Notes under the pieces: generated by a model
Database searches by the model: none
What the model saw: the letters and a program-made list of their open reading frames with translations, nothing else
What the model was told of the DNA's origin: nothing
Translations under genes and position numbers: made by a program
DNA from: Escherichia phage phiKP26
Sequence record: KC579452
Strand: one strand, 5' to 3'
Length of the DNA: 47,285 bases
In this document: positions 1-47,285 of the stretch, piece by piece
Numbering within the stretch: position 1 is the stretch's first letter
Layout: every line of letters begins with the position of its first letter

Positions 1-65
1 TCGGTTACGCGTATATAAAATAGCACGATTTGCATAGACAACNAAGCCGAAAAATNNCGGGAGCC

Positions 66-446
66 CAAGTTGAAGTAAAATACGGTGTCGNAGTTAGCAG
101 GATTAGCCGCCATGGCTGGAATGGAGTGGTTGGCATTCGATCTCTATACGAGGCAATAGAAAAGGNCCAGCCATTCGTCGGGCGCGAAGGGATTATGCAT
201 GACCTGACAATTAAANNCATCCCANAAATACAAAAGAGGGGAATNGTTTGCCTCATTGGCGATAAGATTTATGTTCATCCGGCCCTGGTTGAGATGGATA
301 AGGACGACGTGCAAAACTGGTGCAGTCAGTGCCGATCCGACGTGCCACGCTCAAACTACGTGCCACCGCAAACAACAATCCATGGCTATAATGCCGATGA
401 GGTGGAGAAGGCCATACAGTTCTACCGGAAAGCGAAAGCTCTCCCG
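66..446. repeat. Direct repeat copy A (assembly overlap / terminal redundancy); near-identical to 46542-46922
   Basis: Base-by-base match to 46542-46922 at offset 46476; differences cluster at N-containing positions. ORF 30-473 is the repeat image of the C-terminal part of CDS 46389-46961. Confidence 0.85.
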
Positions 447-457
447 AATGGTGAATA

Positions 458-500
458 TAGCACAAATTGCTAAACAATAAATTGGGTAGTCAGCTATGAT
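458..500 (+). promoter_or_regulatory. palindrome/-10 promoter-like element (tagcacaaattgcta-N22-tatgat)
   Basis: Family member; upstream of CDS 531-761. Confidence 0.4.
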
Positions 501-530
501 TACCCTATCAACAACAAAGAGGAAATAACC

Positions 531-761
531 ATGAAAGCTGTAATTATTGAAGGTTTCGCAGGCGCTCGCACAGAGGTGTCAACCTCAGTACATTACGAAG
601 GCATCGTGAGTATTGATATCAACTTCGGTAACCATGGCGACGGATGTGCGCTTGCTCACTATACTGCCTACCAAGCGCGCAAACTGGCGGCGGCGCTTAT
701 TCAGGCGGCTGAGGGGATTGAGAATGGTAAGGGTTACACTGGTCGGCGTAGAAGCGAGTAA
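531..761 (+). CDS. hypothetical early protein
   Basis: 76-aa ORF with RBS (aaagagg) and upstream palindrome/TATGAT element. Confidence 0.45.
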   Translation: MKAVIIEGFAGARTEVSTSVHYEGIVSIDINFGNHGDGCALAHYTAYQARKLAAALIQAAEGIENGKGYTGRRRSE

Positions 762-811
762 ATTCAGTATCATAATTGAAGCAAATGACAACTAAACGAT
801 AGGAAGCTAAC

Positions 812-1045
812 ATGATTACCATTAACCTTTCAGAAGAGCATGCTGCCGAGATTAGGGCTATACTAATGCATTGCCTTAGCCGCAAGATGTTTAGCGCGTC
901 AGAATCGCTTACAGAGGTTGTAAATCAGATTCGAAATCAGGAGTTTGAAGATATACTGCCGTGGGAAGAGGACTTGGCCTGGCTTGAGTACGAGCAGATT
1001 TGCACGGCACTATCAGGCTGCCAACTGGCTAGCCAATACAAGTGA
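812..1045 (+). CDS. hypothetical early protein
   Basis: 77-aa ORF with RBS (taggaag) 7 nt upstream. Confidence 0.45.
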   Translation: MITINLSEEHAAEIRAILMHCLSRKMFSASESLTEVVNQIRNQEFEDILPWEEDLAWLEYEQICTALSGCQLASQYK

Positions 1046-1324
1046 CAATCTACGAACACAAATTCAGCAGCAGGGGTATCGATATGCTCCTGCATTACGT
1101 AGACGAGAGATACGCCATGTTAATGCAGAAGACGCATGGCGGCACAATAACGAGGATTGAGATATGAGCTTGAATTTTTTNAAAACTAGCATAATTGAAG
1201 TTGATGAGGCAGTTTACTTTCACGAAAATCACGGATTCGACACCGAATGCCTTGCTGATGAGGGTATGGTACTTATTGTTGAGCGAGATGAGTTTTCAGA
1301 AANCGTAAANTGGAGTGAAAANTA

Positions 1325-1576
1325 ATGAGCAAGTACAACCGACAGATTGTTGGGCTGAATGGTAAAGTAACAACCATTGATGTATATCGGGTTCTGGATG
1401 CATTCCAGGTAACTGACCCCGCAACTCAACACGCCATTAAGAAAATGCTTTGTAGTGGGTTGCGTGGGCACAAGGACTATTTAACAGACCTTGATGAAGC
1501 TATTGAGTCGCTTAATAAGGCTTATGAACTTCGAAAGCAGCGTGATGAGCTTGGATATGTTTATTTCAGTAAATAG
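1325..1576 (+). CDS. hypothetical early protein
   Basis: 83-aa ORF; stop TAA abuts the palindrome element at 1574. Confidence 0.45.
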   Translation: MSKYNRQIVGLNGKVTTIDVYRVLDAFQVTDPATQHAIKKMLCSGLRGHKDYLTDLDEAIESLNKAYELRKQRDELGYVYFSK

Positions 1577-1616
1577 CACAAATTGCTAAACATCCATCGC
1601 AAGGATGCGTTACCAT
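1574..1616 (+). promoter_or_regulatory. palindrome/-10 promoter-like element (weak -10 taccat)
   Basis: tagcacaaattgcta plus 22 nt; leader ...atcgaaattagacgaggaaag before a 42-aa ORF at 1650. Confidence 0.3.
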
Positions 1617-1773
1617 TACTTTATCGAAATTAGACGAGGAAAGATTAAATGTGTGGATATGATGAGTTGCCAAGTGAATGGTGTAAAAAANTGATGGATG
1701 AGGCTAAAGATGGGGATGAAGTAATGGCGTACTTTGAGTTGATGAACATGTGGCGCGAACGTGAGGAGAAGAA

Positions 1774-2067
1774 ATGAAAATTAACGTATTCACTGGCAAC
1801 TTATTGGCAGCCAACGATTCTGAGGGTGGAGACGGCAAGCGAGCAATTCATATGTGGAGTAAGAAACAAACAATGAGGCGCATATCTATTGATGAGGCAA
1901 TTAAAATTGGTAGCTTCGTTTGCTTGTGGGTATGTGATGGTGAGCTTCAAGCGGAACAGGTTAGGAATGGTTACGTATATACTGGATATGATGAATATGA
2001 CGATGAGAGAGAATTGTTTCAGCCTGCATTTTATCTCGACGCTGAATTTTACATCGCTGGAGAATAA
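1774..2067 (+). CDS. hypothetical early protein
   Basis: 97-aa ORF in a co-oriented array of small ORFs. Confidence 0.4.
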   Translation: MKINVFTGNLLAANDSEGGDGKRAIHMWSKKQTMRRISIDEAIKIGSFVCLWVCDGELQAEQVRNGYVYTGYDEYDDERELFQPAFYLDAEFYIAGE

Positions 2068-2207
2068 CCCATGATATGGATTCACACGTACTACACTGGC
2101 AAGTTCAATAGCGTAATGCACAAACGAGTGTATGACAGCTATGAAGCGGCAAAGGCACAGCAGGCAGTCCTGGGTGGCGATATTCAATCTTACAAGAAGG
2201 CTTAATC

Positions 2208-2447
2208 ATGTTCGGACTTACTCAACCACAATTTAATGCAGTTCGCGCCCAAGCTAAGAANCTTAACGAGGCGGTGGATAAGCTGACAAGCAAGCAGAAG
2301 CAGGATAATGACATCATGAAGGCGATTATCTGTGAGTTTCATAGCCCAGTCAGTACAATCATCGAGAAGATGAAGTTTGTTNGGGTTGCAGGCTATCTTG
2401 CTGGTCGCGTAGGTAAGCGTGAAGATGGGGAGCAGATTTATGACTAA
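2208..2447 (+). CDS. hypothetical early protein
   Basis: 79-aa ORF; ATGA-type overlap with the next ORF. Confidence 0.4.
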   Translation: MFGLTQPQFNAVRAQAKXLNEAVDKLTSKQKQDNDIMKAIICEFHSPVSTIIEKMKFVXVAGYLAGRVGKREDGEQIYD

Positions 2448-2634
2448 ATCACTAGGGAAAGTCAGATGTATTGTGTCTTACAATGATAAGAAGTTCAAAA
2501 CTGGTAAATCTTACAGCATTTTGTCATCACCCGCATATGGTTGGGTTAAATGTGAGTCAGAAGATGGGTGTATAGAGATGGTTAAAGATGGCATTGACAT
2601 TGAGTTTGGTNACTTTGAGGTATTTTATGACTGA
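2440..2634 (+). CDS. hypothetical early protein
   Basis: ORF beginning MTKSLGK; start chosen at the ATG overlapping the upstream stop. Confidence 0.4.
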   Translation: MTKSLGKVRCIVSYNDKKFKTGKSYSILSSPAYGWVKCESEDGCIEMVKDGIDIEFGXFEVFYD

Positions 2635-2920
2635 GCTATCAATCTGGTTCCTGGCTGGCATGTTGACGTGGATTTATTTCGTCGTCATGGCTTGACGAAA
2701 ATGTTAAAAGTGGTTAGTATTAACCACGTAGACGGCAATGACCGTAACGCGCATCGCGGAGATGCAAGCCGATAGCCGGGCTGGATAAAGATACGAGGCA
2801 AATAAAACCGCAGTTAGACATTGAGAACTTCGCGAAGCGAACCAATCAATGCAGTAAGTCGGGCTTGACATTCCGAGGATTGTGAAACCTCCCCGCATTC
2901 GGTAAGCGGGACTCATTCTA

Positions 2921-2996
2921 GTTCTGCTGGCGTAACAGGATAACGCAGAGACCTCCTAAGTCTCAGTTACTGGTTCGAGTCCAGTGCGGAACACCA
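2921..2996 (+). tRNA. tRNA-Arg (anticodon CCT, reads AGG)
   Basis: Hand-folded cloverleaf: 7-bp acceptor stem (gttctgc/gcggaac, one G-U), D stem gcgt/acgc with GG in loop, anticodon stem gagac/gtctc, loop ctCCTaa with U33 and A37, T stem actgg/ccagt, T loop ttcgagt, discriminator A, encoded CCA. Confidence 0.8.
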
Positions 2997-3012
2997 AACA
3001 TGGAGCATCCTA

Positions 3013-3198
3013 GTGAATAACTACGAAGTCCGTTTAACTTCCCGCCTAATGGGTCGGCAATGCAAATCTTGCCAGCAATCCTACGAAGGTAGGTTCATTG
3101 CTAAAAGCCCTGAAGAAGCAGTTGCAGCCGCAAAGGCAGCATTTAAGATTGACCTGACAGTCCACAAAGTCAGCGTTGATAAAGTATCCCTCGTTTGA
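3013..3198 (+). CDS. hypothetical protein
   Basis: 61-aa ORF followed by a rho-independent terminator. Confidence 0.4.
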   Translation: MNNYEVRLTSRLMGRQCKSCQQSYEGRFIAKSPEEAVAAAKAAFKIDLTVHKVSVDKVSLV

Positions 3199-3226
3199 GA
3201 TTGGTCATCTCGCAATGCAGTACTTT

Positions 3227-3250
3227 GCCCTCCTTGTGAGGGCTTTTTTN
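3227..3250 (+). terminator. rho-independent terminator
   Basis: gccctc-cttgt-gagggc stem-loop followed by a T6 run. Confidence 0.7.
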
Positions 3251-3297
3251 CGTCCATAGTCATGGTACAATGACTTTTAAAACAGGAGGAATATCAA

Positions 3298-3813
3298 ATG
3301 TCAGAAGAGAAAAAAATTCACCAGAAGATTGGTAACTTCAAGGAGCTTTACAATAAGAAGTATGGCGACATTGCCAATCTTAAGATTAACCACAGATACA
3401 CTCCCGAGCAGGTATTCGACATGGCTGTAAGGTATTTCAGCTGGGCTGAAGAGCAGGCAATTAAAGCTATCGAGACAGCAAGCTTTCAGGGTGTCGTAAC
3501 GGAAAACCTTGTTCACAAGCCGAGGGTATTTACGATAACTGGATTCCAGCTTTTCTGCGGCGTTGGTCATAATGCTATTAGCAAATGGCGCTCATCACCA
3601 GGATTCGATGAAGTTATGGAGTTCGTCGACTCAGTTATCTTTGAACAGAAGTACCAGTTGGGTGTTAACAACATCGTCAACCCTGGACTTATTAGCAAAG
3701 ACCTTGGCATCGATAAGCCGCAAGAGGTTAACATCAACAACGCTTCTAATGCTGTAGTAAACGACGAGGAAGCAATGAAGTCTGCTCTGGCTTCTGTAAT
3801 GGATAAACTATGA
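3298..3813 (+). CDS. putative terminase small subunit
   Basis: 171-aa ORF immediately upstream of and overlapping the large terminase; call is by position only. Confidence 0.5.
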   Translation: MSEEKKIHQKIGNFKELYNKKYGDIANLKINHRYTPEQVFDMAVRYFSWAEEQAIKAIETASFQGVVTENLVHKPRVFTITGFQLFCGVGHNAISKWRSSPGFDEVMEFVDSVIFEQKYQLGVNNIVNPGLISKDLGIDKPQEVNINNASNAVVNDEEAMKSALASVMDKL

Positions 3814-5378
3814 AGACATTGGTTTGGGAAGAAATGACGCCAGCCGAAAAGCTGGCAGTTAAAGTGCTGTCCACTCACAGCTTCGAGGCATTCCTTCGCG
3901 TGTGGTTTCAGCTAAGCCAGGGAGAGCGATACATCCCTAACTGGCATCACAAGTACCTTTGCCGAATAATTGACGAGGTTATTAGTGGCGAGCGTAGGGA
4001 TACCATCATTAACGTGGCTCCCGGGGCCGGGAAGACCGAGATTACTTCAATACACTTCCCTGTATACTCAATGCTTAAGCTAAAGAAGGTGCGAAATCTG
4101 AGCCTCTCATTCTCTGACAGTCTGGTGAAGCGCAACTCTAAGCGTGTTCGCGACCTTATAAAGTCAGCTGAGTTTCAGGAACTATGGCCCTGTAAGTTCG
4201 GCACGTGCAAGGATGACGAGATTCAGGTTCTTGACGAGAGTGGAAAGGTTAGGTTCGAAGCGATATCTAAGGCAATTGGCGGTCAGATTACCGGCGCTCG
4301 TGGCGGTTATATTACTGAAACCTATAGCGGTTGCTTGATGCTTGATGACCCAGACAAGCCAGACGATATGCTCAGCAAGGTAAGGCGAGAAGCTGTCCAC
4401 GTTTTACTTAAAAATNCCATTCGCTCACGTAGGGCGAGTAGCGTTAAAGGTAAAGCTACGCCGATTTTGTCCATCCAGCAAAGGCTTCATACGCAGGATT
4501 CGACGTGGTTCATGACTTCTGGTGGTATGGGTATCGACTTTGATGTATTGAAGATACCGGCGCTGGTCACTGAAGAATATGTGAATGAACTTCCTGACTG
4601 GATTCGTGAGCAGTTCGAGAAGGACGTGCTTTCATCCGAGTACGTCGAGCGAGATGGTGTTAAGTATTACAGCTACTTCCCGCAGAAGGAATCTGCGCAT
4701 GACTTGATGGCAATGTGGGACTCAGATCCGTACACGTTCCTAAGCCAGTACCAACAATCTCCAGTAGCCTTAGGTGGAAACCTGATTAACGTAGATTGGT
4801 TCGTGAGGCTTGACGAGAACAACAGGCCGCCAGTCAAGTATGACTACCGCTTCATTACAGCTGATACTGCCATGACTACGAAGAGTTACAGCGATTATTC
4901 TGTGTTCCAGCTTTGGGGTAGAAAGGATAACAAGATTTATCTTCTGGATATGGTTAGGGGTAAATGGGAGGCTCCAGAGCTTGAGCAAACTCTTCTGAAC
5001 TTTGAGAGTAAGCACCGAGCAGCTAGTAAAACAGATGGTATCTTACGTAAGGTTATTATCGAGAAGAAAGCATCTGGCATAGGGCTTATCCAGTCAGCAG
5101 GTCGAACGATGCGGACTCCTATTGAGCCTTTCGTTCCCGATACAGATAAGTTAACCAGGGTGATGAGCGCATTACCACAGATTAAGGCTGGTAACGTAGT
5201 TCTGCCAGACTCAGCGCCATGGCTTACATCTCTGCTAACTGAGTTCTCGGCGTTCACTGCGGACGATTCACACCCCCATGATGACATTGTAGATACAACA
5301 ACGATGGCAATAAACTGTGAATTGAACTTGAGTGACGACCCAAGAGCTAGGTTAATGAGGCTAGCTGGAGTTAAGTAA
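3810..5378 (+). CDS. terminase large subunit
   Basis: 522 aa; Walker A-like NVAPGAGKTE, Walker B-like LMLDDPD, C-terminal nuclease-like region; canonical position. Confidence 0.85.
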   Translation: MKTLVWEEMTPAEKLAVKVLSTHSFEAFLRVWFQLSQGERYIPNWHHKYLCRIIDEVISGERRDTIINVAPGAGKTEITSIHFPVYSMLKLKKVRNLSLSFSDSLVKRNSKRVRDLIKSAEFQELWPCKFGTCKDDEIQVLDESGKVRFEAISKAIGGQITGARGGYITETYSGCLMLDDPDKPDDMLSKVRREAVHVLLKNXIRSRRASSVKGKATPILSIQQRLHTQDSTWFMTSGGMGIDFDVLKIPALVTEEYVNELPDWIREQFEKDVLSSEYVERDGVKYYSYFPQKESAHDLMAMWDSDPYTFLSQYQQSPVALGGNLINVDWFVRLDENNRPPVKYDYRFITADTAMTTKSYSDYSVFQLWGRKDNKIYLLDMVRGKWEAPELEQTLLNFESKHRAASKTDGILRKVIIEKKASGIGLIQSAGRTMRTPIEPFVPDTDKLTRVMSALPQIKAGNVVLPDSAPWLTSLLTEFSAFTADDSHPHDDIVDTTTMAINCELNLSDDPRARLMRLAGVK

Positions 5379-5390
5379 TCATGATAAACT

Positions 5391-5413
5391 GCCCCTTACT
5401 CAGGGGCTTTTTN
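5391..5413 (+). terminator. rho-independent terminator
   Basis: gcccct-tactc-aggggc hairpin followed by a T-run. Confidence 0.65.
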
Positions 5414-5427
5414 ATTGGAGAAATTAC

Positions 5428-6702
5428 ATGGTAAAAGCAGACAGCTACGCAAACATCTTTCTCAACGGGAGTGATGGTAGCGAGATTTACGGAAAGCTTG
5501 GCGGCCTTGGCCTAACAGCTCCAGCGCAGCTTGAGCAGCTTTACGTCAACAGCGCACTGGTTCGCCGAATCATTGATATCGTGCCGGAGGTTGCACTTGG
5601 TGCTGGCTTTAACATCGAAGGCATCAGCGATGAAGGTGCTTTCTGGTCTCGATGGGATGATTTAGACCTTTCAGATAGCGTAATTGACGCCCTGGCGTGG
5701 GCAAGGTTATACGGTGGCGCAGCTGTAGTAGCAATAGTTAAGGATGGTAGGGCGCTAACTAGCCCAGCTCGTGAAGGTGCGGAGCTCGAAACCGTTCGCG
5801 TATACGACCGGCAGCAAGTAAAAGTGCAGACTCGCGAGGAGAATCCACGAAACGCTCGATTTGGTAAGCCATTAACTTACCGCATCACGCCAAATGGTTC
5901 AGCTACGTTCTATGATGTACACTACACACGTTGCCATATCATTGATGGCGAGCGAGTGCCTAACAATTTACGTCGTAATAACGATGGTTGGGGCGCAAGC
6001 GTGCTAACTAGTGACTTAATCGACGCGATTGACGACTATCAGAACTGCGAGAGACTGGCTACTCAGTTACTGCGTCGTAAGCAGCAGGCTGTATGGAAAG
6101 CTAAAGGCCTTGCTGACTTGTGCGATGATTCGGATGGATTTGGCGCGGCTCGTTTACGTCTGGCTCAGGTAGATAATAACAGTGGCGTTGGTCAGGCTAT
6201 CGGGATTGACGCGGAGAGTGAAGAGTACAACGTTCTCAACTCAGATATTGGCGGTATTGATACATTTCTGAGTCAGAAGTTCGATCGAATCGTTGCCCTG
6301 AGCGGCATCCATGAAATTATTCTCAAAGCCAAGAATACTGGCGGTGTATCAGCCAGCCAAAATACGGCTCTGGAAACTTTCTATGGTTACGTTGACCGCA
6401 AGCGCAAGGCTGAATTACTGCCCCTTCTTGAGTTCCTGATTTCATTCATTGTAAGTGAGCAGGAATGGTCAGTAGAATTTAACCCTCTATCGCAGATTAG
6501 CGACAAGGATAAATCTGAGATTCTTGAGAAGAACGTCAATTCAGTTGCCGCATTGATTGCAGCTGGAATCATTGACGCAGACGAAGCAAGAGATACGTTG
6601 CGCGCAATTTCAACTGAGGTTAAGATTGGCGAAGGCTCAATTCAAACGGAGGTTGTAATTAATGAATCAGAAGACCCGCTGGATGTATCCGCAAATAATT
6701 GA
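5428..6702 (+). CDS. portal protein
   Basis: 424-aa ORF directly after the large terminase; size and position typical. Confidence 0.7.
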   Translation: MVKADSYANIFLNGSDGSEIYGKLGGLGLTAPAQLEQLYVNSALVRRIIDIVPEVALGAGFNIEGISDEGAFWSRWDDLDLSDSVIDALAWARLYGGAAVVAIVKDGRALTSPAREGAELETVRVYDRQQVKVQTREENPRNARFGKPLTYRITPNGSATFYDVHYTRCHIIDGERVPNNLRRNNDGWGASVLTSDLIDAIDDYQNCERLATQLLRRKQQAVWKAKGLADLCDDSDGFGAARLRLAQVDNNSGVGQAIGIDAESEEYNVLNSDIGGIDTFLSQKFDRIVALSGIHEIILKAKNTGGVSASQNTALETFYGYVDRKRKAELLPLLEFLISFIVSEQEWSVEFNPLSQISDKDKSEILEKNVNSVAALIAAGIIDADEARDTLRAISTEVKIGEGSIQTEVVINESEDPLDVSANN

Positions 6703-7426
6703 GAGCCAGATTAATCGCAGCCTTTTGGTTGCGGTATCTGAACTTATTGAGCAAATGAAGTTATCTGCAAAGAGGCTAAAAATTGACACAGCGCAGGAGA
6801 TTGAAGAGGAAGATTCAGACCTTTCAGATGTAATCTCAGCGCTGCTATCTGGTTTTGTTTCCACTCTGCCTGCGCTGGCACTAGCAATATATCGTTATAA
6901 CTCGGCGCAATTCCTTAAGGTGGCCAACAACTCCGGAGGTAAGGATAATCCTGTAGTTCTTGCGCTAGGATTGTATGGTATTAACGCGGATGAACCATGG
7001 TGGCTCGACACCAGGAACTCATGGATTGTTGGCACGCAGTTAAGTGCATCAAAGCTGCTAAACAACATCAAGGATGATTTCATAAACAACGCCATTACTG
7101 CGCAGGCTGGTAACACTGTTGACCTTGATGATAGATACCGAATCTACAGAAAGAGAACAGCAAATATCGCTGCTGGAATTACAGGGTCTCTAAACTCAAA
7201 CCTTATGCGGAGAAGGCTTGAAGATGCCGGTGTATCTCAGTATGTTTGGCGTGGTAGACTTGACGACAAAGAGCGACCATCTCACGTTTTGCGTGAGGGG
7301 GTTAGCTTTAAATCAGATGGTTCGGACGCTGGAAAACTTGACGGCCTTGCGATATTCCCCGGTCAGCAATACGGGTGTCGTTGCTGGGCTGTTCCTAAAT
7401 GGGAGAATTTAATTAATGAAGAGTAA
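6662..7426 (+). CDS. head morphogenesis protein (Mu F / SPP1 gp7-like minor head protein)
   Basis: 254 aa after the portal; C-terminal region with the VWRGRLDDKERPSH motif typical of this family. Confidence 0.6.
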   Translation: MNQKTRWMYPQIIESQINRSLLVAVSELIEQMKLSAKRLKIDTAQEIEEEDSDLSDVISALLSGFVSTLPALALAIYRYNSAQFLKVANNSGGKDNPVVLALGLYGINADEPWWLDTRNSWIVGTQLSASKLLNNIKDDFINNAITAQAGNTVDLDDRYRIYRKRTANIAAGITGSLNSNLMRRRLEDAGVSQYVWRGRLDDKERPSHVLREGVSFKSDGSDAGKLDGLAIFPGQQYGCRCWAVPKWENLINEE

Positions 7427-8525
7427 AATGCGTTATGATAGCGCCAAGGTAAAAGCCCGTTTCGATGAGAACGGTTTTCTCGTGGACACCCCAGTGGTTG
7501 CTCGCGTAGGTGTACAAACCTACTATATGCCAGATGGTTCAGAGCGCCGAGAGTTCCGTCCGGCTTCAGAGGTTTTTAAAGCCGATTCGCTGCAAAGTTA
7601 CCAGGGTAAGCCGCTTACTCTTGGTCACGTGGTTGTAAACTCTGAAAATGCTAAAGAGGTGGTTGTTGGTTCTGTATCTGGGTCAGCAATGCGTCAGGAC
7701 TCGGCAGTGATTGTTCCTCTTACCGTTTACGACAAGGAAGCAATTGAGAAGGCCAAGTCTGGCGTTGCTGGTGAGCTCTCTGTTGGCTACAACACTGTTG
7801 ACATTGAGTCTCCTGGCTGGGGTAGTAATGAAACGGGTGAGTACAAGCTTGATGGAGAGTACGCAAGCCAGGATGAGATTCCTGCTGATTGGGTACGCTT
7901 TGATGCGCTACAGACGAATATCGTTGTTAATCATATCGCACTCGTATATAAAGGTCGCGCAGGTATTGCTAAACTCAATCTGGACGCGGAACAGGAAAAC
8001 CCGTATACTGATACCGTTCAATCAAATAAAGAGGATAAATTGATGATTAAGATTAAACTCGATGGCGAACAGGAGTTCGAAATCGCCCCGGAAGTTGCTA
8101 AGCATATCGAAGCTGTTAAGGCTGATGCGGAGCAGGCTAAAGCTAAAGCTGACACTCTGGAAGCTGAGCGCGACGCACTGAAAGCTAAAGTTGATGGCAT
8201 CCCCGCTGAAATAGAAGCTGCTTTAGCCAAAGCTAAGACTGATGCTGACGAAATGGCTGCCCTGGTCGCAGTTGCCGCAGAAGCTGGCGTTAAATGTGAT
8301 GGCCTGGATGCTAAAGCAATCAAAGTTGCTTACGTTAAAGAAGTGTCTGGTATTGAAGTTGCTGAGAAATCTGACGCATACATCGATGCAGCCTTTGATA
8401 TCGCTAAAGATAGTGATAAAATGGCCGAAGCCCGCAAAGCAGTTGCTGCTGCGGATAAATCTGACGCAGCCGACGCGCCTAAGAAATTAGACCCGCGCGC
8501 TCGCCTCGCTAAATTGAAAAAATAA
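7416..8525 (+). CDS. head scaffolding protein (N-terminal globular domain plus Ala/Lys/Glu-rich coiled coil)
   Basis: 369 aa; C-terminal half is strongly helical and A/K/E/D-rich; sits between morphogenesis and capsid genes. Confidence 0.6.
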   Translation: MKSKMRYDSAKVKARFDENGFLVDTPVVARVGVQTYYMPDGSERREFRPASEVFKADSLQSYQGKPLTLGHVVVNSENAKEVVVGSVSGSAMRQDSAVIVPLTVYDKEAIEKAKSGVAGELSVGYNTVDIESPGWGSNETGEYKLDGEYASQDEIPADWVRFDALQTNIVVNHIALVYKGRAGIAKLNLDAEQENPYTDTVQSNKEDKLMIKIKLDGEQEFEIAPEVAKHIEAVKADAEQAKAKADTLEAERDALKAKVDGIPAEIEAALAKAKTDADEMAALVAVAAEAGVKCDGLDAKAIKVAYVKEVSGIEVAEKSDAYIDAAFDIAKDSDKMAEARKAVAAADKSDAADAPKKLDPRARLAKLKK

Positions 8526-8536
8526 GGAGTCTTAAT

Positions 8537-9004
8537 ATGGCAATTCGTCGTCAAGCTACTGCTGGTATGGTTGCAGATACCTCTCTGTACAATATTGATG
8601 GTGCCTGTGTAACATCTTCGGCTCTCGTGCGCAATGTTGGCACTGCTGTTGGAGTTGGTTCAGTTGTTGATGGTCACAAGGTGCTGGTAGCCCCGGCATC
8701 TGGTAACGTTTACGGCGTCCTGGTTAAGTCACACTATGAAAGCCCTCGCGGTTCTTACGGTGGCGCTGTTGGCAATGTCGACAACTTCTCCGTGGCTAAC
8801 GTAATGACTCACGGTCGAATCTGGATGGCAACTAGCCTTTCAGAAGCGCCTGCATTTGGTAGCGCCGTTACCGTTGATGCCAATGGGTTAGCAACAAGCG
8901 GTGATGCCTTAGGTACTAACTGGACATTCGCAGGTGGATTCCAGGCAGCTGATGCCGCATCTGGAGAACCAGCGCTCGTTGAAGTCCAGGTCATTCAGAA
9001 GTAA
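8537..9004 (+). CDS. putative head decoration / capsid accessory protein
   Basis: 155-aa Gly/Ala/Val-rich ORF in the head module, followed by a terminator. Confidence 0.4.
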   Translation: MAIRRQATAGMVADTSLYNIDGACVTSSALVRNVGTAVGVGSVVDGHKVLVAPASGNVYGVLVKSHYESPRGSYGGAVGNVDNFSVANVMTHGRIWMATSLSEAPAFGSAVTVDANGLATSGDALGTNWTFAGGFQAADAASGEPALVEVQVIQK

Positions 9005-9022
9005 TTATCACCTCCAAATCAA

Positions 9023-9045
9023 ACCTCCTTCGGNAGGTTTTTTAT
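9023..9045 (+). terminator. rho-independent terminator
   Basis: acctcc-ttcg-gNaggt hairpin followed by a T-run. Confidence 0.65.
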
Positions 9046-9097
9046 TGCCTGTTTTCTGTTAGACTGTCAATGATCATTAACCAATCAGGAGATAGAA

Positions 9098-10543
9098 ATG
9101 GCTTACACAGAAATTGCTATGGCAGTAGGGAATTCACCTGAAATCTTAGCCAGGANCGTAAAAGTGATGATGTCATCAGGCTTTCAGCCATATGGTGATG
9201 TGCAGATGCTAAGCGGCACCCTCTTTGGCATGAAGATGGCGAAAGGAACAACAAACAACGTTGAAGACTTCATGGTTACATCCGACACCACAATTCAGGG
9301 GCTAGTTAACAGGGTTAACCGATATCTAGCGCAGGGCTGGAAAAGGTTTGGCAATGCTCACTTCGAGGATGGCGCTTATATTTCAGCTCTGGCTAAAGGT
9401 GATTTTGCAAGTGATGAAGNAGGGGGTTCAGGTGAAGCAGGTCCACAAGGTCCGGTTGGTCCGCAGGGTCCAGCAGGTCCCGCAGGCGAAGCTGGTCCGC
9501 AAGGCCCTCAAGGTCCAACTGGTGCAACTGGCCCAGCAGGTGCGGCAGGCGCCAAAGGTGACACTGGTCCGGCAGGCCCTGCAGGCCCGCAAGGTCCTCA
9601 AGGCGAGACTGGAGAAGCTGGTCCACAGGGTCCTATGGGCCCAACAGGTGCAACAGGTCCGGCTGGCCCAAAAGGTGATAAAGGTGATGCAGGTCCAGTT
9701 GGTCCGGCAGGCTTGACATTCCGTGGGGTGTACGACGCAGCGACAGCTTACGTTAAAGATGATGTTGTTACATTCAATAACTCCAGCTGGTTTGCTACCA
9801 CTGCTGTTACCGGAGAGAATCCAGATGTTAGCGATTCCTGGGAATTGCTGGCTGCACAAGGCGCCCCTGGCCCACAAGGAGCAACCGGTCCAGCAGGCCC
9901 GACTGGCCCAGCAGGCCCGGCTGGCATTCAAGGTCCTCAGGGAGAAAGAGGCCTTCAGGGTGAGCAGGGTCCGACAGGTCCGCAAGGCTTGCAAGGTGCA
10001 GCAGGTGCAGTCGGGCCTCAAGGCCCAGCAGGTCCTCAGGGTGAGCCAGGAATACAGGGTCCTGTTGGCCCTCAAGGTCCAATTGGCCCTAAAGGCGATA
10101 AGGGAGACCCGGGAATATCAAGAACCTTCATGAAAGTTAAANCATCGCCTGATGTTGGCACTAATCATATGTTAAGACTACCAGCTCCTCTTAACAACCT
10201 ATCTGTTGGTATAAGGCTTGATTCAACAGTGCTTTTTAGCATTAGAGCCTGGATTGATGAGGGAAGCACTGCCAGGAACATAAGAGGTAATATTGAGGGC
10301 TTCAATAATACAGATAACTACTTCAATACAACAGTAAGGACAGCAATATCTTCATCTTCCGTAACTGGAACAGCATTGGTTACTGGCATTGGTGAATTTC
10401 AAAGAATAAGGCCATATGTTTTTAGCTTTTATGAAACCACAACAGGAACGGCGTGGAGAGTAACAATAAATCTATTTACAGTCGGTTATGTTGTGAGCGA
10501 CAATCAAGACCTGTGTATAGAAGTTGTAAGGCTTGATGCATAA
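9098..10543 (+). CDS. collagen-like repeat protein (two G-X-Y blocks, globular N- and C-terminal domains)
   Basis: 481 aa; two long Gly-X-Y runs ([17 protein letters not shown]...) separated by a ~45-aa non-collagen linker; C-terminal beta-rich domain. Confidence 0.8.
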
Positions 10544-10568
10544 AATCAATAGAGAAATGATTACTCTA

Positions 10569-10596
10569 TTGTTCCAATTAAAATCTCGTGTATAAT
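10569..10596 (+). promoter_or_regulatory. sigma70-like promoter candidate for the major capsid gene (TTGTTC-N16-TATAAT)
   Basis: Perfect TATAAT at 10591-10596 with a -35-like TTGTTC 16 bp upstream; preceded by an 8-bp-stem hairpin (caatagag...ctctattg). Confidence 0.4.
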
Positions 10597-10634
10597 TGAC
10601 ACGTAAACTCATAAACAAANGGATGCATCTTAAT

Positions 10635-11582
10635 ATGACTATCAAACTTGACGCTTTCGAGCAAGAAAAGATCACTAACCACCTGCGAGCCATGGGCGTT
10701 GATAAGGCTGATGCAGCTGGTATCTGGACCGTGAAGCAGCTCACCGCAAGCCTGAATAAAGCTTACGAAACCGAGTACGACCAGAACTCCGTGGTAAACC
10801 TGTTCCCTGTAAGCAATGAAATTCCTGGCTACGCTAAGTACTTTGAGTATCCGGTATTTGATGGCGTTGGTATTGCTCAGATCGTGGCTGACTACACTGA
10901 TGACCTGCCGCTGGTTGATGCTTTGGCAACTGAACGTCAGGGTAAAGTTTNCCGTTNCGGTAACGCGTTCCTGATTTCCATTGATGAANTTAAAGTTGGT
11001 CAGGCTACCGGTCAGTCTCTGTCTACTCGCAAGCAGTCTCTTGCTTTCGAAGCTCATGACAAGCTGCTTGATAAACTGGTGTGGTCCGGCTCTACTGCTC
11101 ACGGCATCCCGAGTGTGTTCGACTACCCGAACATCAACAACGTTGTTAGCGGTGGTTCATGGTCTCAACCAACTACAGCAGTAAGCGATATTACAAGCCT
11201 GCTGGATATCATTGAGACTTCAACTAATGGTCAGCACCGTGCAACTCACCTGCTTCTGCCTACTACCGCCCGTCGTATTATGCAGAACCTGGTGCCTGGC
11301 ACTTCTGTTAGCTACGGTGAGTTCTTCCGTCAGAACAATAGCGGCGTAACCGTTGAGTTCGTTCAGTACCTGAATGATTACAATGGCACTGGTACCTCTG
11401 CAGCTATCGCTTACGAGAAAGACCCTAACAACATGGCAATCGAGATTCCGGAAGCGACTAACGCACTGCCGGCTCAGCCGCGCGACTTGCACTTCCGTGT
11501 TCCGGTAACTTCTAAAGCAACCGGTTTGATCGTGTTTAGGCCTTTAACTATGGCTGTCATGAAGGGCATTACTTTTGCTTAA
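10635..11582 (+). CDS. major capsid protein
   Basis: ~316 aa (MTIKLDAFEQEK...) with a strong upstream promoter and a terminator immediately downstream; head-module position. The ORF track start at 10596 is probably 5' UTR. Confidence 0.65.
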   Translation: MTIKLDAFEQEKITNHLRAMGVDKADAAGIWTVKQLTASLNKAYETEYDQNSVVNLFPVSNEIPGYAKYFEYPVFDGVGIAQIVADYTDDLPLVDALATERQGKVXRXGNAFLISIDEXKVGQATGQSLSTRKQSLAFEAHDKLLDKLVWSGSTAHGIPSVFDYPNINNVVSGGSWSQPTTAVSDITSLLDIIETSTNGQHRATHLLLPTTARRIMQNLVPGTSVSYGEFFRQNNSGVTVEFVQYLNDYNGTGTSAAIAYEKDPNNMAIEIPEATNALPAQPRDLHFRVPVTSKATGLIVFRPLTMAVMKGITFA

Positions 11583-11603
11583 TAGCACTTTTTGACAATG
11601 ACA

Positions 11604-11629
11604 AGCACCCTTCGGGGTGCTATTTTTTN
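11604..11629 (+). terminator. rho-independent terminator
   Basis: agcaccc-ttcg-gggtgct hairpin followed by a T6 run, directly after the capsid stop. Confidence 0.75.
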
Positions 11630-11652
11630 GTCTAAAGAAANGTGGAGGGGTT

Positions 11653-12118
11653 ATGATTAAGGTAAANGACATAATTGATCTTATAAATGTTGATAGTGAA
11701 AGTGGGGTGATAACATGGAAGCTCAGGGATTCAGGGAGGAAGCAGTGAAATACAAGGTTTACCGGTAAGNGGAGAGACAACGAGTTCATGGGTAGATAGG
11801 ATGATATGGAAAGTTGTTTATGGTGTAATACCTAAGGAGAGAGAGATAGATCACTGAAACATAGAATGATCGAAGAACTCATTATCAATGATTTAGGTGT
11901 GGAAATGAGGTCAGATCAGATNAAACAAAGACTGAAAGACCAACAATACATCTGGGTATAAAGGTGTATCATACTTTAAGCAAACCGATAAGTTCAGGGC
12001 GAGAATAATGCATAATGGTAACGACATGCATATAGGTTACTTCGATACAGCTGAAGGCGCTCACCGGGCCTACATGTTAAAGCAGGCAGAGTTGTGCGGT
12101 GAGTTTGCTAGAGGGTAG
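11653..12118 (+). pseudogene. HNH homing endonuclease with AP2-type DNA-binding domain, disrupted by frameshifts and stops
   Basis: Four frame segments read in order: MIKV.DIIDLINVDSESGVITWKLRDSGRKQ / GETTSSWVDRMIWKVVYGVIPKEREIDH / EELIINDL... / SGYKGVSYFKQTDKFRARIMHNGNDMHIGYFDTAEGAHRAYMLKQAELCGEFA (AP2-like). Confidence 0.6.
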
Positions 12119-12160
12119 CTATTGAGATATAATCAAACAATCGAAACAAAGGAGGAATAA

Positions 12161-12406
12161 ATGAAACTGTTACATAAAGGTGCTTGTGTTATCCGTCTTG
12201 GCGCAAAAGATTATCTTCCAGGCGACACTATCGAGGTTGAAGAGTTATCAGTTGGATTAAAGATTCTGGTAGCTGAAGGTAAGCTTGAGGTTGAGGATGA
12301 CCACAAGGCAACTAANGAAATCGAGCAGGAAGTTAAAGCCAAGGCTAAGCCCAAGAAGCAACCAAAGACTATTGATGAAGCTGAGAATGGCGGCGACTAC
12401 AAATAA
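12161..12406 (+). CDS. hypothetical structural-module protein
   Basis: 81-aa ORF with RBS (aaggagg), followed by a terminator-like hairpin. Confidence 0.45.
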   Translation: MKLLHKGACVIRLGAKDYLPGDTIEVEELSVGLKILVAEGKLEVEDDHKATXEIEQEVKAKAKPKKQPKTIDEAENGGDYK

Positions 12407-12410
12407 ACCA

Positions 12411-12436
12411 AAAGGGCGCTTCGGCGTCCTTTATTG
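12411..12436 (+). terminator. rho-independent terminator candidate
   Basis: aaagggcgc-ttcg-gcgtccttt hairpin (one G-U) followed by a T-rich tract. Confidence 0.5.
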
Positions 12437-12450
12437 TATGGAGATATCAC

Positions 12451-12852
12451 ATGAATGAAGAAGTAATTGCGTACATGCGCACGCTTTACCCGCCTCTTAA
12501 GAGTCAGCCTGATGATGTTCTTAACGCATGGATTGAGGTAGCCAAGCTATTCATCTGCTTAGACAAGTTTGGTGACAAGCAGGTTCAGGCACTGGCATTC
12601 TACACTCTTCACTTGCTTAGCCAGGATATTGCACTTAAGACTGAGAATGATTCAAGCCAGACATCATCTGAGCGGGTTAAGTCCTACTCACTTTCAGGCG
12701 AGTACACGATTAGCTACGATACAAGCACTGCCGCAGCTAGCTCATCAAACCTTGAGGAATCCTCATGGGGTAAGCTTTACATTGATTTGATGCGTCGCAA
12801 GGTTGGCCGCTGGGGCTTGATTACCTCTGGTGGGTCGAGGTGCTGCCGATGA
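12451..12852 (+). CDS. putative head-tail connector / adaptor protein
   Basis: 133-aa ORF, first of four overlapping small genes between capsid and major tail genes; call by position. Confidence 0.45.
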   Translation: MNEEVIAYMRTLYPPLKSQPDDVLNAWIEVAKLFICLDKFGDKQVQALAFYTLHLLSQDIALKTENDSSQTSSERVKSYSLSGEYTISYDTSTAAASSSNLEESSWGKLYIDLMRRKVGRWGLITSGGSRCCR

Positions 12853-13217
12853 ATCATGCACTTTTGCAGCAGCAAATTAAGGCTGGTATTAATCTCCTGT
12901 CAGATGGTGATGGAGTTTTCGAAGCTACGACACAGCCAGCCATCTCTATCGTTAATGGCTATGAAGTGCGCACACCAGGCACTTCCTACACTGTGCGGGG
13001 TGTTATCCGTGAATTCAAAGCGAGAGACATTGATGGTGACATCATCAAATTCGGTGACCGTCGCGGAATTTTTACTGCTGATTCAGTTGTATCGGAAGGA
13101 GACCGCATCTACATTGACCAGGAAGCATACACAGTAATTGACCCTCGACCAGTGAAGCCAACTGGCACGGTAATCGCCTACAGGCCAGTATTGCGGAGGG
13201 CTGCAACTTATGGCTAA
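12840..13217 (+). CDS. putative head closure / head-tail joining protein
   Basis: 125 aa; translationally coupled within the head-tail joining cluster. Confidence 0.45.
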   Translation: MLPMNHALLQQQIKAGINLLSDGDGVFEATTQPAISIVNGYEVRTPGTSYTVRGVIREFKARDIDGDIIKFGDRRGIFTADSVVSEGDRIYIDQEAYTVIDPRPVKPTGTVIAYRPVLRRAATYG

Positions 13218-13638
13218 TGACGTTGTNAGTTTCAGGAACTCAATTAACGCATGGATTGATGGAGTCACGGAGGGTGTAGAATTGATTGTGGAAGGCACAT
13301 TAACCAAGGCTGCCAACGACATCGTTAAGCTATCTCCCGTTGATACTGGTCGATTTAGAGGTAACTGGCAGGCTACTGGCAACTCACCAGCTGCGCAGTC
13401 ACTGAATAATTACGACCCTGACGGAAATGAGACTCGAAACTCTCTTCGTAGGCAGATCTACGCACTCGCCAGTGATAACAATACGAACGTAATTTACATT
13501 ACCAACCGCCTTGATTATGCGCAAGGTCTTGAGTTTGGTTCATCCAATCAGGCACCTTCTGGTGTTCTTGGAGTTGTCCAAAAGAGGCTTGGCCGTTACT
13601 TTGCTGAGGCGGTACAGGAGGCTAAACGTGCACTATGA
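13210..13638 (+). CDS. tail completion / neck protein (HK97 gp10-like)
   Basis: 142 aa; contains the PVDTGRFRGNW motif typical of the HK97 gp10 family. Confidence 0.55.
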   Translation: MANDVXSFRNSINAWIDGVTEGVELIVEGTLTKAANDIVKLSPVDTGRFRGNWQATGNSPAAQSLNNYDPDGNETRNSLRRQIYALASDNNTNVIYITNRLDYAQGLEFGSSNQAPSGVLGVVQKRLGRYFAEAVQEAKRAL

Positions 13639-14026
13639 AATGATGGTTGCAGCAAGGAAACTGGTTAGTGATGCGGCAGTTGATATTGCTGGCAGTCTAC
13701 CAGTTGCTTACGAGAACTGCGGATTCACGCCACCNAAAAACGGAAGTTCATGGTTGAAGTTTGATTACACGGAGGTTGATAGTGTGACATGGGGATTGCA
13801 GCGAACATGCAGGTATTACGTAGGCATGGTTCAGGTCTCTATATTCTTTTCACCAGGTGAGGGGACTGATAGACCTCGCCAATTGGCTGGGCGATTGTCA
13901 GAAGCTTTCGCCGATGGTACAATGCTTGACAGCGGATACATTTATGAAGGCGGATCCGTATTTCCTCCAGTGAAATCGCAATCCGGCTGGTTCATTCCTG
14001 TCCGATTCTACGTACGTATGGATTAA
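13628..14026 (+). CDS. putative tail terminator / tail-tube initiator protein
   Basis: ORF immediately before the major tail gene; GTG start 7 nt after GGAGG (an in-frame ATG lies at 13640). Confidence 0.4.
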   Translation: MHYEMMVAARKLVSDAAVDIAGSLPVAYENCGFTPXKNGSSWLKFDYTEVDSVTWGLQRTCRYYVGMVQVSIFFSPGEGTDRPRQLAGRLSEAFADGTMLDSGYIYEGGSVFPPVKSQSGWFIPVRFYVRMD

Positions 14027-14040
14027 TTAAGGAGATTTAC

Positions 14041-14691
14041 ATGGCCCATCTCAGCAATGGCACACAAATTTTTTTGCAAGGCTCTAAATCTGAATCGGTA
14101 GCCGTAACGGCTATCACTAACGCAGCTCAGCCAGTTATGACGGTAGCTGACGCTTCAACTTTCGCAGCTGGTGACTTCATTGTTGTTGAGTCATCTTCAT
14201 GGTCTAAACTTTCAGAGAAACAGTTGCGAGTAGTTACATCAACGGATACAACAATTACCGTTGAAGGCATTGACACTACTGACCCGCTTCAGTTCCCAGC
14301 TGGCGGAACGGCATCGATCTACAAGGTTCTTACCTGGTATGAAATGCCTTGTGTTCAAGACGTTTCAACTGATGGCGGAGAGCAGCAGTTCGTTACTTAT
14401 CAGTGCCTGGCTGATGACCGTGAGCAGCAGATTCCAACTTATAAGTCAGCGGTAAACACGACCTATACGTTTGCTCACGAGTTCACCAACCCGATCTACC
14501 CGGTACTCCGTAACTACGACGAGTCTGGCGCGCTGATTGCGATTCGTGCATACGTTCCTAAAGCTGGCGAAGTTCGACTTTGGACTGGCACTATCGCGTT
14601 TAACGAAACTCCAAACGTTTCCGTTAACGAGATCGAAACTGTATCCGTAGCAATTACGGTACGTGGACGCTATAGCTTCCTGGCTGCATAA
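14041..14691 (+). CDS. major tail protein
   Basis: 216 aa with a strong RBS (aaggag); position before chaperones and tape measure; terminator downstream. Confidence 0.65.
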   Translation: MAHLSNGTQIFLQGSKSESVAVTAITNAAQPVMTVADASTFAAGDFIVVESSSWSKLSEKQLRVVTSTDTTITVEGIDTTDPLQFPAGGTASIYKVLTWYEMPCVQDVSTDGGEQQFVTYQCLADDREQQIPTYKSAVNTTYTFAHEFTNPIYPVLRNYDESGALIAIRAYVPKAGEVRLWTGTIAFNETPNVSVNEIETVSVAITVRGRYSFLAA

Positions 14692-14697
14692 CAATCA

Positions 14698-14721
14698 AGC
14701 CCCTTCACAGGGGCTTTTTTN
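14698..14721 (+). terminator. rho-independent terminator
   Basis: agcccct-tcac-aggggct hairpin followed by a T6 run. Confidence 0.7.
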
Positions 14722-14764
14722 ATGTTATAATTTCAACTCAAACAAACACGAGAGGATTATTTAA

Positions 14765-15079
14765 ATGGCGAAATTCAAATTAAAATTAGGCGCGCTCCCT
14801 GATTTCAAGCTTCCGGTTAAGTTCCAGATGATCAACGGCGAGGAAGCTGAGGTTATCTTCAATGCCAAGCACCGTAAGGCTAAGGAGATTCAGGAAGTAT
14901 TCCAGACCGAAGGCCTTAAGGATTTTGACTTTGTTAAAGAGATTTGCAGCGGCTGGAACCTTGAAGAAGAATTTAACGACGAGAACATCGAAGAGCTGGT
15001 ATCTCTGTTCCCCGCATCCGTTCTGGCACTGACTAATGCTTACATGCAAGCTCTGGCGGGCCAGCGCGCAAAGGTCTAA
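14765..15079 (+). CDS. tail assembly chaperone (gpG-like)
   Basis: 104-aa acidic ORF directly upstream of the tape measure gene. Confidence 0.6.
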   Translation: MAKFKLKLGALPDFKLPVKFQMINGEEAEVIFNAKHRKAKEIQEVFQTEGLKDFDFVKEICSGWNLEEEFNDENIEELVSLFPASVLALTNAYMQALAGQRAKV

Positions 15080-15141
15080 AGCGCGCAGTATATCTACAGT
15101 ATCAAAGAGAGCCAACGGACGCCGAACTTGAAGCCATTGGA

Positions 15142-15396
15142 ATGCGGCGTTCCGATTACGAAGATGAGGAGCCAGAGGAGTTACACTTCGATGATGACAT
15201 GATGCTGGCATGGACTGTTTATCAGGCAGCTTCAACTCAATGGCGTGTAGGTATGAACGGCGCTACCGGAATAGATTATTCAGTACTCCCTTTCCTCTTT
15301 GATGTGTATAATGTCAAGGACAAAGAGATGACTTTAAATGACTTGCGAATACTGGAGTGCAAAGCACTTGAGATGATGCAAGTAAGGCAAAANTAA
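15142..15396 (+). CDS. tail assembly chaperone extension (gpT-like, probably made as a -1 frameshift G-T fusion)
   Basis: The -1 frame is open from ~15067 through 15396, overlapping the end of the G-like ORF; no canonical slippery heptamer seen. Confidence 0.4.
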   Translation: MRRSDYEDEEPEELHFDDDMMLAWTVYQAASTQWRVGMNGATGIDYSVLPFLFDVYNVKDKEMTLNDLRILECKALEMMQVRQX

Positions 15397-15430
15397 CCTC
15401 CCTTTGTGGAGGTTTTTTNATGGAGGTTAC

Positions 15431-18400
15431 ATGGCAGAATTTGCAGGTATCACACTTGGCGTTGACGTTCGCCAGGTTGACCAGGGCACAAAGTCCCTGC
15501 AAGANTTTAAACGTGCCAATGAACAGGCGGCAGCTGGAGTTAGCGAGTTCGTTAATGCTGAGCTGGTTGCGAAGAATCAGGCTCGCGACACTGCAAGGTA
15601 TCTTTCTGAGCAGAGAAGTGCTTTTCAGTCGCTTCAGTCTGCAATTGATCCAACAGCTTCAAAATTGCGAAAACTTCAAGATGCAGCAAGTTCTCTTGAT
15701 AAGGCCTTCTCCGCAGGGGTTGTTCCAGAGGCTGAGTTTTACAGGCTTGGTGAAGCATTAGAAACGCAAACAAATAGGTTAATAAGGTCTAGGTCAGCAT
15801 TAACTGAGGAGGGTAGGGCGGCTATAGAAGCTGCAAAAAATAAAGAGTCCGCTGAGAGGCAAGCGCAATCATTTATTAGGTCGCTTCAAGCGCAGGCTGA
15901 TGCAGCGACATTAAGTAGGGATGAGTTCTTAAAGTTAAGGGCGGCACAGCTTGGAGTTAGCGATCAGGCAGCACCAATAATAGATAGAATAACACAGGCA
16001 TCAAGTAACAATACTAACGCTATAGCAAATCAAAGTAGGGCGTTTCAGGCGGCTGGGATATCGGCAGGTCAGTACAATCAGGCCTTAAGGTTCCTTCCTG
16101 TACAGATCAATGATATCACCAGCTCGATTGCTAACGGTATGCCTTTATTTATGGTGCTTACCCAGCAAATACCGCAGATTACAGATTCATTTGGTGGATT
16201 TTCAAATACATTATCAGCTGCGCAAGGTGCAGTTATAGATTATGTATCATCAATAGGAGAGCTGAGAAGTTCATTTGCTGATGTTAAGACTCTTGGTGAT
16301 GAGGCTATCTTAAGGTTTGGTCGTGCTGCAACTATATTTGGTGGCGCGATAGTTGCTTCATTAGCTGTTCTTGGTAAAGCCGCTTACGACTCATTTATTG
16401 AGGTTAGGCAACTTAATAACGCAATAATTGAAACTGGAAGGTCGTCGACTTTATCAGTTGCCGCTATCAAGGATTACGCTGATCAGCTAAATGAAACATC
16501 AAGGGCAACAAAAGGTTCTATTGGTGACATTTACCAGTCGCTAGTATCAAACGGAAGGCTTACTGTTAGTCAGATTAACTTAATCGCTAAGTCTGTTGCT
16601 AACCTTTCAGCTGTTAGTTCAAGGTCTGCGGAATCAATAATATCTGACTTTGATAAGATAGCAAAAGATCCAGTTAAGGGGCTGATAGAGTTAGATAAGC
16701 AATTTAACTTNCTTAGCGAAGGGCAGTTGACCCTAGTTAACAACCTAAANGAAACGGAAGGGCAAACAGCAGCAGTAACAGCAGCTTTAGAAATATTTGC
16801 AGCTAGAAATGAGTCAGTTACAAAGCAGATTGAAGGCTCGCTTACACCTCTTGAATTGGCTTGGGGCGATTTCCGTAAGTTCGTTTCAGACACATGGGAT
16901 GCTATAGGTGACAGGACTATAGGAGCTCTAAACCTATTTACTGACGTTATAGCTGCGACTATTGAGCGAATAAGACTGATAATTGGCACTGGCGACAAGC
17001 TAATAAATGATTTCGTAATACGCGGAATAGAGGCGTTACAAAAGATACCAGGAGCATCTGGCGTTGGTAATGGAATAGCCGAACAACTAAGGAAGGATAA
17101 TGACGCAATAGAAAAGGAAAACATAAGGCTAGCTAAATCTATCGCTGATAGGGATGCAAGGGTTCGCAGGGGCGAGACTGGTTACTTGAGTGTTGGAGAG
17201 GGTTCAGAAAGTCAAACTGGAACTTCTGATAGAGATTCAGAATCAAGAAGAAAGGCTTTGGCCGATGAGATTAAAGCAATTGAGGAGAGAAGTAAAAAGA
17301 CAAAATCTGGAGCAAAAGAAGAGAGGGATTTGACTATAAGTTATGAGTCTGGCGTTCTAGCTCTTCAGGCTCAGCTTAAGGTTCTTCAGGAGCACCGCCA
17401 GATTAGTGATGTTATCAGTAACGAACGCAAGCAGCTTTTTGCGGAGGAAGCTAAGTTTGCAATCCTTAATGAAAGGCTTGCAGACGGAACCATCACAAAG
17501 CAACAGCGATCATTACTGTTGCAGCAGGATAAAATCTTAGGACTTGCTCGCGAGAAGGCTGAGATTGGCGACCAGATTGTGCTGCAAGAAAGGGCCAATA
17601 AACTTCTTGATGACAACATCAAGAAGACTCGGCAGATTAACGCTGAAGCGGCATCAATTAGTGTTGGAGCAGGATTATCTCAGCGCGAAGCGGAAAGGCG
17701 GCGTGAGTTGGCGGCGCTAGAAGCCCAGCAAATTTCTAAAGGTGGCTCCGTAGATGACACTGACTTCCAGGCTTTACTTCAGGCTCGTCAGAATTTCTAC
17801 AATCAGGAAGATGCATTACGTGGTAACTGGCTGGCTGGCGTTAAATCTGCGTTTGCTGAGACGGCTGATGAATTGGCAAACTTTAATCAGATTGGTTCCG
17901 AGCTAGCCATGAGTGCCTTTAACGGATTGACTGACCAGATAACAAACCTGGTAACTACTGGAGAAGCTAGCTTCCGTGAGTTTACCGCATCGATTCTGAA
18001 GCAGATTGCACGCATTGCAACGCAGCTACTTTTAATTAAGGCGATTGAATCAACCATCTCCAGTTTTGGCGGTAGTGGTGGTGCAATTGGCTCTATTGGT
18101 AGCGCATTTGGTTTCGCTTCTGGCGGTTATACTGGAAACGGTGGTAAGTACGAGCCAGCTGGCACGGTGCATAAAGGTGAATTCGTCTTTACGAAGGAGG
18201 CAACCTCAAGGATTGGCGTTGATAACCTTTATAAGTTAATGCGCGGATACGCAAATGGTGGAGTGGTTGGTGCTGGTCCTGGCTATGCGACTGGCGGGCT
18301 TGTTGGTGGAAGTAACGTTAATGTTGGTGGAGTGAATGTTACCGTTCAGACAGGTCTTGGCGGTGGTGGCGGTAATGACGCTAAACAGTTAGAATCTGGT

Positions 18401-18484
18401 ATCAGGGTTATCATCGCGGAAGAGATTACTCAGTCCTTCCAGCAGGGCGGAACGGCTTACCAGTTCTTGCGAGGTTATAGTTAA
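15431..18484 (+). CDS. tail tape measure protein
   Basis: ~1017 aa, largely helical and Ala/Gln/Leu-rich, with a Gly-rich C-terminal segment; canonical position. Confidence 0.85.
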   Translation: MAEFAGITLGVDVRQVDQGTKSLQXFKRANEQAAAGVSEFVNAELVAKNQARDTARYLSEQRSAFQSLQSAIDPTASKLRKLQDAASSLDKAFSAGVVPEAEFYRLGEALETQTNRLIRSRSALTEEGRAAIEAAKNKESAERQAQSFIRSLQAQADAATLSRDEFLKLRAAQLGVSDQAAPIIDRITQASSNNTNAIANQSRAFQAAGISAGQYNQALRFLPVQINDITSSIANGMPLFMVLTQQIPQITDSFGGFSNTLSAAQGAVIDYVSSIGELRSSFADVKTLGDEAILRFGRAATIFGGAIVASLAVLGKAAYDSFIEVRQLNNAIIETGRSSTLSVAAIKDYADQLNETSRATKGSIGDIYQSLVSNGRLTVSQINLIAKSVANLSAVSSRSAESIISDFDKIAKDPVKGLIELDKQFNXLSEGQLTLVNNLXETEGQTAAVTAALEIFAARNESVTKQIEGSLTPLELAWGDFRKFVSDTWDAIGDRTIGALNLFTDVIAATIERIRLIIGTGDKLINDFVIRGIEALQKIPGASGVGNGIAEQLRKDNDAIEKENIRLAKSIADRDARVRRGETGYLSVGEGSESQTGTSDRDSESRRKALADEIKAIEERSKKTKSGAKEERDLTISYESGVLALQAQLKVLQEHRQISDVISNERKQLFAEEAKFAILNERLADGTITKQQRSLLLQQDKILGLAREKAEIGDQIVLQERANKLLDDNIKKTRQINAEAASISVGAGLSQREAERRRELAALEAQQISKGGSVDDTDFQALLQARQNFYNQEDALRGNWLAGVKSAFAETADELANFNQIGSELAMSAFNGLTDQITNLVTTGEASFREFTASILKQIARIATQLLLIKAIESTISSFGGSGGAIGSIGSAFGFASGGYTGNGGKYEPAGTVHKGEFVFTKEATSRIGVDNLYKLMRGYANGGVVGAGPGYATGGLVGGSNVNVGGVNVTVQTGLGGGGGNDAKQLESGIRVIIAEEITQSFQQGGTAYQFLRGYS

Positions 18485-18515
18485 TAAATGGGGCTTCGGC
18501 CCCTAAGGATTTTAA

Positions 18516-18866
18516 ATGGCATTAGATACTTTTACATGGTGTACCCAAATTCAAGGTGGATCAGCAAACTTTACTAACGCGAATAACGTTAGGGTTGTTA
18601 GCTTTGGCAATGGCTACGAGCAGCGCGGAACCGGAGGTTACAGGACCAATAAGCGCACCTACAACATGACCTACACCAACACCAGCTGGAAGGAAGTGTT
18701 GGACTTCTGCTTTGCTCACATCATCACCCCGTTCGCATGGACAACTCCGCAGGGTGAGCTTAAGCTGTTTGTTGTAGCTCAGGACAGTATCAGCGTCACA
18801 CCAAACACCAAGGACGTGCAGACTGTATCAATGCAGTTTGTAGAAGTTTTCACATCTATGCAGTAA
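18516..18866 (+). CDS. minor tail protein (lambda gpM-like)
   Basis: 116-aa ORF directly after the tape measure gene; M-L-K-I-J order follows. Confidence 0.6.
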   Translation: MALDTFTWCTQIQGGSANFTNANNVRVVSFGNGYEQRGTGGYRTNKRTYNMTYTNTSWKEVLDFCFAHIITPFAWTTPQGELKLFVVAQDSISVTPNTKDVQTVSMQFVEVFTSMQ

Positions 18867-18867
18867 A

Positions 18868-18910
18868 TAGCACTAATTGCTAAACAGAAATACCAAGGAA
18901 GGTTTACAAT
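18868..18910 (+). promoter_or_regulatory. palindrome/-10 promoter-like element (tagcactaattgcta-N22-tacaat) inside the tail module
   Basis: Family member directly upstream of the moron-like ORF 18930-19154. Confidence 0.4.
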
Positions 18911-18929
18911 TAAAAANCTTAANCAAGAG

Positions 18930-19154
18930 GTGATTGATATGAAAATTAATTTGCTTTGCACAAATGCTGAAGTTGGTGTCTTTGATTTAAATGTTGGTCA
19001 AACTTATGTGGCATACTTCAATGATGATTATGGTCATTATGAACTTTCTGATGAAGGTTTTTCTTATGAGTTAAGCGAGGTTAGAGGTGCTCCTTTGACT
19101 TTCTACTGTAAATCTTTTAGTGGTGGATTGGTGACATTCATTAAAGTAANCTAA
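18930..19154 (+). CDS. hypothetical protein (moron-like insert in the tail-tip module)
   Basis: 74-aa ORF with its own palindrome/TACAAT element upstream, an RBS (aagaggtg) and a hairpin plus T-run downstream. Confidence 0.5.
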   Translation: MIDMKINLLCTNAEVGVFDLNVGQTYVAYFNDDYGHYELSDEGFSYELSEVRGAPLTFYCKSFSGGLVTFIKVX

Positions 19155-19173
19155 GGCCCTACGGGGTCTTTTN
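19154..19173 (+). terminator. rho-independent terminator candidate
   Basis: aggccc-tac-ggggtct hairpin followed by a T-run. Confidence 0.5.
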
Positions 19174-19187
19174 ATTGGAGAAATATT

Positions 19188-19952
19188 ATGGCTACGCCAT
19201 TGAGCACTAAGTTTGAGAATCAATTACAAAGCTTGTTCCCTGGTGAGGTTGTCACGTTGATTGAGGTTGACGGAGGAAAGTTTGGTGCACCAGTTTACCG
19301 ATTTCATGGGGAGAATATCAGCTATACCCCAGAAGAAATCATGATGGCGCAATCAACAGGCCAGCCACTACCAGCAAAGACAATTACCTTCCGTGGGCAA
19401 GAGTACGGAGCAAGGCCTTTCGGTATTCAGGGGATCAATATGACCTCTGATGGCAAGGCAAATAAGGTGACTCTAGTCGTATCCAACGTAGACCAGAATA
19501 TATCTGCGCTTATCCGCACTTACAATGGACTTGTTCAGGCCAAAGTTACTATCTGGATCACCCTCCGCGAGAATATTAACGAAGATGGCACCATTGCTGA
19601 TGGGGATTACCGCAAGCTGGTTTACTTCATTGAGCGACCTAAGCAGGTTGATTACAATACAGCCTCATTTGAACTAACTAGCCCAATGGATATGGATGGT
19701 ATTTACATTCCAGCGCGACTTGTTCAGTCTGTTTGTTATTGGGCACAGCGAGGGCTTTACCGATCAGGTAATGGATGTAACTACATGGGTACTCGATATT
19801 TCGATAAGGACAACGCGCCTGTGACTGACCCATCGCAAGACTTCTGTGCCGGAACGGTTCGTGCGTGCAAGCTAAGGTTCGGAGAAANTAATCAGTTAGA
19901 CTTTGGTGGTTGCGCTGCTGCAAGCCTGCAAGCTAAAGCCAACCAAAACTAA
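19188..19952 (+). CDS. minor tail protein (lambda gpL-like)
   Basis: 254 aa; position and size in the M-L-K-I-J series; C-terminal Cys cluster. Confidence 0.6.
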   Translation: MATPLSTKFENQLQSLFPGEVVTLIEVDGGKFGAPVYRFHGENISYTPEEIMMAQSTGQPLPAKTITFRGQEYGARPFGIQGINMTSDGKANKVTLVVSNVDQNISALIRTYNGLVQAKVTIWITLRENINEDGTIADGDYRKLVYFIERPKQVDYNTASFELTSPMDMDGIYIPARLVQSVCYWAQRGLYRSGNGCNYMGTRYFDKDNAPVTDPSQDFCAGTVRACKLRFGEXNQLDFGGCAAASLQAKANQN

Positions 19953-19961
19953 GGAGAGGTA

Positions 19962-20708
19962 ATGTTAACGCCTAAAGTTAAGATCGAAATATTTCGCCAC
20001 GCCAACGAGGTTTACCCGCAAGAATCTTGCGGGGTTGTAACTCAGAAGGGGATGGCGCAGAAGTATCACAGGATTACCAACGTATCCAAAACACCAGAGC
20101 AATCATTCATTCTCGACCCAATGGAATTCATGGAGATTTCGGACAATGAAAGCGTTGTTTATGTTGTACATTCACATACTGGTGATGGCGCTACTACTAG
20201 GCCAAGCGCAGCTGATATTTGCAGCTGCAATGAGTGCGATCTGCCTTATGTTATTGTTTCTATACCTGAAGGGGACTTGCGGATTATTCAGCCAGAAAAG
20301 ATGCCGCTTGCTGGTCGCCCATGGGGTCTTGGCAGCTTCGACTGCTGGGGTTTGGTTATGGAATTTCACAAGCTACACGGTGTTAAGCTTAACGATTATC
20401 GCGTAGATTATCAGTGGTGGACCAATGAATACCCTGACAATATCTACGATGATAATTGGGAGTTAGAAGGGTTCGAATTAGTCAGAAGCAATGATATTCC
20501 AATTGGCTCAATGGTTATGATGCAGATTCAGAGCGAGAAGACCAACCACGCCGCCATATACATTGGTGACAATAAAATCCTACACCATTTATATGGTAAG
20601 ATGAGTAAGGTTGATTTGTACGGCGATTACTATCGTGAGCGGACTGTACGAATCGTAAGGCATAAAGATTTACCGGAGGATGCTGGTTATGACCCAGAAC
20701 GTGATTGA
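19962..20708 (+). CDS. tail assembly protein K-like (JAB/MPN metalloprotease motif plus NlpC/P60-like domain)
   Basis: 248 aa; HSHTGDGATTRPSAAD matches the JAMM HxH...S..D motif; Cys/His-containing C-terminal half. Confidence 0.7.
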   Translation: MLTPKVKIEIFRHANEVYPQESCGVVTQKGMAQKYHRITNVSKTPEQSFILDPMEFMEISDNESVVYVVHSHTGDGATTRPSAADICSCNECDLPYVIVSIPEGDLRIIQPEKMPLAGRPWGLGSFDCWGLVMEFHKLHGVKLNDYRVDYQWWTNEYPDNIYDDNWELEGFELVRSNDIPIGSMVMMQIQSEKTNHAAIYIGDNKILHHLYGKMSKVDLYGDYYRERTVRIVRHKDLPEDAGYDPERD

Positions 20709-21255
20709 TGTTAAGTTGGGATTAGGTTTGGGCAGGAGGTTTGGAAAGCTACATAAGCTTTGCGTTAAAACGGTTCCAGAGGCAATGCGGGCGCTGTCTG
20801 TAAACATCCCTGAGTTTAAAGATTTCATGCGTAGCCATGTGGGCCAGAACACAAGGTTTGCTGTATTCGTTGACGGTAAGAATGTTAACGAGCACAAGAT
20901 TAATGACCTTGAGACTGTGCGTGAAATTAGGATTATGCCAATCCCGCAAGGTCGAAAATCTGGCGGCTTATTCCAGACCATCCTTGGAGGTGTACTTTTG
21001 GTGGCATCATACTTCTTTCCTGTTCTTTTGCCAGTGGCTGTAGGCCTCCTTGCTGGTGGAGTGGCTCAGTTATTGGCGCCACAAGCTACAGGATTGAATG
21101 ACCAGGCATCACAAACAAGCAACCGAGCATCATACGCATTCGGCTCAGCAGTAAATACAATTGCGGCAGGCAACCCCGTTTGCTTACCTTATGGATATCG
21201 AACTGTTGGTGGTGCTGTATTTAGTGCAGGCTCGTATGCAGAAGACATTAGTTAA
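20680..21255 (+). CDS. tail assembly protein I-like
   Basis: 191 aa overlapping the K-like gene; hydrophobic Gly/Ala-rich C-terminal segment typical of gpI. Confidence 0.6.
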   Translation: MLVMTQNVIDVKLGLGLGRRFGKLHKLCVKTVPEAMRALSVNIPEFKDFMRSHVGQNTRFAVFVDGKNVNEHKINDLETVREIRIMPIPQGRKSGGLFQTILGGVLLVASYFFPVLLPVAVGLLAGGVAQLLAPQATGLNDQASQTSNRASYAFGSAVNTIAAGNPVCLPYGYRTVGGAVFSAGSYAEDIS

Positions 21256-21262
21256 AATCACA

Positions 21263-21286
21263 ACCCGCCTAGTGCGGGTTTTTTAT
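21263..21286 (+). terminator. rho-independent terminator
   Basis: cccgc-ctagt-gcggg hairpin followed by a T-run. Confidence 0.65.
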
Positions 21287-21335
21287 TTAGTGTAGAATGG
21301 CACAAATGGTTAAACAAACAACGAGGTTATATGAT

Positions 21336-24300
21336 ATGGCCGATTTGCCAAAGATTTATGGAAGCAAGGGTGGTAGCAAGAAGCCGCACACACCTGTAGA
21401 GCAAGAAGATAACCTGATTTCACTAAACAAGATTAAGGTGCTACTGGCTGTAGCTGATGGAGAGGTTGATTCTAGTTTCTCGCTCAAGGATGTTTACCTT
21501 GCTGACGTTCCGGTGCAAAACCAGGATAACTCATTCAACTATGAAGGTGTTACGGCAGAGTTTAGGTCTGGTACTCAGTCGCAGGATTACATCGCAGGAC
21601 TAGATGGCGCAGCTTCAGAGATTCAGGTTAGTCGTGAAATCAATAATGACACACCTTATATCATCGCAGTCAACAACAGTCAGCTATCAGCAATTCGAGT
21701 CAAGCTGTTCTGGCCTCGACTCGTTAAGCAAGAAGAGAATGGAGATTTAAATGGCACAACATGTGAATATGCAATCGATTTATCAGTTAATGGCTCAGCG
21801 TACACTGAGTATATCAGAGGCGTGGCTAACGGTAAAACTACAACAGGTTACGACCGCAGTATCAGGGTTAACTTACCAGCCGAGTTTAGCAGCGCTCTTG
21901 TTCGTATTAGGAAGTTAACGCCAGACTCAACAAATAGCACCCTGGTTAACGGGATGCAGATCACAACCTATCAGGAAGTAATCGATGCTAAATTCCGCTA
22001 CCCTCTTACGGCACTTGTTTACGTGGAGTTCAGTTCTGACCTGTTCCCTAACGGGATCCCAACTATAGCCATTAAGAAAAAGTGGAAACTTATCCGCGTA
22101 CCGACAAACTACAATCCAGAGACAAGGGCTTATAGCGGCACATGGAATGGAACTTTTAAAATGGCATGGTCTGACAACCCGGCCTGGGTTTTATATGATC
22201 TGGTGGTTAGTCAGCGCTACGGATTGGATCAGCGAGAGCTTGGTGTAGAGATTGATAAGTGGGGTCTGTATGAAGCAGCGCAATTCTGCGACCAGATGGT
22301 TCCTGATGGTAAGGGTGGAATGGAGCCGCGATATACTTGTAACGTTGTCATTCAGCAGAAAGTGGAAGCGTATCAGCTTATTCGTGACATCTGTTCTATC
22401 TTCCGCGGTTTAACCTTCTATGATGGTGAGCAAATCGGGATTGTTGTAGACAGGCCGCGCCAGCCAAGCTATGTGTTCACTAATGATAACGTTGTTGATG
22501 GATTGTTTAACAGGACATTCTCTAGCGACAAGAGCCTTTACACGACAGCCAACGTTCAGTTTGATGACGAGCAGAACAACTACCAGCAGGATGTCGAGCC
22601 AGTATTCGACTTAGAAGCAACACGCCGATTTGGTTACAACCCTGTAGACTTGACTGCAATTGGCTGCGTAAGGCGAAGCGAGGCTAACCGTCGCGGGCGT
22701 TGGTTGCTGAAAACAAACCTTCGCAGTGAAACGGTAACGTTCACAACTGGCCTCGAAGGCATGATTCCTATGATTGGTGATGTAATTGCCGTTAATGACC
22801 AGGCTTGGTCAAGCAACTACACATTAAACCTTTCGGGTCGAATTGTTGAAGCTACAGGTTTGCAGGTGTTCGTGCCATTCGCTATTGATGCTGACCCTGG
22901 CGACAGGATTTTAATCAACAAGCCAGATGGGAGCCCAGAGTACAGGACTATCGCTTCAGTATCTGCCGATAAGTTGACGCTTGAACTGAATACAGCATTC
23001 AGCTTCACACCTCAGCCGGATACGGTATTTGCAATCGACAAGCAGAATCTGGCGTTGCAGCAATACGTTGTGACAGGAATTCAAAAAGCAAACACGGACG
23101 GCGAGGATTCATTCCAGTACAGCATCACTGCGGTGCAGTATGACCCGAACAAGTATGACGAGATTGACTATGGTGTGAATATTGACGACAGGCCAACAAG
23201 TATCGTTGACCCTGACAGGATTTTACCACCTGAAAATATCACCGTTACTAGTTACAGCAAGGTAGTTCAGGGCTTAAGCGTTGAGACGATGGTTATTGGT
23301 TACGACAAGGTGCAGTATGCGAAAACATACAACGTACAGTGGCGCAAGAATAACGGCAACTGGATTAACGTACCTGAGACAGCTAATACCGAGGTTGATA
23401 TTGAAGGCATTTACGCTGGCATCTACGACGTCAGGGTTCGCGCCGTAACTGACCAGAAATCAGTGTCGGCATGGTCAGATATCACGACAGTTAGCCTGAC
23501 TGGCAAGATTGGGGAACCTTCGGAGCCGCCTGTAATTACGGCTTCTGATGATGAGGTTTTCGGGATTAGGGTTAAGTGGGGCTTCCCTACTGACTCAGCT
23601 GATACCGCTTACACCGAGCTTCAGCAGGTTCCTGATAATGGTGACGGAACATATACACCGGAGAACGCGTCACTGCTTACGCTGGTTCCGTATCCTCAAT
23701 ACGAATATTGGCACACCACTCTACCAGCAGGTAACGTGAGGTGGTACAGGGCCAGGATTATTGACAGGATAGGTAACGTATCTCCGTGGACTGATTTTGT
23801 CAGAGGTATGGCATCCGATGATGTAAGTGCGATCATTGGTGACATCAAGGTTGATATCGAAAACTCTGATGGTTACAAGTATCTTCTCCAGAACGCCATT
23901 GATGCAAATACTGACATCCAGAATCAGGCCGAAGCTATAATCGAGAACGCCCTGGCAAATGATACTGACGTACGCGTTATGACAAAGGAGAATCTTAACA
24001 GGAAGGCGGAATATCGCCAGGCAGTAAGTTTGATTGCTGATGAAACTCAGGCCCGTGTGGACGCTCTCACGCAGCTTAAAGCGCAGATTGATGATGAGAT
24101 TGTTGGTCAGATTACGACAATTGAAACCGCACTTGCTACGGAGACCGAAGCCAGGGCTACAGCTGATACTCAATTAAGCTCAAGGCTTGGTGATAACGAG
24201 GCGGCTTTGAATCAGAAGCTTGACTCTTATGCCACGGTCGAAGGTGTTGGTGTTCAGTACGGCGTTAAGCTCGGCCTGAAGTACAATGGGGTTGAGTACG

Positions 24301-24722
24301 GCGCTGGAATGAGCATGGAGTTAACTGGTAGTGGTGGAAATGTTCGTAGTCAGTTTATTTTTGATGCTAACAGGTTCGCAATCAGTAACGGCATTAGTTC
24401 TGGTTCCGGTCAGTGGTCGCTACCTTTCGTTGTGGAGAATAACCAGGTGTTCATTCAGAGCGCGGTGATTCAGGATGGTTCAATTACTAACGCGAAGATT
24501 GGTAACAGGATTCAATCAAACAACTATGTTGCTGGTAGTGCTGGTTGGGCAATTGATAAATCTGGTTTTGCTGAGTTAAGTAACGCTACCGTTCGCGGTA
24601 GTTTGTACGCTAACAATGGTAACTTCGCGTTTAACGGAACCAACAATACTGTCGTAATAAACAATAACGGCATAACTGTTAATTTACCAAATGGAGGTAG
24701 GGTAGTGGTTGGAGTATGGTAA
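21336..24722 (+). CDS. tail tip / host specificity protein (lambda gpJ-like)
   Basis: ~1128 aa; N-terminus MADLPKIYGSKGGSKKPHTPVEQEDNL resembles J-family N-termini; position after the I-like gene. Confidence 0.8.
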   Translation: MADLPKIYGSKGGSKKPHTPVEQEDNLISLNKIKVLLAVADGEVDSSFSLKDVYLADVPVQNQDNSFNYEGVTAEFRSGTQSQDYIAGLDGAASEIQVSREINNDTPYIIAVNNSQLSAIRVKLFWPRLVKQEENGDLNGTTCEYAIDLSVNGSAYTEYIRGVANGKTTTGYDRSIRVNLPAEFSSALVRIRKLTPDSTNSTLVNGMQITTYQEVIDAKFRYPLTALVYVEFSSDLFPNGIPTIAIKKKWKLIRVPTNYNPETRAYSGTWNGTFKMAWSDNPAWVLYDLVVSQRYGLDQRELGVEIDKWGLYEAAQFCDQMVPDGKGGMEPRYTCNVVIQQKVEAYQLIRDICSIFRGLTFYDGEQIGIVVDRPRQPSYVFTNDNVVDGLFNRTFSSDKSLYTTANVQFDDEQNNYQQDVEPVFDLEATRRFGYNPVDLTAIGCVRRSEANRRGRWLLKTNLRSETVTFTTGLEGMIPMIGDVIAVNDQAWSSNYTLNLSGRIVEATGLQVFVPFAIDADPGDRILINKPDGSPEYRTIASVSADKLTLELNTAFSFTPQPDTVFAIDKQNLALQQYVVTGIQKANTDGEDSFQYSITAVQYDPNKYDEIDYGVNIDDRPTSIVDPDRILPPENITVTSYSKVVQGLSVETMVIGYDKVQYAKTYNVQWRKNNGNWINVPETANTEVDIEGIYAGIYDVRVRAVTDQKSVSAWSDITTVSLTGKIGEPSEPPVITASDDEVFGIRVKWGFPTDSADTAYTELQQVPDNGDGTYTPENASLLTLVPYPQYEYWHTTLPAGNVRWYRARIIDRIGNVSPWTDFVRGMASDDVSAIIGDIKVDIENSDGYKYLLQNAIDANTDIQNQAEAIIENALANDTDVRVMTKENLNRKAEYRQAVSLIADETQARVDALTQLKAQIDDEIVGQITTIETALATETEARATADTQLSSRLGDNEAALNQKLDSYATVEGVGVQYGVKLGLKYNGVEYGAGMSMELTGSGGNVRSQFIFDANRFAISNGISSGSGQWSLPFVVENNQVFIQSAVIQDGSITNAKIGNRIQSNNYVAGSAGWAIDKSGFAELSNATVRGSLYANNGNFAFNGTNNTVVINNNGITVNLPNGGRVVVGVW

Positions 24723-24728
24723 ATGATT

Positions 24729-24749
24729 AAGCCCCTTTCGGGGCTTTTN
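24729..24749. terminator. bidirectional terminator between convergent genes
   Basis: aagcccc-tttc-ggggctt hairpin followed by T-run; lies between the J-like stop and the probable stop of the minus-strand gene. Confidence 0.65.
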
Positions 24750-24752
24750 CTT

Positions 24753-25724
24753 TNAGTAGAAGTTGGGAATAAATGGAAGTGCCATTGATATGTTTGTATC
24801 AAATGGGAATTGCGCGCCAGTTTGAGTTGAATAGTTACCTATAACAGTGCCTGGGACGGCTCTAACTGAACCTCCAGACATGCAAACACCCTTGTATCGT
24901 AAGTTATTATATCCACCAGTGACTCTAGTTGTCGCTCCGCATCTAAGTATTGGGAAGAACCCACCATTCACCGACTGGTAACCATTATTAATCTGCATAA
25001 ATCCACTTAGAACAAATGGCCTCCTGACGCTAGAGAAAACTATCTGCCCAGCGCTGTTTGATATCGTTAAACCCGGACCAGCTACTGGAGGTGTATTATT
25101 GAAAATAACTAACTGAACGTAAGTACTTGCAGCAACATCATCAATCCCATTGTACGTTATATCCCTACACCATATCGTACTACCATCACTTTCAAGTGAT
25201 ACGTTTNGGTTATCCCATTTACCAAANGGAATGCCGCCAACTGGCAATGATGCAGAGCCATTAACCTGGATGCCACCAACCCAAGCAGCAGTCATTAATC
25301 TGGAATTACTTGATATCGCTGTAAAGTCAGTCGAGTTCTCAACAAGGACACCGGGGCTTGATTGTGATGATGCTGGTAAAATCTCAAAGCACTGACCGCC
25401 AAACTGCAATATGCGACCATTAGCGCCGTTAAAGTTACTTAATGTAATCCTTCNAACCCCATCATTAACCTTCGAGAACCCATTCATGTAATAAACTTCT
25501 GGTATAACATCATATGCATCAACATAAACAGCCTGAGTTGGCAGGCAGAATGCTGTTGAGCCAGGAGTCATAGTCAGACCGAAATCCCATGATGATGCTG
25601 GTGAGCTTAACCCGCTAGTGTTTATTGAACCAGTCACGGCTGGAACTCTCAAGCCAGCTGTAATTTCCATTGCTGGCCTTCCGTCATTCAAATCTATCAA
25701 GATACCTTGAGGCATTATTTCCAC
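24753..25724 (-). CDS. Ser/Gly/Asn-rich beta-rich protein; candidate receptor-binding or tail-fibre accessory protein (function uncertain)
   Basis: ~323 aa; start overlaps the lipoprotein stop. Stop placed at a TNA codon at 24753-24755 just before the terminator; the track end at 24684 reads through an N. Confidence 0.5.
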
Positions 25725-25960
25725 TCCTTTGAGCCGTGATCTGCAACTGAGCCGCCGTAGCCTCCACCAACCTTTGACTCAATGCCAGCATAACGAATAT
25801 CAACCTCTCCAGCTGCAACAATAACACCACCTTTCCACTTAGCTACGCAAACATCACCCGCCTGAGTCGCACACCATCCGTCAGGGCGCGGACCAGAAGA
25901 ACAACCTACCGTCATGATTGCTGCTGCTGCGATGATTGCTGATTTGATGAAGTTAGTCAT
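25715..25960 (-). CDS. small lipoprotein, Cor/Llp-like superinfection-exclusion candidate
   Basis: 81 aa from the ATG at 25960 with RBS (aaggaa): [22 protein letters not shown]..., i.e. signal peptide plus lipobox-like Cys; Gly-rich mature part. Confidence 0.55.
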
Positions 25961-26010
25961 TTTGTATTCCTTAGTCAGTATGTTTCGTTTCGATGGAGTA
26001 ACTATAGCAA

Positions 26011-26054
26011 AGGCTTCTGCTGTAGTCTTTAGCAAATCGTGCTATTTTATATAC
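26011..26054 (-). promoter_or_regulatory. palindrome/-10 promoter-like element driving the lipoprotein operon
   Basis: Minus-strand reading: tagcacgatttgcta-N23-tatagt-tactccatcgaaacgaaa, then RBS and ATG at 25960. Confidence 0.45.
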
Positions 26055-26520
26055 GCGTAACCGATGTAACTCGATGTATACAATCTCATCCGCTGAAAAT
26101 TGTATACGCTTTTTACGCGAAGATACGCATTAGTTACATTTATAAATCCTTATATAATAAGGGTTTAGAGTATTATTATTATTATATATATTACTATGTA
26201 TATCTTGTAACTACTCTCTATAGCTATGTTGTTGTGTTTTACTAAAATACTATGTTTGATTTCCTGTTAAGGAGAAAATGCATATATATATAGATAGGGT
26301 GCAAATTTGGTGGATACATTGGTTACAAGGGTTACATTCAGCATTCATGCGGCGTACAGAGCATCAAAGCGTATTTATGTGAGTTTTACAGCTATATACA
26401 AAATAGCACGAATAATCAAAAAAAATGATTCCCGATTAATCACAGGGGAGTAAACAACTNAAGCGGTAATACTTGTGATGNATAAATTGGAACACAATTT
26501 ACAGGAATGAAAACANATCC
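26040..26520. promoter_or_regulatory. AT-rich non-coding switch region A (phased ACGC boxes, (TAT)5 tract, divergent promoters); candidate origin
   Basis: ~480 bp without credible ORFs between divergent operons; ACGC boxes at 26105/26116/26125; tattattattattat at 26171-26185; GGTTACA x2 near 26320; palindrome element at its left edge. Confidence 0.5.
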
Positions 26521-27180
26521 ATGAGCAAAATCGAAAGTGGAGAGATNACGAATATGAGTAATATCGACGTATTAAGAAATATAAGGGAGATGCTAAATGA
26601 TGAAGAGGTATCCCCAGATTTGGGGACACCATGCGTAGTTGATGATAATACAAAATTGTATTCTCAAAATGGAGGATGTGGCCTCAAATTTGAGGGCACC
26701 TACACTAACGAGCAAAACGGTCAGTCTTACCCATGTTTTAACTTGCCATACCGTGAAACTATGATTTTGATGGTCGGTTATAACAGAAAGGTAGCCGCAA
26801 GAATTATTGACCGCTGGCTTCATCTTGAGCGGGAGAATAAATTACTAAAAGACCACATGAAGAAGATGGTTTCACTTGACGAGGTCAAAGTTTACAAGAT
26901 CGAGGCTGCGTCAGCAAAAGCCGCGCAGCACAGAGCTGAGGATAACTATTACGCGATTGAGAAGTTCATGTTTAAGAGCATGGATAAGTGTGGAAATCCT
27001 GCGGAACTTGATGAGCAATACTTCGATGTTAAGTTCGAGTCAAATCGTTACCATGACTCTCAAGAGGTGGTTTACAAATATCAGGCTCAGCTTGAGGTTG
27101 CCTGCGAAAAGTTAAAGGCTAAAGATGAGCTTATTGCTAATCTAGTTGATAAGAATAGCGAGATTCTTAAGTTGAAATAA
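26521..27180 (+). CDS. hypothetical protein with coiled-coil C-terminus (possible phage regulatory / antirepressor-like protein)
   Basis: 219 aa; first gene transcribed rightward from the switch region; functional call is a weak impression only. Confidence 0.35.
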   Translation: MSKIESGEXTNMSNIDVLRNIREMLNDEEVSPDLGTPCVVDDNTKLYSQNGGCGLKFEGTYTNEQNGQSYPCFNLPYRETMILMVGYNRKVAARIIDRWLHLERENKLLKDHMKKMVSLDEVKVYKIEAASAKAAQHRAEDNYYAIEKFMFKSMDKCGNPAELDEQYFDVKFESNRYHDSQEVVYKYQAQLEVACEKLKAKDELIANLVDKNSEILKLK

Positions 27181-27253
27181 TAGGCAAAACCAATTGGATA
27201 AAATTAGCCACGGATGGCATAGTTAAACCACACAAACAAAGAGAGATATAGAA

Positions 27254-27448
27254 ATGGCATACTTCATTATTCAAGAGCGAAACAATCCTATTTTCGGCAC
27301 ATGTTACTACTGTGTAGATGGCTCAGGTTACACAAGCAATAAATCAGAGGCGGCAAGATTTGATACAAAGCAGGAAGCTATTGAATACGCCCACGTGACA
27401 GATGAGGAGCTTGGTTCAGTAATGAAGATTATTAAGGTGAAGGAATAA
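27254..27448 (+). CDS. hypothetical protein
   Basis: 64-aa ORF with RBS (agagagat). Confidence 0.4.
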   Translation: MAYFIIQERNNPIFGTCYYCVDGSGYTSNKSEAARFDTKQEAIEYAHVTDEELGSVMKIIKVKE

Positions 27449-27451
27449 ATT

Positions 27452-28420
27452 ATGAGCTTCAAGGTTTACACTAGCGACGAGTTAACCAACGAAGCCTACC
27501 ACAAGGAGTCAGACCATGTGTCTGGCTCTGGTCTGGCTCACATCTTCTCAACTTGCCCCGCTGCTTATAAGTTTGCAGAGCATGATGATAGCAATAAGGC
27601 TTTAAAGTTCGGTACATTAGCCCACACGGTTATTCTTGAAAACTCTGTATTCGATGCGACTTACTATCGCCAGCCAGCGCAAGAAGAGTTTGATGATCTG
27701 ATTACTAGCAAGACTGCTTTGGCAACTCGGTTGAAGTCGATGGGTATTGCTGGAACATCTGGTAAGGATTATCCAGAATTAATGGAGATTCTGGCGCTGA
27801 GCGGTGAATCACTTAACGTATGGTGGGATATTCAGCGCTCTAACGAGGTTAAAGCGAACGGTCGCGAGATTGTATCAGCTAAAGACTTTGACACAGTACA
27901 TGCGATGCGAGAGGTGCTGTGTGGCATTCCTGCATACAATGCGATAGTGAACAGTAAAACCGCTCAGCGAGAGTTATCAATCTTCGGTGAGATTAACGAG
28001 TGCGGCGTTAAGGTTCGTCTTGACCATGTCGATGTCGTTGATGATGTAGTTTATATCCGTGACTACAAGACGACTAGCGACGCATCTCCATCTGGATTTG
28101 GGAGATTGGCCTTCAAGCATGGTTACTTGCTAAAAATGGCGCTTCAGCATGATTTGTTTGTTCGCGCCTTTAATGAGAAGCGTCGAGTTGTTGTTCAGCT
28201 TCTTTGCCAGGAAANGAAAAGCCCATTCCTTCCAATGTGCTACACGATAACAAAAGAGCACTTAAAGGTTGGTAGATTGCAATACATGAGCGCCCTATCC
28301 ACATACAAGCAATGCAAGAAACTTGATATTTGGCCTGGTTACGGATTTGGCGAAACAGAGATGGAACTGCAAGTTCCTGAGTATGAGATGAAGAAGTACG
28401 AAGATAGCACGAATAGCTAA
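27452..28420 (+). CDS. PD-(D/E)xK family exonuclease (recombination exonuclease)
   Basis: 322 aa; D...VVDDVVYIRDYKTT motif characteristic of PD-(D/E)xK nucleases; immediately upstream of Erf. Confidence 0.6.
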   Translation: MSFKVYTSDELTNEAYHKESDHVSGSGLAHIFSTCPAAYKFAEHDDSNKALKFGTLAHTVILENSVFDATYYRQPAQEEFDDLITSKTALATRLKSMGIAGTSGKDYPELMEILALSGESLNVWWDIQRSNEVKANGREIVSAKDFDTVHAMREVLCGIPAYNAIVNSKTAQRELSIFGEINECGVKVRLDHVDVVDDVVYIRDYKTTSDASPSGFGRLAFKHGYLLKMALQHDLFVRAFNEKRRVVVQLLCQEXKSPFLPMCYTITKEHLKVGRLQYMSALSTYKQCKKLDIWPGYGFGETEMELQVPEYEMKKYEDSTNS

Positions 28421-28447
28421 AACGGTATTAAATTGATGGGGTATAGT
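28405..28447 (+). promoter_or_regulatory. palindrome/-10 promoter-like element (imperfect palindrome) upstream of erf
   Basis: tagcacgaatagcta-N22-tatagt-tacctcatcgacaacaaagagag; overlaps the exonuclease stop codon. Confidence 0.4.
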
Positions 28448-28476
28448 TACCTCATCGACAACAAAGAGAGATAGAA

Positions 28477-29103
28477 ATGAAGACTTCAGAGAGTAACAAA
28501 ACAGTTTTACAGGCACTATTTAAAGCTCGCACAGGATTTGCGAAGGCGGCAAGAGACAAGCAGAACAGTCACCTAAAGAATAGATACGCAACACTTGATT
28601 CCATGCTGGAGGCTGTAATCCCAGCACTTGATGATAACGACTTAATGATTATGCAGAGCATGTTAGAAACATCAACTACTGACAATCTTAACGTAGAGAC
28701 GACTCTCTATCACGTTTCTGGCGAGTGGGTTAGCTTCTTCATGATTATGCCAATAGTTAAGAAAGACCCGCAAGGAGTAGGATCTGCATTTACATACGCT
28801 CGGCGTTACTCACTAGCGGCGGCTTTGGGAATTAGTCAGTCTGACGATGATGCGCAGATGGCAGTTAAGAGCGTCAAGGACTGGAAGCGCGATATTGAGA
28901 AGGCAGAAACTCGAGAAGAGCTTATCGAAATCTACAAATCATGCAAATCACAAGCTGACACGGCAACGTGGGGTATAGTAGAGAAAGCGATAATAGATAA
29001 ACAAGCAGAGATCAAAATGGCTTCCGCAAGTGGCTTCAACCCAGCTAAGCCAAAGGAAGTCGCTAAAAAAGTTGCAAACGCAACGAATGAAGTAGTAAAA
29101 TAA
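28477..29103 (+). CDS. Erf-family single-strand annealing protein
   Basis: 208 aa; GSAFTYARRYSLAAALG matches the conserved ERF core. Confidence 0.7.
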   Translation: MKTSESNKTVLQALFKARTGFAKAARDKQNSHLKNRYATLDSMLEAVIPALDDNDLMIMQSMLETSTTDNLNVETTLYHVSGEWVSFFMIMPIVKKDPQGVGSAFTYARRYSLAAALGISQSDDDAQMAVKSVKDWKRDIEKAETREELIEIYKSCKSQADTATWGIVEKAIIDKQAEIKMASASGFNPAKPKEVAKKVANATNEVVK

Positions 29104-29392
29104 AAATAAATAAAGCTGTTCCAAAATAAAAGGGGCCTAAAACCCTAAATAAAACAAAATATGATATGAATTGGGACATATTCTCTGATATNNNGATTGG
29201 TAAGGCGGCGTGGAANTATAGAGAAGAAATACGGCAAGAGTAAATNGGAAGATATAAAGGATAAAAAGGAGGAAAGATTAGAAATGAAGAGATGGAGAGC
29301 GTAAGCATAGGAATTATCGAGCTACCTNCTTTGCTAGCGAGGCGCAAATTAGCTGGTATGACGAAGCATTTCAGGAAGGAAAAGTTATCTCT

Positions 29393-29599
29393 GTGAGCGG
29401 CGATTCATTAGCGGTTAATGAGCGCGAACATAATGGCAAGACATATATTACGCTTGAGTTGCAGAATCCTCGATTGATGTTTAGTCAGCGAGGAGGTGAA
29501 TCAGAACAGCAGCAGCAGCGACAACAAGCTCAACAGCAACAGAGACAGCAGCCGCAGCAACAAAGCCGATTTAGTGATGAAGATGATATTCCGTTTNAA
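29393..29599 (+). CDS. ssb: single-stranded DNA-binding protein, C-terminal part only (5' part unresolved)
   Basis: Ends ...SRFSDEDDIPF followed by NAA (probably TAA), the canonical SSB acidic tail; Q-rich linker; the OB-fold region upstream is broken by stops and Ns. Confidence 0.55.
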
Positions 29600-29608
29600 T
29601 GCAAAAGA

Positions 29609-29632
29609 TAAAGCCCCTTTCGGGGCTTTTTN
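29609..29632. terminator. bidirectional terminator between convergent ssb and tailspike genes
   Basis: aagcccc-tttc-ggggctt hairpin with a T-run on the plus side and an A-run on the other side. Confidence 0.7.
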
Positions 29633-32348
29633 ATTGTGACGTTACATCACCATTCAAACTCAAAANTACTGATTGTTTNGTCAAATCAACACCACCTTTA
29701 AGCGAATAGTATCTTGAAGCGCAATAATCAGACTCATCTGAATAGCTGCCAACGTAAACACCAAAGCCATATCCAGAGCAAGCTACATCACCAGCGCCTT
29801 GACCTGAATACATGGTTACATAGTTACCAGCTGTTGTTAGTATAGGTCTGACATCAATATCTATATACTGAGAATCAAATGACCTTCTAACTCTAAATCC
29901 AGTATTCAGGTTTAAGATGCTCCACCAAACCTTACCAGATACATCAAAACCAAGAGCAATATTGTAAGTACCACCATTGACCATTCTTGATGAGACTGGC
30001 AACACACCTGATAAAACTCTTGTTTCACCTGATGCTGATATTAACAATGAGACACTGTGTTCTCCTGATGCCATCACGTTATACTGCAAGTAAAGAGCAT
30101 TACTATTAACTCCAAAACCAGTCCCTATAGCTATAAGGTTAAAGTCTTCAGCAACAGTTATGGTCGGCGATATATTGCATGTAGCGGTGAAACCTAGTGA
30201 CGGGTCAAATCCAGTGCATATAATCTTATCTTTATTTGCCTGTGAAAGCCTTAGCCAATATTGCTGCCCAACTGATGATGCCGCTGCGGCGAATACTGGT
30301 GTATTAGAGACCCCATCAAAAGCTGAAGTGTCGTTTGCTGGCTTAATTCTTGTCTTCCTTTTGTCTATCAGTCCGTTTATCTTCAGGTTTCCTGAATACT
30401 CAGCAACATAGTTAGTGTCCCCTGAGAAATTTGGGCCAAAGTAACCAGATTCAACAACCCCATCGATCACAACATCAGATCTTGAGTCAAGGAATCTGAA
30501 GTTGCCAGCGGAAGTTGGCCTTCCATCGCCATTGTTAGATACATAGTTAAGCCCAACAAAACCATAGATTCTTACAGAGCTATTTGAAAACGAAACGTTA
30601 TAATCTCTGTAGTTTGAGTTTATGCTGTTCCTGTTACTATTTAATCCATTAAATACCACATTTCTAGAGTTTACAATTCTAACACCGTCACCACCGCAAT
30701 CCTGCGCCTCTATAGCTGACATGGTGATGTTTTGGCAGTTATCAATCAGGATGCCATAAGCATCATCAAGCTCATTATAAGCCGACCAACCCGACCAAAT
30801 AAACTTACCGCCAACAATCCTACAGTTTCCGGCATTCCTAAGTATTAGACAATTTCTTCCACAGGTGTTTACCTGTATGTTATTCCATGTGAAGTCTGTT
30901 GTTTCGTTAATCAATCCGCCTTTTTTNATGTGCTGAATAAGAACATCATCAAGAACAGGAGAGTAGTTACCAGCAGCAACGAAAATTCCGTAAACATCAA
31001 ACCCAGCAATGTGAGTGTTTCTTATCGTTAAGTCCCTCCTAGGGTCAGCACCAGTGTTGAATGGGTAATTGGTTGATAACCCAGTCGGCGTAGGGATGTA
31101 AATCCCAGCAGTACCATCAGTAAACGCCGTGTCTTGCTGGGCTCCAGTGCCGTAAAGAGCAATACCTTCAATATGAATGAGCGAGCAAGAATCAGAAACC
31201 TCAATTAAAGAGCCAATTGATGAACTAAGCTGAGTTATTCTTGACTTGTGCTTGCCAAAACCAATTATAGAGCAAGATTTATTTCTCATTACCAGGTTTG
31301 ATGCCATGTAGTCGCTATCAAGCTTTAATGCCAGCCCGGAGTCTAGGATTTGCTGTATCTGTGTCGTTGAGTCTGATGTCGATGACTTAATGGCCCCAAG
31401 TTCGCAAGGCGACAGCTCCCCGCTACAGATTCTTTCCCAGTAATAACCTGTACTTGATTCAAAAACCAATCCTGAAGATAATCCATATGATAAAGATGAC
31501 TCCGGCTTACAAACAAAGAACCCACCACCATAACCAAGACCACCAATGTAAGAATCACAATAGACAACCTCTAAGTCATAAATTCTGGCAGAGTTTGTCA
31601 TTGCTGATACTGATTCAAACCTTCTTGTGTAATCCTGTTGAATCCAAAAACCAACTCCAATACCACCTGTAGACTGTGGTGATGAGTTTTGTGGTATGGA
31701 TTTTGGAACGCTACCAGACCAGTAATAAACCGAAACATGATTGTCATTAANGTAAATTGCAGGCTGAGTTCTTGAGTTTATTTCTCCACCATTTGAGAAA
31801 TCAACTACAAGAGCAGATGACACAGAAGCCGCAGCAGAGCTTGCTATTGTAGCTGAAGAGGAAGCCGAGTTAGCGCTACTTTCAGCTAACTGCCTATCAG
31901 AAGATACCTGATCTTTGTCAGAAGAAACTTGAGCAGCATCAACAGCAACTTGCTGAGATTGCATGTTGACATTATTTACGCTTTGCTGGAAAGAATCAGA
32001 ATCAAATTGATTAAAAGCATCAACTGCCGCTGCAACCTCTGTTTCACGGGACTGATAATAACGAAGTGTCTCAGCAACGTCCTGAGCAAGACCTTGGACA
32101 GTAATTCCGTCATGAGCAAGGATTGAGTACTGAGTCCCAGCTGGCGCAGTAAAACCTTTATCATTGAATACACGAATCTCTGTATCGCTTAAAATCTCAG
32201 CGATAGTAACAATGCTTGTCGGGGTGGTGTTAAAAATCATTGTTGCGCCAACTCGGATTAGCGTTAGTGGTTGCCTCCACGTGGTGCCAACACCAGTTAC
32301 AGTTCCGTCAGCTGCAAGCGATGCAGTTCCAGCGTCATAAATTGCCAT
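29631..32348 (-). CDS. tail fibre / tailspike protein with probable beta-helix (depolymerase-like) central domain
   Basis: ~905 aa; N-terminal fibre-anchor-like domain, Ser/Ala-rich linker, long Asn/Gly/Ser-rich repetitive beta region; stop placed at a TNA codon at 29631-29633. Confidence 0.65.
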
Positions 32349-32426
32349 GTTATTTCTCCTATTTGATAGATGAAACCTATTGTATCAGATTAAATGCAAT
32401 AAAAANCCCTCCGAAGAGGGTGATTG

Positions 32427-33350
32427 CTATGAATGCTTATCTATCAGATCTTGCGGGTTATATAACCTTCTTTCAAGCCCCATCTTGAAATTGCCACCTT
32501 TAGGTATTACGACTTTTAGACCTCTATCATCAGCAACATAAAGCGACTCCTTTTCATCAGCTAAGCAAGCTATCCTGCACTCTTTATTCCTGAGTTCATA
32601 AGCAACCATTTCTAAGTTGTGGTGAGTTAGGCAGTCGTAAGTTGNCCTTTTTGTGCATGCCGATACATGTAGTGCGTTAATCCAGCCAACAGTGAGGTAG
32701 ATAGCGCCATCACTACATTTACTTACCGGAACAACCGAGCCGCGAGTGTAGTCTTTTGCGAGATATGACTCATTACCCTCTTCATCTATAAACTTTACGT
32801 TACAAGGCTCATCTGATAAACCATCCTCGTAAACCATAAAGCATTGCTCGGCTATAATTTCTTCTCCAGACCCCTTTATTCCTATTTTGTATTCCCGTTC
32901 AGTAATAATTGCTTCAAATCTCGTAAGCTGTGTCATTTCTACAGACTTGGTGCGAGAGATTACCTTCTCGATTGATTCAATGGATGCCTGAGCGCCAAAG
33001 TTATATCTCTGAACTCGGCTCGCTGCTTTGTTTGCCTTCACTATGATTTCGACGGGAGTCAAATTAAGCCAGTCGCCAAGTAAATTTATAGCTTCCACAA
33101 ATCTAAGGCCGGAACATTTCATAACCCAGCCTATTCCTGAGTCACTGCCGCACTTAGAGCAAACTGCGGCCCCATTACCTTTTTCGCTTCCTATTTCGTC
33201 TGTAAACCTGAATCTGTCAGTACCAAAGCAATAAGGGCACGGCCCGTGCTTCTTGCTAAGGTGTCTATCATTCCAACCAAGCTCCTTTGCATAAAATGAT
33301 TTCCACAATCCAGCCATTTTAGGTATTACTTCATTCTTGTCGTAATTCAT
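32427..33350 (-). CDS. DNA primase (zinc-ribbon plus TOPRIM-like)
   Basis: 307 aa; CPYC-x19-CSKC zinc-ribbon near the N-terminus; acidic TOPRIM-like segment; adjacent to the helicase region. Confidence 0.55.
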   Translation of the reverse strand: MNYDKNEVIPKMAGLWKSFYAKELGWNDRHLSKKHGPCPYCFGTDRFRFTDEIGSEKGNGAAVCSKCGSDSGIGWVMKCSGLRFVEAINLLGDWLNLTPVEIIVKANKAASRVQRYNFGAQASIESIEKVISRTKSVEMTQLTRFEAIITEREYKIGIKGSGEEIIAEQCFMVYEDGLSDEPCNVKFIDEEGNESYLAKDYTRGSVVPVSKCSDGAIYLTVGWINALHVSACTKRXTYDCLTHHNLEMVAYELRNKECRIACLADEKESLYVADDRGLKVVIPKGGNFKMGLERRLYNPQDLIDKHS

Positions 33351-33402
33351 TTTNATTTAATCCAATAAAAAGGTTGTACCGATTATGGCACAACCTTAAT
33401 TT

Positions 33403-33876
33403 TTACTCTTTAGCTTTTCGTGCTTCTTCTCTTTCTTTCTTAACCTTTCGCCATGATTTACGCTGCGGCTTGGTTGCTAACTCAGCTTCTGTAACAACTC
33501 GAAGCATCTGACGCTTCTTGCATCGCAGTGTTAGAGGCTTGCCGTTACCGTCGAACTGTAAATCAGGTCGGCAGAATGTAGCCCTGAACCCCTCGCCAGT
33601 TCGCTTATATCGATTATGCGCAAGCTGTGCGCCGCGAGCTGAAATCATTCCCCGCTTACACCATTCTTCTACAGCCTGGCGCGTAACCTTTAGCTGCTTA
33701 GCTAGATTGGCCTTGCTGCCGTAGAAGTCCAATACAATCTCAAGGCGCGCCCTTAATCCCGCTCTCACTTCATCCTTTAGTACATAGTAACCTGATGGAC
33801 GCTTACGCGGCTTCTTGTCTTCTGTGCGAATTGTTCCGTTGTTACCATTAAGAGTACGCTTGTCAATTGAATCCAT
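33403..33876 (-). CDS. Cro/YdaS-like HTH DNA-binding protein with basic N- and C-terminal tails
   Basis: 157 aa; LAKQLKVTRQAVEEWCKRGMI...CRPDL matches the YdaS/Cro-type HTH pattern; divergent from the helicase across an intergenic region holding the palindrome element. Confidence 0.55.
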   Translation of the reverse strand: MDSIDKRTLNGNNGTIRTEDKKPRKRPSGYYVLKDEVRAGLRARLEIVLDFYGSKANLAKQLKVTRQAVEEWCKRGMISARGAQLAHNRYKRTGEGFRATFCRPDLQFDGNGKPLTLRCKKRQMLRVVTEAELATKPQRKSWRKVKKEREEARKAKE

Positions 33877-33889
33877 TTTCTCACCTCAA

Positions 33890-33932
33890 TAGCACTTTTT
33901 GTTAAACATTGGTTTATATGGCTGTTATTATA
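33890..33932 (+). promoter_or_regulatory. palindrome element in the divergent HTH/helicase intergenic region
   Basis: tagcactttttgtta followed by an AT-rich -10-like tract and leader ...caatcgaacgaaca before the helicase ATG at 33969; the HTH gene starts 14 nt to the left on the other strand. Confidence 0.4.
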
Positions 33933-33968
33933 TCGTCAATCGAACGAACATTAAAGGCATTTGATATT

Positions 33969-35912
33969 ATGGAAAACCGATTGAAAACAATACAAAAACA
34001 GATTGAAGAATTGGGCGAAGATAAGATTAAAGAGATTCAAACTAAATTCACCTCTTCTAACTGTATGGTTCCGTATAGCTATCAGTGTGTTATGTACAAT
34101 GAGATTGCAAAGCGCATTAGTCGCTATGAGCATCCATTTATCGCAATGGCTTCAGTTTCTGCTGGTAAGACTCTGGTTTTTGGTATGGTTGCTAAGCGTT
34201 GCTCTGAGCTTGGCTTGCCTATGCTTGTTCTTGCTCGTCAGGCAGAGCTGGTTAGCCAGAATGCTTCTGAGATTTCTGATTACGGGGTTCCTAACTCCAT
34301 TTATTGCTCTGGGCTTGGAATAAANTCATCTTATTTCCCTGTGGTGGTTGGCTCTGAGGGCACAGTAGTTGGCGGGCTTAAGAAGTCACTTGGCGATTTC
34401 TGTCCTGCGGTAGTTGCTATTGATGAGTGTCACCATATTGATGACCAGGACATAGCGGAGGCAATTGATAACAATGAGACTGCGCAACAGGCATCAGATA
34501 AGGGGCGTAGCCAGTATACGGTCATCATCCTGACTTTAATGGAGCGCTGCCGTGCTAAGTATGGCAAGAATCTTCGTATCTTTGGACTGACTGGTTCTCC
34601 TTTCCGTGGAACTACGCCAATAGTTGTTGAAANCAAAANGGAGTTGGGATTTTGGCGTGAGACGGTCACAAATATCGATACAAACTACCTGGTAGAGTTC
34701 GGTTCCGTGGTTCCGACAAACTTTGGTGCTACTGATGGCGTTGGTTACGACCTGTCAGAGTTTGATGCATCATCTGAAGATGGTGTTCAGGATTACACTA
34801 AAGCCCAGCTTGAAGCCATGGATAAAAAGATTCAGGCATCTGGAACAATGACAGCGGAGATAATGAAGAAAGTATGGCTTGCCGCGAAAGACAGGAATGG
34901 AGTTCTGGTAACATGCGCAGGTGAGCGCCATTGCCACGAAGCCGCAAGTTACCTTCCTGAAGGTGAAAAGTTCTGCATTATAACTGGAAAGACTGGCGAG
35001 AAGCAGCGCAAGGAGTTGCTTGATAAGTGCTTTAGCGGGGAGATTAAATATTGCTTTCAGGTTCAGGCGCTAACCACTGGCGTAAATGTGCCTACATGGG
35101 ATACAAGCGTTATTCTGCGTAAGATCGGTAGCCTTACGCTCCTGGTTCAGCTACTTGGTCGAGGAATGCGTAAGCTTAAGAAGCTCCATGAAGATAAAGG
35201 AATGGTAAAGAATGACCATTTGGTACTGGACTTCGCAGGAACGATGGACTCTATGGCATCATTGTACTTCAATCCAATTCTTGAGCAGGCTCAATATCAG
35301 CTACGAAAGAGTAATGGCAAGGAGACTAAGCAGTGTCCAGTATGCGGAACAGAGAACAGCTTCTTTGCTCGACGTTGCATGCATATTGATGAGAATAATA
35401 ATCGCTGCGAATATTTCTGGGTTAGTCGCACATGTGAAGACCAGAAAGACCCACGAACCGGAAAGGTTATCGTTAAAGGCTGTGGAGTTCAGAATGACGT
35501 TGCAGCTAAGATTTGTAGGGGTTGCGATTGCACTTTGCTTGATCCAAATCTCAACTTAAGCGGCAAACATTACCGCAAGAACGACTGGTTTGATGTTGTT
35601 GACTTTAAGGTTGGGCTAACAAAGAACCAATCAGGAATCATCTACAACTACATCCTTGATGATGGCATGGGTGGGACATTCAAAGCTCATGAGGTTTTCT
35701 TTGTAGAGTCTGGCCATCGAGTATGTAAAACGCTCTGGTTGAACAATGGAATTAAAGGTCACGTAGTCGACATGAACGCTAAGCGATATATGGCTGCATA
35801 TCGCAATGCTCGCAAGATTATGGAGTATGCGCAGTACATCCATGCCCCTAAGAGGGTAACTCACCGCAAGACCGCTAAAGGTGGCGATAATATTGCTAAT
35901 AAGGAGTTCTAA
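33969..35912 (+). CDS. SF2 DEAD/DEAH-box helicase with C-terminal zinc ribbon
   Basis: Walker A SAGKTLV, DECHH box, C-terminal CPVCG...CxxC cluster; the track start at 33909 is probably leader, ATG at 33969 follows the RBS. Confidence 0.75.
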   Translation: MENRLKTIQKQIEELGEDKIKEIQTKFTSSNCMVPYSYQCVMYNEIAKRISRYEHPFIAMASVSAGKTLVFGMVAKRCSELGLPMLVLARQAELVSQNASEISDYGVPNSIYCSGLGIXSSYFPVVVGSEGTVVGGLKKSLGDFCPAVVAIDECHHIDDQDIAEAIDNNETAQQASDKGRSQYTVIILTLMERCRAKYGKNLRIFGLTGSPFRGTTPIVVEXKXELGFWRETVTNIDTNYLVEFGSVVPTNFGATDGVGYDLSEFDASSEDGVQDYTKAQLEAMDKKIQASGTMTAEIMKKVWLAAKDRNGVLVTCAGERHCHEAASYLPEGEKFCIITGKTGEKQRKELLDKCFSGEIKYCFQVQALTTGVNVPTWDTSVILRKIGSLTLLVQLLGRGMRKLKKLHEDKGMVKNDHLVLDFAGTMDSMASLYFNPILEQAQYQLRKSNGKETKQCPVCGTENSFFARRCMHIDENNNRCEYFWVSRTCEDQKDPRTGKVIVKGCGVQNDVAAKICRGCDCTLLDPNLNLSGKHYRKNDWFDVVDFKVGLTKNQSGIIYNYILDDGMGGTFKAHEVFFVESGHRVCKTLWLNNGIKGHVVDMNAKRYMAAYRNARKIMEYAQYIHAPKRVTHRKTAKGGDNIANKEF

Positions 35913-36301
35913 TGGTTAAGGTTTTTCACGACAAAACAAGCACGGACAAGGCTAAAGAGGTTGTTCACCAAATAAATTCAATAGCTTGGGTTCGCCACAA
36001 CCATCCAGAGATATTTGCTTTTCACGTGAAGAATGAAGGTCTCAAGTCTATCGGCACAGCAATGAAGGACAAGCAGGAGGGAGTAATTAAGGGTGTATCA
36101 GATATTCTACTGATTGGACCAAATGGCTTTGCCGCAATAGAGCTTAAGCGAGCAATAAAATCAGATAGCAAGGTTTCAAAGGAGCAAAAGGAGTTCCTGG
36201 AAAAGGTATCAGAAACAGGAGGTTACGCAGCAATCTGTTATGGGTTTGAAATGTTTAAGTTGGCAATTACAGATTATCTATCAAATAGCACGAATTGCTA
36301 A
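35912..36301 (+). CDS. VRR-NUC domain nuclease
   Basis: 129 aa; ...SDILLIGPNGFAAIELKR... resembles the PD-(D/E)xK VRR-NUC core; stop codon lies inside the palindrome element. Confidence 0.55.
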   Translation: MVKVFHDKTSTDKAKEVVHQINSIAWVRHNHPEIFAFHVKNEGLKSIGTAMKDKQEGVIKGVSDILLIGPNGFAAIELKRAIKSDSKVSKEQKEFLEKVSETGGYAAICYGFEMFKLAITDYLSNSTNC

Positions 36302-36328
36302 AGAGATTTCGCAAGGATGCGATATAGT
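36286..36328 (+). promoter_or_regulatory. palindrome/-10 promoter-like element (best consensus copy)
   Basis: tagcacgaattgcta-N22-tatagt-tacttcatcgaaacgaagagag, then ATG at 36360. Confidence 0.45.
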
Positions 36329-36359
36329 TACTTCATCGAAACGAAGAGAGAGAAACAAA

Positions 36360-36554
36360 ATGACTACTATCTACACTGAAAAGCTGTACAAGTCACGCAA
36401 AACTGGTTATGAATATGAATTAGCAATCACCCCTGAGGGTTATATTCTTGATGATGGAGACGGTTACTCATTCGAAGTTAGCCCAACATACAAAGATGAT
36501 TTAGAGACTGTTAAAAACGCATTCGGCGAAAAATTTGATGAGGTGTCAGAATAA
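36360..36554 (+). CDS. hypothetical protein
   Basis: 64 aa from the ATG at 36360, directly after a full copy of the promoter/leader element. Confidence 0.45.
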   Translation: MTTIYTEKLYKSRKTGYEYELAITPEGYILDDGDGYSFEVSPTYKDDLETVKNAFGEKFDEVSE

Positions 36555-36772
36555 TGAAATTAACCTTTGATAAGCAATGGGAACTCTTTCAGGCAATGGT
36601 GGCGCAGGAGTTGAGTAAAGCTGGATATAAAAATGATGTTTGGGATTTAGCTTGGTGTCTTGATTATAGTTTCGAAGAGGATTATCTGAACACTGATATC
36701 GAAACATGGCGCGACCGAATGATTGCTGATATCGAAGAAATGAAGAAAGATTGCCCGGAGGATTTTTCATGA
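36554..36772 (+). CDS. hypothetical protein
   Basis: 72-aa ORF overlapping its neighbours by ATGA. Confidence 0.4.
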   Translation: MKLTFDKQWELFQAMVAQELSKAGYKNDVWDLAWCLDYSFEEDYLNTDIETWRDRMIADIEEMKKDCPEDFS

Positions 36773-36969
36773 TTACTGCGACTTGCGTAATGACGAACGG
36801 CTCATTCACCCTGCTCAATGAGTATGAATTCAAACTTGACCCGATTAATGACCAGGTTGAAATAGTTAGCGATGACGGATTTGCATGGAAGTTACATAAT
36901 GAATTTGATGGGTACTACGGGTGTAATGATGCGAAAGGTAAGCATGTAAGTTTTCTTGTTTATGAGTAA
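36769..36969 (+). CDS. hypothetical protein
   Basis: 66 aa from the ATG at 36769; stop followed by a palindrome element. Confidence 0.4.
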   Translation: MITATCVMTNGSFTLLNEYEFKLDPINDQVEIVSDDGFAWKLHNEFDGYYGCNDAKGKHVSFLVYE

Positions 36970-36970
36970 A

Positions 36971-37013
36971 TAGCACTTTTNGTTAAAACTAAANTACAAG
37001 GATGGATTATATT
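36971..37013 (+). promoter_or_regulatory. palindrome/-10 promoter-like element
   Basis: tagcacttttNgtta-N22-tatatt; upstream of the small ORF at 37043. Confidence 0.4.
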
Positions 37014-37165
37014 AATTACATCAGCAAATGAGAGGGTTAAGAGATGAAAATTATAGACAAAGAGATGTTCGAGATTGCGCAGTCTTTCGCAAATGACGCA
37101 GTTAAGACTGGATCTGAATATTGCTGGATTTGCGCTCGAGAAGCTTTAAAAATGGCTTACGGCCT

Positions 37166-37405
37166 ATGATAGTTGAAACCGGACGCGCCGCTGTATGGGC
37201 GCATTGTGGAGAGGCGGGATTGCAGGATGACATCAAGATGATAGGTAAATACTTTGATATTGATGACATATCTGTAGTTTTCAATGGGAAGTTTAGTTAT
37301 ATGAACCAGCGGCCACGCAAGTATGTAAGAGTTCCAGCAACGCCTAGCCTCGCAATGTATCGTGAGGAAGGTAAGAAGATATTTAAGAAAGGTGCGAAGA
37401 AATGA
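37166..37405 (+). CDS. hypothetical protein
   Basis: 79 aa from the ATG at 37166; a 41-aa ORF (37043-37168) precedes it. Confidence 0.35.
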   Translation: MIVETGRAAVWAHCGEAGLQDDIKMIGKYFDIDDISVVFNGKFSYMNQRPRKYVRVPATPSLAMYREEGKKIFKKGAKK

Positions 37406-37659
37406 ATTTACCTGGTCTGGATTTTGATGAGAGTAAGTATCAGGTTGTGTTTTTTGGTGAGAAGCCTTATCGGAAGATTCCTTTCTCTGAGTGGATTCCT
37501 CCGGACTACCTCGATGTACTGGTGCAAATTGAGATTGGTAAGGCTGAGTTGATGTACTACTCACCTGGCTGCAATATGATGATGCCTAGTGAGTATTCTC
37601 CAGCAATTGCTGCGCTTGAAACTGAGTTTCTTGATTACTGGCTAAAAGANGTTAAATAG
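37402..37659 (+). CDS. hypothetical protein
   Basis: 85-aa ORF; ATGA overlap upstream; stop at a palindrome element. Confidence 0.4.
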   Translation: MNLPGLDFDESKYQVVFFGEKPYRKIPFSEWIPPDYLDVLVQIEIGKAELMYYSPGCNMMMPSEYSPAIAALETEFLDYWLKXVK

Positions 37660-37699
37660 CACTTTTNGTTAAAACACATCGCCATGGATGGCGTATAGT
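37657..37699 (+). promoter_or_regulatory. palindrome/-10 promoter-like element
   Basis: tagcacttttNgtta-N22-tatagt-gtgttcatcgaaacgagag; upstream of a 22-aa hydrophobic ORF and the phosphoesterase gene. Confidence 0.4.
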
Positions 37700-37810
37700 G
37701 TGTTCATCGAAACGAGAGACGATTCAGATGAAAACATTACTACCGTTGATGGCTATGCCATTAACCTTTATAATCATGTACTTCATAATCTGCTAACAGG
37801 AAATTAAATA

Positions 37811-38947
37811 ATGTCTATAGCTAAAATCACCAACGAAGAGTTAAAGCAAGAACTGGCTAACGGTATGACTAACAAGGCAATCGCAGAGAAGTACGGTATG
37901 AATATTCGTAACGTAGAGCTGCGTCGCAGCAAGTTGGCTAAGGCTGGGGATGGTCACGGTCGCGATGTGAGTAACCTAATTCCTCAGGGCTACATGGTTA
38001 AAGGTGTATCTAGCCTTGTTGATAATGATGGCAATGTGAAGTTGCAATGGGTTAAGTCCTCTATTGATGCAGAGAAGCTTGAGGAGATGATGAATCAAGC
38101 GCGAGAGGCATTCTCTAGCGAGCTACCAAANGAAAAAGCAGTTAAATCTGAAGGTCTGAATTTTGATGAAGATACTTTAGCTATGTATCCAGTATTTGAC
38201 CTTCACATTGGCGCAATGGCCCACAAGCATGAGTGCGGAGAAAACTACGACACAGCAACGGCAGAGAAAGTAATGAACGATTATTTTGACTACGCCGTAC
38301 AGAAATCTCCAAATTCAAAGAATGCTGTACTAGTGCTAGGAGGTGATCTGCTTCATTATGATTCTTTGGAAGCCAAAACTCCAGCCAGTGGTCACATCCT
38401 GGACAGTGACAGTCGCTACGCCAAGATTGTTTATGTTTGCATTCGAGCGGTTCGCCGCGCAATTCGAAACATGCTTAGCAAACATGAAAACGTAGAGGTT
38501 AAAGTTATATCTGGTAATCATGATGAAAGTGGTATGGTTTGGTTGCGGGCTGCGCTTGCTGCATTTTATGAGGAAGAGCCACGCGTTAGTATTGATGTTA
38601 GTCCCGCGGCAATGATGGTAACTAAGTTTGGTTCTACAATGCTTGGTTTCACTCACGGGCATCAAATGCGTAAAGCTGATACTCGCCTTTCGGTTATGGC
38701 TACTGACTGGCGACGTGACTTTGGTTTAAGTGATTATGTATACACCCACTCAGGCCACTGGCATTCACAGAAGATTACAGAGACAAATCTTGGTATTGAT
38801 GAGGTTCATGGTCAGCTTGGTTCACCAGATGCATATAGTGCGAATGGCGGGTGGCGCTCACAAAGGCAGGCTGCGGTAATCATATATCATAAAGAGTTTG
38901 GTGAGGTTGGTCGTTTTATCTGTCGCCCAGAAATGTTTAATAANTAG
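37811..38947 (+). CDS. calcineurin-like metallophosphoesterase with N-terminal HTH-like domain
   Basis: 378 aa; metallophosphatase motifs in order (DLHIG, GGDLLHYD, GNHDE, GHQ, HSGHWH); N-terminal ~50 aa HTH-like. Confidence 0.65.
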   Translation: MSIAKITNEELKQELANGMTNKAIAEKYGMNIRNVELRRSKLAKAGDGHGRDVSNLIPQGYMVKGVSSLVDNDGNVKLQWVKSSIDAEKLEEMMNQAREAFSSELPXEKAVKSEGLNFDEDTLAMYPVFDLHIGAMAHKHECGENYDTATAEKVMNDYFDYAVQKSPNSKNAVLVLGGDLLHYDSLEAKTPASGHILDSDSRYAKIVYVCIRAVRRAIRNMLSKHENVEVKVISGNHDESGMVWLRAALAAFYEEEPRVSIDVSPAAMMVTKFGSTMLGFTHGHQMRKADTRLSVMATDWRRDFGLSDYVYTHSGHWHSQKITETNLGIDEVHGQLGSPDAYSANGGWRSQRQAAVIIYHKEFGEVGRFICRPEMFNX

Positions 38948-39022
38948 CACAAATAGTCAAGAAACTACCAGAAAAAGCAGATGGTGGCAATTCAAACAAA
39001 TGAAAAAGCTAGATGAATNNGA

Positions 39023-39214
39023 ATGACTTGCGGAAATATTGAGATGAATTGGTTCAAGAAAGAAATCAAATGGAAAGAAATGTTAAGCATAAAGAGGAAG
39101 GTGGGGATGGGGATAACAGGAGTTATTNATTATAGTGAGTGTTTCAACGACGCGGTATTGGCAAGGANGAAAGCTGAATCTGAATACTCATTTCATGAAA
39201 ATCACGGAAANTAG
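39023..39214 (+). CDS. hypothetical protein
   Basis: 63-aa ORF; Ns within. Confidence 0.3.
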   Translation: MTCGNIEMNWFKKEIKWKEMLSIKRKVGMGITGVIXYSECFNDAVLARXKAESEYSFHENHGX

Positions 39215-39254
39215 CACGAATTGCTAAAACACAAATCAAAAGATGGGGTATATT
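39212..39254 (+). promoter_or_regulatory. palindrome/-10 promoter-like element
   Basis: tagcacgaattgcta-N22-tatatt-tactccatcaaa...; upstream of CDS 39288-39473. Confidence 0.4.
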
Positions 39255-39287
39255 TACTCCATCAAANCAAANCGAGAGGATACAAAG

Positions 39288-39473
39288 ATGGCTAAGTTCA
39301 CACAATCAGATGCACAGATTGAAGTTAAAGATGTNGGTTTTGGTAAGACATTTCGGATTGCACAGGCTTACGGAACTAGCGAAGAAGATGTAAAGGTTGA
39401 CACTATTAACCTTACTGCTAAGAATGCACGTGAGATCGCTTATGCAATCCTTGCGGCACTTGGAGAGCGTTAA
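39288..39473 (+). CDS. hypothetical protein
   Basis: 61 aa from the ATG at 39288 after a full promoter/leader element with RBS (gagagga). Confidence 0.45.
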   Translation: MAKFTQSDAQIEVKDXGFGKTFRIAQAYGTSEEDVKVDTINLTAKNAREIAYAILAALGER

Positions 39474-39661
39474 TGTTGCAAACAATTAAAGCTGATATGG
39501 TAAAGGTGGGTGATGAGGTTTTGTTCTCAAATTGCCAACGGCAAAAAGTTAAGGCCACAAGCCTTGAGTATTACCCTAGCTGTACGTTCGTAATGATTAA
39601 GACCATGGGCGGTAACTGCTTCCCAATTAATGTAAACACACTTATTTGCGTAAACCGTTAA
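39473..39661 (+). CDS. hypothetical protein
   Basis: 62-aa ORF overlapping the upstream stop (TAATG). Confidence 0.4.
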   Translation: MLQTIKADMVKVGDEVLFSNCQRQKVKATSLEYYPSCTFVMIKTMGGNCFPINVNTLICVNR

Positions 39662-39873
39662 GAGATTATCAAAATGACTAAATTATTCTGCGTTAGCAAC
39701 AAATCAAAATCACTGCCTTTCACTGTAAACAACCCTTACAGTGGTGAGTACCAGGGGGATGGTAATTACAAGATTTATGGAGATGACATGACTTGGATCT
39801 TCACCCCGATTGATGGAGAATTGGTGGAATTCATTATCGCAGACTAACTTATAAGAAACATCAACTTGAAAAC

Positions 39874-39900
39874 AGGCGGCCTTTAAGGCTGCCTTTTTTN
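39874..39900 (+). terminator. rho-independent terminator
   Basis: ggcggcc-ttta-aggctgcc hairpin followed by a T6 run, before the lysis cassette. Confidence 0.65.
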
Positions 39901-39962
39901 CGTTTATGTCAAAGTTTAATATCTGGTATTATTTAATCAAATCAACTTAAAGAGGCCGCAAC

Positions 39963-40178
39963 ATGAAGCATTTCTATGACGCAGCCGCCTTATCCGGTAG
40001 CGGAGTAGCTATGGGCGGCGGTTTATCTGACAACACAATCATCGGCATTATCGGCTTAGTTATCGCCGTATGCTTTGGNATTTTTGGCGCATGGCTGCGA
40101 TGGCGTGACAGTAAGGCGCTCCATAAAGCACTTGAGGATGGTGACATTCGAGAGGCAATGAGAATCAGGAGTAAATGA
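39963..40178 (+). CDS. holin
   Basis: 71 aa; hydrophobic core IIGIIGLVIAVCF, charged C-terminus; directly upstream of the endolysin with ATGA overlap. Confidence 0.6.
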   Translation: MKHFYDAAALSGSGVAMGGGLSDNTIIGIIGLVIAVCFXIFGAWLRWRDSKALHKALEDGDIREAMRIRSK

Positions 40179-40660
40179 TGAGCTTCAAGANTAAGGTCAT
40201 TGGTTCGGCTGTGGCTGGAGCCATGGCATTAGCTATTCCGTTCCTGAATGAGCATGAAGGAGTTAAGTACAGGCCTTACAGAGATATTGCTGGAGTGTGG
40301 ACTGTTTGCCAGGGAATCACTGGTCCTGATGTTATTCTCGGTAAAAAGTNCACCCAGAGAGAATGCGATGCACTCCTGATGAAGCACCTTTCAATTCATA
40401 GAGCTGCTGTAGATAAAGCGCTGAAGGTTAATGTTCCAGTTAGCACCAGGGCGGCGCTGTACAGTTTTTCATTCAATGTTGGAACCAGTGCAATGCGCAA
40501 TTCAACTGCTATAAGGCGCATAAATCGTGGTGATATCAGGGGAGGATGCGAGGCGTTATCTATGTGGAATAAAATCAGCGTTGGTGGTAAGAAAGTTGTT
40601 AGCAAAGGCCTGGTTAACAGGCGTAACGCGGAGATTAAGCTATGCGTCTCGGAATTGTAG
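40175..40660 (+). CDS. SAR endolysin (T4-lysozyme-type muramidase with N-terminal signal-anchor-release segment)
   Basis: 161 aa; N-terminal Ala/Gly-rich weakly hydrophobic segment then an E...D/C...T catalytic arrangement (NEHEG...VCQGIT). Confidence 0.7.
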   Translation: MMSFKXKVIGSAVAGAMALAIPFLNEHEGVKYRPYRDIAGVWTVCQGITGPDVILGKKXTQRECDALLMKHLSIHRAAVDKALKVNVPVSTRAALYSFSFNVGTSAMRNSTAIRRINRGDIRGGCEALSMWNKISVGGKKVVSKGLVNRRNAEIKLCVSEL

Positions 40661-41046
40661 TTCTGGTAATTGCATCACTGACTGGCTGCTCTGCTATGTC
40701 AGCCATTTCTGATTTCTTACCAGCAAAGGATGGCGTCGAGGCAACGGCGCAGGTTGGCGAGTCAAACCAGAAAACTGGCGTTGGATTATCCAGCCAGACA
40801 GACAAATCTAGCTCAACAGAGAGCGATATGCGCAACTCAACTAACAGAGATGTAGATTCATCAAGCCATAAAAAGACTGCTGCTACGGGTCTCTCAGCTA
40901 ACACAATAACAGCTGAAAAGATTGAAATTCATAGCACTGAAAACTCTGGGGTTGACTCTTTAGTCTGGGGTATTCTGGCTGGATTAGTTTCAGGTTTGCT
41001 AACTTACTTCGCTTTAAGATTCGCAGGAAACAAAAANGGAGCCTAA
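40642..41046 (+). CDS. unimolecular spanin candidate (lipobox plus C-terminal transmembrane segment)
   Basis: 134 aa; lipobox LTGC at residues 13-16; C-terminal TMD LVWGILAGLVSGLLTYFAL; overlaps the endolysin 3' end. Confidence 0.6.
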   Translation: MRLGIVVLVIASLTGCSAMSAISDFLPAKDGVEATAQVGESNQKTGVGLSSQTDKSSSTESDMRNSTNRDVDSSSHKKTAATGLSANTITAEKIEIHSTENSGVDSLVWGILAGLVSGLLTYFALRFAGNKXGA

Positions 41047-41059
41047 TGGCTCCTTTATT

Positions 41060-41395
41060 TTACGCGAACAGTTGGTCGTCTGTCATTTCTTTNATGGTCA
41101 TCATCTCATTGGTGTACTTATCACTCTCACCTCCGAGGCACCTAAAGCTAAAACCGAATGGTCGCTTCGTGCTTCCTTTGCTCCAGTAACTGCCATTAAC
41201 TCCATCGATGTAACCTTCAGTCATGCATCTTGCCAGAAACTCCTTTGACGCAGATGATGCAAAGTAACGCGCATTAACTCCAGCTGCCTTAGCCATTCTT
41301 TCACATTCTTTGTGGCGGTAAATGAATACCGCCAGGTGCTGCCTGTTAAACTTTTCGTAGCTCTCGCAGAACTTGAACACATCAAGGATGAACAT
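41060..41395 (-). CDS. hypothetical protein
   Basis: 111-aa ORF, last gene of the minus-strand operon. Confidence 0.4.
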   Translation of the reverse strand: MFILDVFKFCESYEKFNRQHLAVFIYRHKECERMAKAAGVNARYFASSASKEFLARCMTEGYIDGVNGSYWSKGSTKRPFGFSFRCLGGESDKYTNEMMTXKEMTDDQLFA

Positions 41396-41399
41396 TTAA

Positions 41400-42989
41400 T
41401 TACCCCAGCAGCCGTGGATTGATATATACCTTGTCACCAATCAGGCAGGTATAGTTTTTATCATCAAGCATCGGGAGTAAGTGGTCTTTAATTTTAGCCA
41501 TAACACCAGCCTGTGACTCGAAAGGTCGAACCTTACGCGCAGCTTCATAAAGTGAGCGCAAACCCACAACTCCTTTACTGTTCTTGCCTTGCTTGATAAG
41601 GATATCAATTAACTTGTTCATCTCAGCGTTATCGCCAGCATGACCAGCTGCGTTAGCAGAAGATAAGTAAGTCTTGCTAAGTTCTTCAAACATCAATAAA
41701 GCCTCCTGCATCGTTTCCAGTCCAATCTCCCTGGACTTCTGCGGACTACCGCCATTTGGATTAAACCAGTTACGTATGGTGTGAAGAACGGCAGCAAGGC
41801 GAATAACCTGCTTATCCATTTTACCTAGTGCGCCACGGAGCATTGTGTGTGAATACTTGCCGCCATCCGCAAGGTGTGGCTCCATTTCCTGTCGAGCACG
41901 GTTAAGGTGCTTCATTGCTGAGTTACTAATAGTCAACTTCACATCTTGCTCACTCATAATTTCATGAACAAGACGGAAGTAATCAGCCTTCAACGCTCCG
42001 TCAATCGGCTCATATGTTGACTCGCCATTATCATCGACGAAAACACGCTCACCAAGGAATGACTTTTCACGCACAAGCAAGAAACGTTCGGATACACCAA
42101 TACCGCGAGCACCAGCATTCATGATTGCGACTATTGTTTCATCCTGCGCAATTACAGAAATACACCCCATAGCAATAAAGCTCATGTTGTTCTCTGCGTT
42201 CGCACGCGCGATAGATACGTTACCAGCATCCCAGGCCTTAAGTACCAGTTCGCTGTTTGTTTNCTTTGTTCCATCACCATAGGTCATGCCAAGCAGTGAG
42301 TTGACGCTCGTCGCCTCATCCGAGATGACAGCGAAGCTACCCTGACGATGGTTAATGCGTGCCAGACCTTCAGGAGTAGTATCAGATACAGGGAATACGA
42401 TGTCGCAAAGTTTCTCGAGCTTATCTTCCAGCTCCTCCTTCTCCTCAAACAAACCAGCCATCTCAGAAGGCGACTTCTCCTGCTTCATTTCTTTAGCCAG
42501 AGCCGACAGCTTGGCCATAATCTTTTTACGGTCACGCTTACGCAGATCGTTTAGTCGCTCAGTCTCTGCAATCATTGGAGCCAGAGACAGCGAGTTAATG
42601 GCGGATTTACCAGTTGATGGAGGCTGGCTGGTCACTACATACAGTGATGTTGGTTGTTGAGTTCCGTGATACTCAACCGTAAAGCGACCTAACATAGCTG
42701 CCGAGATGCAACCAAGGAAGTGCATATAAGCAGATGATTCAGGAAACTGAACAGAACGAGCAATGTTGCTTGATAGTTTGCCAACTACATCATAGTCGTT
42801 ACCAAGCGAGATAACAGGATACTTGTCGCCAGTAGAATCAATCTCAACCGGAGCTTTCCAGAATGATGCGCTCTGGCGATAACCGTTCGCATTAATAGCA
42901 ACACGTAAAGGAGGTAATCCATCCTGAGCGGCAACAGCCATTACTTGTTCAACAGTCAATTTGTCATCATTAAAATCAAACATTATCAT
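41400..42989 (-). CDS. P-loop NTPase of unknown function (Walker A-like PPSTGKS, Walker B-like AVISDEA)
   Basis: 529 aa; N- and C-terminal segments are paralogous to the short protein at 46389-46961. Confidence 0.5.
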   Translation of the reverse strand: MIMFDFNDDKLTVEQVMAVAAQDGLPPLRVAINANGYRQSASFWKAPVEIDSTGDKYPVISLGNDYDVVGKLSSNIARSVQFPESSAYMHFLGCISAAMLGRFTVEYHGTQQPTSLYVVTSQPPSTGKSAINSLSLAPMIAETERLNDLRKRDRKKIMAKLSALAKEMKQEKSPSEMAGLFEEKEELEDKLEKLCDIVFPVSDTTPEGLARINHRQGSFAVISDEATSVNSLLGMTYGDGTKXTNSELVLKAWDAGNVSIARANAENNMSFIAMGCISVIAQDETIVAIMNAGARGIGVSERFLLVREKSFLGERVFVDDNGESTYEPIDGALKADYFRLVHEIMSEQDVKLTISNSAMKHLNRARQEMEPHLADGGKYSHTMLRGALGKMDKQVIRLAAVLHTIRNWFNPNGGSPQKSREIGLETMQEALLMFEELSKTYLSSANAAGHAGDNAEMNKLIDILIKQGKNSKGVVGLRSLYEAARKVRPFESQAGVMAKIKDHLLPMLDDKNYTCLIGDKVYINPRLLG

Positions 42990-43241
42990 CTCTCTCTAAA
43001 TGCCCCCGAAGGGGCTTGATTATTTACTTGATACGAACTTCAATCATCTGACCTTTATGAGGAAGATACAGCTTTGCGCGACCTCTAATCATTACGGTGA
43101 TGATATTCTCCTTAAGGTCAACGTGAAGTACTTTGCGGAACAGTGGCCCCATTTTTACCATCATGCCAGGTTTGATGTTTTCGATAGTAGTCATGATATC
43201 CATTTTTTAGCCCTTTTAATGTATTTCGTTTCGATGAAGAG

Positions 43242-43285
43242 AATATATCAATTTTTGTTGTTAAGGTCTTTAGCAAAAAGTGCCA
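43242..43285 (-). promoter_or_regulatory. palindrome/-10 promoter-like element (minus strand)
   Basis: Minus reading: tggcactttttgcta-N23-tatatt-ctcttcatcgaaacgaaa, then a 59-aa ORF starting near 43200. Confidence 0.4.
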
Positions 43286-43439
43286 TTAAAGACCAACCAG
43301 ACATTTGCCAACTACAACAGCGATTGCGCCCATGAAGCCAAAGAANCCAAACTTAATTACTTGTTCCATTACCGCATCAACTGCTTTAGAGATGTTTTTC
43401 ATTTTGTTCACCTTAGTGTTTGTCTTCTTGATGGAAACA

Positions 43440-43483
43440 AATATACCCGCCGAAGCGGGTAGTGTCATTAGCAAAAAGTGCTA
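43440..43483 (-). promoter_or_regulatory. palindrome/-10 promoter-like element with embedded GC hairpin (minus strand)
   Basis: Minus reading: tagcactttttgcta, spacer containing cccgc-ttcg-gcggg, then tatatt; small membrane ORF downstream. Confidence 0.4.
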
Positions 43484-43678
43484 TTAATTAAAACCTTTCG
43501 CCAGATGATAGCTTATTACTAGGCATTTTATCTATGAAAGTTTCAAGCAACCATTTTCTAGTAATGAAATCAACCACGCAAAAATAGCCTCTATCTTTGC
43601 AGTATCTGTACTTAGTGCCGTGTTGTATAGACTTGCAATAAATTGAATCTTTTGTTATGTAAATTCTTACTGTCTCAT

Positions 43679-44032
43679 TCATTTGTATTGGCTCTCGAAT
43701 TTATAAGTTCCGCAAACAGTTGTAAATCCAACATCTTCAGAGCGAATCAGCGTCCATGAGTCACCATCTTCATCAAATATTTTACCAGCGTTCTGTCCAA
43801 GAGATGCGGTCATTTCTACCTGATAGCGACGACCTTGCTTGAATGACTTTGATACTCCTGATTTATGGTTAACAAATGTGACATAAAGAGTCTTAGTCTT
43901 GATGTAACGCCCCCGCTCAGTGAGATTTTGCCATTTACCATGAATCTTGATTTGCTCAATACCATCTTTAACGCGAGCTTTAAACAGATTGTTATCTGAG
44001 CTGATCCAGTTTTTAGTGATAGTGGTAGCCAT
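43679..44032 (-). CDS. hypothetical protein
   Basis: 117-aa ORF in the minus-strand small-gene island. Confidence 0.4.
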   Translation of the reverse strand: MATTITKNWISSDNNLFKARVKDGIEQIKIHGKWQNLTERGRYIKTKTLYVTFVNHKSGVSKSFKQGRRYQVEMTASLGQNAGKIFDEDGDSWTLIRSEDVGFTTVCGTYKFESQYK

Positions 44033-44057
44033 TACTATTTTCCTTTTNGGTTTGTTA

Positions 44058-44360
44058 TTAGTTAGCGTTATGACGTTCGATATAGTCGCGGATTGTTTCG
44101 CCTACGCTTTTAGCGGCACCAAAAGTGCCCTTTGCGTGGCGTGAATCGCGGTACGTCTGGAAGAATTTACGAGCGATGTTTGCGAACATTGAACCAGTCA
44201 CGCGAGCATCACCGAAATTTGTTTCGATAGCGTTGCTAATGCCATCCTTGAACTCATTTTCAGTCATGAACATCTCTGCCATGCCAGCAGTCTCGAAAAG
44301 GTTAGCTAATTCATTCATGTTGTTATGGTCTTCGGCTGTAAACAGGTTCATGTTAATCAT
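44058..44360 (-). CDS. hypothetical protein
   Basis: 100-aa ORF preceded on the minus strand by a full promoter/leader element. Confidence 0.45.
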   Translation of the reverse strand: MINMNLFTAEDHNNMNELANLFETAGMAEMFMTENEFKDGISNAIETNFGDARVTGSMFANIARKFFQTYRDSRHAKGTFGAAKSVGETIRDYIERHNAN

Positions 44361-44394
44361 CTTCGTGATTCTTTAGTTTCGTTTCGATGAGATG

Positions 44395-44437
44395 AATATA
44401 CAATAAAAGCCCCGAAGGGCTTTAGCAATTCGTGCTA
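44395..44437 (-). promoter_or_regulatory. palindrome/-10 promoter-like element with embedded terminator hairpin (minus strand)
   Basis: Minus reading: tagcacgaattgcta, spacer aaagccc-ttcg-gggcttt, then tatatt-catctcatcgaaacgaaa; upstream of CDS 44058-44360. Confidence 0.45.
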
Positions 44438-44587
44438 TTNCTTTGCTGCTTTTGCAATTGCCTTCTGGACGATGTTGAAGCTCTCAATCAAATCTTCTTT
44501 GAAGTAGTCACCAACAGGCCAACCCTTACCGCTGTACTTGGCTATGGTTTCTAGATCGTAATAGTTCAAGTCAGATGGCTTTAGCAT

Positions 44588-44827
44588 TTACTTAACCTCA
44601 TCAAAAGTTGCAATACCAGGAATAAACACTCCAACCTTCCAGCCTGTAATGGCAATCCATCCAGAATCGTGCTTGTGTGGTCGCTCAGCGCCATTAATAA
44701 CCCATTCGTTCGGGATTGCCTTGCCGTTAATGATTAGACGCTCAGCGTCGTATAAAGAGCCTTTTACGAATGGTGTTAGTATTTTCTTGTCGGTACTTGT
44801 AATGCAATTGGTGCAGCGAATTTTCAT
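44588..44827 (-). CDS. hypothetical protein
   Basis: 79-aa ORF; small ORFs flank it (44441-44587 and 44832-45011, the latter Cys-rich). Confidence 0.4.
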   Translation of the reverse strand: MKIRCTNCITSTDKKILTPFVKGSLYDAERLIINGKAIPNEWVINGAERPHKHDSGWIAITGWKVGVFIPGIATFDEVK

Positions 44828-45006
44828 ATCTCAATCCTCAAATAAATGGTAAACATTCGACGCAGCCAAGTCCATCGCAGCACAGAAATTCATCTTCTGA
44901 CTGGAATTGCTTAGCCAAATCAATGTCCAGCTTTCCGCGCAGCACAAGGTTGGTGTAAACTTCGTTAAGTCCAATCAGTGCGCATTCGTGGCGCAACTCG
45001 TCTTTA

Positions 45007-45201
45007 TCAATCTTCATAACGCTCTACCTCGAAGTTGTATACCATTACGTTTCTATCATGCTTGTTCTTTATCACCATTGACTCAAGCTCTTCGTATACA
45101 GCCACTACATTGTAAACACCACCAGGCTCAAGGCCGTAGAATTCGTACTCTTCATCGTCAAAACCATCCGTTTTACTTAGTGCTGTTATTTTNACCTTCA
45201 T
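45007..45201 (-). CDS. hypothetical protein
   Basis: 64 aa; first gene after a full promoter/leader element with RBS (gaggag). Confidence 0.45.
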   Translation of the reverse strand: MKXKITALSKTDGFDDEEYEFYGLEPGGVYNVVAVYEELESMVIKNKHDRNVMVYNFEVERYED

Positions 45202-45228
45202 ATCTATCTCCTCGTTGTTGATGAGTTT

Positions 45229-45272
45229 ACTATAGCCTTGCCATCCCCATTTGTCTTTAGCAAAAAGTGCTA
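45229..45272 (-). promoter_or_regulatory. palindrome/-10 promoter-like element (minus strand), first promoter of the leftward operon from region B
   Basis: Minus reading: tagcactttttgcta-N23-tatagt-aaactcatcaacaacgaggag, then ATG at 45201. Confidence 0.45.
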
Positions 45273-45289
45273 TTCGTCAGATTTATGGA

Positions 45290-45870
45290 TTGTTGCAGGC
45301 ATTGCGATGATTAGCATGACTATTACACATAAAGCAATATTTCATCGATTGCAATGATTTTCTGGACTGTTGCGAATTTATCAATGATTGATGGATTGAT
45401 GGAATGAAGTGAGGGTTGTATCAACTAGTTGGTTGGTTTTAGCTTTCACAAGGAGCTTTCCTTTATGTACGCGTTATGGCTTGTTCAACCGTGTAGAGAA
45501 ATTGCCATATTTACGCCATCCACGCCAGTTTACGCGCTGGTTACAAANTAAATCCCTTATATAACAACCATTTAGATTTATTATTATTATTATTATTATA
45601 TATGTTATTCCGTAACCATGATTATCTGAGATATTGGTGATATTTTTTGATATTGCGCGGCGCATAAAGATTTAGATAAAGAGATAGGGATGCAAGCGGG
45701 GTGGCGAAAATGGCTTAACATACCATAACGGCAATAACAGCCTTGATACGACTAGCGTCAGCATGTAACAATTTAGCATAACGTGCGATTACCGAGTTGA
45801 ACGTGTAAATAACGCTTGCGACATTCACCAATCATGGTAAGATGCTCTCACACCAAACGAGAGGAGTAGT
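45290..45870. promoter_or_regulatory. AT-rich non-coding switch region B, paralogous to 26040-26520 (phased ACGC boxes, (TTA)6 tract); candidate origin
   Basis: ACGC boxes at 45513/45522/45532; ttattattattattattat at 45578-45596 with flanks similar to 26141-26215; tandem gattgatgg x2 near 45390; no credible ORF. Confidence 0.5.
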
Positions 45871-45873
45871 AAA

Positions 45874-46389
45874 ATGAGTAATACAATTCGTGAAGCAAAC
45901 CCGACACTTGGCGACCTGGTGCGGCACCTTGTTAAGATGGCTCTTAATTCAGAGGATGGAAGCGTAACAGTTCCCGTTAAGTTGCTTTACAAGAATCTTT
46001 ACGGAGAAATTGATAACGACTATGTAGCAGCTGACTTTAGACCTGGCGGCAAATATTCACTTCCAAAGCTTAAGGCTTCCTATGTTTCAAATACAGCCAG
46101 CAGAATGCAGGAAGTTAAAGACGCAGATAAGCGCGCAAGGTTCTCTTGTGGAGAGATGGAGTATAATGGTGATGAGCATTATTGCGTAAAAATCACAATG
46201 GTCAACGGTGCTGTTAAGAATGGAACCCGAGCTAAGACAAACAGTCAATTAGAGGAGAAAGCGGTAAGCGAGTTTAAAGCTAGGCTACTTAAGCTTTCCC
46301 CNAGCGTAGCAGGAATGAGTGGAGATGAACTGAAGGGTGCGGTAGCTATGATTAACGCATATCAGGAAATGATTAAGGAGACTAAATAA
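45874..46389 (+). CDS. hypothetical protein
   Basis: 171-aa ORF with a strong RBS (gagaggag); first rightward gene after region B. Confidence 0.5.
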   Translation: MSNTIREANPTLGDLVRHLVKMALNSEDGSVTVPVKLLYKNLYGEIDNDYVAADFRPGGKYSLPKLKASYVSNTASRMQEVKDADKRARFSCGEMEYNGDEHYCVKITMVNGAVKNGTRAKTNSQLEEKAVSEFKARLLKLSXSVAGMSGDELKGAVAMINAYQEMIKETK

Positions 46390-46961
46390 TGTTTGATTTC
46401 AACGAGGATAAGTTAACTGATGACCAGGTGATGGAAGTCGCCAGGCAAGATAACCTGCCGCCACTTCGTGTGGCAATCAGTACTAATGGATACCGCCAAT
46501 CATTCAATTTCTGGCCCAGCGCCGAAGAGATGCTGTGCGTCAAGTTGAGCTACAAATACGGTGTCGTAGTTAGCAGGATTAGCCGCCATGGCTGGAATGG
46601 AGTGGTTGGCATTCGATCTCTATACGAGGCAATNCGAAATGTCCAGCCATTCGTCGGGCGCGAAGGGATTATGCATGACCTGACAATTAACATCATCCCA
46701 GAACTACAAGAGNCGGGAATTGTTNGCCTCATTGGCGATAAGATTTATGTTCATCCGGCCCTGGTTGAGATGGATAAGGACGACGTGCAAAACTGGTGCA
46801 GTCAGTGCCGATCCGACGTGCCACGCTCAAACTACGTGCCACCGCAAACAACAATCCATGGCTATAATGCCGATGAGGTGGAGAAGGCCATACAGTTCTA
46901 CCGGAAAGCGAAAGCTCTCCGAAAGGGGAAATTTAAAAAAAATGAACCATCTATCAATTAA
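46389..46961 (+). CDS. short paralogue of the 529-aa P-loop protein, lacking the ATPase core; 3' end runs into low-quality sequence
   Basis: N-terminus MFDFNEDKLTDDQVMEVARQDNLPPLRVAISTNGYRQS matches the N-terminus of 41400-42989; a later block (VVGIRSLYEA...LIGDKIYVHPAL) matches its C-terminus. In the cleaner repeat copy the ORF ends at 473. Confidence 0.5.
   Translation: MFDFNEDKLTDDQVMEVARQDNLPPLRVAISTNGYRQSFNFWPSAEEMLCVKLSYKYGVVVSRISRHGWNGVVGIRSLYEAXRNVQPFVGREGIMHDLTINIIPELQEXGIVXLIGDKIYVHPALVEMDKDDVQNWCSQCRSDVPRSNYVPPQTTIHGYNADEVEKAIQFYRKAKALRKGKFKKNEPSIN
46542..46922. repeat. Direct repeat copy B (matches 66-446)
   Basis: Same as copy A; after 46922 the sequence degrades instead of continuing as 447 onward. 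Confidence 0.85.
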
Positions 46962-47285
46962 AAAAAATAAGTNANNAACCCCCACCACCAAAAAAACCAN
47001 NAACACANNNANAAATAACAACAAATAACAACCAAAAACCCANNNAAAAACANCAACACAACANCACNAANAANNCNCCACANAANAAAGGACAAATAAC
47101 ANNAGGATGCGAAGANACGNAGNNNNGCNNNNAGTANNCTNCGCAANNNNNGACAGGCNNNGGTGGACCCTCGTCACCGTAACACTTACAGGTACGCACG
47201 GACGGTAACGGTCGGACGAGGCAGGGTACGTACGGTCGGTAGGGACGGCGGGTACCTAGGTAGGGGTACTTTCGGAACGGTAACG
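46923..47285. other. Low-quality / artefactual sequence tail (N-rich, A/C homopolymer-rich)
   Basis: Dense Ns, poly-A and poly-C runs, no coherent reading frame; the ORFs predicted here are full of X. Confidence 0.8.

Follow-up and report, generated by a model that had tools for sequence, protein, structure and literature searches.

The ends of the Escherichia phage phiKP26 genome record are very probably untrimmed assembly leftovers

Introduction

Does the genome record of Escherichia phage phiKP26 (KC579452) begin and end where the DNA of the phage does? The genome is listed with 47,285 bp and 44.3% GC (Niu et al. 2014, PMC4070988). The window analyzed here is the whole deposited stretch of 47,285 nt (GC 44.26%). 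It carries a direct repeat near both ends, a short inverted piece at its head and a tail that resembles nothing else. The original prediction, made from the sequence alone, took these ends for artefacts and the first ~45 nt for an inverted piece that does not belong there. This main reading holds, based on the continuity of related genomes, a gene split into two damaged ORFs and a flow-order signature in the tail. The odd ends are very probably untrimmed assembly leftovers of a circularly permuted T1-like genome and have no biological structure. Positions are those of the window and refer to the plus strand unless stated otherwise.

Results and Discussion

The record ends overlap

Self-BLAST of the whole window, the self-alignment by which the original prediction was to be checked, recovered both the overlap and the inverted head. 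A direct repeat links the head and the tail, with 66–455 corresponding to 46541–46930 (94.4% identity over 391 columns, E = 4e-174). The overlap had been placed at 66–446 and 46542–46922; the repeat itself is confirmed, but its register was wrong. Position 66 pairs with 46541, the head copy has a deletion of one nucleotide at 77/46553 and the offset is 46,476 thereafter. The core of the overlap (250–444) is identical to 46726–46920 without any difference. It is the place to circularize the sequence at the offset of 46,476.

The closest records are those of T1-like Rogunavirus phages (Drexlerviridae), namely C119, phiJLA23, AHP24, AHS24 and Jk06. C119, itself a Rogunavirus, is 99+% identical over the whole genome unit. 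All five of these records read straight through the junction, and after removal of one copy of the overlap the resulting circle is collinear with the related genomes. The predicted wrap-around of a unit of about 46476 bp is thereby confirmed. The genome unit has 46,476 bp, and 809 of the 47,285 nt are an artefact consisting of overlap, misjoined piece and noise. Accordingly, the published and RefSeq length of phiKP26 (47,285 bp) is too long by 809 nt.

Differences between the overlap copies are read-end errors

A four-way alignment of the head copy, the tail copy, C119 and phiJLA23 served as arbiter of errors in the copies. In this alignment the two copies differ at 24 columns, 10 of which involve an N, the other 14 being substitutions or indels. 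C119 and phiJLA23 both support one of the two copies at 23 of the 24 columns. At 16 columns, all between 74 and 245, the error is in the head copy, and the error-laden part of this copy (66–249, corresponding to 46541–46725) includes 6 Ns. The tail copy (46541–46930) is wrong at 7 columns. It is correct up to 46920 except for 3 Ns and fails after the undercall of a homopolymer (CCC to CC) at 46921; its remaining errors lie just past this undercall, at positions that correspond to 445–453. The claim that the copies differ only at N-rich spots is thus roughly right, since those columns without an N adjoin Ns or lie at 74–77 and 445–453.

The errors are polarized and become more frequent towards each contig end, in both copies. 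The differences therefore reflect untrimmed ends of single reads and not diverged repeats.

Of the 149 Ns of the window, the first 250 nt hold 9 and the last 365 nt hold 44, while the 46.7-kb interior has 96. The interior Ns (~2 per kb) indicate that the whole deposited consensus is of low quality, and X is found in many gene translations.

The tail is very probably sequencing noise

The stretch 46923–47285 had been described as a decaying copy of the sequence from 447 onward. This applies only to ~46921–46930. From 46931 onward the similarity to 456–900 is not above that of shuffled sequences, with 725/2000, 1471/2000 and 1608/2000 shuffles reaching the observed score. That the tail is unreadable, in contrast, was rightly recognized. 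It passes through an A/C-rich and an N-rich phase (both within the unreadable read tail 46931–47165, as judged from composition and the absence of matches) and ends with 120 N-free bases (47166–47285).

These last 120 nt require only 1.425 flow steps per homopolymer run if the nucleotides are offered in the order TACG. Genomic windows of 120 nt (n = 4604) need 2.086 ± 0.091 flow steps per run with a minimum of 1.682. The low value is specific to TACG, as the other five cyclic orders give ~2.0–2.6 in the same 120 nt. TACG is the nucleotide flow order of 454 sequencing. Such a pattern arises when nearly all flows are called positive late in a read. The marks of 454 read-end noise are all present, i.e. 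calls in TACG order, Ns and a first tail error at a homopolymer (CCC to CC). The A/C-only phase at 46981–47100 is not specifically accounted for by flow-order noise.

Untrimmed vector or adaptor sequence is common at the ends of old records, and the end sequences of phiKP26 might accordingly be foreign DNA, derived from a cloning vector, a sequencing adaptor or the host. The probability of this is negligible. Searches with 46925–47285 against phages, plasmids and 5,426 E. coli genomes remained without a match (E ≤ 1–10). A comparison with 454 adaptors, M13/T7/SP6 primers and the pUC polylinker, which included the head stretch 43–65, gave nothing meaningful either, and the head piece derives from the phage itself (see below). 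Together with the junk at the head, ~420 nt of the phiKP26 record have no real DNA behind them.

One conserved gene is split by the record ends

Open reading frames at 30–473 and 46389–46961 exist mechanically, as do minus-strand frames within 46827–47199. The advice not to treat them as separate genes was sound. The minus-strand frames lie in noise, and the other two are damaged views of one conserved gene, which stands in the record as two damaged ORFs. The real gene starts in the tail (46389–46920) and continues at 445–473 with the stop codon TAA at 471–473. Its product has 186 aa. When joined inside the identical core, the reconstructed protein shares 183 of the 187 positions aligned with C119_59 (186 residues and the stop), and three of the four differences are X residues derived from Ns. 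In C119 the gene is a single CDS (C119 39457–40017), which covers 46389–46920 and then 445–473 of the window. An intact 186-aa orthologue is present in eight relatives (phiJLA23, C119, Jk06, AHP24, AHS24, AHP42, UDF157lw and BECP10), all in one cluster at 90%.

The 186-aa protein belongs to PHROG 7327 (E = 6e-98), a PHROG of unknown function, and a Pfam search gave no match. An exact look-up of the damaged end-ORF translations in the protein collection also gave no match, possibly owing to their X residues. The ORF at 531–761 is exactly FDI67_gp02 [Escherichia phage phiKP26]. As this gene bears the number gp02, the artefactual head before it apparently carries one annotated gene.

The overlap is very probably not a terminal repeat of the virion DNA

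T1-like phages have terminally redundant, circularly permuted DNA, and permutation is described for AHP24 and its sisters (PMC4070988). For the relative SU57, permutation was found by restriction mapping. UDF157lw uses headful (pac) packaging according to PhageTerm (PMC10838988) and is the only close relative ordered by a read-based terminus. Its record starts at ~45,417 of the window and that of Rogue1 at 45,339. Both starts fall within an untranslated region of 670 bp, which precedes the overlap by 1.1 kb and is 19 kb away from 26064.

phiKP26 resembles the headful phages T1, P22 and SPP1 in its placement among the T1-like Rogunavirus phages and in its genes for the small and large terminase subunits. 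TerS and TerL of C119 (42842–44922) lie inside the alignment block 66–7756 and map to ~3.3–5.4 kb of the window in an alignment of 99.6% identity. The 390-bp overlap does not correspond to the terminal redundancy of a headful phage, which in T1 amounts to a few kb and varies in position from molecule to molecule.

Like the records of T7-, T5- and N4-like phages with fixed repeats, the phiKP26 record is deposited as linear and has two direct copies near both ends. The ~390-bp repeat could thus be a true direct terminal repeat of a fixed-end genome, with the window as the true linear molecule. This is extremely unlikely. Junk of 65 nt and 355 nt separates the copies from the extreme ends, and they are just 94% identical, with differences that are read-end errors when judged by C119 and phiJLA23. 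Both borders of the repeat lie inside the 186-aa gene that the eight relatives carry undamaged. Furthermore, the group is headful-packaged and circularly permuted, i.e. of the wrong packaging type, and phiJLA23 has the same kind of overlap elsewhere in its genome. An automatic detector of direct terminal repeats could nevertheless class the phiKP26 record as that of a DTR phage.

The sister record phiJLA23 has the same end architecture

Phage phiJLA23 is from the laboratory of phiKP26; its reads were obtained by 454 on a GS Junior and assembled in Geneious (PMC3587941). Its record (KC333879) begins with N-rich junk (1–32), followed by a 411-nt overlap in which 33–443 corresponds to 42304–42715 (89% identity). 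A tail of 302 nt is first G/T-rich, then N-rich and finally N-free, and its TACG score is 1.667 compared to a genomic minimum of 1.698. The real unit has ~42,271 bp, the record 43,017. Reads of the GS Junior are ~400 nt long, which fits the overlap lengths of both records (390 nt in phiKP26).

The two records of the same genus therefore agree in the junk head, the direct overlap of ~400 nt, the decaying copy and the N-rich, TACG-ending tail. This common architecture is a signature of the pipeline. The records differ in the position of the overlap, which in phiJLA23 is found in the region of the Jk06 origin (26 kb) and in phiKP26 at 46.5 kb of the window. Moreover, only phiKP26 bears the inverted 42-nt head piece. 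The orientation of phiJLA23 is that of Jk06, and the middle of its end overlap lies no more than ~20 nt away from the origin of Jk06. This suggests a Jk06-guided assembly. Both features are expected if reads were mapped onto the linearized Jk06 sequence and the overhangs were kept. The flow-order signature and this sister record make it likely that phiKP26 was sequenced and assembled in the same way as phiJLA23 (454).

The inverted head piece

Positions 1–42 are the reverse complement of 26064–26022 with errors. The first 33 nt match 26032–26064 exactly, and 34–42 are a garbled continuation towards 26022. An exact match of 33 nt within 47 kb cannot be chance. An inverted copy had been proposed for 1–34 and 26041–26072; the match was correctly seen, but its far coordinates are off by 8–9 nt and the exact run has 33 rather than 34 nt. 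The source (26022–26064, minus strand) is intergenic and lies upstream of a minus-strand lipoprotein gene. It holds one copy of a promoter-like motif (26028–26045), which is described below.

Thirty-three error-free bases at the very start are unlike simple read-end decay. Hence a separate event, a chimera, is assumed here. The head piece holds the phiKP26 allele TATATAAAATAGC, whereas Jk06 reads TATATCAAATAGC. It therefore originates from phiKP26 reads and was not pasted out of the Jk06 reference. No reference bias towards Jk06 was seen in the source region of the head piece, where the window is 96% identical to Jk06 as compared to 99–100% to C119 and phiJLA23.

Base 1 of the window corresponds to 26064, and the origin of the circular Jk06 record (26058/26059) is 6 nt away. 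The Jk06 record opens exactly with the MluI site ACGCGT. The start sequence of Jk06, "acgcgtatatcaaat-agcac", was also made the start of Rogue1 on re-ordering (PMC3496638) and was a landmark for this purpose in 2012. Most economically, the head piece arose as a side effect when the sequence was assembled or re-ordered along Jk06, or it stems from a chimeric read. That its closeness to the Jk06 origin is tied to a Jk06-guided join is conjecture. Still, this closeness points to an in-silico or chimeric join rather than to a physical end.

The stretch 43–65 between the inverted piece and the overlap is of low quality (3 Ns) and unassignable. Its local alignments to 46501–46541 and to the reverse complement of 25981–26031 are no better than those of shuffled sequences. 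Accordingly, neither an assignment to 46518–46540 nor one as continuation of the inverted piece is significant. Two explanations of the join were considered and rejected. The MluI site does not qualify as a unique-site origin or a cloning junction, as the genome unit has six ACGCGT sites and the head piece continues 6 nt beyond this one. A misjoin via the promoter-like motif was also discarded; copies of the motif are present in the head piece and at 457–474, but the join at 46.5 kb has none.

A duplicated module close to the source of the head piece

A module of ~170 nt at 26044–26215 has a paralogue at 45460–45620. In a global alignment of 26030–26215 with 45430–45625, 125 of 212 columns are identical. 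The module consists of TACGCGT, three TACGC repeats 9–10 nt apart, GTTACA, AAATCC(C)TTATATAA, TTTAG and an (ATT)n run, in this order, and includes AAATCCTTATATAA. Its copies sit in the two large divergent intergenic regions. One copy abuts the origin of the Jk06 record, the other is located just inside the record starts of Rogue1 and UDF157lw and is also found in these relatives (Rogue1 175–280, UDF157lw 95–200). In the simpler view, the copies are two similarly regulated early control regions; a regulatory, origin-like or pac-related role is a candidate for the module. It was rejected as a plain sigma-70 promoter, because a consensus scan was not above the expectation from shuffles and hexamers found by hand are separated by a 14-nt spacer.

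The original prediction left the choice between a chimeric join and a physical end near 26040. The chimeric join is favored. A real DNA end or a rearranged molecule at ~26064 would be conceivable as a secondary packaging or cleavage site, located beside the duplicated module and caught as the start of a 454 read. Position 26064, the Jk06 origin and the phiJLA23 contig ends cluster within ~250 bp, and the paralogue of the module lies beside the record starts of Rogue1 and of UDF157lw, the latter ordered by PhageTerm. This explanation is very unlikely, however. The Jk06 start is a community landmark on an MluI site, so that the clustering is most simply bookkeeping, and the center and orientation of the phiJLA23 overlap are as predicted for Jk06-guided mapping. 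Of 218 related records, the 60 that match best are uninterrupted through 25860–26260, and in 49 of them the coverage of the query is at least 80%. The geometry differs as well: at 26064 the distance to the first TACGC repeat is 41 nt and the DNA extends leftwards, whereas the UDF157lw start is ~98 nt away with the DNA extending rightwards. Finally, if a read began at a true end, the assembly would place it at 26 kb instead of fusing it to 46.5 kb. That the virion DNA of phiKP26 has a genuine end or recombination point at ~26064, made at the duplicated module, is highly improbable. If true, Rogunavirus genomes would possess a second site of packaging or cleavage, or an origin-like one.

Origin of the record ends

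The preferred reading, untrimmed leftovers of the assembly, can be put as a series of probable steps. Headful packaging from a pac site would produce terminally redundant, circularly permuted virion DNA. Because of this permutation and redundancy, shotgun reads would assemble into a circle. The contig was probably exported as a linear consensus that was neither circularized nor trimmed at its ends, which would leave an overlap of about one 454 read length (66–455 and 46541–46930). Each end would be carried by the low-quality ends of single untrimmed reads. This would let the errors of the head copy rise leftwards and the tail copy collapse past the homopolymer undercall, first into N-rich and then into flow-order noise. 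At the left end, the 42-nt piece of 26022–26064 is attached in inverted orientation; a chimeric read may have brought it there, or a join made in silico during Jk06-guided assembly or re-ordering. The export would also have split the real 186-aa gene into its two damaged ORFs.

The record ends hold nothing biologically new. The value of the analysis is the curation of the phiKP26 record and, likewise, of the phiJLA23 record. Both would mislead studies that rely on them for the length of the genome, the number of genes, terminal repeats or the type of packaging.

Other features of the window and of related records

The 18-nt promoter-like motif ATAGCACGAATTGCTAAA has nine copies in the window at up to 3 mismatches, while 0.04 are expected by chance. 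Six copies are on the plus strand (457–474, 1573–1590, 18867–18884, 28404–28421, 36285–36302 and 39211–39228) and three on the minus strand (26028–26045, 44421–44438 and 45256–45273). The core of the motif is palindromic (TAGCA-N5-TGCTA) and has a -35-like TTGCTA inside. In the aligned copies, a TATAGT-like hexamer follows ~17 nt further on, and then come a conserved leader TTAC-TCCATCGAAAC, a ribosome-binding site and ATG. Judged from these sequence elements, the copies appear to be phage promoters of one family that include an operator.

The C119 record (KT825490; 1–13 and 47300–47319) is cut open within the gene for the prohead protease, and its annotation lists this gene as two CDS, C119_75 and C119_1. 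It starts with a poly-A run and lacks ~108 bp that are found in the window (7757–7864). Conversely, the window lacks ~452 bp of C119 at 29231–29286 (C119 21558–22009, in the region of the endonuclease gene C119_27) and ~238 bp at ~38993–39046 (C119 31825–32062, in the HNH endonuclease gene C119_41). Short alignable stretches flank both gaps, and 29–30 kb and 39–40 kb are the most N-rich kilobases of the interior (10 and 9 Ns, respectively). The gaps reflect either presence and absence of homing endonucleases or local misassembly. A stretch of 61 nt (26507–26567) aligns to two adjacent places of C119, one ending and one starting at C119 18778. This suggests a difference of a ~60-nt tandem copy at the start of a regulatory or anti-repressor gene. 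Four Ns are located close by, at 26460–26547.

A diverged tandem duplication with a period of 126 nt is present at 9430–9712, where 9430–9586 and 9556–9712 share 68% identity. It lies inside a structural gene that is mislabelled "putative DNA polymerase I" in the relatives. GPVGP repeats are described for gp21 of Rogue1 (PMC3496638).

Follow-up and report, generated by a model that had tools for sequence, protein, structure and literature searches.

A tRNA-Arg(CCU) gene behind a structured leader RNA in the T1-like Escherichia phage phiKP26

The genome of Escherichia phage phiKP26 carries a gene for a tRNA-Arg(CCU), and it is likely that this tRNA is functional and supplements the host supply for the AGG-rich genes of the phage, being made from a transcript that contains a leader, the tRNA and a small ORF. 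The window that was analysed is the whole stretch of 47,285 nucleotides of sequence record KC579452, and it represents a siphophage that is T1-like and falls into the genus Rogunavirus (Drexlerviridae). For this phage genus, the tRNA gene and its interpretation in terms of a rare codon are already known. Comparison with related phages indicates that the tRNA is an optional, exchangeable cassette located 10 nt past the last hairpin of a leader that is shared by the family. We lean towards the view that this leader of ~150-200 nt, which occurs across the Drexlerviridae and holds a swappable tRNA, is an undescribed element that acts as a new cis-regulatory RNA or as a processed small RNA.

A search of the window with ARAGORN identified a single tRNA, a tRNA-Arg with the anticodon CCT at positions 2921-2996 of the plus strand, and these coordinates are identical to those of the original prediction. 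The Rfam model RF00005 matches 2921-2993 over model positions 1-71 of 71 with 57.6 bits, compared to a gathering score of 29 (E = 6e-10), and no non-standard pairs are flagged in the alignment. The check by tRNA predictors that had been proposed therefore gave high scores with both programs, and the observation of the tRNA gene is confirmed. The anticodon CCT (2955-2957), the discriminator base A73 (2993) and the encoded CCA (2994-2996) can be read directly from the plus strand, and the tRNA sequence is present in only one copy in the window. Departures from the textbook cloverleaf are limited to two features, the wobble pair U5-G68 and a variable loop of 4 nt, so that the earlier description as near-canonical is fair. 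The cloverleaf is also the minimum-free-energy structure of the 76-nt tRNA. Its folding energy is by itself weak evidence, with a z-score of -1.8 and 9 of 200 shuffled sequences being equally stable. The comparative evidence for pairing is strong. In an alignment of 11 homologous phage tRNAs, 99.6% of the stem cells are paired and 11 of 21 pairs have changed on both sides, whereas sliding the partners as a control reduced pairing to 26-52%. This pattern argues strongly for a cloverleaf that is held by purifying and compensatory evolution in all four stems, at ~25% sequence divergence among the homologues.

The conserved bases of tRNAs are present (U8, A14, G18-G19, U33, A37, G53-T54-T55-C56, A58 and C61), and the T-loop reads GTTCGAG. 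In E. coli, the identity set of arginyl-tRNA synthetase (ArgRS) consists of A20, C35, U/G36 and A/G73. The anticodon bases C34-C35-U36 and A73 of the phage tRNA match this set, as does A20, which in the D-loop AACAGGAUA is positioned immediately 3′ of G18-G19. Among the 11 aligned homologues, A20 and C35-U36 are invariant and position 73 is either A or G. Judged by these bases, the tRNA should qualify for arginine acceptance by E. coli ArgRS.

The window shows an identity of 99.2-99.6% to phages C119 and phiJLA23 and of ~95% to JK06 and Rogue1. A tRNA-Arg is annotated at the same position in Rogue1 (3387-3462), BECP10, AKS96, AHP42 and AHS24, and at the homologous locus in Sf12, Sd1, phiEB49, Opt-719 and many others. 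Kropinski et al. described for Rogue1 an ‘arginyl-tRNA ... recognizing the rare codon AGG’ (PMC3496638), and one arginyl-tRNA each was reported for AHP24, AHS24, AHP42 and AKS96 (Niu et al. 2014, PMC4070988). The arginyl-tRNAs of these five phages and of JK06 are the same gene in the same place upstream of terS. Over the 651 bases around the gene, the window and its Rogunavirus relatives share 94-99% identity, the tRNA of Rogue1 differs from that of the window by one base, and there is no difference of substance between the window gene and the Rogunavirus arginyl-tRNAs. The record of C119, which is the nearest one to the window, carries no tRNA annotation even though the sequence is present (99.8% identical over 2650-3300). 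The tRNA itself therefore brings no novelty, and the practical value of calling it lies in fixing annotations of the C119 type.

The original prediction took AGG for a rare codon in many enterobacterial hosts and suggested that the tRNA compensates for the codon usage of late genes. Codons were counted in C119 coding sequences mapped onto the window, using the 71 of 75 that are free of internal stops. These genes contain 150 AGG among 13,556 codons (11.1 per 1000; 23% of Arg codons). By comparison, 34 ordinary E. coli K-12 genes contain 8 AGG among 9,592 codons (0.83 per 1000; 1.5% of Arg codons), and the K-12 ribosomal-protein operons contain none among 3,228 (0 per 1000; 0% of Arg codons). 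AGG is thus rare in the host, as had been assumed, and it is the most used Arg codon of the window genes, ~13-fold over the K-12 sample. It is concentrated in the block of packaging and virion genes (15.2 per 1000; 31% of Arg codons) and in the lysis genes (16.3 per 1000; 29%), compared to the replication/recombination block (4.4 per 1000; 9%) and the minus-strand block g48-57 (2.4 per 1000; 5%). The heaviest use was observed for the tape measure gene (30 of 62 Arg codons) and the J-like tail fibre gene (24 of 54), followed by a second tail fibre gene (12 of 37) and terL (11 of 32). The tape measure gene lies at 15431-18484 and the tail fibre gene at 21297-24722. The virion proteins made in the largest amounts avoid this codon, with 1 of 11 Arg codons in the major capsid, 0 of 7 in the major tail and 2 of 26 in the portal gene. 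Such avoidance is expected if AGG remains a slow codon despite the phage tRNA.

To compare codon usage among relatives, 80 loci around terL homologues were collected, ORFs with a minimum length of 150 aa were used for counting codons, and tRNAs were located. The six loci with a tRNA-Arg(CCT) show a median AGG/Arg of 0.256 (range 0.18-0.30), and AGG exceeds AGA in five of them. In the seven loci that carry a homologous tRNA-Arg(TCT) in the same slot, the medians are 0.143 for AGG/Arg and 0.179 for AGA/Arg, with AGA at least as frequent as AGG in five of the seven. The 47 loci without a tRNA, T1 among them, show a median AGG/Arg of 0.056 (range 0.03-0.13) and a mixed preference between AGG and AGA. 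The G+C content is equal (0.44-0.46) in many of the compared loci. A Mann-Whitney test across the tRNA groups gives a nominal p of ~1e-4, in which independence is overstated because the groups are largely clades. The association of an AGR-reading tRNA with AGR-rich genes appears robust among these 60 relatives. The CCT form also occurs outside the clade of the window, in TR1 (Braunvirinae) and BUCT-XGG-1 (Nouzillyvirus), and these two phages provide independent contrasts. The AGG/Arg value is 0.10 in BUCT-XGG-1 (CCT) and 0.14 in the 89%-identical ESCO41 (TCT), and it is 0.20 in both TR1 (CCT) and Rtp (TCT), so neither pair shows an anticodon-specific shift; genome-wide, TR1 prefers AGA. A coupling of codon usage to the particular anticodon was not seen in either contrast, and a pairing of CCU with AGG preference seems to be confined to the window's own clade. 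For the compensation of late genes, the concentration of AGG in packaging, virion and lysis genes is in agreement with the claim, but the two anticodon swaps occurred without a codon shift. Codon compensation by the phage tRNA is therefore supported in silico, by evidence that is correlative.

The tRNA gene, for which the original prediction assumed a location in the early region, forms part of a self-contained unit between promoter and terminator, immediately ahead of terS. A sigma-70-type promoter is found on the plus strand at 2692-2720, with the -35 hexamer TTGACG at 2692-2697 and the -10 hexamer TAGTAT at 2715-2720, separated by a 17-nt spacer. The consensus scan alone is not significant (5 sites compared to 3.2 expected), and the promoter call draws on conservation as well. 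Neither hexamer varies among nine Rogunavirinae. In Rtp-type phages (TTGCAT/TAATAT), ESCO41 (TTGACA/TATCTT), TR1 (TTGCAT/TATTAT) and L043 (TTGACG/TAACAT), the corresponding position is occupied by hexamers that are likewise 17 nt apart and enclose an unrelated spacer sequence, and T1 has TTGACC/TAGTAT with 18-nt spacing. Transcription would start at ~2726-2728, within the conserved CACGTAG, and with a promoter this close to the consensus the unit could be expressed as soon as infection begins. The original prediction had suggested that the spacer at 2700-2920 may hold the promoter of the tRNA or a second, degenerate tRNA. The former is in agreement with the hexamer pair, which at 17-nt spacing is kept by every tRNA-bearing and L043-type relative examined, while the latter did not hold up. 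A permissive Rfam cmscan of 2600-3300 (E <= 10) revealed nothing tRNA-like beyond the known gene, not even a weak model match in 2700-2920, ARAGORN found no second tRNA, and the spacer is a leader that is also present in tRNA-less relatives. As a side observation, the extra tRNA-Trp of phage Sd1 is inserted after hairpin H2 of this leader (described below) and is not derived from the spacer.

Downstream of the tRNA, the Shine-Dalgarno sequence GGAG (3002-3005, plus strand) precedes a small conserved CxxC ORF of 61 aa, which runs on the plus strand from GTG 3013 to a stop at 3198 and is the final gene of the transcription unit. Homologues were found in 51 of the 80 terL loci. The ORF is annotated with 61 aa in Rogue1 and with 50 aa from ATG 3049 in C119, and a comparison of the CxxC ORF and the 22-aa mini-ORF with Pfam gave only sub-threshold matches. 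The unit ends in an intrinsic terminator at 3227-3249 of the plus strand, which was found by scanning and by conservation and consists of the hairpin GCCCTC-CTTGT-GAGGGC (3227-3243) and a T run. Its stem and the T7 run are kept in Rogue1, Sf12, Sd1 and phiEB49, with only the loop varying. A conserved TGnTACAAT element was also noticed between the terminator and terS. The literature that was searched contained no usable transcriptome or timing map for the tRNA region. The organisation of the unit agrees with the promoter-to-terminator ‘transcripton’ layout that has been noted for T1-type phages, which depend on host RNA polymerase (PMC11447400).

Between promoter and tRNA lies a structured, non-coding 5′ leader of ~194 nt (2727-2920, plus strand), which is recognised by conservation and covariation. 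Hardly any base of 2721-2815 varies among five genera, and this stretch exceeds the flanking genes in conservation, whereas a block in the middle of the leader (~2816-2872, plus strand) is variable. Four hairpins, all on the plus strand, were identified. The first, HA (ACGG-CAATGA-CCGT, 2732-2745), is supported by stem covariation and exists in seven stem versions among the 21 tRNA-bearing phages (e.g. GCCAC/GTGGC, CCATC/GATGG and CTAGC/GCTAG). In total, 24 of 28 cells of the HA stem are paired, and it is always followed by a conserved AACG (2746-2749 in the window); the same element is found in tRNA-less leaders. The second, HB (GCATC-GCGGA-GATGC, 2751-2765), was found by RNAalifold. In tRNA-less relatives, the HB stem appears as GTGAG/CTCAC, GTAGC/GCTAC, GCCAG/CTGGC, GCGGC/GTCGC or GCAGC/GCTGC, and its loop is conserved and of the GCGAUA type.

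The third hairpin, H1 (GAGG-ATTGTGAAA-CCTC, 2875-2891), occurs in five stem versions (GAGG/CCTC, GAGC/GCTC, AGGC/GCCT, GCTG/CAGC and GTCG/CGAC), all of which are fully paired, although the register of H1 was the best-pairing choice and its pairing figures are somewhat favourable. The last hairpin, H2 (CCCGC-ATTCGGTAA-GCGGG, 2892-2910), shows covariation and a conserved loop end, (C/G)GTAA, and it is also found in T1. Among 16 distinct H2 sequences, 100% of the cells are paired and 4 of 5 pairs have changed on both sides, figures that are somewhat favourable in that the set was partly selected by a regular expression demanding perfect pairing at tRNA-less loci. The covariation score of H2 is 0.66, as opposed to 0.13 for shuffled sequences, and sliding the partners leaves pairing at 21-48%. 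In an unselected set of ten tRNA-less leaders, RNAalifold found compensatory changes in 9 of 12 pairs. Alignment with MAFFT placed gaps in the hairpin stems and was replaced by in-register extraction and a loop-trimmed, ungapped alignment.

The leader matches no Rfam family, including in the scan of 2600-3300 at E <= 10, and a description of it was not found in the literature searched. A search of IMG/VR with the 14-mer TATTAACCACGTAG returned 97 stretches, nearly all of which are chance matches, and the real ones are relatives already known. That the ~220 bp upstream of the tRNA are non-coding, as originally stated, agrees with our comparison, which revealed no conserved ORF in the leader among the relatives. 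Several candidates for a coding function were considered and rejected. The sole plus-strand ORF of at least 30 aa in the spacer is a GTG-started frame of 35 aa, which shares part of its course with the mini-ORF. An ATG frame of 16 codons has lost its start codon in phage e4/1c, and a minus-strand ORF of 70 aa crosses the variable block, where length differences are not multiples of three. A counterpart of Rogue1_0013 is absent from the window. A role of the leader as a pac site is unlikely: the depositors of TR1 place the packaging start ~3.2 kb further upstream, and the covariation of the stems indicates an RNA rather than a protein-bound DNA site.

Comparison with tRNA-less relatives shows where the tRNA is inserted. 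In the window, H2 is followed by the 10-nt linker ACTCATTCTA (2911-2920, plus strand), which forms the cassette junction, then by the tRNA, by 16 nt containing GGAG and by GTG 3013. In tRNA-less relatives, H2 is followed by the linker AACCATTCA, to which the translation start of the small CxxC ORF (Shine-Dalgarno sequence and ATG) is directly joined. These relatives keep the promoter, the start motif, HA, AACG, HB and H2. The order of elements in the family is sigma-70 promoter, CGTRRAC, HA, AACG, HB with its GCGAUA-type loop, variable modules, H2 (...CGUAA), linker and Shine-Dalgarno sequence. A strict pattern of the 5′ domain matched 33 sequences, namely the window and 32 of the 80 loci including T1, compared to two matches in shuffled loci. 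Depending on the phage, the slot contains nothing, Arg-CCU, Arg-UCU, Trp(CCA)+Arg (Sd1) or Arg+Val(AAC) (phiEB49), and all 21 tRNA-bearing phages have an AGR-reading Arg anticodon. In TR1, a tRNA body of the window type (4 differences in 76, which make up two compensatory pairs) is located behind an Rtp-type leader, which points to cassette exchange rather than to a point mutation of the anticodon. ESCO41 carries a TCT tRNA behind hairpins of the Sf12 type. Judged by TR1 and BUCT-XGG-1, the CCT and TCT forms appear to behave as exchangeable alleles. The slot contents make up a natural series at one locus with similar G+C. Such a series could help to distinguish codon compensation from alternative roles of phage tRNAs, which are still under debate. 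It is already apparent from the series that codon usage has not followed recent swaps of the anticodon. The leader adjoins the packaging genes of the T1 family and may regulate the CxxC gene or terS, or may be released as a small RNA. RNase P cleavage at an inserted tRNA would uncouple the leader from the CxxC gene.

The gene and its fold, the purifying selection acting on it, its ArgRS identity bases, the codon statistics and the anatomy of the unit from promoter to terminator are observed. For transcription, processing, charging and a benefit to phage yield, we infer the following course. Host sigma-70 RNA polymerase would start at the promoter at 2692-2720 and produce a transcript of ~520 nt, containing the structured leader, the tRNA and the CxxC ORF and ending at the terminator at 3227-3249. 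The 5′ end of the tRNA would be cut by RNase P, and host nucleases would trim the 3′ end to the encoded CCA. After charging by host arginyl-tRNA synthetase, the phage tRNA would add to the scarce host tRNA-Arg(CCU), which is encoded by the single-copy gene argW, and would read AGG. The genes served would be the AGG-rich late genes, such as those for the tape measure, the tail fibres, the large terminase subunit and lysis. On the other hand, many successful relatives, including T1, manage without any tRNA, which counts against the compensation account.

The relationship of the phage tRNA to argW bears on its origin as well as on its role. Both tRNAs share the anticodon, the 7-nt anticodon loop CUCCUAA, A20, A73 and the decoding task, but they agree at no more than 53 of 79 aligned positions, and every stem is different. 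In a search of 5,426 E. coli genomes, matches extended over at most 49% of the gene, the best ones being 84-86% identical over 34-37 nt. The 35-nt core from the anticodon to the T-arm has no exact match in 185,579 bacterial and archaeal species genomes. A recent capture from the host was rejected, with no E. coli match reaching at least 80% of the gene and no 35-mer match in the species genomes. It seems that the tRNA-Arg(CCU) is a gene of the phage lineage, being neither a recent host capture nor an attachment site. Colicin D targets tRNA-Arg isoacceptors, and the phage tRNA might serve as a spare that replaces host tRNA-Arg destroyed by anticodon nucleases (colicin D-, PrrC/RloC- or VapC-like, or others). 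With a body so far from argW and absent from the species genomes, it might be missed by enzymes that recognise the stems. Such counter-defence is a current general hypothesis for phage tRNAs, and colicin D is among the E. coli tRNases considered (van den Berg et al. 2023, PMC10264068). However, the altered anticodon loop that this explanation predicts is absent, as neither the loop nor the A38-G39 junction differs from argW. It also leaves the high AGG usage of late genes unexplained, which codon supply explains directly, and we consider it unlikely for this tRNA.

The position of the tRNA inside a 5′ UTR, 10 nt past H2 and 16 nt ahead of the ORF start, raises a further possibility, namely that it serves mainly as a processing signal. 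Splitting the leader from the CxxC-ORF mRNA would alter stability or translation, and decoding would be secondary. Two observations fit this idea: relatives that lack a tRNA have the leader joined without a break to the Shine-Dalgarno sequence, and the slot is shared by differing tRNAs (Arg-CCU, Arg-UCU, Trp+Arg and Arg+Val). Pure punctuation would not require the AGR-reading Arg anticodon that is found in 21 of 21 tRNA-bearing phages, nor selection on the ArgRS identity bases and on the whole cloverleaf, and AGR-rich codon usage goes with the tRNA. We therefore regard a predominant punctuation role as quite improbable. Still less plausible is a neutral hitch-hiker, a cassette that spreads by recombination among co-infecting T1-like phages with no measurable benefit. 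The mosaic distribution seen in TR1 and ESCO41, the independent swaps without a codon shift and the lack of the tRNA in many relatives are compatible with it. Against it stand the strong purifying and compensatory evolution in the four stems, the invariant functional bases, the absence of a single decayed copy among the 21 phages and the heavy dependence of the phage on AGG. A tRNA-like attP or att fragment left by a temperate ancestor is effectively refuted: argW is a known prophage attachment site, with CPS-53 and its integrase adjoining it in K-12, but the annotation of the C119 genome (99.6% identical) contains no integrase, none of the 5,426 E. coli genomes matches over half of the gene, and the gene, which has a promoter of its own, encodes a whole tRNA rather than a mere 3′ fragment.

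Supplementation of the host tRNA-Arg(CCU) for AGG-rich genes, as we propose it here, has close and distant parallels. The closest outside the CCU form are the tRNA-Arg(UCU) genes of the Rtp-type and other Braunvirinae and of ESCO41, which are homologous and lie in the same slot after hairpin H2, within the same promoter-leader-ORF unit. The tRNA of Rtp is identical to that of the window at 58 of 77 aligned positions. These tRNAs have a length of 75-78 nt, the anticodon TCT, which reads AGA and by wobble AGG, and a D arm unlike that of the window tRNA. More distant are the tRNA clusters of T4 and T5 and the ileZ-argN-argO genes of Stx lambdoid phages, which encode tRNAs for AGR and other codons that are rare in E. 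coli and are classically read as codon compensation. These coliphages carry clusters of several tRNAs, whereas the phage described here, a small virulent siphovirus of 47 kb, has a lone tRNA inside the 5′ UTR of a protein gene. In T4, small stable RNAs are transcribed together with the tRNAs. In E. coli, the 3′ETS-leuZ sponge is a functional RNA that is released from the spacer of a tRNA precursor. The phage leader resembles it as a structured, conserved and transcribed spacer that is joined to a tRNA and would be freed by processing, a likeness that we offer only as a lead. Unlike 3′ETS-leuZ, the phage leader would be older than the tRNA or independent of it, as relatives that lack a tRNA carry the leader too.

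A structured leader RNA precedes the tRNA-Arg(CCU) gene on the plus strand of the window (2727-2920). It is composed of hairpins HA and HB separated by AACG, followed by variable modules and hairpins H1 and H2, and its helices carry compensatory changes. Counterparts are located at 7623-7745 of the T1 locus (L026) and at 4305-4461 of the relative L043. The leader occurs both with and without the tRNA. No Rfam family matches this RNA. The structured leader is shared throughout the phage family, and its compensatory changes are plentiful.

In a comparison of TR1 (L190/L195) and BUCT-XGG-1 (L189/L196) with Rtp (L018) and ESCO41 (L055), both the tRNA cassette and the modules of its leader proved to be mosaic between subfamilies. 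Braunvirinae and Nouzillyvirus carry CCT-type tRNA bodies downstream of leaders of other types, an arrangement that implies exchange of the tRNA cassette by recombination. The slot between hairpin H2 and the downstream small CxxC ORF also holds other cargo. In Sd1 (L003), a tRNA-Trp(CCA) is found at 566-639, 5 nt upstream of the tRNA-Arg, and in phiEB49 (L004) a tRNA-Val with the anticodon AAC is found at 615-691, 1 nt downstream of it. The AAC anticodon is unusual. The slot of Opt-719 (L011) yields an odd 93-nt call, 'tRNA-???' (429-521), which is possibly a decayed tRNA.

Upstream of the tRNA promoter, an unannotated ORF of 22 codons (2627-2695, plus strand) encodes MTELSIWFLAGMLTWIYFVVMA. 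Its stop codon overlaps the -35 element of that promoter (TTGACG, 2692-2697). The ORF also shares bases with the stop of the preceding gene. Because the encoded peptide is hydrophobic, and because the ORF is kept in Rogunavirinae and Rtp-type phages with substitutions mostly at third codon positions, it probably represents a real small membrane peptide. A Pfam search with the peptide returned only a sub-threshold match, to DUF6341 (E = 0.0015).

On the 3′ side of the tRNA, the small CxxC ORF including its Shine-Dalgarno sequence spans 3002-3198 (plus strand), and homologues were observed in 51 of the 80 terL loci. Its start is most likely GTG 3013 rather than ATG 3049, the position chosen in the C119 annotation. 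Starting at GTG 3013, with GGAG at 3002-3005, the ORF encodes 61 aa, matching the Rogue1 annotation. Some records label this ORF DUF3667; despite this label, a Pfam search of the window ORF gave nothing significant. Further downstream, a region (3227-3271, plus strand) contains a conserved intrinsic terminator, in which GCCCTC, a loop and GAGGGC are followed by a T run. Position 3250 in this region is an N in the window and a T in relatives. A conserved extended -10-like element, TGGTACAAT, lies 3′ of the terminator (3263-3271), about 27 nt upstream of the terS start, and probably serves as the packaging-operon promoter.

A direct repeat of ~390 bp with 94% identity joins the window start (66-455) to a region close to its end (46541-46930), the mismatches being mostly Ns. 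The repeat has the appearance of terminal redundancy, or of wrap-around in the assembly, in a genome that is circularly permuted. There are 149 Ns in the window, 50 of them within the last 2.3 kb.

The prohead protease gene is contiguous in the window (7416-8525, plus strand). In C119, whose record is linear, it is split between the two ends as g75 and g1, and ~77 nt appear to be missing from that record at the g75/g1 junction. Endonuclease-type genes vary between the window (~29286-29289, 38969-38993 and 11754-12118) and its 99.6% relative C119 (L005; 21437-21931, 31791-32282 and 3801-4331). The window lacks C119 g27 ('endonuclease'). Most of the HNH endonuclease g41 is replaced or deleted there, and g5 matches at only 85% with frame disruptions. 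The frequent Arg codons of g5 are exclusively AGR (AGA and AGG; 15 of 16 Arg codons). The endonuclease differences between the two phages are typical of presence/absence variation of homing endonuclease genes.

Follow-up and report, generated by a model that had tools for sequence, protein, structure and literature searches.

A collagen-like protein encoded between the cement and capsid genes of coliphage phiKP26 as a candidate head fibre

Between the genes of the capsid cement protein and the major capsid protein, Escherichia phage phiKP26 (sequence record KC579452) carries a gene for a long collagen-like protein; what does such a protein do in the midst of a head module? The question is of some practical weight: T1-like (Drexlerviridae) coliphages, which have been isolated widely, are used as candidates for biocontrol and therapy, and the labels given to the collagen gene (DNA polymerase, tail fibre, hypothetical protein) mislead host-range and engineering work. 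Our literature search found no paper tying collagen to Rogue1, Drexlerviridae or Rogunavirinae. We analyzed a stretch of 47,285 nucleotides (the window), which is essentially the sequence of phage C119, a Rogunavirus among the T1-like coliphages.

Architecture of the collagen-like protein

The gene, its neighbours and the segments of its product are as follows.

8537..9004, + strand: capsid cement protein gene, upstream neighbour, outside the unit (Pfam PF22758 Phage_cement, E 1.8e-22)
9087..9091, + strand: Shine-Dalgarno sequence AGGAG, 6 nt before the ATG (read from the sequence)
9098..10543, + strand: coding sequence of the collagen-like protein, a putative fibre, 481 aa, ATG start (ORF list)
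9098..9247, + strand: DUF1737 unit 1 (aa 1-50), predicted capsid-binding anchor (hhalign, AF2)
9248..9409, + strand: DUF1737 unit 2 (aa 51-104), second anchor copy (hhalign, PF08410, AF2)
9422..9718, + strand: collagen block 1, 33 Gly-X-Y triplets (aa 109-207), ~28 nm as a triple helix (regular-expression count, Pfam)
9719..9859, + strand: 47-aa non-collagen insert (aa 208-254), CBM5/12-like (sub-threshold Pfam)
9860..10120, + strand: collagen block 2, 29 Gly-X-Y triplets (aa 255-341), ~25 nm (regular-expression count)
10121..10540, + strand: C-terminal globular tip (aa 342-481, 140 aa), predicted all-beta sandwich, exchangeable module
10635..11582, + strand: major capsid protein gene, downstream neighbour, predicted docking partner (Pfam PF09950, E 6.2e-40; phrog_264)

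The first-pass annotation had described a 481-aa reading frame inside the capsid gene block, with two Gly-X-Y blocks of about 33 and 26 triplets, a linker of ~45 aa and globular ends. The frame, its globular ends and its location between the cement and major capsid genes were confirmed; the first block does have 33 triplets and the linker, at 47 aa, is close to the estimate, but the second block has 29 triplets. Three residues of the translation (20, 108 and 359) are X, arising from N bases in the stretch. The protein is gp03 of C119 (98.9% identical) and an orthologue of Rogue1 gp21 (about 85% identical); phrog_5073 matches it end to end (E 1.9e-166). Other reading frames within the repeat (9348-9716 and 9723-10133 on the + strand, 9428-10075 on the - strand) were rejected as repeat shadows, not genes.

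Both collagen blocks are uninterrupted, and the Pfam Collagen match (PF01391, E 1.4e-27) is far beyond chance; proline occupies the X position in 20 of the 33 triplets of block 1 and in 34 of 62 triplets of both blocks. The insert missed the gathering score of Pfam CBM_5_12 (PF02839; 18.1 bits against a cutoff of 26.2, E 0.0029). It is kept in the proteins of Sd1, Phagiculus, AugustePiccard and UPEC06, and it is probably a knot or a hinge. Stalk length differs among relatives: JK06 has 10 triplets in frame, which, in comparison with the long form, is an in-frame loss between collagen repeats. The tip is more variable still; at least five tip types occur across the family, and the tip-coding region is of low GC. 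The predicted fold of the tip is generic, with Ig/CBM-like matches only, and no ligand can be named from these matches.

A duplicated DUF1737 domain, an orthologue in virions and a fixed gene order

The region preceding the collagen is 108 aa long, with residues 1-104 making two tandem DUF1737 domains. Duplication of the anchor is visible with profiles only: BLASTP of one half against the other gave no match, while hhalign aligned unit 2 with unit 1 at a probability of 97.2% (E 2.8e-11). With family profiles compared with residues 1-60 of phi24B gp84, hhalign gave 97.3% for unit 1 (E 1.9e-11) and 91.7% for unit 2 (E 7.7e-7). When the N-terminal region was scanned alone, PF08410 appeared at aa 68-88 with 24.1 bits against a cutoff of 24 (E 3.2e-5); the scan of the whole 481-aa protein gave a borderline 18.4 bits against the same cutoff. 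The gathering score was reached by seven of nine family members, the Phagiculus homologue attaining 35.5 bits in two stretches, and the anchor is duplicated in every member of the family.

The AF2 model of the anchor (pLDDT 87, pTM 0.79) has two strand-helix-strand-strand units: strand 5-11, helix 14-26 and strands 30-39 and 42-49 in unit 1; strand 54-63, helix 66-78 and strands 82-90 and 93-102 in unit 2. At the level of prediction this fold is in accord with the description of gp84, one helix and three antiparallel strands. Either half of the anchor matched ~50-aa DUF1737-annotated proteins in BFVD, with TM scores, normalised to the target, of at most 0.85. Foldseek gave no match of the anchor model in the PDB copy searched (best E 0.58), where NanS-p is represented by its catalytic and C-terminal parts only, with no DUF1737 structure for superposition. 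The profile alignment to gp84 ends at residue 38, short of the Tyr42 'tooth' loop.

We rejected the idea that DUF1737 also opens the other genes found in this slot; those examined (the SGNH hydrolases in Sd1 and AugustePiccard; short ORFs in e4/1c, MM01, RobRod40 and Phagiculus) had no Pfam match and an hhalign probability of <5%.

In phi24B, according to an unreviewed 2026 cryo-EM preprint (bioRxiv 10.64898/2026.04.10.717836), DUF1737 forms a hexamer within the central pore of capsid hexons; the occupied hexons are only the flat face-centre ones of a T=9 shell, and gp84, a NanS-p esterase, is the second most intense virion band. The phiKP26 protein resembles gp84 in the shared DUF1737 motif ...S-P-x-x-L-A-(K/R)-x-(I/V)...G-(W/F)-Q-P-Y-G and in the layout of an N-terminal anchor followed by an outward payload, and both are abundant virion proteins. 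It differs in having DUF1737 in tandem, a collagen stalk and a beta-sandwich tip, and no esterase. Also, gp84 is reportedly cleaved past the anchor, whereas the virion-borne collagen protein of Rogue1 is full length, and the gp84 gene adjoins stx and lysis genes rather than lying in the head module. The capsid proteins belong to different families (PF13252 in phi24B, PF09950 here), with no detectable sequence similarity between the phi24B and C119-type proteins; therefore, the docking pocket is not demonstrably conserved. The C119-type shell is presumably T=7, in contrast to T=9 in phi24B.

Direct evidence on the virion comes from Rogue1. In the mass spectrometry published by Kropinski et al., gp21 was one of ~6 SDS-PAGE bands of purified virions; the band was at 52.7 kDa (48.5 kDa calculated), and peptides from residues 2-19, 76-209, 285-332 and 361-414 span both collagen blocks. 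The peptides were unmodified, showing no proline hydroxylation, as expected for bacterial and phage collagens. Full-length Rogue1 gp21 is present in virions; the data prove association with the whole virion rather than with the head in particular, and the abundance of the band is a statement in the text of that paper rather than a quantified value. The first-pass annotation had suggested virion mass spectrometry as a check, and had taken absence from virions together with dispensability in every infection phenotype, or collapse of the repeat into a shorter ORF, as evidence against its proposal. Because Rogue1 gp21 is in virions, the first objection fails for this close relative; size of the band and spread of the peptides dispose of the second.

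The order of genes is the same at all loci with context: cement gene (PF22758), an optional GDSL hydrolase gene, the collagen gene and the capsid gene (PF09950). This conservation extends to members with only ~25-30% identity in the anchor. The collagen gene is missing in some relatives, and in SU57 the capsid gene directly follows the cement gene. Relatives without the gene have capsid genes ~75-79% identical; therefore, the shell does not depend on the collagen gene. The collagen gene is a genuine accessory insertion.

Searches of indexed proteins returned only one fragment each for the anchor, the tip and the tip alignment; since the family is evidently under-represented in such searches, an exhaustive HMMER search was used. 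Large multi-stretch HMMER matches (P0004, P0006, P0007, P0009, P0012 and others) were set aside as unrelated repeat proteins, and scans of IMG/VR gave known isolates only, nothing further. An intein idea for the Rogue1 protein had been dropped by its own authors.

A proposed head fibre and its alternatives

The first-pass annotation had proposed a capsid fibre or decoration, or an adhesin. Three independent lines favour a fibre attached to the capsid: tandem DUF1737 domains, presence of the Rogue1 orthologue in virions, and strict linkage to the capsid gene in a phage whose regular tail fibres are encoded elsewhere. We consider it fairly probable that the product of the collagen gene is an accessory trimeric head fibre, docked on hexons and carrying a swappable binding tip.

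The fibre could be built and used as follows. Three identical chains would form a homotrimeric collagen triple helix, as the repeats suggest, with segments of ~28 and ~25 nm joined by the 47-aa knot. With two DUF1737 domains per chain, the trimer would bring together six anchor domains that could make a pseudo-hexameric ring. We propose one trimer per hexon because six anchors equal the number in the hexameric ring of phi24B gp84; one trimer would then plug each hexamer of the major capsid protein in the mature head. The fibre, ~55 nm long, would project from the head and end in a small beta-sandwich domain. The swapped tip probably binds a variable ligand (host envelope glycans, mucus or environmental glycans), and the head would thereby gain a reversible adhesion function, not an essential structural role. 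We infer that the protein trimerises, that it docks at the hexon centre with a single trimer to each hexon, and that its tip binds a ligand; the role of the tip as an adhesin and the binding site on the head are likewise predictions.

If the protein is a head fibre, then the newly recognised DUF1737 anchor gains a second class of payload, collagen fibres, and serves a second family of capsid proteins, under the simple structural rule that a tandem anchor times a trimer makes a hexamer; the system would also offer a natural plug-in scaffold for protein display on phage heads. Rapid exchange of tips suggests that heads as well as tails adhere to cells, mucus or particles; such adhesion would affect adsorption kinetics, gut persistence and the pharmacology of phage therapy.

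One could speculate further that the duplicated anchor resolves a three-fold/six-fold mismatch, that the head, presumably T=7 with 60 hexons, bears at most 60 fibres, and that the stalk-tip cassette changes its mount. We offer this extension tentatively, as somewhat less likely than not. If true, fibres whose length roughly equals the width of the head, never reported before, would stand on classical T1-like heads; the mount of the adhesin would be swappable (head-anchored in Drexlerviridae, differently anchored in Vequintavirinae), and the capsid would be a second host- or mucus-binding organelle.

Bacterial collagen-like surface proteins, such as BclA of Bacillus anthracis, are built from an anchor at the N-terminus, a collagen-like stalk whose length varies and a C-terminal globular trimer tip. 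They make a hair-like nap on the surface of a particle, the same overall design as that of the proposed phage fibre. The tip of BclA is a C1q/TNF-like jelly roll, whereas the phage tip has generic Ig/CBM-like matches; anchors and attachment surfaces are unrelated.

Among phage proteins, gp12 of SPP1 is a 64-aa collagen-like trimer that binds the expanded capsid, is non-essential and is encoded between the scaffold and capsid genes. The phiKP26 protein is like gp12 in its collagen-like motif, in having its gene immediately before the major capsid gene and in being accessory (absent from SU57 and others). In contrast, the collagen motif of gp12 is short, and the protein has neither a DUF1737 anchor nor a distal globular domain. 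The 481-aa protein, with its predicted stalk of ~55 nm, may be seen as an analogue of gp12 rather than a demonstrated member of its family, because the sizes (481 and 64 aa) clearly differ. T4 Hoc and T5 pb10 are dispensable binders of hexamer centres, with Ig-like domains thought to be adhesive (bioRxiv 10.64898/2026.04.10.717836; PMC5292684); they differ from the phiKP26 protein in that a single monomer occupies each hexon, the anchor folds are unrelated and a collagen stalk is lacking.

The protein may instead be bound to the capsid in some other manner: at another site (e.g. near the three-fold cement trimers), with another stoichiometry, or mainly as a stabilising decoration whose tip would do no more than nucleate folding of the trimer and would have no ligand. 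Globular ends of bacterial collagens are common trimerisation nuclei; SPP1 gp12 binds the capsid with no known ligand, and the generic fold of the tip agrees with this possibility. As to site and stoichiometry, the phi24B and C119 capsid proteins come from different families, and in Bas63 a similar fold is used as a single monomer per hexon. On the other hand, a pure stabiliser needs neither a stalk of ~55 nm nor five or more horizontally exchanged types of tip, and the gene is missing beside closely similar capsid genes; duplication of the anchor in every member fits 3 x 2 = 6. We regard this alternative as unlikely.

A tail or side fibre, the reading of RefSeq and PHROGs, would have its N-terminus on the tail tip or tube, with stalk and tip serving receptor recognition. 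The label of phrog_5073 is 'tail fiber protein', but it is an annotation driven by collagen repeats with no tested function behind it. As many 'tail' PHROG matches show, phage tail fibres commonly have a collagen stalk with a CBM5/12-like insert, and swapping of tips is typical of receptor-binding proteins; however, the sole recognisable N-terminal domain is DUF1737, with capsid binding as its one characterised role. The gene is found between the cement and capsid genes at all loci and never in the tail module, and the tail fibres of phiKP26 are encoded at other loci, 21297-24722 (a J-like protein) and 29571-32348 (a fibre of 924 aa). In Rogue1 the protein is one of the few visible virion bands, together with the capsid and tail-tube proteins.

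A further argument for a tail fibre, from QUL77272 of the myovirus UPEC06 (Vequintavirinae), cuts both ways. This protein has the same succession of collagen, CBM5/12-like insert, collagen and tip, the tip being 74% identical, and its gene is flanked by a giant collagen 'tail fiber' gene on one side and by neck and sheath genes on the other. Its blocks have 51 and 49 triplets, and an unrelated 45-aa N-terminus takes the place of tandem DUF1737; the same stalk and tip on another N-terminus argues that the anchor decides the location. A tail location for the phiKP26 protein appears to us improbable.

It is hardly conceivable that there is no real long protein, i.e. that we deal with a repeat-assembly artefact or a mis-annotated enzyme ('DNA polymerase I'): GenBank entries of C119, phiJLA23 and JK06 do say DNA polymerase, and the phiJLA23 and JK06 versions are much shorter, but Pfam detects no polymerase or exonuclease domain in the 481-aa protein, Kropinski et al. 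have already called the label incorrect, at least 10 phages and metagenomic contigs, sequenced independently, carry the long form, the Rogue1 band and peptides are those of a long protein, and phiJLA23 is the collapsed record, with many ambiguity codes and a frameshift at the repeat. The 'DNA polymerase' family phrog_22681 covers aa 2-133 only, that is, the anchor and the start of the collagen; therefore, the polymerase label has simply been propagated.

Flanking hairpins and a possible promoter

Three elements flank the collagen gene.

9021..9046, + strand: terminator-like hairpin and T-run in the gap between the cement and collagen genes, AAACCUCC-UUCG-GGAGGUUU-UUUUAUU
10547..10571, + strand: hairpin past the stop codon, 8-bp stem and 9-nt loop, without a T-run (RNA fold)
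10569..10596, + strand: possible sigma-70 promoter for the capsid gene, TTGTTC, 16 nt, TATAAT (read from the sequence)

The collagen gene had been described as an insulated cassette, set between a terminator (9023-9045) and a promoter with a hairpin in front of the capsid gene. The terminator before the gene is genuine, its hairpin being the centroid structure when the unmasked C119 sequence is folded as RNA; the automatic scan overlooked it because of the N at position 9034 in the stem. Downstream, the hairpin was found, though lacking a T-run, while the promoter is a possible one, agreeing with the consensus at 9 of 12 positions and not called by the automatic scan; this is weak evidence that it drives the capsid gene. 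As for insulation, the description holds in that the gene is an accessory insertion, but the flanking terminator and promoter are not special to it. Terminator-like hairpins follow most genes of the structural module (20 found against 10.5 expected), and the annotation of MM01 has the same pattern of hairpins after structural-module genes.

The collagen-like gene and its surroundings

The 481-aa ORF proposed by the first-pass annotation is real (9098-10543, + strand); its parts and nearest neighbours are as follows.

Features of the collagen-like gene and its flanks
8537-9004, cement protein gene (PF22758)
9087-9091, + strand, Shine-Dalgarno AGGAG ahead of the 481-aa ORF, good match
aa 1-108, N-terminal globular region
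aa 109-207, collagen block 1, 33 Gly-X-Y triplets without interruption
aa 208-254, non-collagen insert, 47 aa
aa 255-341, collagen block 2, 29 Gly-X-Y triplets
to the end of the protein, C-terminal domain (the tip), 140 aa
10635-11582, major capsid protein gene (PF09950)

Thus the first description stands, except that block 2 has 29 triplets rather than ~26. The protein matched Pfam Collagen with E 1.4e-27, and Pro occupies X in 55% of the 62 uninterrupted triplets. The collagen-coding DNA is a GC-rich 9-nt periodic repeat (27 copies); GC of the tip is low (38.6% vs 44.4%). Alternative-frame or antisense ORFs within the repeat, 9348-9716 (+), 9723-10133 (+) and 9428-10075 (-), of 122, 136 and 215 aa, are by-products of the repeat, not genes.

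Escherichia phage C119, a Rogunavirus (Drexlerviridae, Rogunavirinae), matches this region at 99.7% identity, and its gp03 matches the protein at 98.9%. The window contains 149 N bases; those inspected end homopolymer runs (e.g. TTTTTTN, AAAN). The upstream terminator of the first-pass annotation is real: the unmasked C119 sequence shows a textbook hairpin there (UUCG loop, then a T-run), missed by the automatic scan solely because of an N in the hairpin stem. Downstream of the collagen gene the hairpin lacks a T-run, and just 9/12 positions match in the putative capsid promoter; moreover, most genes of the structural module have a terminator-like hairpin at the 3′-end (the MM01 annotation likewise), so insulation is not peculiar to the collagen gene.

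Virion presence and integrity of the repeat

The collagen gene carries conflicting labels in databases: ‘putative DNA polymerase I’, ‘tail fiber protein’, ‘collagen-like protein’ and ‘hypothetical’. The polymerase label is wrong, and ‘tail fibre’ is unsupported by features that would define attachment; a J-like central fibre and a 924-aa fibre are encoded elsewhere in the window.

The suggested check by virion mass spectrometry proved to be already published for the orthologue, Rogue1 gp21 (about 85% identical). Purified Rogue1 particles gave ~6 SDS-PAGE bands, of which three were analysed; the 52.7 kDa band was gp21 (calculated mass 48,541 Da), with unmodified peptides covering residues 2-19, 76-100, 101-209, 285-332, 361-373 and 384-414 (Kropinski et al., PMC3496638, Table S2). 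Anchor (the N-terminal region), both collagen blocks and tip are therefore all present on Rogue1 virions, in a full-length protein from which the initiator Met alone was removed; no hydroxyproline was observed in the collagen peptides. The Rogue1 authors weighed and then rejected an intein; the collagen nature was unrecognised and the location undiscussed (PMC3496638).

With full-length gp21 in virions and peptides in both blocks, faulty assembly no longer has to be feared as the source of the long repeat. The ‘short’ gene of phiJLA23 (L013:801-1700, in our locus numbering) is rich in ambiguity codes and loses the reading frame just where the collagen repeat is expected, its 158-aa ‘DNA polymerase’ ORF being a truncated anchor; this truncation probably came from assembly collapse. 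The JK06 version is clean and in frame, with 10 triplets and no insert. In the Opt-719 group (L003:4467-5978; Opt-719 and near-identical relatives, four genomes with three different hosts listed) the annotation divides the collagen gene into two ORFs, with a break inside block 1: one with anchor and 22 triplets, the other with insert, collagen and a third tip type. A frameshift may account for the split, as may faulty sequencing of the repeat.

A tandem DUF1737 anchor and a proposed head fibre

The whole protein gave a weak Pfam match to DUF1737, and its N-terminal region alone barely meets the gathering score (24.1 vs 24 bits); the Phagiculus homologue matched significantly in two stretches, and DUF1737 was matched by 7 of 9 family members. 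In the family alignment, built from phage records and an exhaustive HMMER search, residues 1-50 aligned to residues 51-104 (hhalign 97.2%, E 2.8e-11); the anchor is conserved and doubled in every member. Against the first 60 residues of gp84, the DUF1737-bearing protein of Stx phage phi24B, unit 1 (1-50) reached 97.3% (E 1.9e-11) and unit 2 (51-104) 91.7% (E 7.7e-7); by eye, the N-terminus of the collagen-like protein resembles the gp84 stretch SPSDLAKRITQKLKEGWQPYGSALI. The ‘tooth’ loop of gp84 was not alignable to the anchor.

A confident AlphaFold2 model of the anchor has two successive strand-helix-strand-strand units (pLDDT 87, pTM 0.79). In BFVD, after orthologues, it matched collagen-like phage proteins with the same predicted double head, among them one of 282 aa from coliphage BECP10 (A0A7T7GU87, TM 0.86); a 262-aa protein of Pseudomonas phage phCDa (A0A2Z5HAH8, TM 0.73) is also predicted to have it. 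Each half separately matched many ~50-aa proteins, several labelled DUF1737. Judging from these models, the tandem anchor may range beyond the Drexlerviridae examined.

In phi24B, DUF1737 (gp84 residues 2-57), named the capsid-binding domain, was resolved in cryo-EM density as a hexameric ring in the hexon central pore, anchored by Tyr42; gp84 ranks second in virion band intensity, and the reported fusion partners are esterases, beta-lactamase-like and isochorismatase-like, neither collagen nor tandem (preprint, bioRxiv 10.64898/2026.04.10.717836). The phi24B capsid protein family differs from that of the window, and gp84 is reportedly cleaved after its anchor, whereas Rogue1 gp21 is full length in virions. 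Bas63 has a similar fold at hexon centres, but as a monomer. A precedent for a capsid-bound collagen trimer is SPP1 gp12, a non-essential collagen-like protein that binds the expanded capsid and whose gene immediately precedes the capsid gene.

Trimers with tandem domains mimic hexamers in other systems. The 62 uninterrupted triplets and their Pro content suggest that the chains would trimerise via the collagen repeats; a trimer would then carry six DUF1737 domains, the number in the phi24B ring, and on this ground we propose a pseudo-hexameric plug, one trimer per hexon centre of the mature shell, which would be akin to those tandem-domain trimers. The predicted stalk, ~28 + 25 nm, is comparable to the Rogue1 head, reported as 53 nm; it would present an exchangeable tip for reversible binding of variable ligands. 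The earlier reading as capsid fibre or decoration is thus supported and gains a specific, proposed anchoring mechanism. The family was already in databases and its virion presence published; what is now recognised is that a tandem DUF1737 anchor is joined here to a collagen fibre whose tips can be swapped, which makes it a variant of known capsid decoration systems.

The slot between cement and capsid genes

The gene order in the window is portal, Mu-F-like, protease/scaffold (PF09979), cement, collagen gene, major capsid. At every locus with context (C119, Rogue1, JK06, phiJLA23, Sd1, the Opt-719 group, Phagiculus, MM01, e4/1c, AugustePiccard, RobRod40 and metagenomic contigs L020, L021 and L018) the collagen gene lies directly 5′ of the PF09950 capsid gene and 3′ of the PF22758 cement gene, sometimes with a GDSL/SGNH hydrolase or small ORFs between cement and collagen genes. 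SU57 has a similar capsid gene and an empty slot, and several further relatives matched the query over the capsid gene only; the collagen gene is therefore accessory.

At least five sequence types of tip can be told apart, and their cross-similarity is only faint. One of them shares 74% identity with the C-terminus of UPEC06 QUL77272, a protein from the Vequintavirinae. That protein has the collagen-insert-collagen-tip layout in common but starts with a different N-terminus of 45 aa; its gene is flanked by a giant collagen ‘tail fiber’ gene on one side and by neck and sheath genes on the other.

This slot seems to be a hot spot where capsid accessory genes accumulate. Its hydrolases (360-430 aa: Sd1 gp46, L002:3099-4391; AugustePiccard bas01_0009, L009:1584-2873; contig L020:3835-4917) are labelled phrog_9703 ‘head decoration’ or ‘putative head outer capsid protein’, with no DUF1737 detectable; an enzyme-bearing decoration here would parallel the phi24B esterase. 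The small slot ORFs of e4/1c (L008:2485-2874), RobRod40 (L010:2329-2874) and MM01 (L011:2312-2872) differ in their N-terminal parts, gave no matches in a Pfam scan, and have in common a C-terminal motif, KKSGWALVKYEEV(D/E)xPE.

After the capsid gene C119 annotates an HNH endonuclease (L001:3801-4331; window 11650-12180); the window copy has a 65-bp deletion and a local divergent patch of ~200 bp, the long ORF is gone, which points either to decay of a homing endonuclease or to poor sequence. A 345-aa membrane protein (24684-25724, - strand; phrog_1265, moron / host takeover), overlapping the end of the J-like fibre gene on the opposite strand, may be of the superinfection-exclusion type.

What the first reader, a model, noticed from the sequence alone, without database searches (positions are those of the whole stretch)
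11653..12118. HNH-AP2 homing endonuclease remnant inserted between the major capsid gene and the head-tail genes
Four consecutive frame segments together spell a typical phage HNH endonuclease: an N-terminal ...GVITWK block, a ...WKVVYGVIPKEREIDH block ending at the first HNH histidine, and a C-terminal AP2-like domain SGYKGVSYFKQTDKFRARI...IGYFDTAEGAHRAY. At least three frame breaks and internal stops within ~470 bp, while all neighbours are intact, point to a decaying selfish element. It sits right after the capsid terminator, a favoured site for homing endonucleases.
Basis: partly seen in the sequence, partly recalled or inferred. Interest (0 to 1): 0.5.

Follow-up and report, generated by a model that had tools for sequence, protein, structure and literature searches.

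The report
Garbled consensus of intact HNH gene
The "decaying" homing-endonuclease gene is an ordinary, almost certainly intact phage HNH-AP2 gene whose middle was scrambled when the genome record was assembled, so the stops and frame break are not biology.

Summary
The described ORF fragments are present at 11653-12118, between the major capsid gene and the next head-tail gene. They belong to an HNH-AP2 endonuclease. The "decay" is a sequence-record artefact.

The window is 47,285 bp, the published length of phage phiKP26. Outside four short patches and its ends, it differs from phage C119 (Illumina, de novo) at about 9 called bases in roughly 46.5 kb. C119 carries an intact 176-aa HNH_3+AP2 gene at this site.

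The window's copy is identical to C119 over its first ~82 nt and last ~173 nt. Only 11735-11945 is garbled. In that patch, 200 of 209 called bases equal the C119 base in one of two registers, left-anchored or right-anchored, which lie 65 nt apart. Where the registers disagree, the base follows a fixed two-base rule. This is two sets of read overhangs from the same intact gene, laid over each other.

The same signature occurs at three other loci, one of which is not an endonuclease gene. At all four, the window's length matches phage Rogue1 rather than C119, which points to reference-guided consensus building.

The real element is a known free-standing HNH-AP2 homing endonuclease in a slot that holds four different alleles across Rogunavirinae. 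Interest is low.

The parts
10596..11582 (+). Major capsid (head) protein gene, the upstream neighbour
   Evidence: ORF. It is orthologous to the C119, Rogue1 and Sd1 'major head protein' genes.
11604..11628 (+). Intrinsic terminator of the capsid gene (AGCACCCTTCGGGGTGCT plus a T-run). This is the left border of the insertion slot.
   Evidence: Terminator scan. It is conserved in both occupied and empty sites.
11629..11652 (+). 5' leader of the inserted gene, carrying its own ribosome-binding site (GGAGGGG, 5 nt before the ATG)
   Evidence: Read from the sequence. It is identical to C119 apart from Ns and absent from the empty sites of JK06, Opt-719 and Sf12.
11653..11734 (+). Clean 5' part of the HNH-AP2 gene (codons 1-27), identical to C119 gp05
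   Evidence: 100% identity in 20-nt bins. The first non-N difference is at 11735.
11735..11945 (+). Garbled patch, a superposition of left-anchored and right-anchored registers of the same gene 65 nt apart. It should encode the HNH_3 nuclease core. It contains all six spurious stops and the apparent 65-nt deletion.
   Evidence: Of 209 called bases, 200 match C119 in one of the two registers, against about 111 unexplained at control offsets. Mismatches to the aligned register are explained by the other register in 35 of 41 and 13 of 16 cases, against controls of 11.7±2.8 and 4.8±1.7.
11946..12118 (+). Clean 3' part of the gene, holding the AP2-like DNA-binding domain and the true stop (TAG 12116-12118). 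It is identical to C119 gp05.
   Evidence: Pfam AP2 E 3.4e-6 on the window's own translation.
12119..12160 (+). Right border of the slot, with a TATAAT-containing leader and the RBS of the next gene
   Evidence: Promoter-like site 12105-12133. ATATAATCAAACAATCG is shared by occupied and empty sites.
12161..12406 (+). Downstream neighbour, a conserved 81-aa head-tail region gene
   Evidence: ORF. Orthologs are found in all relatives examined.

Best explanation
The real phage (phiKP26 or an equivalent isolate) carries an intact free-standing HNH-AP2 homing-endonuclease gene identical, or nearly so, to C119 gp05. The stops and frame shift come from how the deposited consensus was built.

Inferred mechanism of the artefact: reads were laid onto a reference coordinate frame whose insert at this site is about 65 nt shorter, which fits Rogue1. 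Reads anchored in the left flank ran into the gene in one register. Reads anchored in the right flank ran in 65 nt out of step. The consensus over the 211-nt overlap took, base by base, one register or the other. Two-base conflicts were collapsed by a fixed rule: A/C to A, A/G to A, A/T to T, C/G to G, C/T to C, G/T to G.

Inferred biology of the real gene, not tested here: the HNH_3 domain cuts or nicks the empty site of a co-infecting relative, the AP2-like domain supplies DNA recognition, and recombinational repair copies the gene into the slot between the capsid terminator and the next gene's promoter.
For: 1. Outside the patches and ends, the window and C119 differ at about 9 isolated called bases in roughly 46.5 kb. 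There are 65 differences within 11735-11942.
2. The two ends of the same gene are 100% identical to C119.
3. In the patch, 200 of 209 called bases equal C119 in the left register (window position -7852) or the right register (-7787). Only the 65-nt offset gives this result; neighbouring offsets leave 58-68 bases unexplained.
4. Where the registers differ, 117 of 135 bases follow one direction per base pair, and the rule is non-transitive. That fits a look-up table or tie-break, not mutation.
5. The "deleted" 65 nt are still detectable as the minority register: 35 of 41 mismatches are explained.
6. The same noisy-patch-plus-shortfall pattern occurs at 29098-29311, 38961-39146 and 26423-26578. 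The last is an anti-repressor gene, not an endonuclease. The two-register model leaves 25, 43 and 24 bases unexplained there, against controls of about 107, 93 and 78.
7. Anchor-to-anchor lengths at the four loci track Rogue1, not C119: 601 vs 600 vs 666; 265 vs 260 vs 772; 300 vs 297 vs 590; 643 vs 641.
8. The window has 149 Ns and junk at its ends. A sister genome from the same laboratory was produced with 454 GS Junior and Geneious (PMC3587941).
9. C119 was sequenced on MiSeq and assembled de novo at about 50x (PMC5028729). Its gp05 is an intact 176-aa protein with HNH_3 at 65 bits (cut-off 24.8) and AP2 at E 1.8e-5, and it hits phrog_99 'HNH endonuclease' at 6e-58.
Against: - No reads or assembly files are available, so the reference-mapping scenario rests on length coincidences and the superposition signature.
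- Rogue1's own bases do not appear in the patches, so the identity of the reference is not proven.
- Nine bases in the patch fit neither register.
- At the two larger loci the two-register model leaves 12-23% of bases unexplained, probably because of internal indels or further registers.
- The step that produced the fixed two-base rule is unknown. It could be the depositor's software or a later conversion of IUPAC codes.
- The identification of the window as phiKP26 rests on the length of 47,285 bp and its relatedness, not on a direct match to the record.
Confidence: 0.9

Rival explanations
1. Real pseudogene. After fixation, the homing endonuclease gene is decaying through point mutations and a 65-bp deletion.
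For: Stops and a frame change are present in the deposited sequence. Homing endonuclease genes are known to degenerate after fixation (general knowledge). The two other C119 HNH genes are also disrupted in the window.
Against: - Neutral decay cannot place 65 changes in 210 nt while the rest of the same gene shows none and the rest of the genome shows about 9 in 46.5 kb.
- 85% of the "mutations" equal the base 65 nt away in the intact gene.
- The change spectrum runs in one direction per base pair.
- The same pattern hits a non-endonuclease gene.
- The lengths match Rogue1.
Confidence: 0.03
2. Real heterogeneity in the phage stock. The lysate held a mixture of genomes with full-length and shortened or absent inserts, and the consensus merged them.
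For: A two-component signal is what the patch shows. Related records with and without inserts exist from the same laboratory (C119 and phiJLA23).
Against: - A true 65-bp deletion variant would be out of register only from the deletion point onward. It would not produce a bounded 211-nt patch anchored cleanly on both sides.
- The shortfalls at four unrelated loci each reproduce Rogue1's length to within 1-5 nt, which a population mixture would not do.
- phiJLA23's "empty" site keeps the last 13 nt of the C119-type insert and has exactly the 118-nt empty-site length measured in Opt-719 and Sf12 (JK06's own junction sequence appears to match), so it looks like a mapping artefact as well.
Confidence: 0.04
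3. Mosaic gene. Recombination replaced the middle of the gene with the corresponding part of a different, already degenerate HNH allele.
For: Phage HNH genes are mosaic and at least four alleles share this slot. The sharp transitions from 100% to about 70% identity look like recombination junctions.
Against: A distant blastn search of the region against 50,697 phage records finds only C119 and, for the AP2 part, phiEB49. The divergent bases are explained by the same gene shifted by 65 nt, not by another allele.
Confidence: 0.01

Closest known systems
Escherichia phage C119 gp05 (YP_009615840.1, 'HNH endonuclease'), Rogunavirus
   Same: It occupies the same slot between the major head gene and the 81-aa gene. 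It is identical to the window over the leader, the first 82 nt and the last 173 nt of the gene, and the rest of the genome differs at about 9 called bases.
   Different: C119 has an intact 531-nt ORF. The window's record is 65 nt shorter and garbled over 211 nt, which I attribute to consensus building.
Free-standing HNH-AP2 homing endonucleases of phages (Pfam HNH_3 PF13392 + AP2 PF00847; phrog_99)
   Same: The ortholog has the N-terminal region, the HNH_3 core and a C-terminal AP2-like domain. It is a small intergenic ORF with its own RBS, inserted between a terminator and the next promoter. The site is variably occupied among close relatives. tblastn finds relatives in 3,697 phage records.
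   Different: No cleavage or homing has been shown for this allele. The AP2 score is below Pfam's curated cut-off (25.3-27.7 bits vs 33.3). The nearest other allele, phiEB49 gp51, is only 53% identical.
Reference-guided assembly artefacts at insertions or deletions relative to the reference
   Same: Garbled consensus appears exactly where the sample is longer than the putative reference. The local length equals that of the reference, and the patches are flanked by clean sequence and contain extra Ns.
   Different: The reference is inferred, not documented. Its own bases do not show up in the patches.

Membership tests
HNH_3 endonuclease (Pfam PF13392) | Profile match above the gathering score over the HNH core (..IDH..N..NLR..N..N) | tested here: met
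   Met for the intact ortholog C119 gp05: 65 bits against a cut-off of 24.8, residues 70-111. Not detectable in the window's own translation, where the fragment ending ..EIDH gives no hit, because the core lies inside the garbled patch.
AP2 DNA-binding domain (Pfam PF00847) | Profile match above the gathering score in the C-terminal region | tested here: inconclusive
   The window's C-terminal 58 aa score E 3.4e-6 and 27.7 bits. C119 gp05 scores 25.3 bits. Both are below the cut-off of 33.3. The Sd1 allele in the same slot scores 33.2 bits. The match is significant by E-value but below the curated threshold.
Free-standing homing endonuclease gene | Presence/absence polymorphism at a fixed intergenic site among close relatives | tested here: met
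   The slot is occupied in C119 and the window, phiEB49, Sd1 and Rogue1 by four alleles sharing 34-53% aa identity. It is empty in JK06, Opt-719 and Sf12, with 118 nt between anchors measured in Opt-719 and Sf12 (JK06's empty junction was read from its sequence because its anchor search failed).
Free-standing homing endonuclease gene | Site-specific cleavage of the empty allele and copying of the gene into it | not testable with these tools
   This needs co-infection or in vitro cleavage assays.
Degenerate (pseudogenised) homing endonuclease | Disabling mutations that are real in the genome and distributed as expected for neutral decay | tested here: not met
   The differences are confined to 211 nt. 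Of 209 called bases there, 200 are explained by two registers of the intact gene, and the spectrum runs in one direction per base pair.

The most novel reading that the evidence does not exclude
The phiKP26 lysate really contained a mixed population in which all three HNH genes and the anti-repressor start were being lost or shortened, and the record captures homing-endonuclease loss in progress within a single stock.
Probability: 0.04. Interest if true: 0.3.

Novelty: already known. Interest (0 to 1): 0.07.

Why it matters
It matters mainly as a caution. The window appears to be a public phage record, phiKP26. That record carries at least four consensus artefacts that imitate pseudogenes and deletions. 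Three of them hit homing-endonuclease genes, because those are the segments missing or different in the likely reference.

Anyone counting decayed homing endonucleases, or scoring gene presence and absence in Rogunavirus from this record, would be misled. The same probably applies to phiJLA23.

The underlying biology is ordinary and already annotated in the sister genome C119: an HNH-AP2 gene in a slot after the capsid terminator that several alleles use.

Tried and rejected
- I searched for a donor for the divergent middle with a distant blastn of 11640-12125 against 50,697 phage records. Only C119 and, for the AP2 part, phiEB49 matched, so a mosaic origin was rejected.
- I tested whether Rogue1 reference bases leak into the patches. 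Identity was at chance level and the unexplained bases were no better explained than at control offsets, so the reference contributes length only, if anything.
- My first right-register offset, taken from a BLAST HSP, was off by one and gave a false negative with 59 bases unexplained. Scanning offsets 55-75 showed that only 65 works.
- K-mer anchoring failed for the right sides of the HNH2 and HNH3 loci because of Ns. I redid them with BLAST offsets.
- I tried to explain the fixed two-base rule by 454 flow order, ASCII or bit encodings, or a linear base priority. None fits. The rule is non-transitive (T over A, A over C, C over T), so it looks like a look-up table. Its origin is unresolved.
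- The phiKP26 paper (PMID 23677676) is not held in the library, so its sequencing and assembly method could not be read.
- I considered using phiJLA23 as an empty-site control and rejected it. Its junction keeps 13 nt of the C119-type insert and has exactly the 118-nt empty-site length of Opt-719 and Sf12.

Full report
**What is in the sequence.** Between the major capsid gene (10596-11582) and a conserved 81-aa gene (12161-12406) lies a 578-nt spacer. It starts with the capsid terminator, a stem-loop at 11604-11621 followed by a T-run. An ORF with its own RBS begins at ATG 11653 and stops after 31 codons at TGA 11746. A second frame carries ..VDRMIWKVVYGVIPKEREIDH*, then four more stops, then a clean NNTSGYKGVSYFKQTDKFRARIMHNGNDMHIGYFDTAEGAHRAYMLKQAELCGEFARG* ending at 12118. 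The window contains 149 Ns, five of them in this kilobase.

**What it corresponds to.** The window is a Rogunavirus (Drexlerviridae) genome. Its length of 47,285 bp equals the published length of phage phiKP26, KC579452 (PMC4070988). It is collinear with Escherichia phage C119 at 98.1-99.8% identity (99.1-99.8% in five of the six aligned blocks) across the genome. C119 carries an intact 176-aa gene, gp05, annotated as an HNH endonuclease, in the same position. That protein scores 65 bits on Pfam HNH_3 (cut-off 24.8). It scores 25.3 bits on AP2 (E 1.8e-5), which is below the cut-off. It also matches phrog_99 'HNH endonuclease' at 6e-58.

**The pattern of differences is not evolutionary.** Outside a few patches and the window's ends, the window and C119 differ at only about 9 isolated called bases in roughly 46.5 kb. 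Within the HNH gene, the first ~82 nt and the last ~173 nt are 100% identical to C119. Positions 11735-11942 hold 65 differences plus a 65-nt shortfall, with identity of 58-85% in 20-nt bins and an abrupt return to 100%. The changes run in one direction for each base pair: G to A, C to A, A to T, T to G, C to G and T to C, with the reverse directions almost absent.

**The patch is two copies of the same intact gene laid over each other.** I compared every base of 11735-11945 with C119 in two registers. The left-anchored register is window position -7852 and the right-anchored register is window position -7787.

| Category | Bases (of 209 called) |
|---|---|
| Match both registers | 65 |
| Match left register only | 60 |
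| Match right register only | 75 |
| Match neither | 9 |

- Offsets of 55-64 or 66-75 leave 50-68 bases unexplained (all but one of them 58-68).
- Shifting both registers together leaves about 111 unexplained.
- To the right of the apparent deletion, 35 of 41 mismatches to the aligned register equal the C119 base 65 nt upstream. Control offsets give 11.7±2.8, with a maximum of 18.
- To the left of the deletion, 13 of 16 mismatches are explained the same way. Controls give 4.8±1.7.
- The "missing" 65 nt are therefore still visible as the second component.

Where the two registers disagree, the window's base follows a fixed rule:

| Conflicting bases | Base taken | Count (follows rule : does not) |
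|---|---|---|
| A/C | A | 17:3 |
| A/G | A | 32:7 |
| A/T | T | 28:4 |
| C/G | G | 14:1 |
| C/T | C | 12:1 |
| G/T | G | 14:2 |

The rule is non-transitive. It behaves like two-base ambiguity calls collapsed through a look-up table, not like mutation. No mutational process interleaves a sequence with itself at a 65-nt offset. Consensus calling over mis-registered reads does.

**It is a property of the whole record.** The same noisy patch plus shortfall is seen at three other loci.

| Window coordinates | C119 gene affected | Shortfall | Unexplained by two-register model (control) |
|---|---|---|---|
| 29098-29311 | gp27, HNH | ~507 nt | 25 (~107) |
| 38961-39146 | gp41, HNH | ~292 nt | 43 (~93) |
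| 26423-26578 | gp23, anti-repressor start (not an endonuclease) | 58 nt | 24 (~78) |

The window's ends (46930-47285 and 1-66) are A/C-rich, N-rich junk.

**Likely cause.** At all four loci, the distance between clean anchors in the window equals that in phage Rogue1 to within 1-5 nt. It does not equal the distance in C119.

| Locus | Window | Rogue1 | C119 |
|---|---|---|---|
| HNH1 (this finding) | 601 | 600 | 666 |
| HNH2 | 265 | 260 | 772 |
| HNH3 | 300 | 297 | 590 |
| Anti-repressor (BLAST block ends) | 643 | 641 | not measured over this interval (58 nt longer than the window over exact anchors, 273 vs 215) |

Rogue1 has a different, shorter HNH gene at the capsid slot and no insert at the second locus. 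The simplest reading is that the consensus was built in a Rogue1-like coordinate frame. Wherever the sample was longer than the frame, overhangs from left-anchored and right-anchored reads were piled on each other. This step is inferred. Rogue1's own bases do not appear in the patches, and the phiKP26 paper is not available. A sister genome from the same laboratory was produced with 454 GS Junior and Geneious (PMC3587941). C119 was sequenced on MiSeq and assembled de novo at about 50x (PMC5028729).

**The real element.** Comparing occupied and empty sites places the insert between the capsid terminator's T-run and the ATATAATCAAACAATCG leader of the next gene. JK06, Opt-719 and Sf12 are empty, with 118 nt between anchors measured in Opt-719 and Sf12 and JK06's empty junction read directly from its sequence. 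Four different HNH genes occupy the slot: the C119/window allele, phiEB49 gp51 (53% aa identity), Sd1 gp42 (44%) and Rogue1 gp23 (34%). That presence/absence polymorphism at a fixed intergenic site, involving several alleles, is the population signature of free-standing homing endonucleases. The proposed mechanism is HNH_3 cleavage of the empty allele during co-infection, AP2-mediated DNA recognition, and copying by recombinational repair. It follows from what is known of the family and was not tested here. tblastn finds relatives of gp05 in 3,697 phage records, so the family is commonplace.

**Verdict.** The "decaying remnant" reading is not supported. The gene is almost certainly intact in the phage, and the disruption is a consensus artefact in a draft-quality record. 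Novelty is "already known", and interest is low except as a warning about this record.

Noticed in passing
window 29098-29311: A second garbled patch lies between the Erf-like and SSB genes. It is the superposed 5' and 3' ends of C119 gp27 (an HNH endonuclease), with about 507 nt missing and a cluster of Ns at 29192-29246. The local length equals Rogue1 and phiJLA23, which have no insert here.
   Followed up: partly
window 38961-39146: A third garbled patch covers C119 gp41 (an HNH endonuclease), with about 292 nt missing and many Ns up to 39335. The two-register model explains most of the bases but not all: 43 of 183 remain unexplained, probably because of internal indels.
   Followed up: partly
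window 26423-26578: A fourth garbled patch destroys the start of the anti-repressor gene (C119 gp23), with a 58-nt shortfall. This is not an endonuclease gene, which shows that the artefact is not specific to homing genes.
   Followed up: partly
window 1-66 and 46930-47285; also 66-457 vs 46540-46930: The record's ends are A/C-rich, N-rich junk that does not match C119. Inside them, about 390 nt are present twice (window 101-140 recurs at 46577). This looks like an untrimmed overlap of a circularly permuted genome.
   Followed up: partly
L002/L006 (phiJLA23) 2487-2580, equivalent to window 11583-12160: phiJLA23's apparently empty slot keeps the last 13 nt of the C119-type insert (GGTAGCTATTGAG). 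It also has exactly the 118-nt spacing of the true empty sites measured in Opt-719 and Sf12 (JK06's junction looks the same). Its lack of the HNH gene may therefore be a reference-mapping artefact too. The record has 230 Ns.
   Followed up: partly
window 11735-11945 and the other patches: Where two superposed registers disagree, the called base follows a fixed, non-transitive rule: A/C to A, A/G to A, A/T to T, C/G to G, C/T to C, G/T to G. This looks like IUPAC two-base codes collapsed through a table. Which software step did this is unknown.
   Followed up: partly
window 9098-10543: The gene upstream of the capsid gene encodes a 481-aa protein with long collagen-like G-X-Y repeats and locally high GC of about 0.6. 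It is annotated as a tail fibre or collagen-like protein in relatives, and is much shorter in JK06.
   Followed up: no
window 2921-2996: A single tRNA-Arg (anticodon CCT) is present, as in Rogue1.
   Followed up: no

Follow-up and report, generated by a model that had tools for sequence, protein, structure and literature searches.

The tail gene region of Escherichia phage phiKP26 raises the question of how an open frame lying in -1 to a tail assembly chaperone gene, shortly upstream of the tape measure gene, is translated when no canonical slippery heptamer marks the overlap. We analysed a stretch of 47,285 nt of this phage (record KC579452), referred to here as the window. The phage is a Rogunavirus, a T1-like coliphage with 99.6% identity to phiJLA23, AKS96 and C119. 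On the (+) strand, the gene order runs from the major tail gene (14041-14691, PF08813) through G (14765-15079) and the T frame (to 15396) to the tape measure gene (15431-18484). The features on which the argument rests are as follows.

14765..15079, (+) strand: ORF for a G-like tail assembly chaperone of 104 aa (11.8 kDa), made by standard decoding; stop codon TAA at 15077-15079
15037..15079, (+) strand: overlap of 43 nt in which the G and -1 (T) frames are both open, starting after the TAA at 15034-15036
15073..15396, (+) strand: portion of the predicted GT fusion read in the T frame, with 107 codons and the stop TAA at 15394-15396
15422..18484, (+) strand: Shine-Dalgarno GGAGG (15422-15426) and tape measure gene (ATG 15431, 1017 aa); PF06791, PF09718; phrog_24, E=8.6e-244

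The G ORF, preceded by the Shine-Dalgarno GAGG (-5.8 kcal/mol), matched PF08748 (Phage_TAC_4; E=6e-37, 127 bits against a gathering cut-off of 21.1) as well as phrog_569 and phrog_17368, and the -1 frame from 15037 to 15396 matched PF08809 (DUF1799; E=3e-13, 50.3 bits against a gathering cut-off of 26). phrog_17368 is a PHROG family of fused proteins, and both halves of the locus matched it in order, the T part aligning with profile positions 100-211. In relatives, tblastn alignments began at residue 1-2 of the open T frame. The first-pass annotation had likened the locus to the lambda gpG/gpGT arrangement, and this comparison is borne out by the Phage_TAC_4 and DUF1799 matches, by phrog_17368, by gene position and by the heptamers and slippage joins of relatives described below. 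We consider it likely that the locus is a G/GT-type tail assembly chaperone module of a T1-like siphovirus, with GT made through a slip on A_AAG and a terminator placed before the tape measure gene.

The -1 frame had been described as open from about 15067 through the G stop. It does read through that stop to the TAA at 15394-15396, but it opens at 15037, making the overlap longer than described. Since both frames are open there, any -1 shift must fall within 15037-15079. After many (+) strand ORFs of the window the next gene lies in the -1 frame, so that an open -1 frame alone is not evidence for frameshifting; for the same reason, the openness of the -1 frame after other ORFs was not discriminating as a chance control. 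What raises the GT case above chance is homology together with conservation, and the latter was most informative around the following two features.

15080..15141, (+) strand: linker of 62 nt, free of T-frame ATG, GTG and TTG codons; purifying selection maintains it as coding sequence of that frame
15142..15396, (+) strand: ORF annotated as a separate 84-aa protein in GenBank records of the window's clade, read here as the C-terminal part of GT

Family-wide, the ratio of synonymous to nonsynonymous changes in the linker was 11462:9394 in the T frame versus 845:19369 and 1658:17985 in the other frames. Within the heptamer-less clade to which the window belongs, 10 of 11 linker substitutions fell at T-frame third positions (P=1.3e-4), and the four sites that vary within the overlap (15037-15079) were all G-frame third positions; in the clade alignment the constraint follows the G frame up to the G stop and the T frame beyond it. 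Conservation in these alignments shows that the T frame is translated from about 15073 onward and places the shift close to the G stop, within the 43-nt overlap. Reinitiation downstream of G is ruled out, as the T frame holds no ATG, GTG or TTG before 15142. The alignments place the shift no more precisely than 15037-15079, A_AAG being the most likely site.

No heptamer of the form X_XXY_YYZ was found by a formal scan of the G frame, either in the overlap or in the rest of G, in agreement with the first-pass annotation, which had seen none near the overlap. A formal scan for Z_ZZN tetramers returned only two, G_GGC at 15058-15061 and A_AAG at 15070-15073.

15070..15073, (+) strand: proposed slip site A_AAG, at the place of the first half of the family heptamer A_AAA_AAC

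The AAG of this motif is G-frame codon Lys-103 (15071-15073), and the clade sequence reads GCA AAG GTC TAA. A search for slippery sites in homologous chaperone genes, suggested in the first-pass annotation, recovered canonical heptamers at the homologous position and only A_AAG in the window's clade. A_AAA_AAC stands directly before the G stop in 49 of 80 T1-like loci, T1 included, and G_GGA_AAC is followed by the stop in all 16 distant loci. Because Sd1, Phagiculus and locus L037, all of the same subfamily as the window, retain the heptamer, the slip-site state of the window is derived. These comparisons suggest that the ancestral family signal was a low-efficiency heptamer (A_AAA_AAC or G_GGA_AAC) against the G stop, replaced by A_AAG_GTC in the window's clade. 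A_AAG_GTC keeps a Lys codon at the family position, and every slip-site variant retains the first Leu codon of the T frame (CTA or TTA), which overlaps the G stop; Webervirus (Sushi) independently has A_AAA_GTT. One locus (L065) reads through in the G frame owing to a one-A deletion in the A-run together with further indels, most likely an assembly error. A pattern scan for further A_AAG clade members returned one unrelated GC-rich bacterial contig (L112) from metagenomes and, from viral sequences, only the four loci already in the comparison set. A protein homology search with the GT fusion, seeking deposited fusions, returned a single, uninformative 123-aa protein. The frameshift is already known in relatives: slippage joins are annotated in Sushi and LL5, and the genome papers on Stevie and Skenny also state it. 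No join is annotated in any of the ten GenBank records of the window's clade that we examined.

Published assays bear on whether a tetramer could serve in place of the heptamer. After a shift from AAG to AAA, the single E. coli tRNA-Lys is again paired with a cognate codon, and A_AAG was the best among 16 tetramers tested in E. coli. In E. coli assays the tetramer AAAG gave 0.178% frameshifting without a stimulator and 5.64% with the IS3 pseudoknot, and the heptamer AAAAAAC gave 0.163%, 0.189% and 0.739%; by these published values A_AAG is at least as slippery as A_AAA_AAC in E. coli. Without a stimulator, tetramer reporter values barely exceed background (0.147% versus 0.112%), so the efficiency of frameshifting here could be very low. 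A tandem slip is ruled out because, as read from the sequence, the P-site tRNA-Ala on GCA cannot re-pair with CGC. Transcriptional slippage is also ruled out, the window having only three consecutive A's at this place, and a search of Rfam returned nothing above threshold. Most likely, the GT fusion (210 aa) is made by a tRNA-Lys slip on A_AAG. The predicted product consists of G residues 1-103 followed by GLKRAVYLQYQ...VRQK (210 aa, 24.3 kDa), and its junction stretch reads ...MQALAGQRAKGLKRAVY.

We looked for elements that might stimulate such a slip. By the criteria of Sharma et al. 2014 (PMC4066793), in which a structure starts 4-10 nt past the motif, the window held 0 candidate downstream hairpins or pseudoknots, and the 67 nt downstream of the motif folded worse than all 200 shuffles (z = +2.5). 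The search was able to detect stimulators, since it found those of T1 and TLS-type phages, a 30-nt downstream hairpin of -14.5 kcal/mol with a 7-nt spacer. Upstream of the motif lies one candidate element.

[quoted passage not shown]

GGCGG fits the published SD-like definition, in which the GGNGG class and a spacing window of 6-17 nt are given (Sharma et al. 2014, PMC4066793). Conservation does not extend to it: BECP10 has GGCTGG, and many relatives lack it. A perfect stem can also be drawn between GCGCGC at 15064-15069 and GCGCGC at 15081-15086 (-11.4 kcal/mol), with the slip site and the stop contained in its 11-nt loop. We rejected the idea that this stem is under selection: common codons account for its arms (CGC GCA in G; AAG CGC GCA in T), it is missing in Webervirus, and the invariant run around it (15065-15086, ~23 nt) is only the third longest of the clade alignment, which has runs of 76 and 42 nt elsewhere. 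It is conceivable, though we think it improbable, that the Rogunavirus group and Webervirus independently lost the heptamer against the stop and use a bare tRNA-Lys tetramer slip (A_AAG or A_AAA, then GTY TAA) without downstream structure, aided in the clade perhaps by GGCGG and/or the GCGCGC stem. If this were true, a stem with both slip site and stop in its loop would be a stimulator geometry not described before.

Two other accounts of the T frame were weighed against a slip on A_AAG. The first-pass annotation had named independent translation of 15142-15396 as the alternative to a fusion, and on this account the clade, having lost the heptamer, would make no fusion and would translate the T domain alone from ATG 15142 as a separate 84-aa protein. 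Such an ATG exists in the window's clade and two neighbouring clades (15 of 80 loci), the window lacks both a canonical heptamer and a downstream hairpin, and the clade GenBank records show two separate ORFs. The codon at 15142 is Leu or Phe in the remaining 65 of 80 loci, however, and the ATG also occurs in clades that retain the heptamer, so that it is simply a Met residue there; the annotated T start is probably an internal Met. ATG 15142 also has no Shine-Dalgarno, its best anti-SD pairing being -2.4 kcal/mol at a spacing of 0 versus -5.8 to -10 kcal/mol for the G, tape measure and major tail genes, and it sits in the loop of a -15.7 kcal/mol hairpin (arms 15116-15124 and 15145-15154) whose stem resumes right after it. 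The 62-nt linker, moreover, has no start codon yet evolves as T-frame coding sequence. We find separate translation unlikely on this evidence; as the ATG is present, some free T protein is possible.

The fusion might instead be made at another point in the overlap, by a -1 slip at G_GGC (15058-15061) or by a hop of peptidyl-tRNA-Lys from AAG 15071-15073 to AAG 15079-15081 (...RAK-RAVYL). Both sites lie within the open overlap, the hop would land on an AAG of the T frame, and the clade shows no variation across 15065-15086. Against the slip, G_GGC was at background level in published E. coli assays (0.137% and 0.047%), and relatives show free synonymous variation in the GCN GGN codons. In known hops the take-off codon is immediately followed by a stop or a hungry codon; here it is followed by GTC. 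The Leu codon straddling the stop is kept in every slip-site variant, suggesting that it is translated, and the invariant run is unexceptional in length. We give either route little chance, and retain the slip on A_AAG as the reading that best fits the locus.

The module is flanked by further elements, two of them terminator-like.

14697..14721, (+) strand: hairpin of 8 pairs with a T-run, terminator-like, immediately downstream of the major tail protein gene; -13 kcal/mol, z = -3.8
14704-14731, (+) strand: sigma-70-like promoter TTCACA-16-TATAAT, overlapping the hairpin at 14697-14721
15395..15419, (+) strand: intrinsic-terminator-like hairpin AACCTCC-CTTTGT-GGAGGTT plus T-run, beginning inside the T stop codon

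None of 200 shuffles folded as well as the upstream hairpin; the annotations of AKS96 and AHP42 include both it and the promoter, and that of Rogue1 includes the promoter. The downstream hairpin (15395-15414) has 7 pairs, including the last two bases of the T stop, and a 6-nt loop, with a centroid of -9.6 kcal/mol. Its T-run extends to 15418/15419, the N at 15419 being T in the 99.6%-identical genomes, and the tape measure ATG (15431) lies 12 nt past it, in line with the first-pass annotation, which had placed a hairpin and T-run shortly before this ATG. A hairpin and T-run occur just after the T stop in 22 of 22 distinct family variants aligned, with compensatory changes at 4 of the 7 pairs. 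The element at 15395-15419 is annotated as a rho-independent terminator in AKS96 and AHP42 (TransTermHP predictions) and as a terminator in Sushi. We predict that it acts as a transcription terminator, conserved in the family, ahead of the tape measure gene, and the earlier suggestion that it could attenuate tape measure expression fits the family-wide conservation and the compensatory stem changes.

The hairpin might act mainly in translation instead: AACCUCC would pair with either of two copies of GGAGGUU, the adjacent one or the tape measure Shine-Dalgarno at 15422-15428, and ribosomes ending at the T stop would couple tape measure synthesis to GT. In keeping with this, the minimum-free-energy fold of 15385-15435 pairs 15394-15401 with 15422-15429 (-11.6 versus -9.6 kcal/mol for the terminator form), TGGAGGTT is present twice (15407-15414 and 15421-15428), and the hairpin starts inside the T stop codon. 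That fold, however, is no better than shuffles (z = -0.71), and the CCTCC/GGAGG stem is limited to the window's subfamily. The stems of other T1-like clades (GCGCC/GGCGC, CCCGC/GCGGG, GCCGCC/GGCGG) cannot pair with the Shine-Dalgarno, yet the hairpin and T-run stay in place; the conserved features are a GC stem and a U-run, that is, a terminator. The T stop would also be reached only by the small frameshifted fraction of ribosomes. Coupling of this kind seems to us a poor prospect. Under the terminator reading, two intrinsic terminators (14697-14721 and 15395-15419) would bracket the module, the second most likely stopping some transcripts and letting the others run on into the tape measure gene, which would then use its own strong Shine-Dalgarno (duplex of -10 kcal/mol).

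Together, these observations suggest the following scheme for the chaperones. Most ribosomes would read 14765-15079 to its stop and yield the 104-aa chaperone G. Some, probably well below a few per cent of the total, would slip back one base with tRNA-Lys (mnm5s2UUU) on AAG 15071-15073; the tRNA would re-pair with AAA 15070-15072, and decoding would resume at GGT 15073-15075. The shifted ribosomes would continue through GGT CTA AAG CGC ... to the TAA at 15394-15396 and yield the 210-aa GT, whose C-terminal DUF1799 domain appears to have no other translation route. If lambda is a guide, G and the G portion of GT may coat the tape measure protein, and the T part may recruit the major tail protein.

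The lambda gpG/gpGT -1 frameshift (Levin, Hendrix & Casjens 1993; Xu, Hendrix & Duda 2004, 2013, 2014) is summarised in Atkins et al. 2016 (PMC5009743). As in lambda, two overlapping ORFs lie between the major tail and tape measure genes, the second in the -1 frame and reached only through a slip near the end of the first, and the slipping tRNA is tRNA-Lys on an AAG codon. The lambda heptamer G_GGA_AAG sits several codons before the G stop. It is efficient (about 1:30), whereas the window has only the tetramer A_AAG, two codons before the stop, with a P-site tRNA that cannot re-pair. The window proteins belong to other Pfam families (Phage_TAC_4, DUF1799) than those of lambda. By analogy, a low ratio of fusion to chaperone would be expected, and neither product would be expected in virions. 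Virion mass spectrometry of AHP24, AHS24, AHP42 and AKS96 identified seven structural proteins with ORF 16 and 17 not among them, an absence that is compatible with non-structural chaperones and not decisive. Closer at hand, Drexlerviridae relatives (Sushi, LL5, Stevie, Skenny, T1) have homologous proteins (45-75% identity) with the same gene order, -1 overlap, junction position and terminator. Most of them have A_AAA_AAC against the stop, to which T1 and TLS-type phages add the hairpin 7 nt downstream, whereas the window's clade has A_AAG_GTC and no hairpin. The same motifs are used by IS elements, A_AAG in IS3-family members and A_AAA_AAC in IS1, the latter without a known stimulator (Sharma et al. 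2014, PMC4066793), with re-pairing of tRNA-Lys following one rule there and here. The base after the window motif is G, as in the IS3 test cassette (ZZZN then GCCGC). IS3 combines its motif with a strong downstream pseudoknot, whereas none was found in the window, and the products here are chaperones, not transposases.

The system is thus an ordinary one, its sole unusual point being the swap of a 7-base slip signal for a 4-base one in this clade. For annotation, the ten clade records examined list T as a separate 84-aa 'hypothetical protein' or 'chaperone', and the 210-aa GT is missing from them. As A_AAG replaces the heptamer here, searches for heptamers alone will overlook genuine sites of recoding. 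The terminator after the T stop, present family-wide, suggests that the dose of tape measure protein relative to the chaperones is set by transcriptional attenuation across T1-like phages. The locus offers a natural case in which a phage has traded A_AAA_AAC, a heptamer of low efficiency, for the A_AAG tetramer, an exchange that fits a need for only a small, tuned amount of GT.

Escherichia phages phiJLA23, AKS96 and C119 match the region around the chaperone genes (14700-15500) at 99.6% identity; for JK06, Rogue1 and further members of Rogunavirus (Drexlerviridae, T1-like siphoviruses) the figure is 97-99%. The 149 N characters scattered through the window resemble base calls that were masked or of low confidence, and several lie directly 3' of homopolymer T-runs (14721, 15419). 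Only two fall inside the locus described here, and near-identical genomes have A at 15393 and T at 15419. The ORF, -1 frame, hairpin and tape measure start named in the first-pass annotation are all present at the locus.

Features of the phiKP26 chaperone locus
14765-15079, + strand: G-like ORF, stop TAA 15077-15079
15037-15396, + strand: T frame (-1), open from 15037, past TAA 15034-15036, to TAA 15394-15396
15395-15414, + strand: hairpin AACCTCC/GGAGGTT (7 pairs, 6-nt loop) plus T-run, beginning within the T stop codon
15420-15761: 113-aa ORF from ATG 15420, in a different frame from the tape measure gene; probably spurious
15431, + strand: ATG of the tape measure gene, with GGAGG upstream at 15422-15426

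The G product matched Pfam Phage_TAC_4 (E=6e-37) and the T frame matched DUF1799 (E=3e-13); a tail tube protein gene (PF08813) lies 5' of G, and a lambda-type tape measure gene lies 3' of the T frame. Both halves are covered by phrog_17368, a 213-position family made from fused proteins, whose positions 1-107 match G and 100-211 match the T frame. The -1 frame does read past the G stop to 15396 as first annotated, but it opens at 15037 rather than ~15067, making the overlap longer, at 43 nt.

With the whole open T frame as a tblastn query, alignments began at residue 1-2 in relatives of only 45-58% identity, far ahead of the 15142 Met. Across the 20 codons from the G stop to 15142 (56 distinct sequences), summed entropy at T-frame codon positions 1/2/3 was 12.5/10.4/27.7, and synonymous:nonsynonymous was 11462:9394 in the T frame versus 845:19369 and 1658:17985 in the other frames. 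Among the 13 heptamer-less genomes of the window's own clade, T-frame third positions took 10 of 11 substitutions in 15080-15141 (binomial P=1.3e-4), and all four variable sites of the overlap fell at G-frame third positions. No T-frame ATG, GTG or TTG occurs in 15080-15141. Of 80 T1-like loci from IMG/VR, a set that includes T1 itself, only 15 have ATG at the position of 15142; the others encode Leu or Phe there. In the window this ATG essentially lacks a Shine-Dalgarno sequence (-2.4 kcal/mol with a spacing of 0; G has -5.8 and the tape measure gene -10). The loop of a 9-pair hairpin (15116-15154, CGGACGCCG...CGGCG-TTCCG, -15.7 kcal/mol) contains the ATG, and the 3' arm follows directly. Together, the T-frame coding constraint, the start-less linker and the poor ATG argue that translation must pass from G into the T frame. 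In the 13-genome clade only one site varies along the ~118 nt of the T domain's C-terminal half (15231-15349), unlike the G gene, which varies about every 5 nt; a recombination boundary or strong constraint may be the cause.

We found that G ends in [G/A][T/C]A AAA AAC T[A/G]A, a canonical A_AAA_AAC abutting the stop, in 49 of the 80 loci. The end is GCA AAA GTT (or GCC) TAA in 26, all Webervirus, and GCA AAG GTC TAA, as in the window, in four; the last is an assembly with indels. All 16 distant homologues, several on ~100 kb phage contigs, carry G_GGA_AAC against the stop, and the -1 frame of one does not open until 13 nt before the stop's end. The slippery-site search proposed at first pass thus returned a heptamer in both T1-like and distant homologues, which argues that a slippery heptamer abutting the G stop is the ancestral signal of the chaperone family. 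These homologous sites and the T-frame coding constraint support the earlier G/GT-like fusion interpretation. The heptamer survives within Rogunavirinae in Sd1, Phagiculus and an uncultured relative (L037), and A_AAG_GTC occurs in 13 genomes, window included; by sequence comparison, the window's state is derived. Webervirus represents a second, independent loss, of the heptamer's A-site half. The resulting A_AAA is much weaker in E. coli assays (0.26% with pseudoknot; Sharma et al. 2014, PMC4066793), and in the Webervirus phage Sushi CPT annotators joined the ORFs despite it. One IMG/VR contig (L065, 1505-1515) has five A's rather than six in its heptamer and further indels in T; we rejected a naturally fused gene, a homopolymer assembly error being most likely.

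A formal scan bore out the earlier remark that no canonical heptamer is evident near the overlap, with no X_XXY_YYZ in the G frame. The only Z_ZZN tetramers in the overlap are G_GGC (15058-15061) and A_AAG (15070-15073), the latter standing where the ancestral heptamer's first half stands. A Leu codon (CTA or TTA) across the G stop is preserved in every slip-site variant, which places the shift before 15076. We infer that tRNA-Lys shifts on A_AAG, from AAG (15071-15073) onto AAA (15070-15072), which would give ...AGQRAK-GLKRAVYL...; this would be a single-tRNA slip, because P-site tRNA-Ala (GCA) could not re-pair on CGC. The predicted junction differs by one residue from the canonical ...AKN-LKRAVYL..., with equal total length (210 aa, 24.3 kDa). 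In E. coli, A_AAG was by far the best of 16 tetramers, giving 5.64% with the IS3 pseudoknot and 0.178% without stimulator, and AAAAAAC gave 0.163% without stimulator, 0.189% with IS911 stimulators and 0.739% with the IS3 pseudoknot (Sharma et al. 2014 and supplement, PMC4066793). Given these values, exchange of A_AAA_AAC for A_AAG in an E. coli host need not reduce GT output.

Under published criteria the window offered no candidate downstream stimulator, and the 67 nt 3' of the slip site folded more poorly than 200 of 200 shuffles. T1 (L109, 1523-1552) and TLS-type phages (L052-L058 and related loci), by contrast, carry a textbook stimulator, a 30-nt hairpin (GGCGGTTT...AAACCGCC, -14.5 kcal/mol) spaced 7 nt after A_AAA_AAC; the group of locus L040 has a 70-nt hairpin (-32.8 kcal/mol), and Rogunavirinae have no such hairpin. 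Upstream, a Shine-Dalgarno-like GGCGG (15055-15059) fits in spacing and in belonging to the GGNGG class, treated as stimulatory at such spacing (Sharma et al. 2014, PMC4066793), but is not conserved. A 6-bp GCGCGC/GCGCGC stem (-11.4 kcal/mol) holds the slip site and stop in its loop; ordinary codon choices account for it, and nothing favours selection.

The hairpin reported between the T frame and the tape measure start was recovered at 15395-15414, with the T-run after it. A GC-rich hairpin plus T-run lies at, or a few bases from, the T stop in all 22 distinct variants (80 loci), with varied stems (CCTCC, GCGCC, CCCGC, GCCGCC, GAGCGCC) and compensatory double changes in 4 of 7 pairs of the alignment fold. 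In AKS96 and AHP42 the hairpin carries a rho-independent terminator annotation, and in Sushi it is labelled a terminator. A stronger terminator 3' of the major tail gene (14697-14731) overlaps a near-consensus sigma-70 promoter (TTCACA, 16 nt, TATAAT, with TG; 11/12 matches). The chaperone module is therefore bracketed by predicted terminators and may have its own promoter besides read-through transcription. This arrangement is most simply read as step-down attenuation, with many tail tube subunits, fewer chaperones and fewest tape measure proteins. Translational coupling, in which the AACCUCC 5' arm pairs with the tape measure Shine-Dalgarno, is a minor possibility, since such pairing is available only in the window's subfamily and other clades retain the terminator with stems unable to form it. 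The direct repeat TGGAGGTT occurs at 15407-15414 and 15421-15428, and the first copy offers ATG 15420 a strong Shine-Dalgarno (-10 kcal/mol at a spacing of 5 to 7 nt). The ORF from this ATG is probably spurious: the ATG is missing in L037 and other clades, and the terminator stem sequesters the Shine-Dalgarno.

The lambda G/GT mechanism, like its wide conservation, is textbook knowledge (Atkins et al. 2016, PMC5009743), T1-like frameshifting is already stated in the genome papers on Stevie and Skenny, and a joined CDS is annotated in Sushi and LL5. None of 10 GenBank records of the window's clade has the join, the paper describing AHP24, AHS24, AHP42 and AKS96 mentions neither frameshift nor chaperones, and a full-text literature search for Rogunavirus and frameshift found nothing. 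The system is an ordinary one of a kind already understood, to which our analysis makes modest additions: the ancestral heptamer-plus-stop, its replacement by A_AAG in the window's clade, and the family-wide conservation of the terminator.

Follow-up and report, generated by a model that had tools for sequence, protein, structure and literature searches.

Small promoter-bearing accessory genes account for many counter-defence and host-takeover functions of phages. Lambdoid morons, which Juhala et al. in 2000 and Hendrix et al. in 2000 are said to have described, are reportedly units of a promoter, an ORF and a terminator located between genes that are adjacent in relatives. In T4-type phages, regulatory cassettes named PeSL (promoter-early stem-loop) were reportedly described by Arbiol, Comeau and Krisch in 2010. 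Gp54 of phage Bas11 is, to our knowledge, one of few small phage proteins whose structure has been solved and whose immune sensor is known. CapRelSJ46, a fused toxin-antitoxin, is activated by Gp54, which binds its antitoxin domain (Zhang et al., Nature 2024, PMC11578894). Gp54 is non-essential and its native function is not known (PMC11578894). Here we compare these systems with a small insert in the tail operon of Escherichia phage phiKP26.

The window is the whole stretch of phiKP26 DNA that was analyzed (KC579452, 47,285 nucleotides), with 149 N's scattered across it. In sequence comparison the 18400-19300 region is 99.6% identical to Escherichia phage C119 (KT825490; Drexlerviridae, Rogunavirinae, Rogunavirus), and the window phage can be placed on sequence grounds among the T1-like E. 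coli phages of Rogunavirus. Drexlerviridae (T1-like) phages are virulent and have no prophage state. The window and the C119 record are not collinear base for base; the offset between them changes from 7787 to 7729, 7222 and 6932 across the replication and early region, which implies that several hundred bases differ. A tRNA-Arg gene (anticodon CCT) is found at 2921-2996, as known from related Rogunaviruses. A direct repeat of 300 nt with 95% identity was detected near the window ends (78-377 and 46554-46853) and could be a terminal redundancy, a circular-permutation overlap or a duplicated early region. Around 20 overlapping repeats with a 9-nt period, encoding collagen-like Gly-X-Y triplets, were detected at 9428-10089 in the equivalent of C119_3, an ORF between the head protease and decoration genes and the major capsid gene. 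The GenBank name of the C119 equivalent, "putative DNA polymerase I", looks like a misannotation.

The insert studied here is surrounded by tail genes which, judged by their family matches, form a lambda-like tail-tip block M-L-K-I-J (Table 1). The gpM-like gene on its left is intact, and in alignment its C-terminus is identical to that of relatives without the insert.

Table 1. Positions of the cassette, its parts and the surrounding tail genes in the window.
Feature	Position	Strand	Details
Tape measure protein (TMP) gene	15404-18484		
gpM-like minor tail protein gene, left flank	18516-18866	+	PF05939, E=1.5e-18; phrog_14; ends ...FTSMQ-stop
Promoter-like element of the AATAGCAC-N3-TTGCTAAA...TAnnnT family	18866-18910	+	palindrome TAGCA-CTAAT-TGCTA 18868-18882; weak -35 TAAACA 18881-18886; -10 TACAAT 18905-18910
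Inserted cassette, between gpM-like stop codon and resident hairpin	18868-19150	+	283 nt, 32% GC
Shine-Dalgarno site AAGAGGTGA	18925-18933	+	5 nt before ATG
71-aa ORF, C119_16 equivalent	18939-19154	+	last codon AAC (ANC 19149-19151), stop 19152-19154
Intrinsic-terminator-like hairpin and T-run of M-L junction, backbone	19153-19176	+	-12.7 kcal/mol; conserved in AHP42 and phiEB49
gpL-like minor tail protein gene, right flank	19188-19952	+	PF05100, E=8e-45
gpK-like gene	19962-20708		JAB and NlpC/P60
gpI-like gene	20680-21255		
gpJ-like gene	21297-24722		
Family sites of the promoter-like element in the window	458, 1574, 11583, 26044(-), 28405, 33890, 36286, 36971, 37657, 39212, 43285(-), 43483(-), 44437(-), 45272(-)		

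The best explanation of this locus, which we consider probable, is a horizontally acquired, dispensable, moron-like accessory cassette placed exactly between the gpM-like stop codon and the resident M-L terminator. The cassette consists of a promoter-like element, a Shine-Dalgarno site and one 71-aa ORF. A junction query was built by removing the insert and was matched against phage records, of which the 60 best were scored. The insert-deleted junction was a single-piece match in 49 of these 60 records, and the query was split in two pieces in seven phages only. Phages with an uninterrupted M-L junction include phiJLA23, JK06, AHP42, AKS96, the Opt-719 group, Sd1 and e4/1c; phiJLA23 is the closest relative, with junction flanks 97% identical. 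In the alignment with AHP42 and phiEB49, the M stop codon directly joins the hairpin (...ATGCAGTAAACTAAGACCC-hairpin). The hexamer AGTAAA is present at both insert edges (18862-18867 and 19145-19150) and the exact breakpoints are therefore ambiguous by about 6 nt. The last codon of the ORF spans the boundary between insert and backbone, and its stop codon lies in the backbone.

Carriers of the ORF in the searched collection are C119, UDF157lw, BECP10 and Rogue1 only, the copy in Rogue1 being frameshifted. Phage phiKP26 is itself outside this collection; its protein (UniProt M4QMX5) was found in BFVD and is 100% identical over 70 modelled residues. At the identical nucleotide position AHP24, AHS24 and Sf12 possess another ORF of 64 aa (type B), with the same promoter type upstream, and both ORF types at this site are intact in most copies. 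The insert has a foreign composition compared to the surrounding genome: its 32% GC compares with 47% in the flanks and 44% in the genome and falls in the lowest 0.6% of 283-nt windows, and its GC3 is 24% versus 46-56% in the flanks.

The hairpin and T-run downstream of the ORF (AAGGCCC-UACG-GGGUCUU followed by UUNAUU; -12.7 kcal/mol, z = -2.8) are also kept in the insert-less AHP42 and phiEB49, which indicates that the terminator is resident and was not brought by the cassette. A rho-independent terminator is annotated at this place in AHP24 and AHP42. The hairpin in C119 has one G.U pair and is weaker than that in AHP42 (-17.3 kcal/mol). GC-rich hairpins were also observed 3' of the major tail, chaperone, TMP, gpI and gpJ genes (14697-14716, 15395-15414, 18490-18503, 21262-21280 and 24729-24746), most of them followed by a T-run. 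Terminator-like or attenuator structures punctuate the late operon, and the M-L hairpin is one of them.

A preliminary description of this DNA had proposed a moron-like insertion between the gpM-like and gpL-like genes, and it agrees with the variable presence, foreign composition and non-structural promoter class of the insert. Presence at the M-L junction varies even among near-identical relatives, and most relatives lack the ORF rather than keeping it as an integral tail gene. The description of a complete autonomous unit ending in a hairpin and T-run holds in part: the promoter-like element and the ORF come with the insert, while the hairpin and T-run, present as described, belong to the backbone. 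Similar to lambdoid morons, the cassette shows a precise insertion between genes adjacent in relatives, a promoter-like element, deviant composition and variable presence, and it has no role in the surrounding module. It differs from them in that the host phage is virulent, the terminator is the resident one of the M-L junction and the promoter is putative. Since the phage is virulent, we use the term moron-like and do not consider the cassette a classical prophage moron.

Intergenic insertions at neighbouring tail-tip junctions are also known in the same phage group as HNH homing-endonuclease genes, which were located between L and K in AHP42 (L003, 2785-3330) and Sf12 (L006, 2844-3140) and between TMP and M in phiEB49 (L004, 1657-2136). 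The HNH gene of AHP42 is preceded by a partly similar annotated promoter (AGCACTTTTTGTTAA...TATAAT). In contrast to these inserts, the 71-aa ORF has no nuclease or any other Pfam domain. With HNH genes at adjacent junctions in relatives, the tail-tip block can be regarded as a hot spot for insertions in these phages.

The palindrome and TACAAT element noted in the preliminary description was found and belongs to a sequence family with at least 14 full-length copies in the window. With up to 3 mismatches allowed, the 19-mer ATAGCACTAATTGCTAAAC was matched 10 times, against an expectation of 0.01. The family can be written as AATAGCAC-N3-TTGCTAAA-N~18-TAnnnT, with the TAnnnT register the same in all 14 copies, and its box has the form AATAGCAC-(GAA/TTT)-TTGCTAAA(A)C ... 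TAnnnT. The distance from TTGCTA to the -10 is fixed at 22 nt, and a Shine-Dalgarno site with an ATG follows 71-84 nt downstream. The cassette element aligns in register with 13 other copies in the window and about 20 in Bas11, and lacks a leader motif, CATCGAAAC, present in many family copies. Mapped on the C119 annotation, other copies are located upstream of small hypothetical genes, a recombination protein gene, the helicase region and a lipoprotein gene, and one variant copy is placed after the capsid gene; none of the other window copies precedes terminase, portal, capsid or tail genes in this annotation. We regard the cassette element, from its sequence, as a putative early-type promoter.

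A sigma-70 scan gave a score of 9/12 for TAAACA-18-TACAAT, and sigma-70-like matches were not enriched over shuffles in the cassette region. Because this consensus score is weak, support for a promoter comes from conservation of the family instead. A sigma-54 promoter was considered, given the likeness of TAGCAC/TTGC to TGGCAC-N5-TTGC, and rejected, as every copy has an N3 spacer, which is 2 nt too short. TTGCTA was also rejected as a -35 hexamer: its constant distance of 22 nt from the -10 is too large for sigma-70, and a weak hexamer, TAAA(C/A)N, is found where a -35 should be. The weak -35 and the distant TTGCTA suggest that a protein factor may act at the upstream box or be required. Class II activators bind near -42, and the palindrome is centred near this position.

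Bas11 belongs to the Tempevirinae, and one of its family copies is located directly upstream of gene 54 (L009); by sequence, the promoter-like family is common to Rogunavirinae and Tempevirinae. In escape mutants of Bas11, gene 54 has mutations just 5' of it, "probably within its promoter", and these upstream mutations lower the Gp54 level (Zhang et al., PMC11578894). When gene 54 was placed on pBR322 behind its own promoter, the protein was detectable in E. coli MG1655 (PMC11578894). These results lend indirect experimental support to the family as a promoter for host polymerase, and not to the copy at 18866-18910 specifically. We found no transcription-start study of Drexlerviridae in the literature, and longer motif strings of the AATAGCAC-N3-TTGCTAAA family were not found in the literature searched; the AHP24 paper gives promoters and terminators and does not describe this family. 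A pan-Drexlerviridae promoter family which travels with small ORFs thus appears to be new here, as we found no earlier description.

The layout of this family resembles that of PeSL cassettes. Both are repeated modules of early-promoter type, the one here putative and sometimes with a stem-loop in its spacer, placed before many small non-essential ORFs, and both accompany ORFs which differ between related genomes. The two have unrelated sequences and belong to different phage families; moreover, the cassette copy is in a late structural operon, while PeSL elements are in a hyperplastic early region. In the copies at 43483(-), 44437(-) and 11583(+), a GC-rich hairpin followed by T's was observed in the spacer between box and -10 (e.g. 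GCCCTTCGGGGCTTTTATTGTATATT). These terminator-like stem-loops nested inside some family promoters are reminiscent of the T4 PeSL elements. A lipoprotein-like ORF with a lipobox was observed at 25715-26035 (-), just past the gpJ-like gene and behind the family copy at 26044(-). This ORF is a candidate for a Cor-like exclusion gene, and would then be a further accessory unit beside the tail module.

The preliminary description proposed a ribosome-binding site and a 74-aa ORF at 18930-19154 with an acidic, aromatic-rich product. The site is present, as AAGAGGTGA, and the same motif, AGAGGTGATTG, also precedes the homologue in L011. An ORF starting at GTG 18930 does exist; however, the likely start is ATG 18939, giving 71 aa, as judged by the spacing from the ribosome-binding site, the GenBank CDS C119_16 and the start used by all homologues. 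The product is acidic and rich in aromatic residues as described (8.0 kDa, pI 4.4, 12 aromatic residues). Searched against Rfam, the stretch 18700-19300 returned nothing beyond one snoRNA hit at chance level (E=0.5).

Purifying selection acts on the ORF. Its dN/dS is 0.30 versus a 70%-identical copy in contig L007 and, for pairs with unsaturated dS, 0.22-0.37 versus homologues of 41-49% identity, and 16 residues are invariant over seven sequences, with homologues 41-92% identical in three genomic contexts. Close copies (L007, L012 and L013) are all at the M-L junction. Of two distant homologues, P0006 is encoded directly upstream of the small terminase subunit gene (terS) and P0007 between unrelated genes. 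Both are behind the same promoter type (AAAATAGCACTTTTTGTTAAAAC...TATAAT in L010 and TTTCGCACGAATTGCTAAAAC...GATATAT in L011), suggesting that promoter and ORF behave as one unit, and each of these cassettes ends in its own terminator. A further hit in the representative search, the 970-aa repeat protein P0008 (E=3e-5), was set aside as a probable match of beta-hairpins by composition. The family is rare, with five clusters among 5.8 billion and two further representatives among 1.84 billion, and no relatives were detected in the IMG/VR or JGI metagenome contig scans. Two frameshifted copies were identified, in Rogue1 and in metagenome contig L013, which suggests that the gene is dispensable, at least on some hosts. 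This rarity and the frameshifted copies together imply that any benefit of the ORF must be narrow or conditional.

The ORF matches phrog_29402, which has no assigned function. "Tailspike sialidase" is the product name on the phiKP26 (M4QMX5), C119, BECP10 and UDF157lw entries. We reject this label, as the protein has only 71 aa and no search supports it: no sialidase, glycosidase or tail-protein match was found in Pfam, PHROG functions or PDB sequences. It looks like a name propagated between records.

No signal peptide, membrane segment, Pfam domain or sequence relative in PDB was detected for the 71-aa protein. A lipoprotein signal was considered and rejected, the N-terminus MKINLLC being too short even though C7 is invariant. 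AlphaFold2 with a 5-sequence alignment gave an all-beta model (pLDDT 93, pTM 0.78), while two of five models were poor (pLDDT 45 and 37). The protein is predicted to be a six-stranded small beta-barrel, with strands at 2-10, 22-28, 33-38, 41-48, 54-58 and 64-69 and a long loop at 11-21. For the type B cassette protein, the model has pLDDT 73 and the order beta-beta-beta-beta-alpha-beta, with a helix where type A has strands; the two types share only a local BLASTP match (13/33 residues, E=0.003).

In the comparison by one program, the predicted barrel is likely to share its fold with Gp54 of Bas11 (9AXB). The 9AXB structure was released in 2024, presumably later than AlphaFold2 training, and the match would therefore not be memorised. 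The long loop between the first two predicted strands also fits the description of Gp54 (PMC11578894). A Foldseek search of PDB with the 71-aa model did not retrieve 9axb.

In contrast to this predicted likeness of fold, no sequence relationship to Gp54 (PF25180; PDB 9AXB/9ERV) is detectable. PF25180 has no match at E<=10 in the 71-aa protein, while Bas11 Gp54 scores 116 bits; hhalign of the two families gave a probability of 0.07%, and both phmmer versus PDB and tblastn of Gp54 versus the window were negative. We therefore do not assign the protein to PF25180, with Pfam, phmmer, hhalign and tblastn all negative. DUF7244 (PF23896) was also set aside as uninformative, its best score of 23 bits (P0007) being below the 27-bit cut-off. 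The genomic settings differ as well, gene 54 being in a leftward small-gene cluster and the 71-aa ORF in the tail operon. The Gp54 homologues of Bas10, Bas5, Bas8 and SECphi27 fail to activate CapRelSJ46 (PMC11578894). Since even close homologues of Gp54 are inactive on CapRel, trigger activity of the 71-aa protein cannot be assumed.

Several other readings of the locus can be weighed against these data. The ORF might be a selfish or neutral passenger, riding along without benefit to the phage and decaying while the element promotes recombination. Such a passenger would be consistent with the very narrow distribution, the absence from phiJLA23 and the frameshifted copies, but the low dN/dS across divergent copies, the residues kept invariant in three contexts and the confident prediction of a compact fold all argue against it, and we consider it unlikely. 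Selection on the ORF also weakens the proposal that the promoter is the selected part, with more or earlier L-K-I-J transcripts made by reading past a weakened terminator. The element does point into L-K-I-J and the hairpin in C119 is the weaker one; however, the ORF travels with the promoter in unrelated contexts and the site is filled by one or the other of two different ORFs, both of them mostly intact, which makes this a very improbable account of the insert.

The position of the ORF within the tail-tip block, on the same strand, and the tailspike name in GenBank would fit a protein accessory to the tail or its assembly, which would be produced together with those of the late tail genes and decorate or chaperone the tail tip in some phages. 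Yet the ORF is absent in phages with junction flanks 87-97% identical, Rogue1 is an isolated phage with a frameshifted copy, homologues are found outside tail modules, the promoter is of a non-structural class and the tailspike name is unsupported by any sialidase or tail family match. We find a tail role hardly credible. None of these readings matches the selection and mobility data as well as an accessory cassette.

For the accessory cassette we propose the following course of events. Acquisition probably took place by recombination at the junction of M stop codon and terminator, which is well supported, with the AGTAAA at the edges as microhomology. As expected from family membership of the element, host sigma-70 RNA polymerase would start about 7 nt past TACAAT (near 18917) early in infection, so that transcription of the cassette would precede that of the late tail operon and not depend on it. 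The transcript would mostly stop at the resident hairpin with its T-run and would thus be a monocistronic mRNA of about 250 nt. Its product would be a soluble acidic 8-kDa beta-barrel with a fold like that of Gp54 (Bas11) and would not be a tail component. By analogy, this barrel might bind a host or defence protein in the cytoplasm, where it would serve as inhibitor or decoy or be recognised by a defence sensor.

A wider and more tentative possibility is that the promoter element is a portable module across Drexlerviridae which, like PeSL elements, moves small ORFs from one genome or position to another, including into late structural operons, and that C119_16 and Gp54 (Bas11) are divergent members of a superfamily of defence-interacting beta-barrel proteins with a rare topology. 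We regard this combination as speculative. If true, the ORF would alter which hosts the phage can infect, and members of the superfamily would inhibit systems such as CapRel, serve as decoys for them or trigger them.

Accessory inserts that carry a promoter and separate conserved structural genes are a known phenomenon, and the ORF was already in GenBank under a wrong name; the present analysis corrects the propagated misannotation "tailspike sialidase". What we did not find described earlier, in addition to the promoter family, is the predicted Gp54-like fold of the C119_16-type protein. This predicted likeness points to a concrete assay with CapRel homologues or defence-system libraries. A natural experiment is available in near-isogenic phages, some of which have the insert and others not, and in which the copy can also be frameshifted or another ORF can take the same nucleotide position. 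The promoter family, common to Rogunavirinae and Tempevirinae and travelling with the ORF, could prove useful as a tag for non-structural accessory genes across Drexlerviridae.
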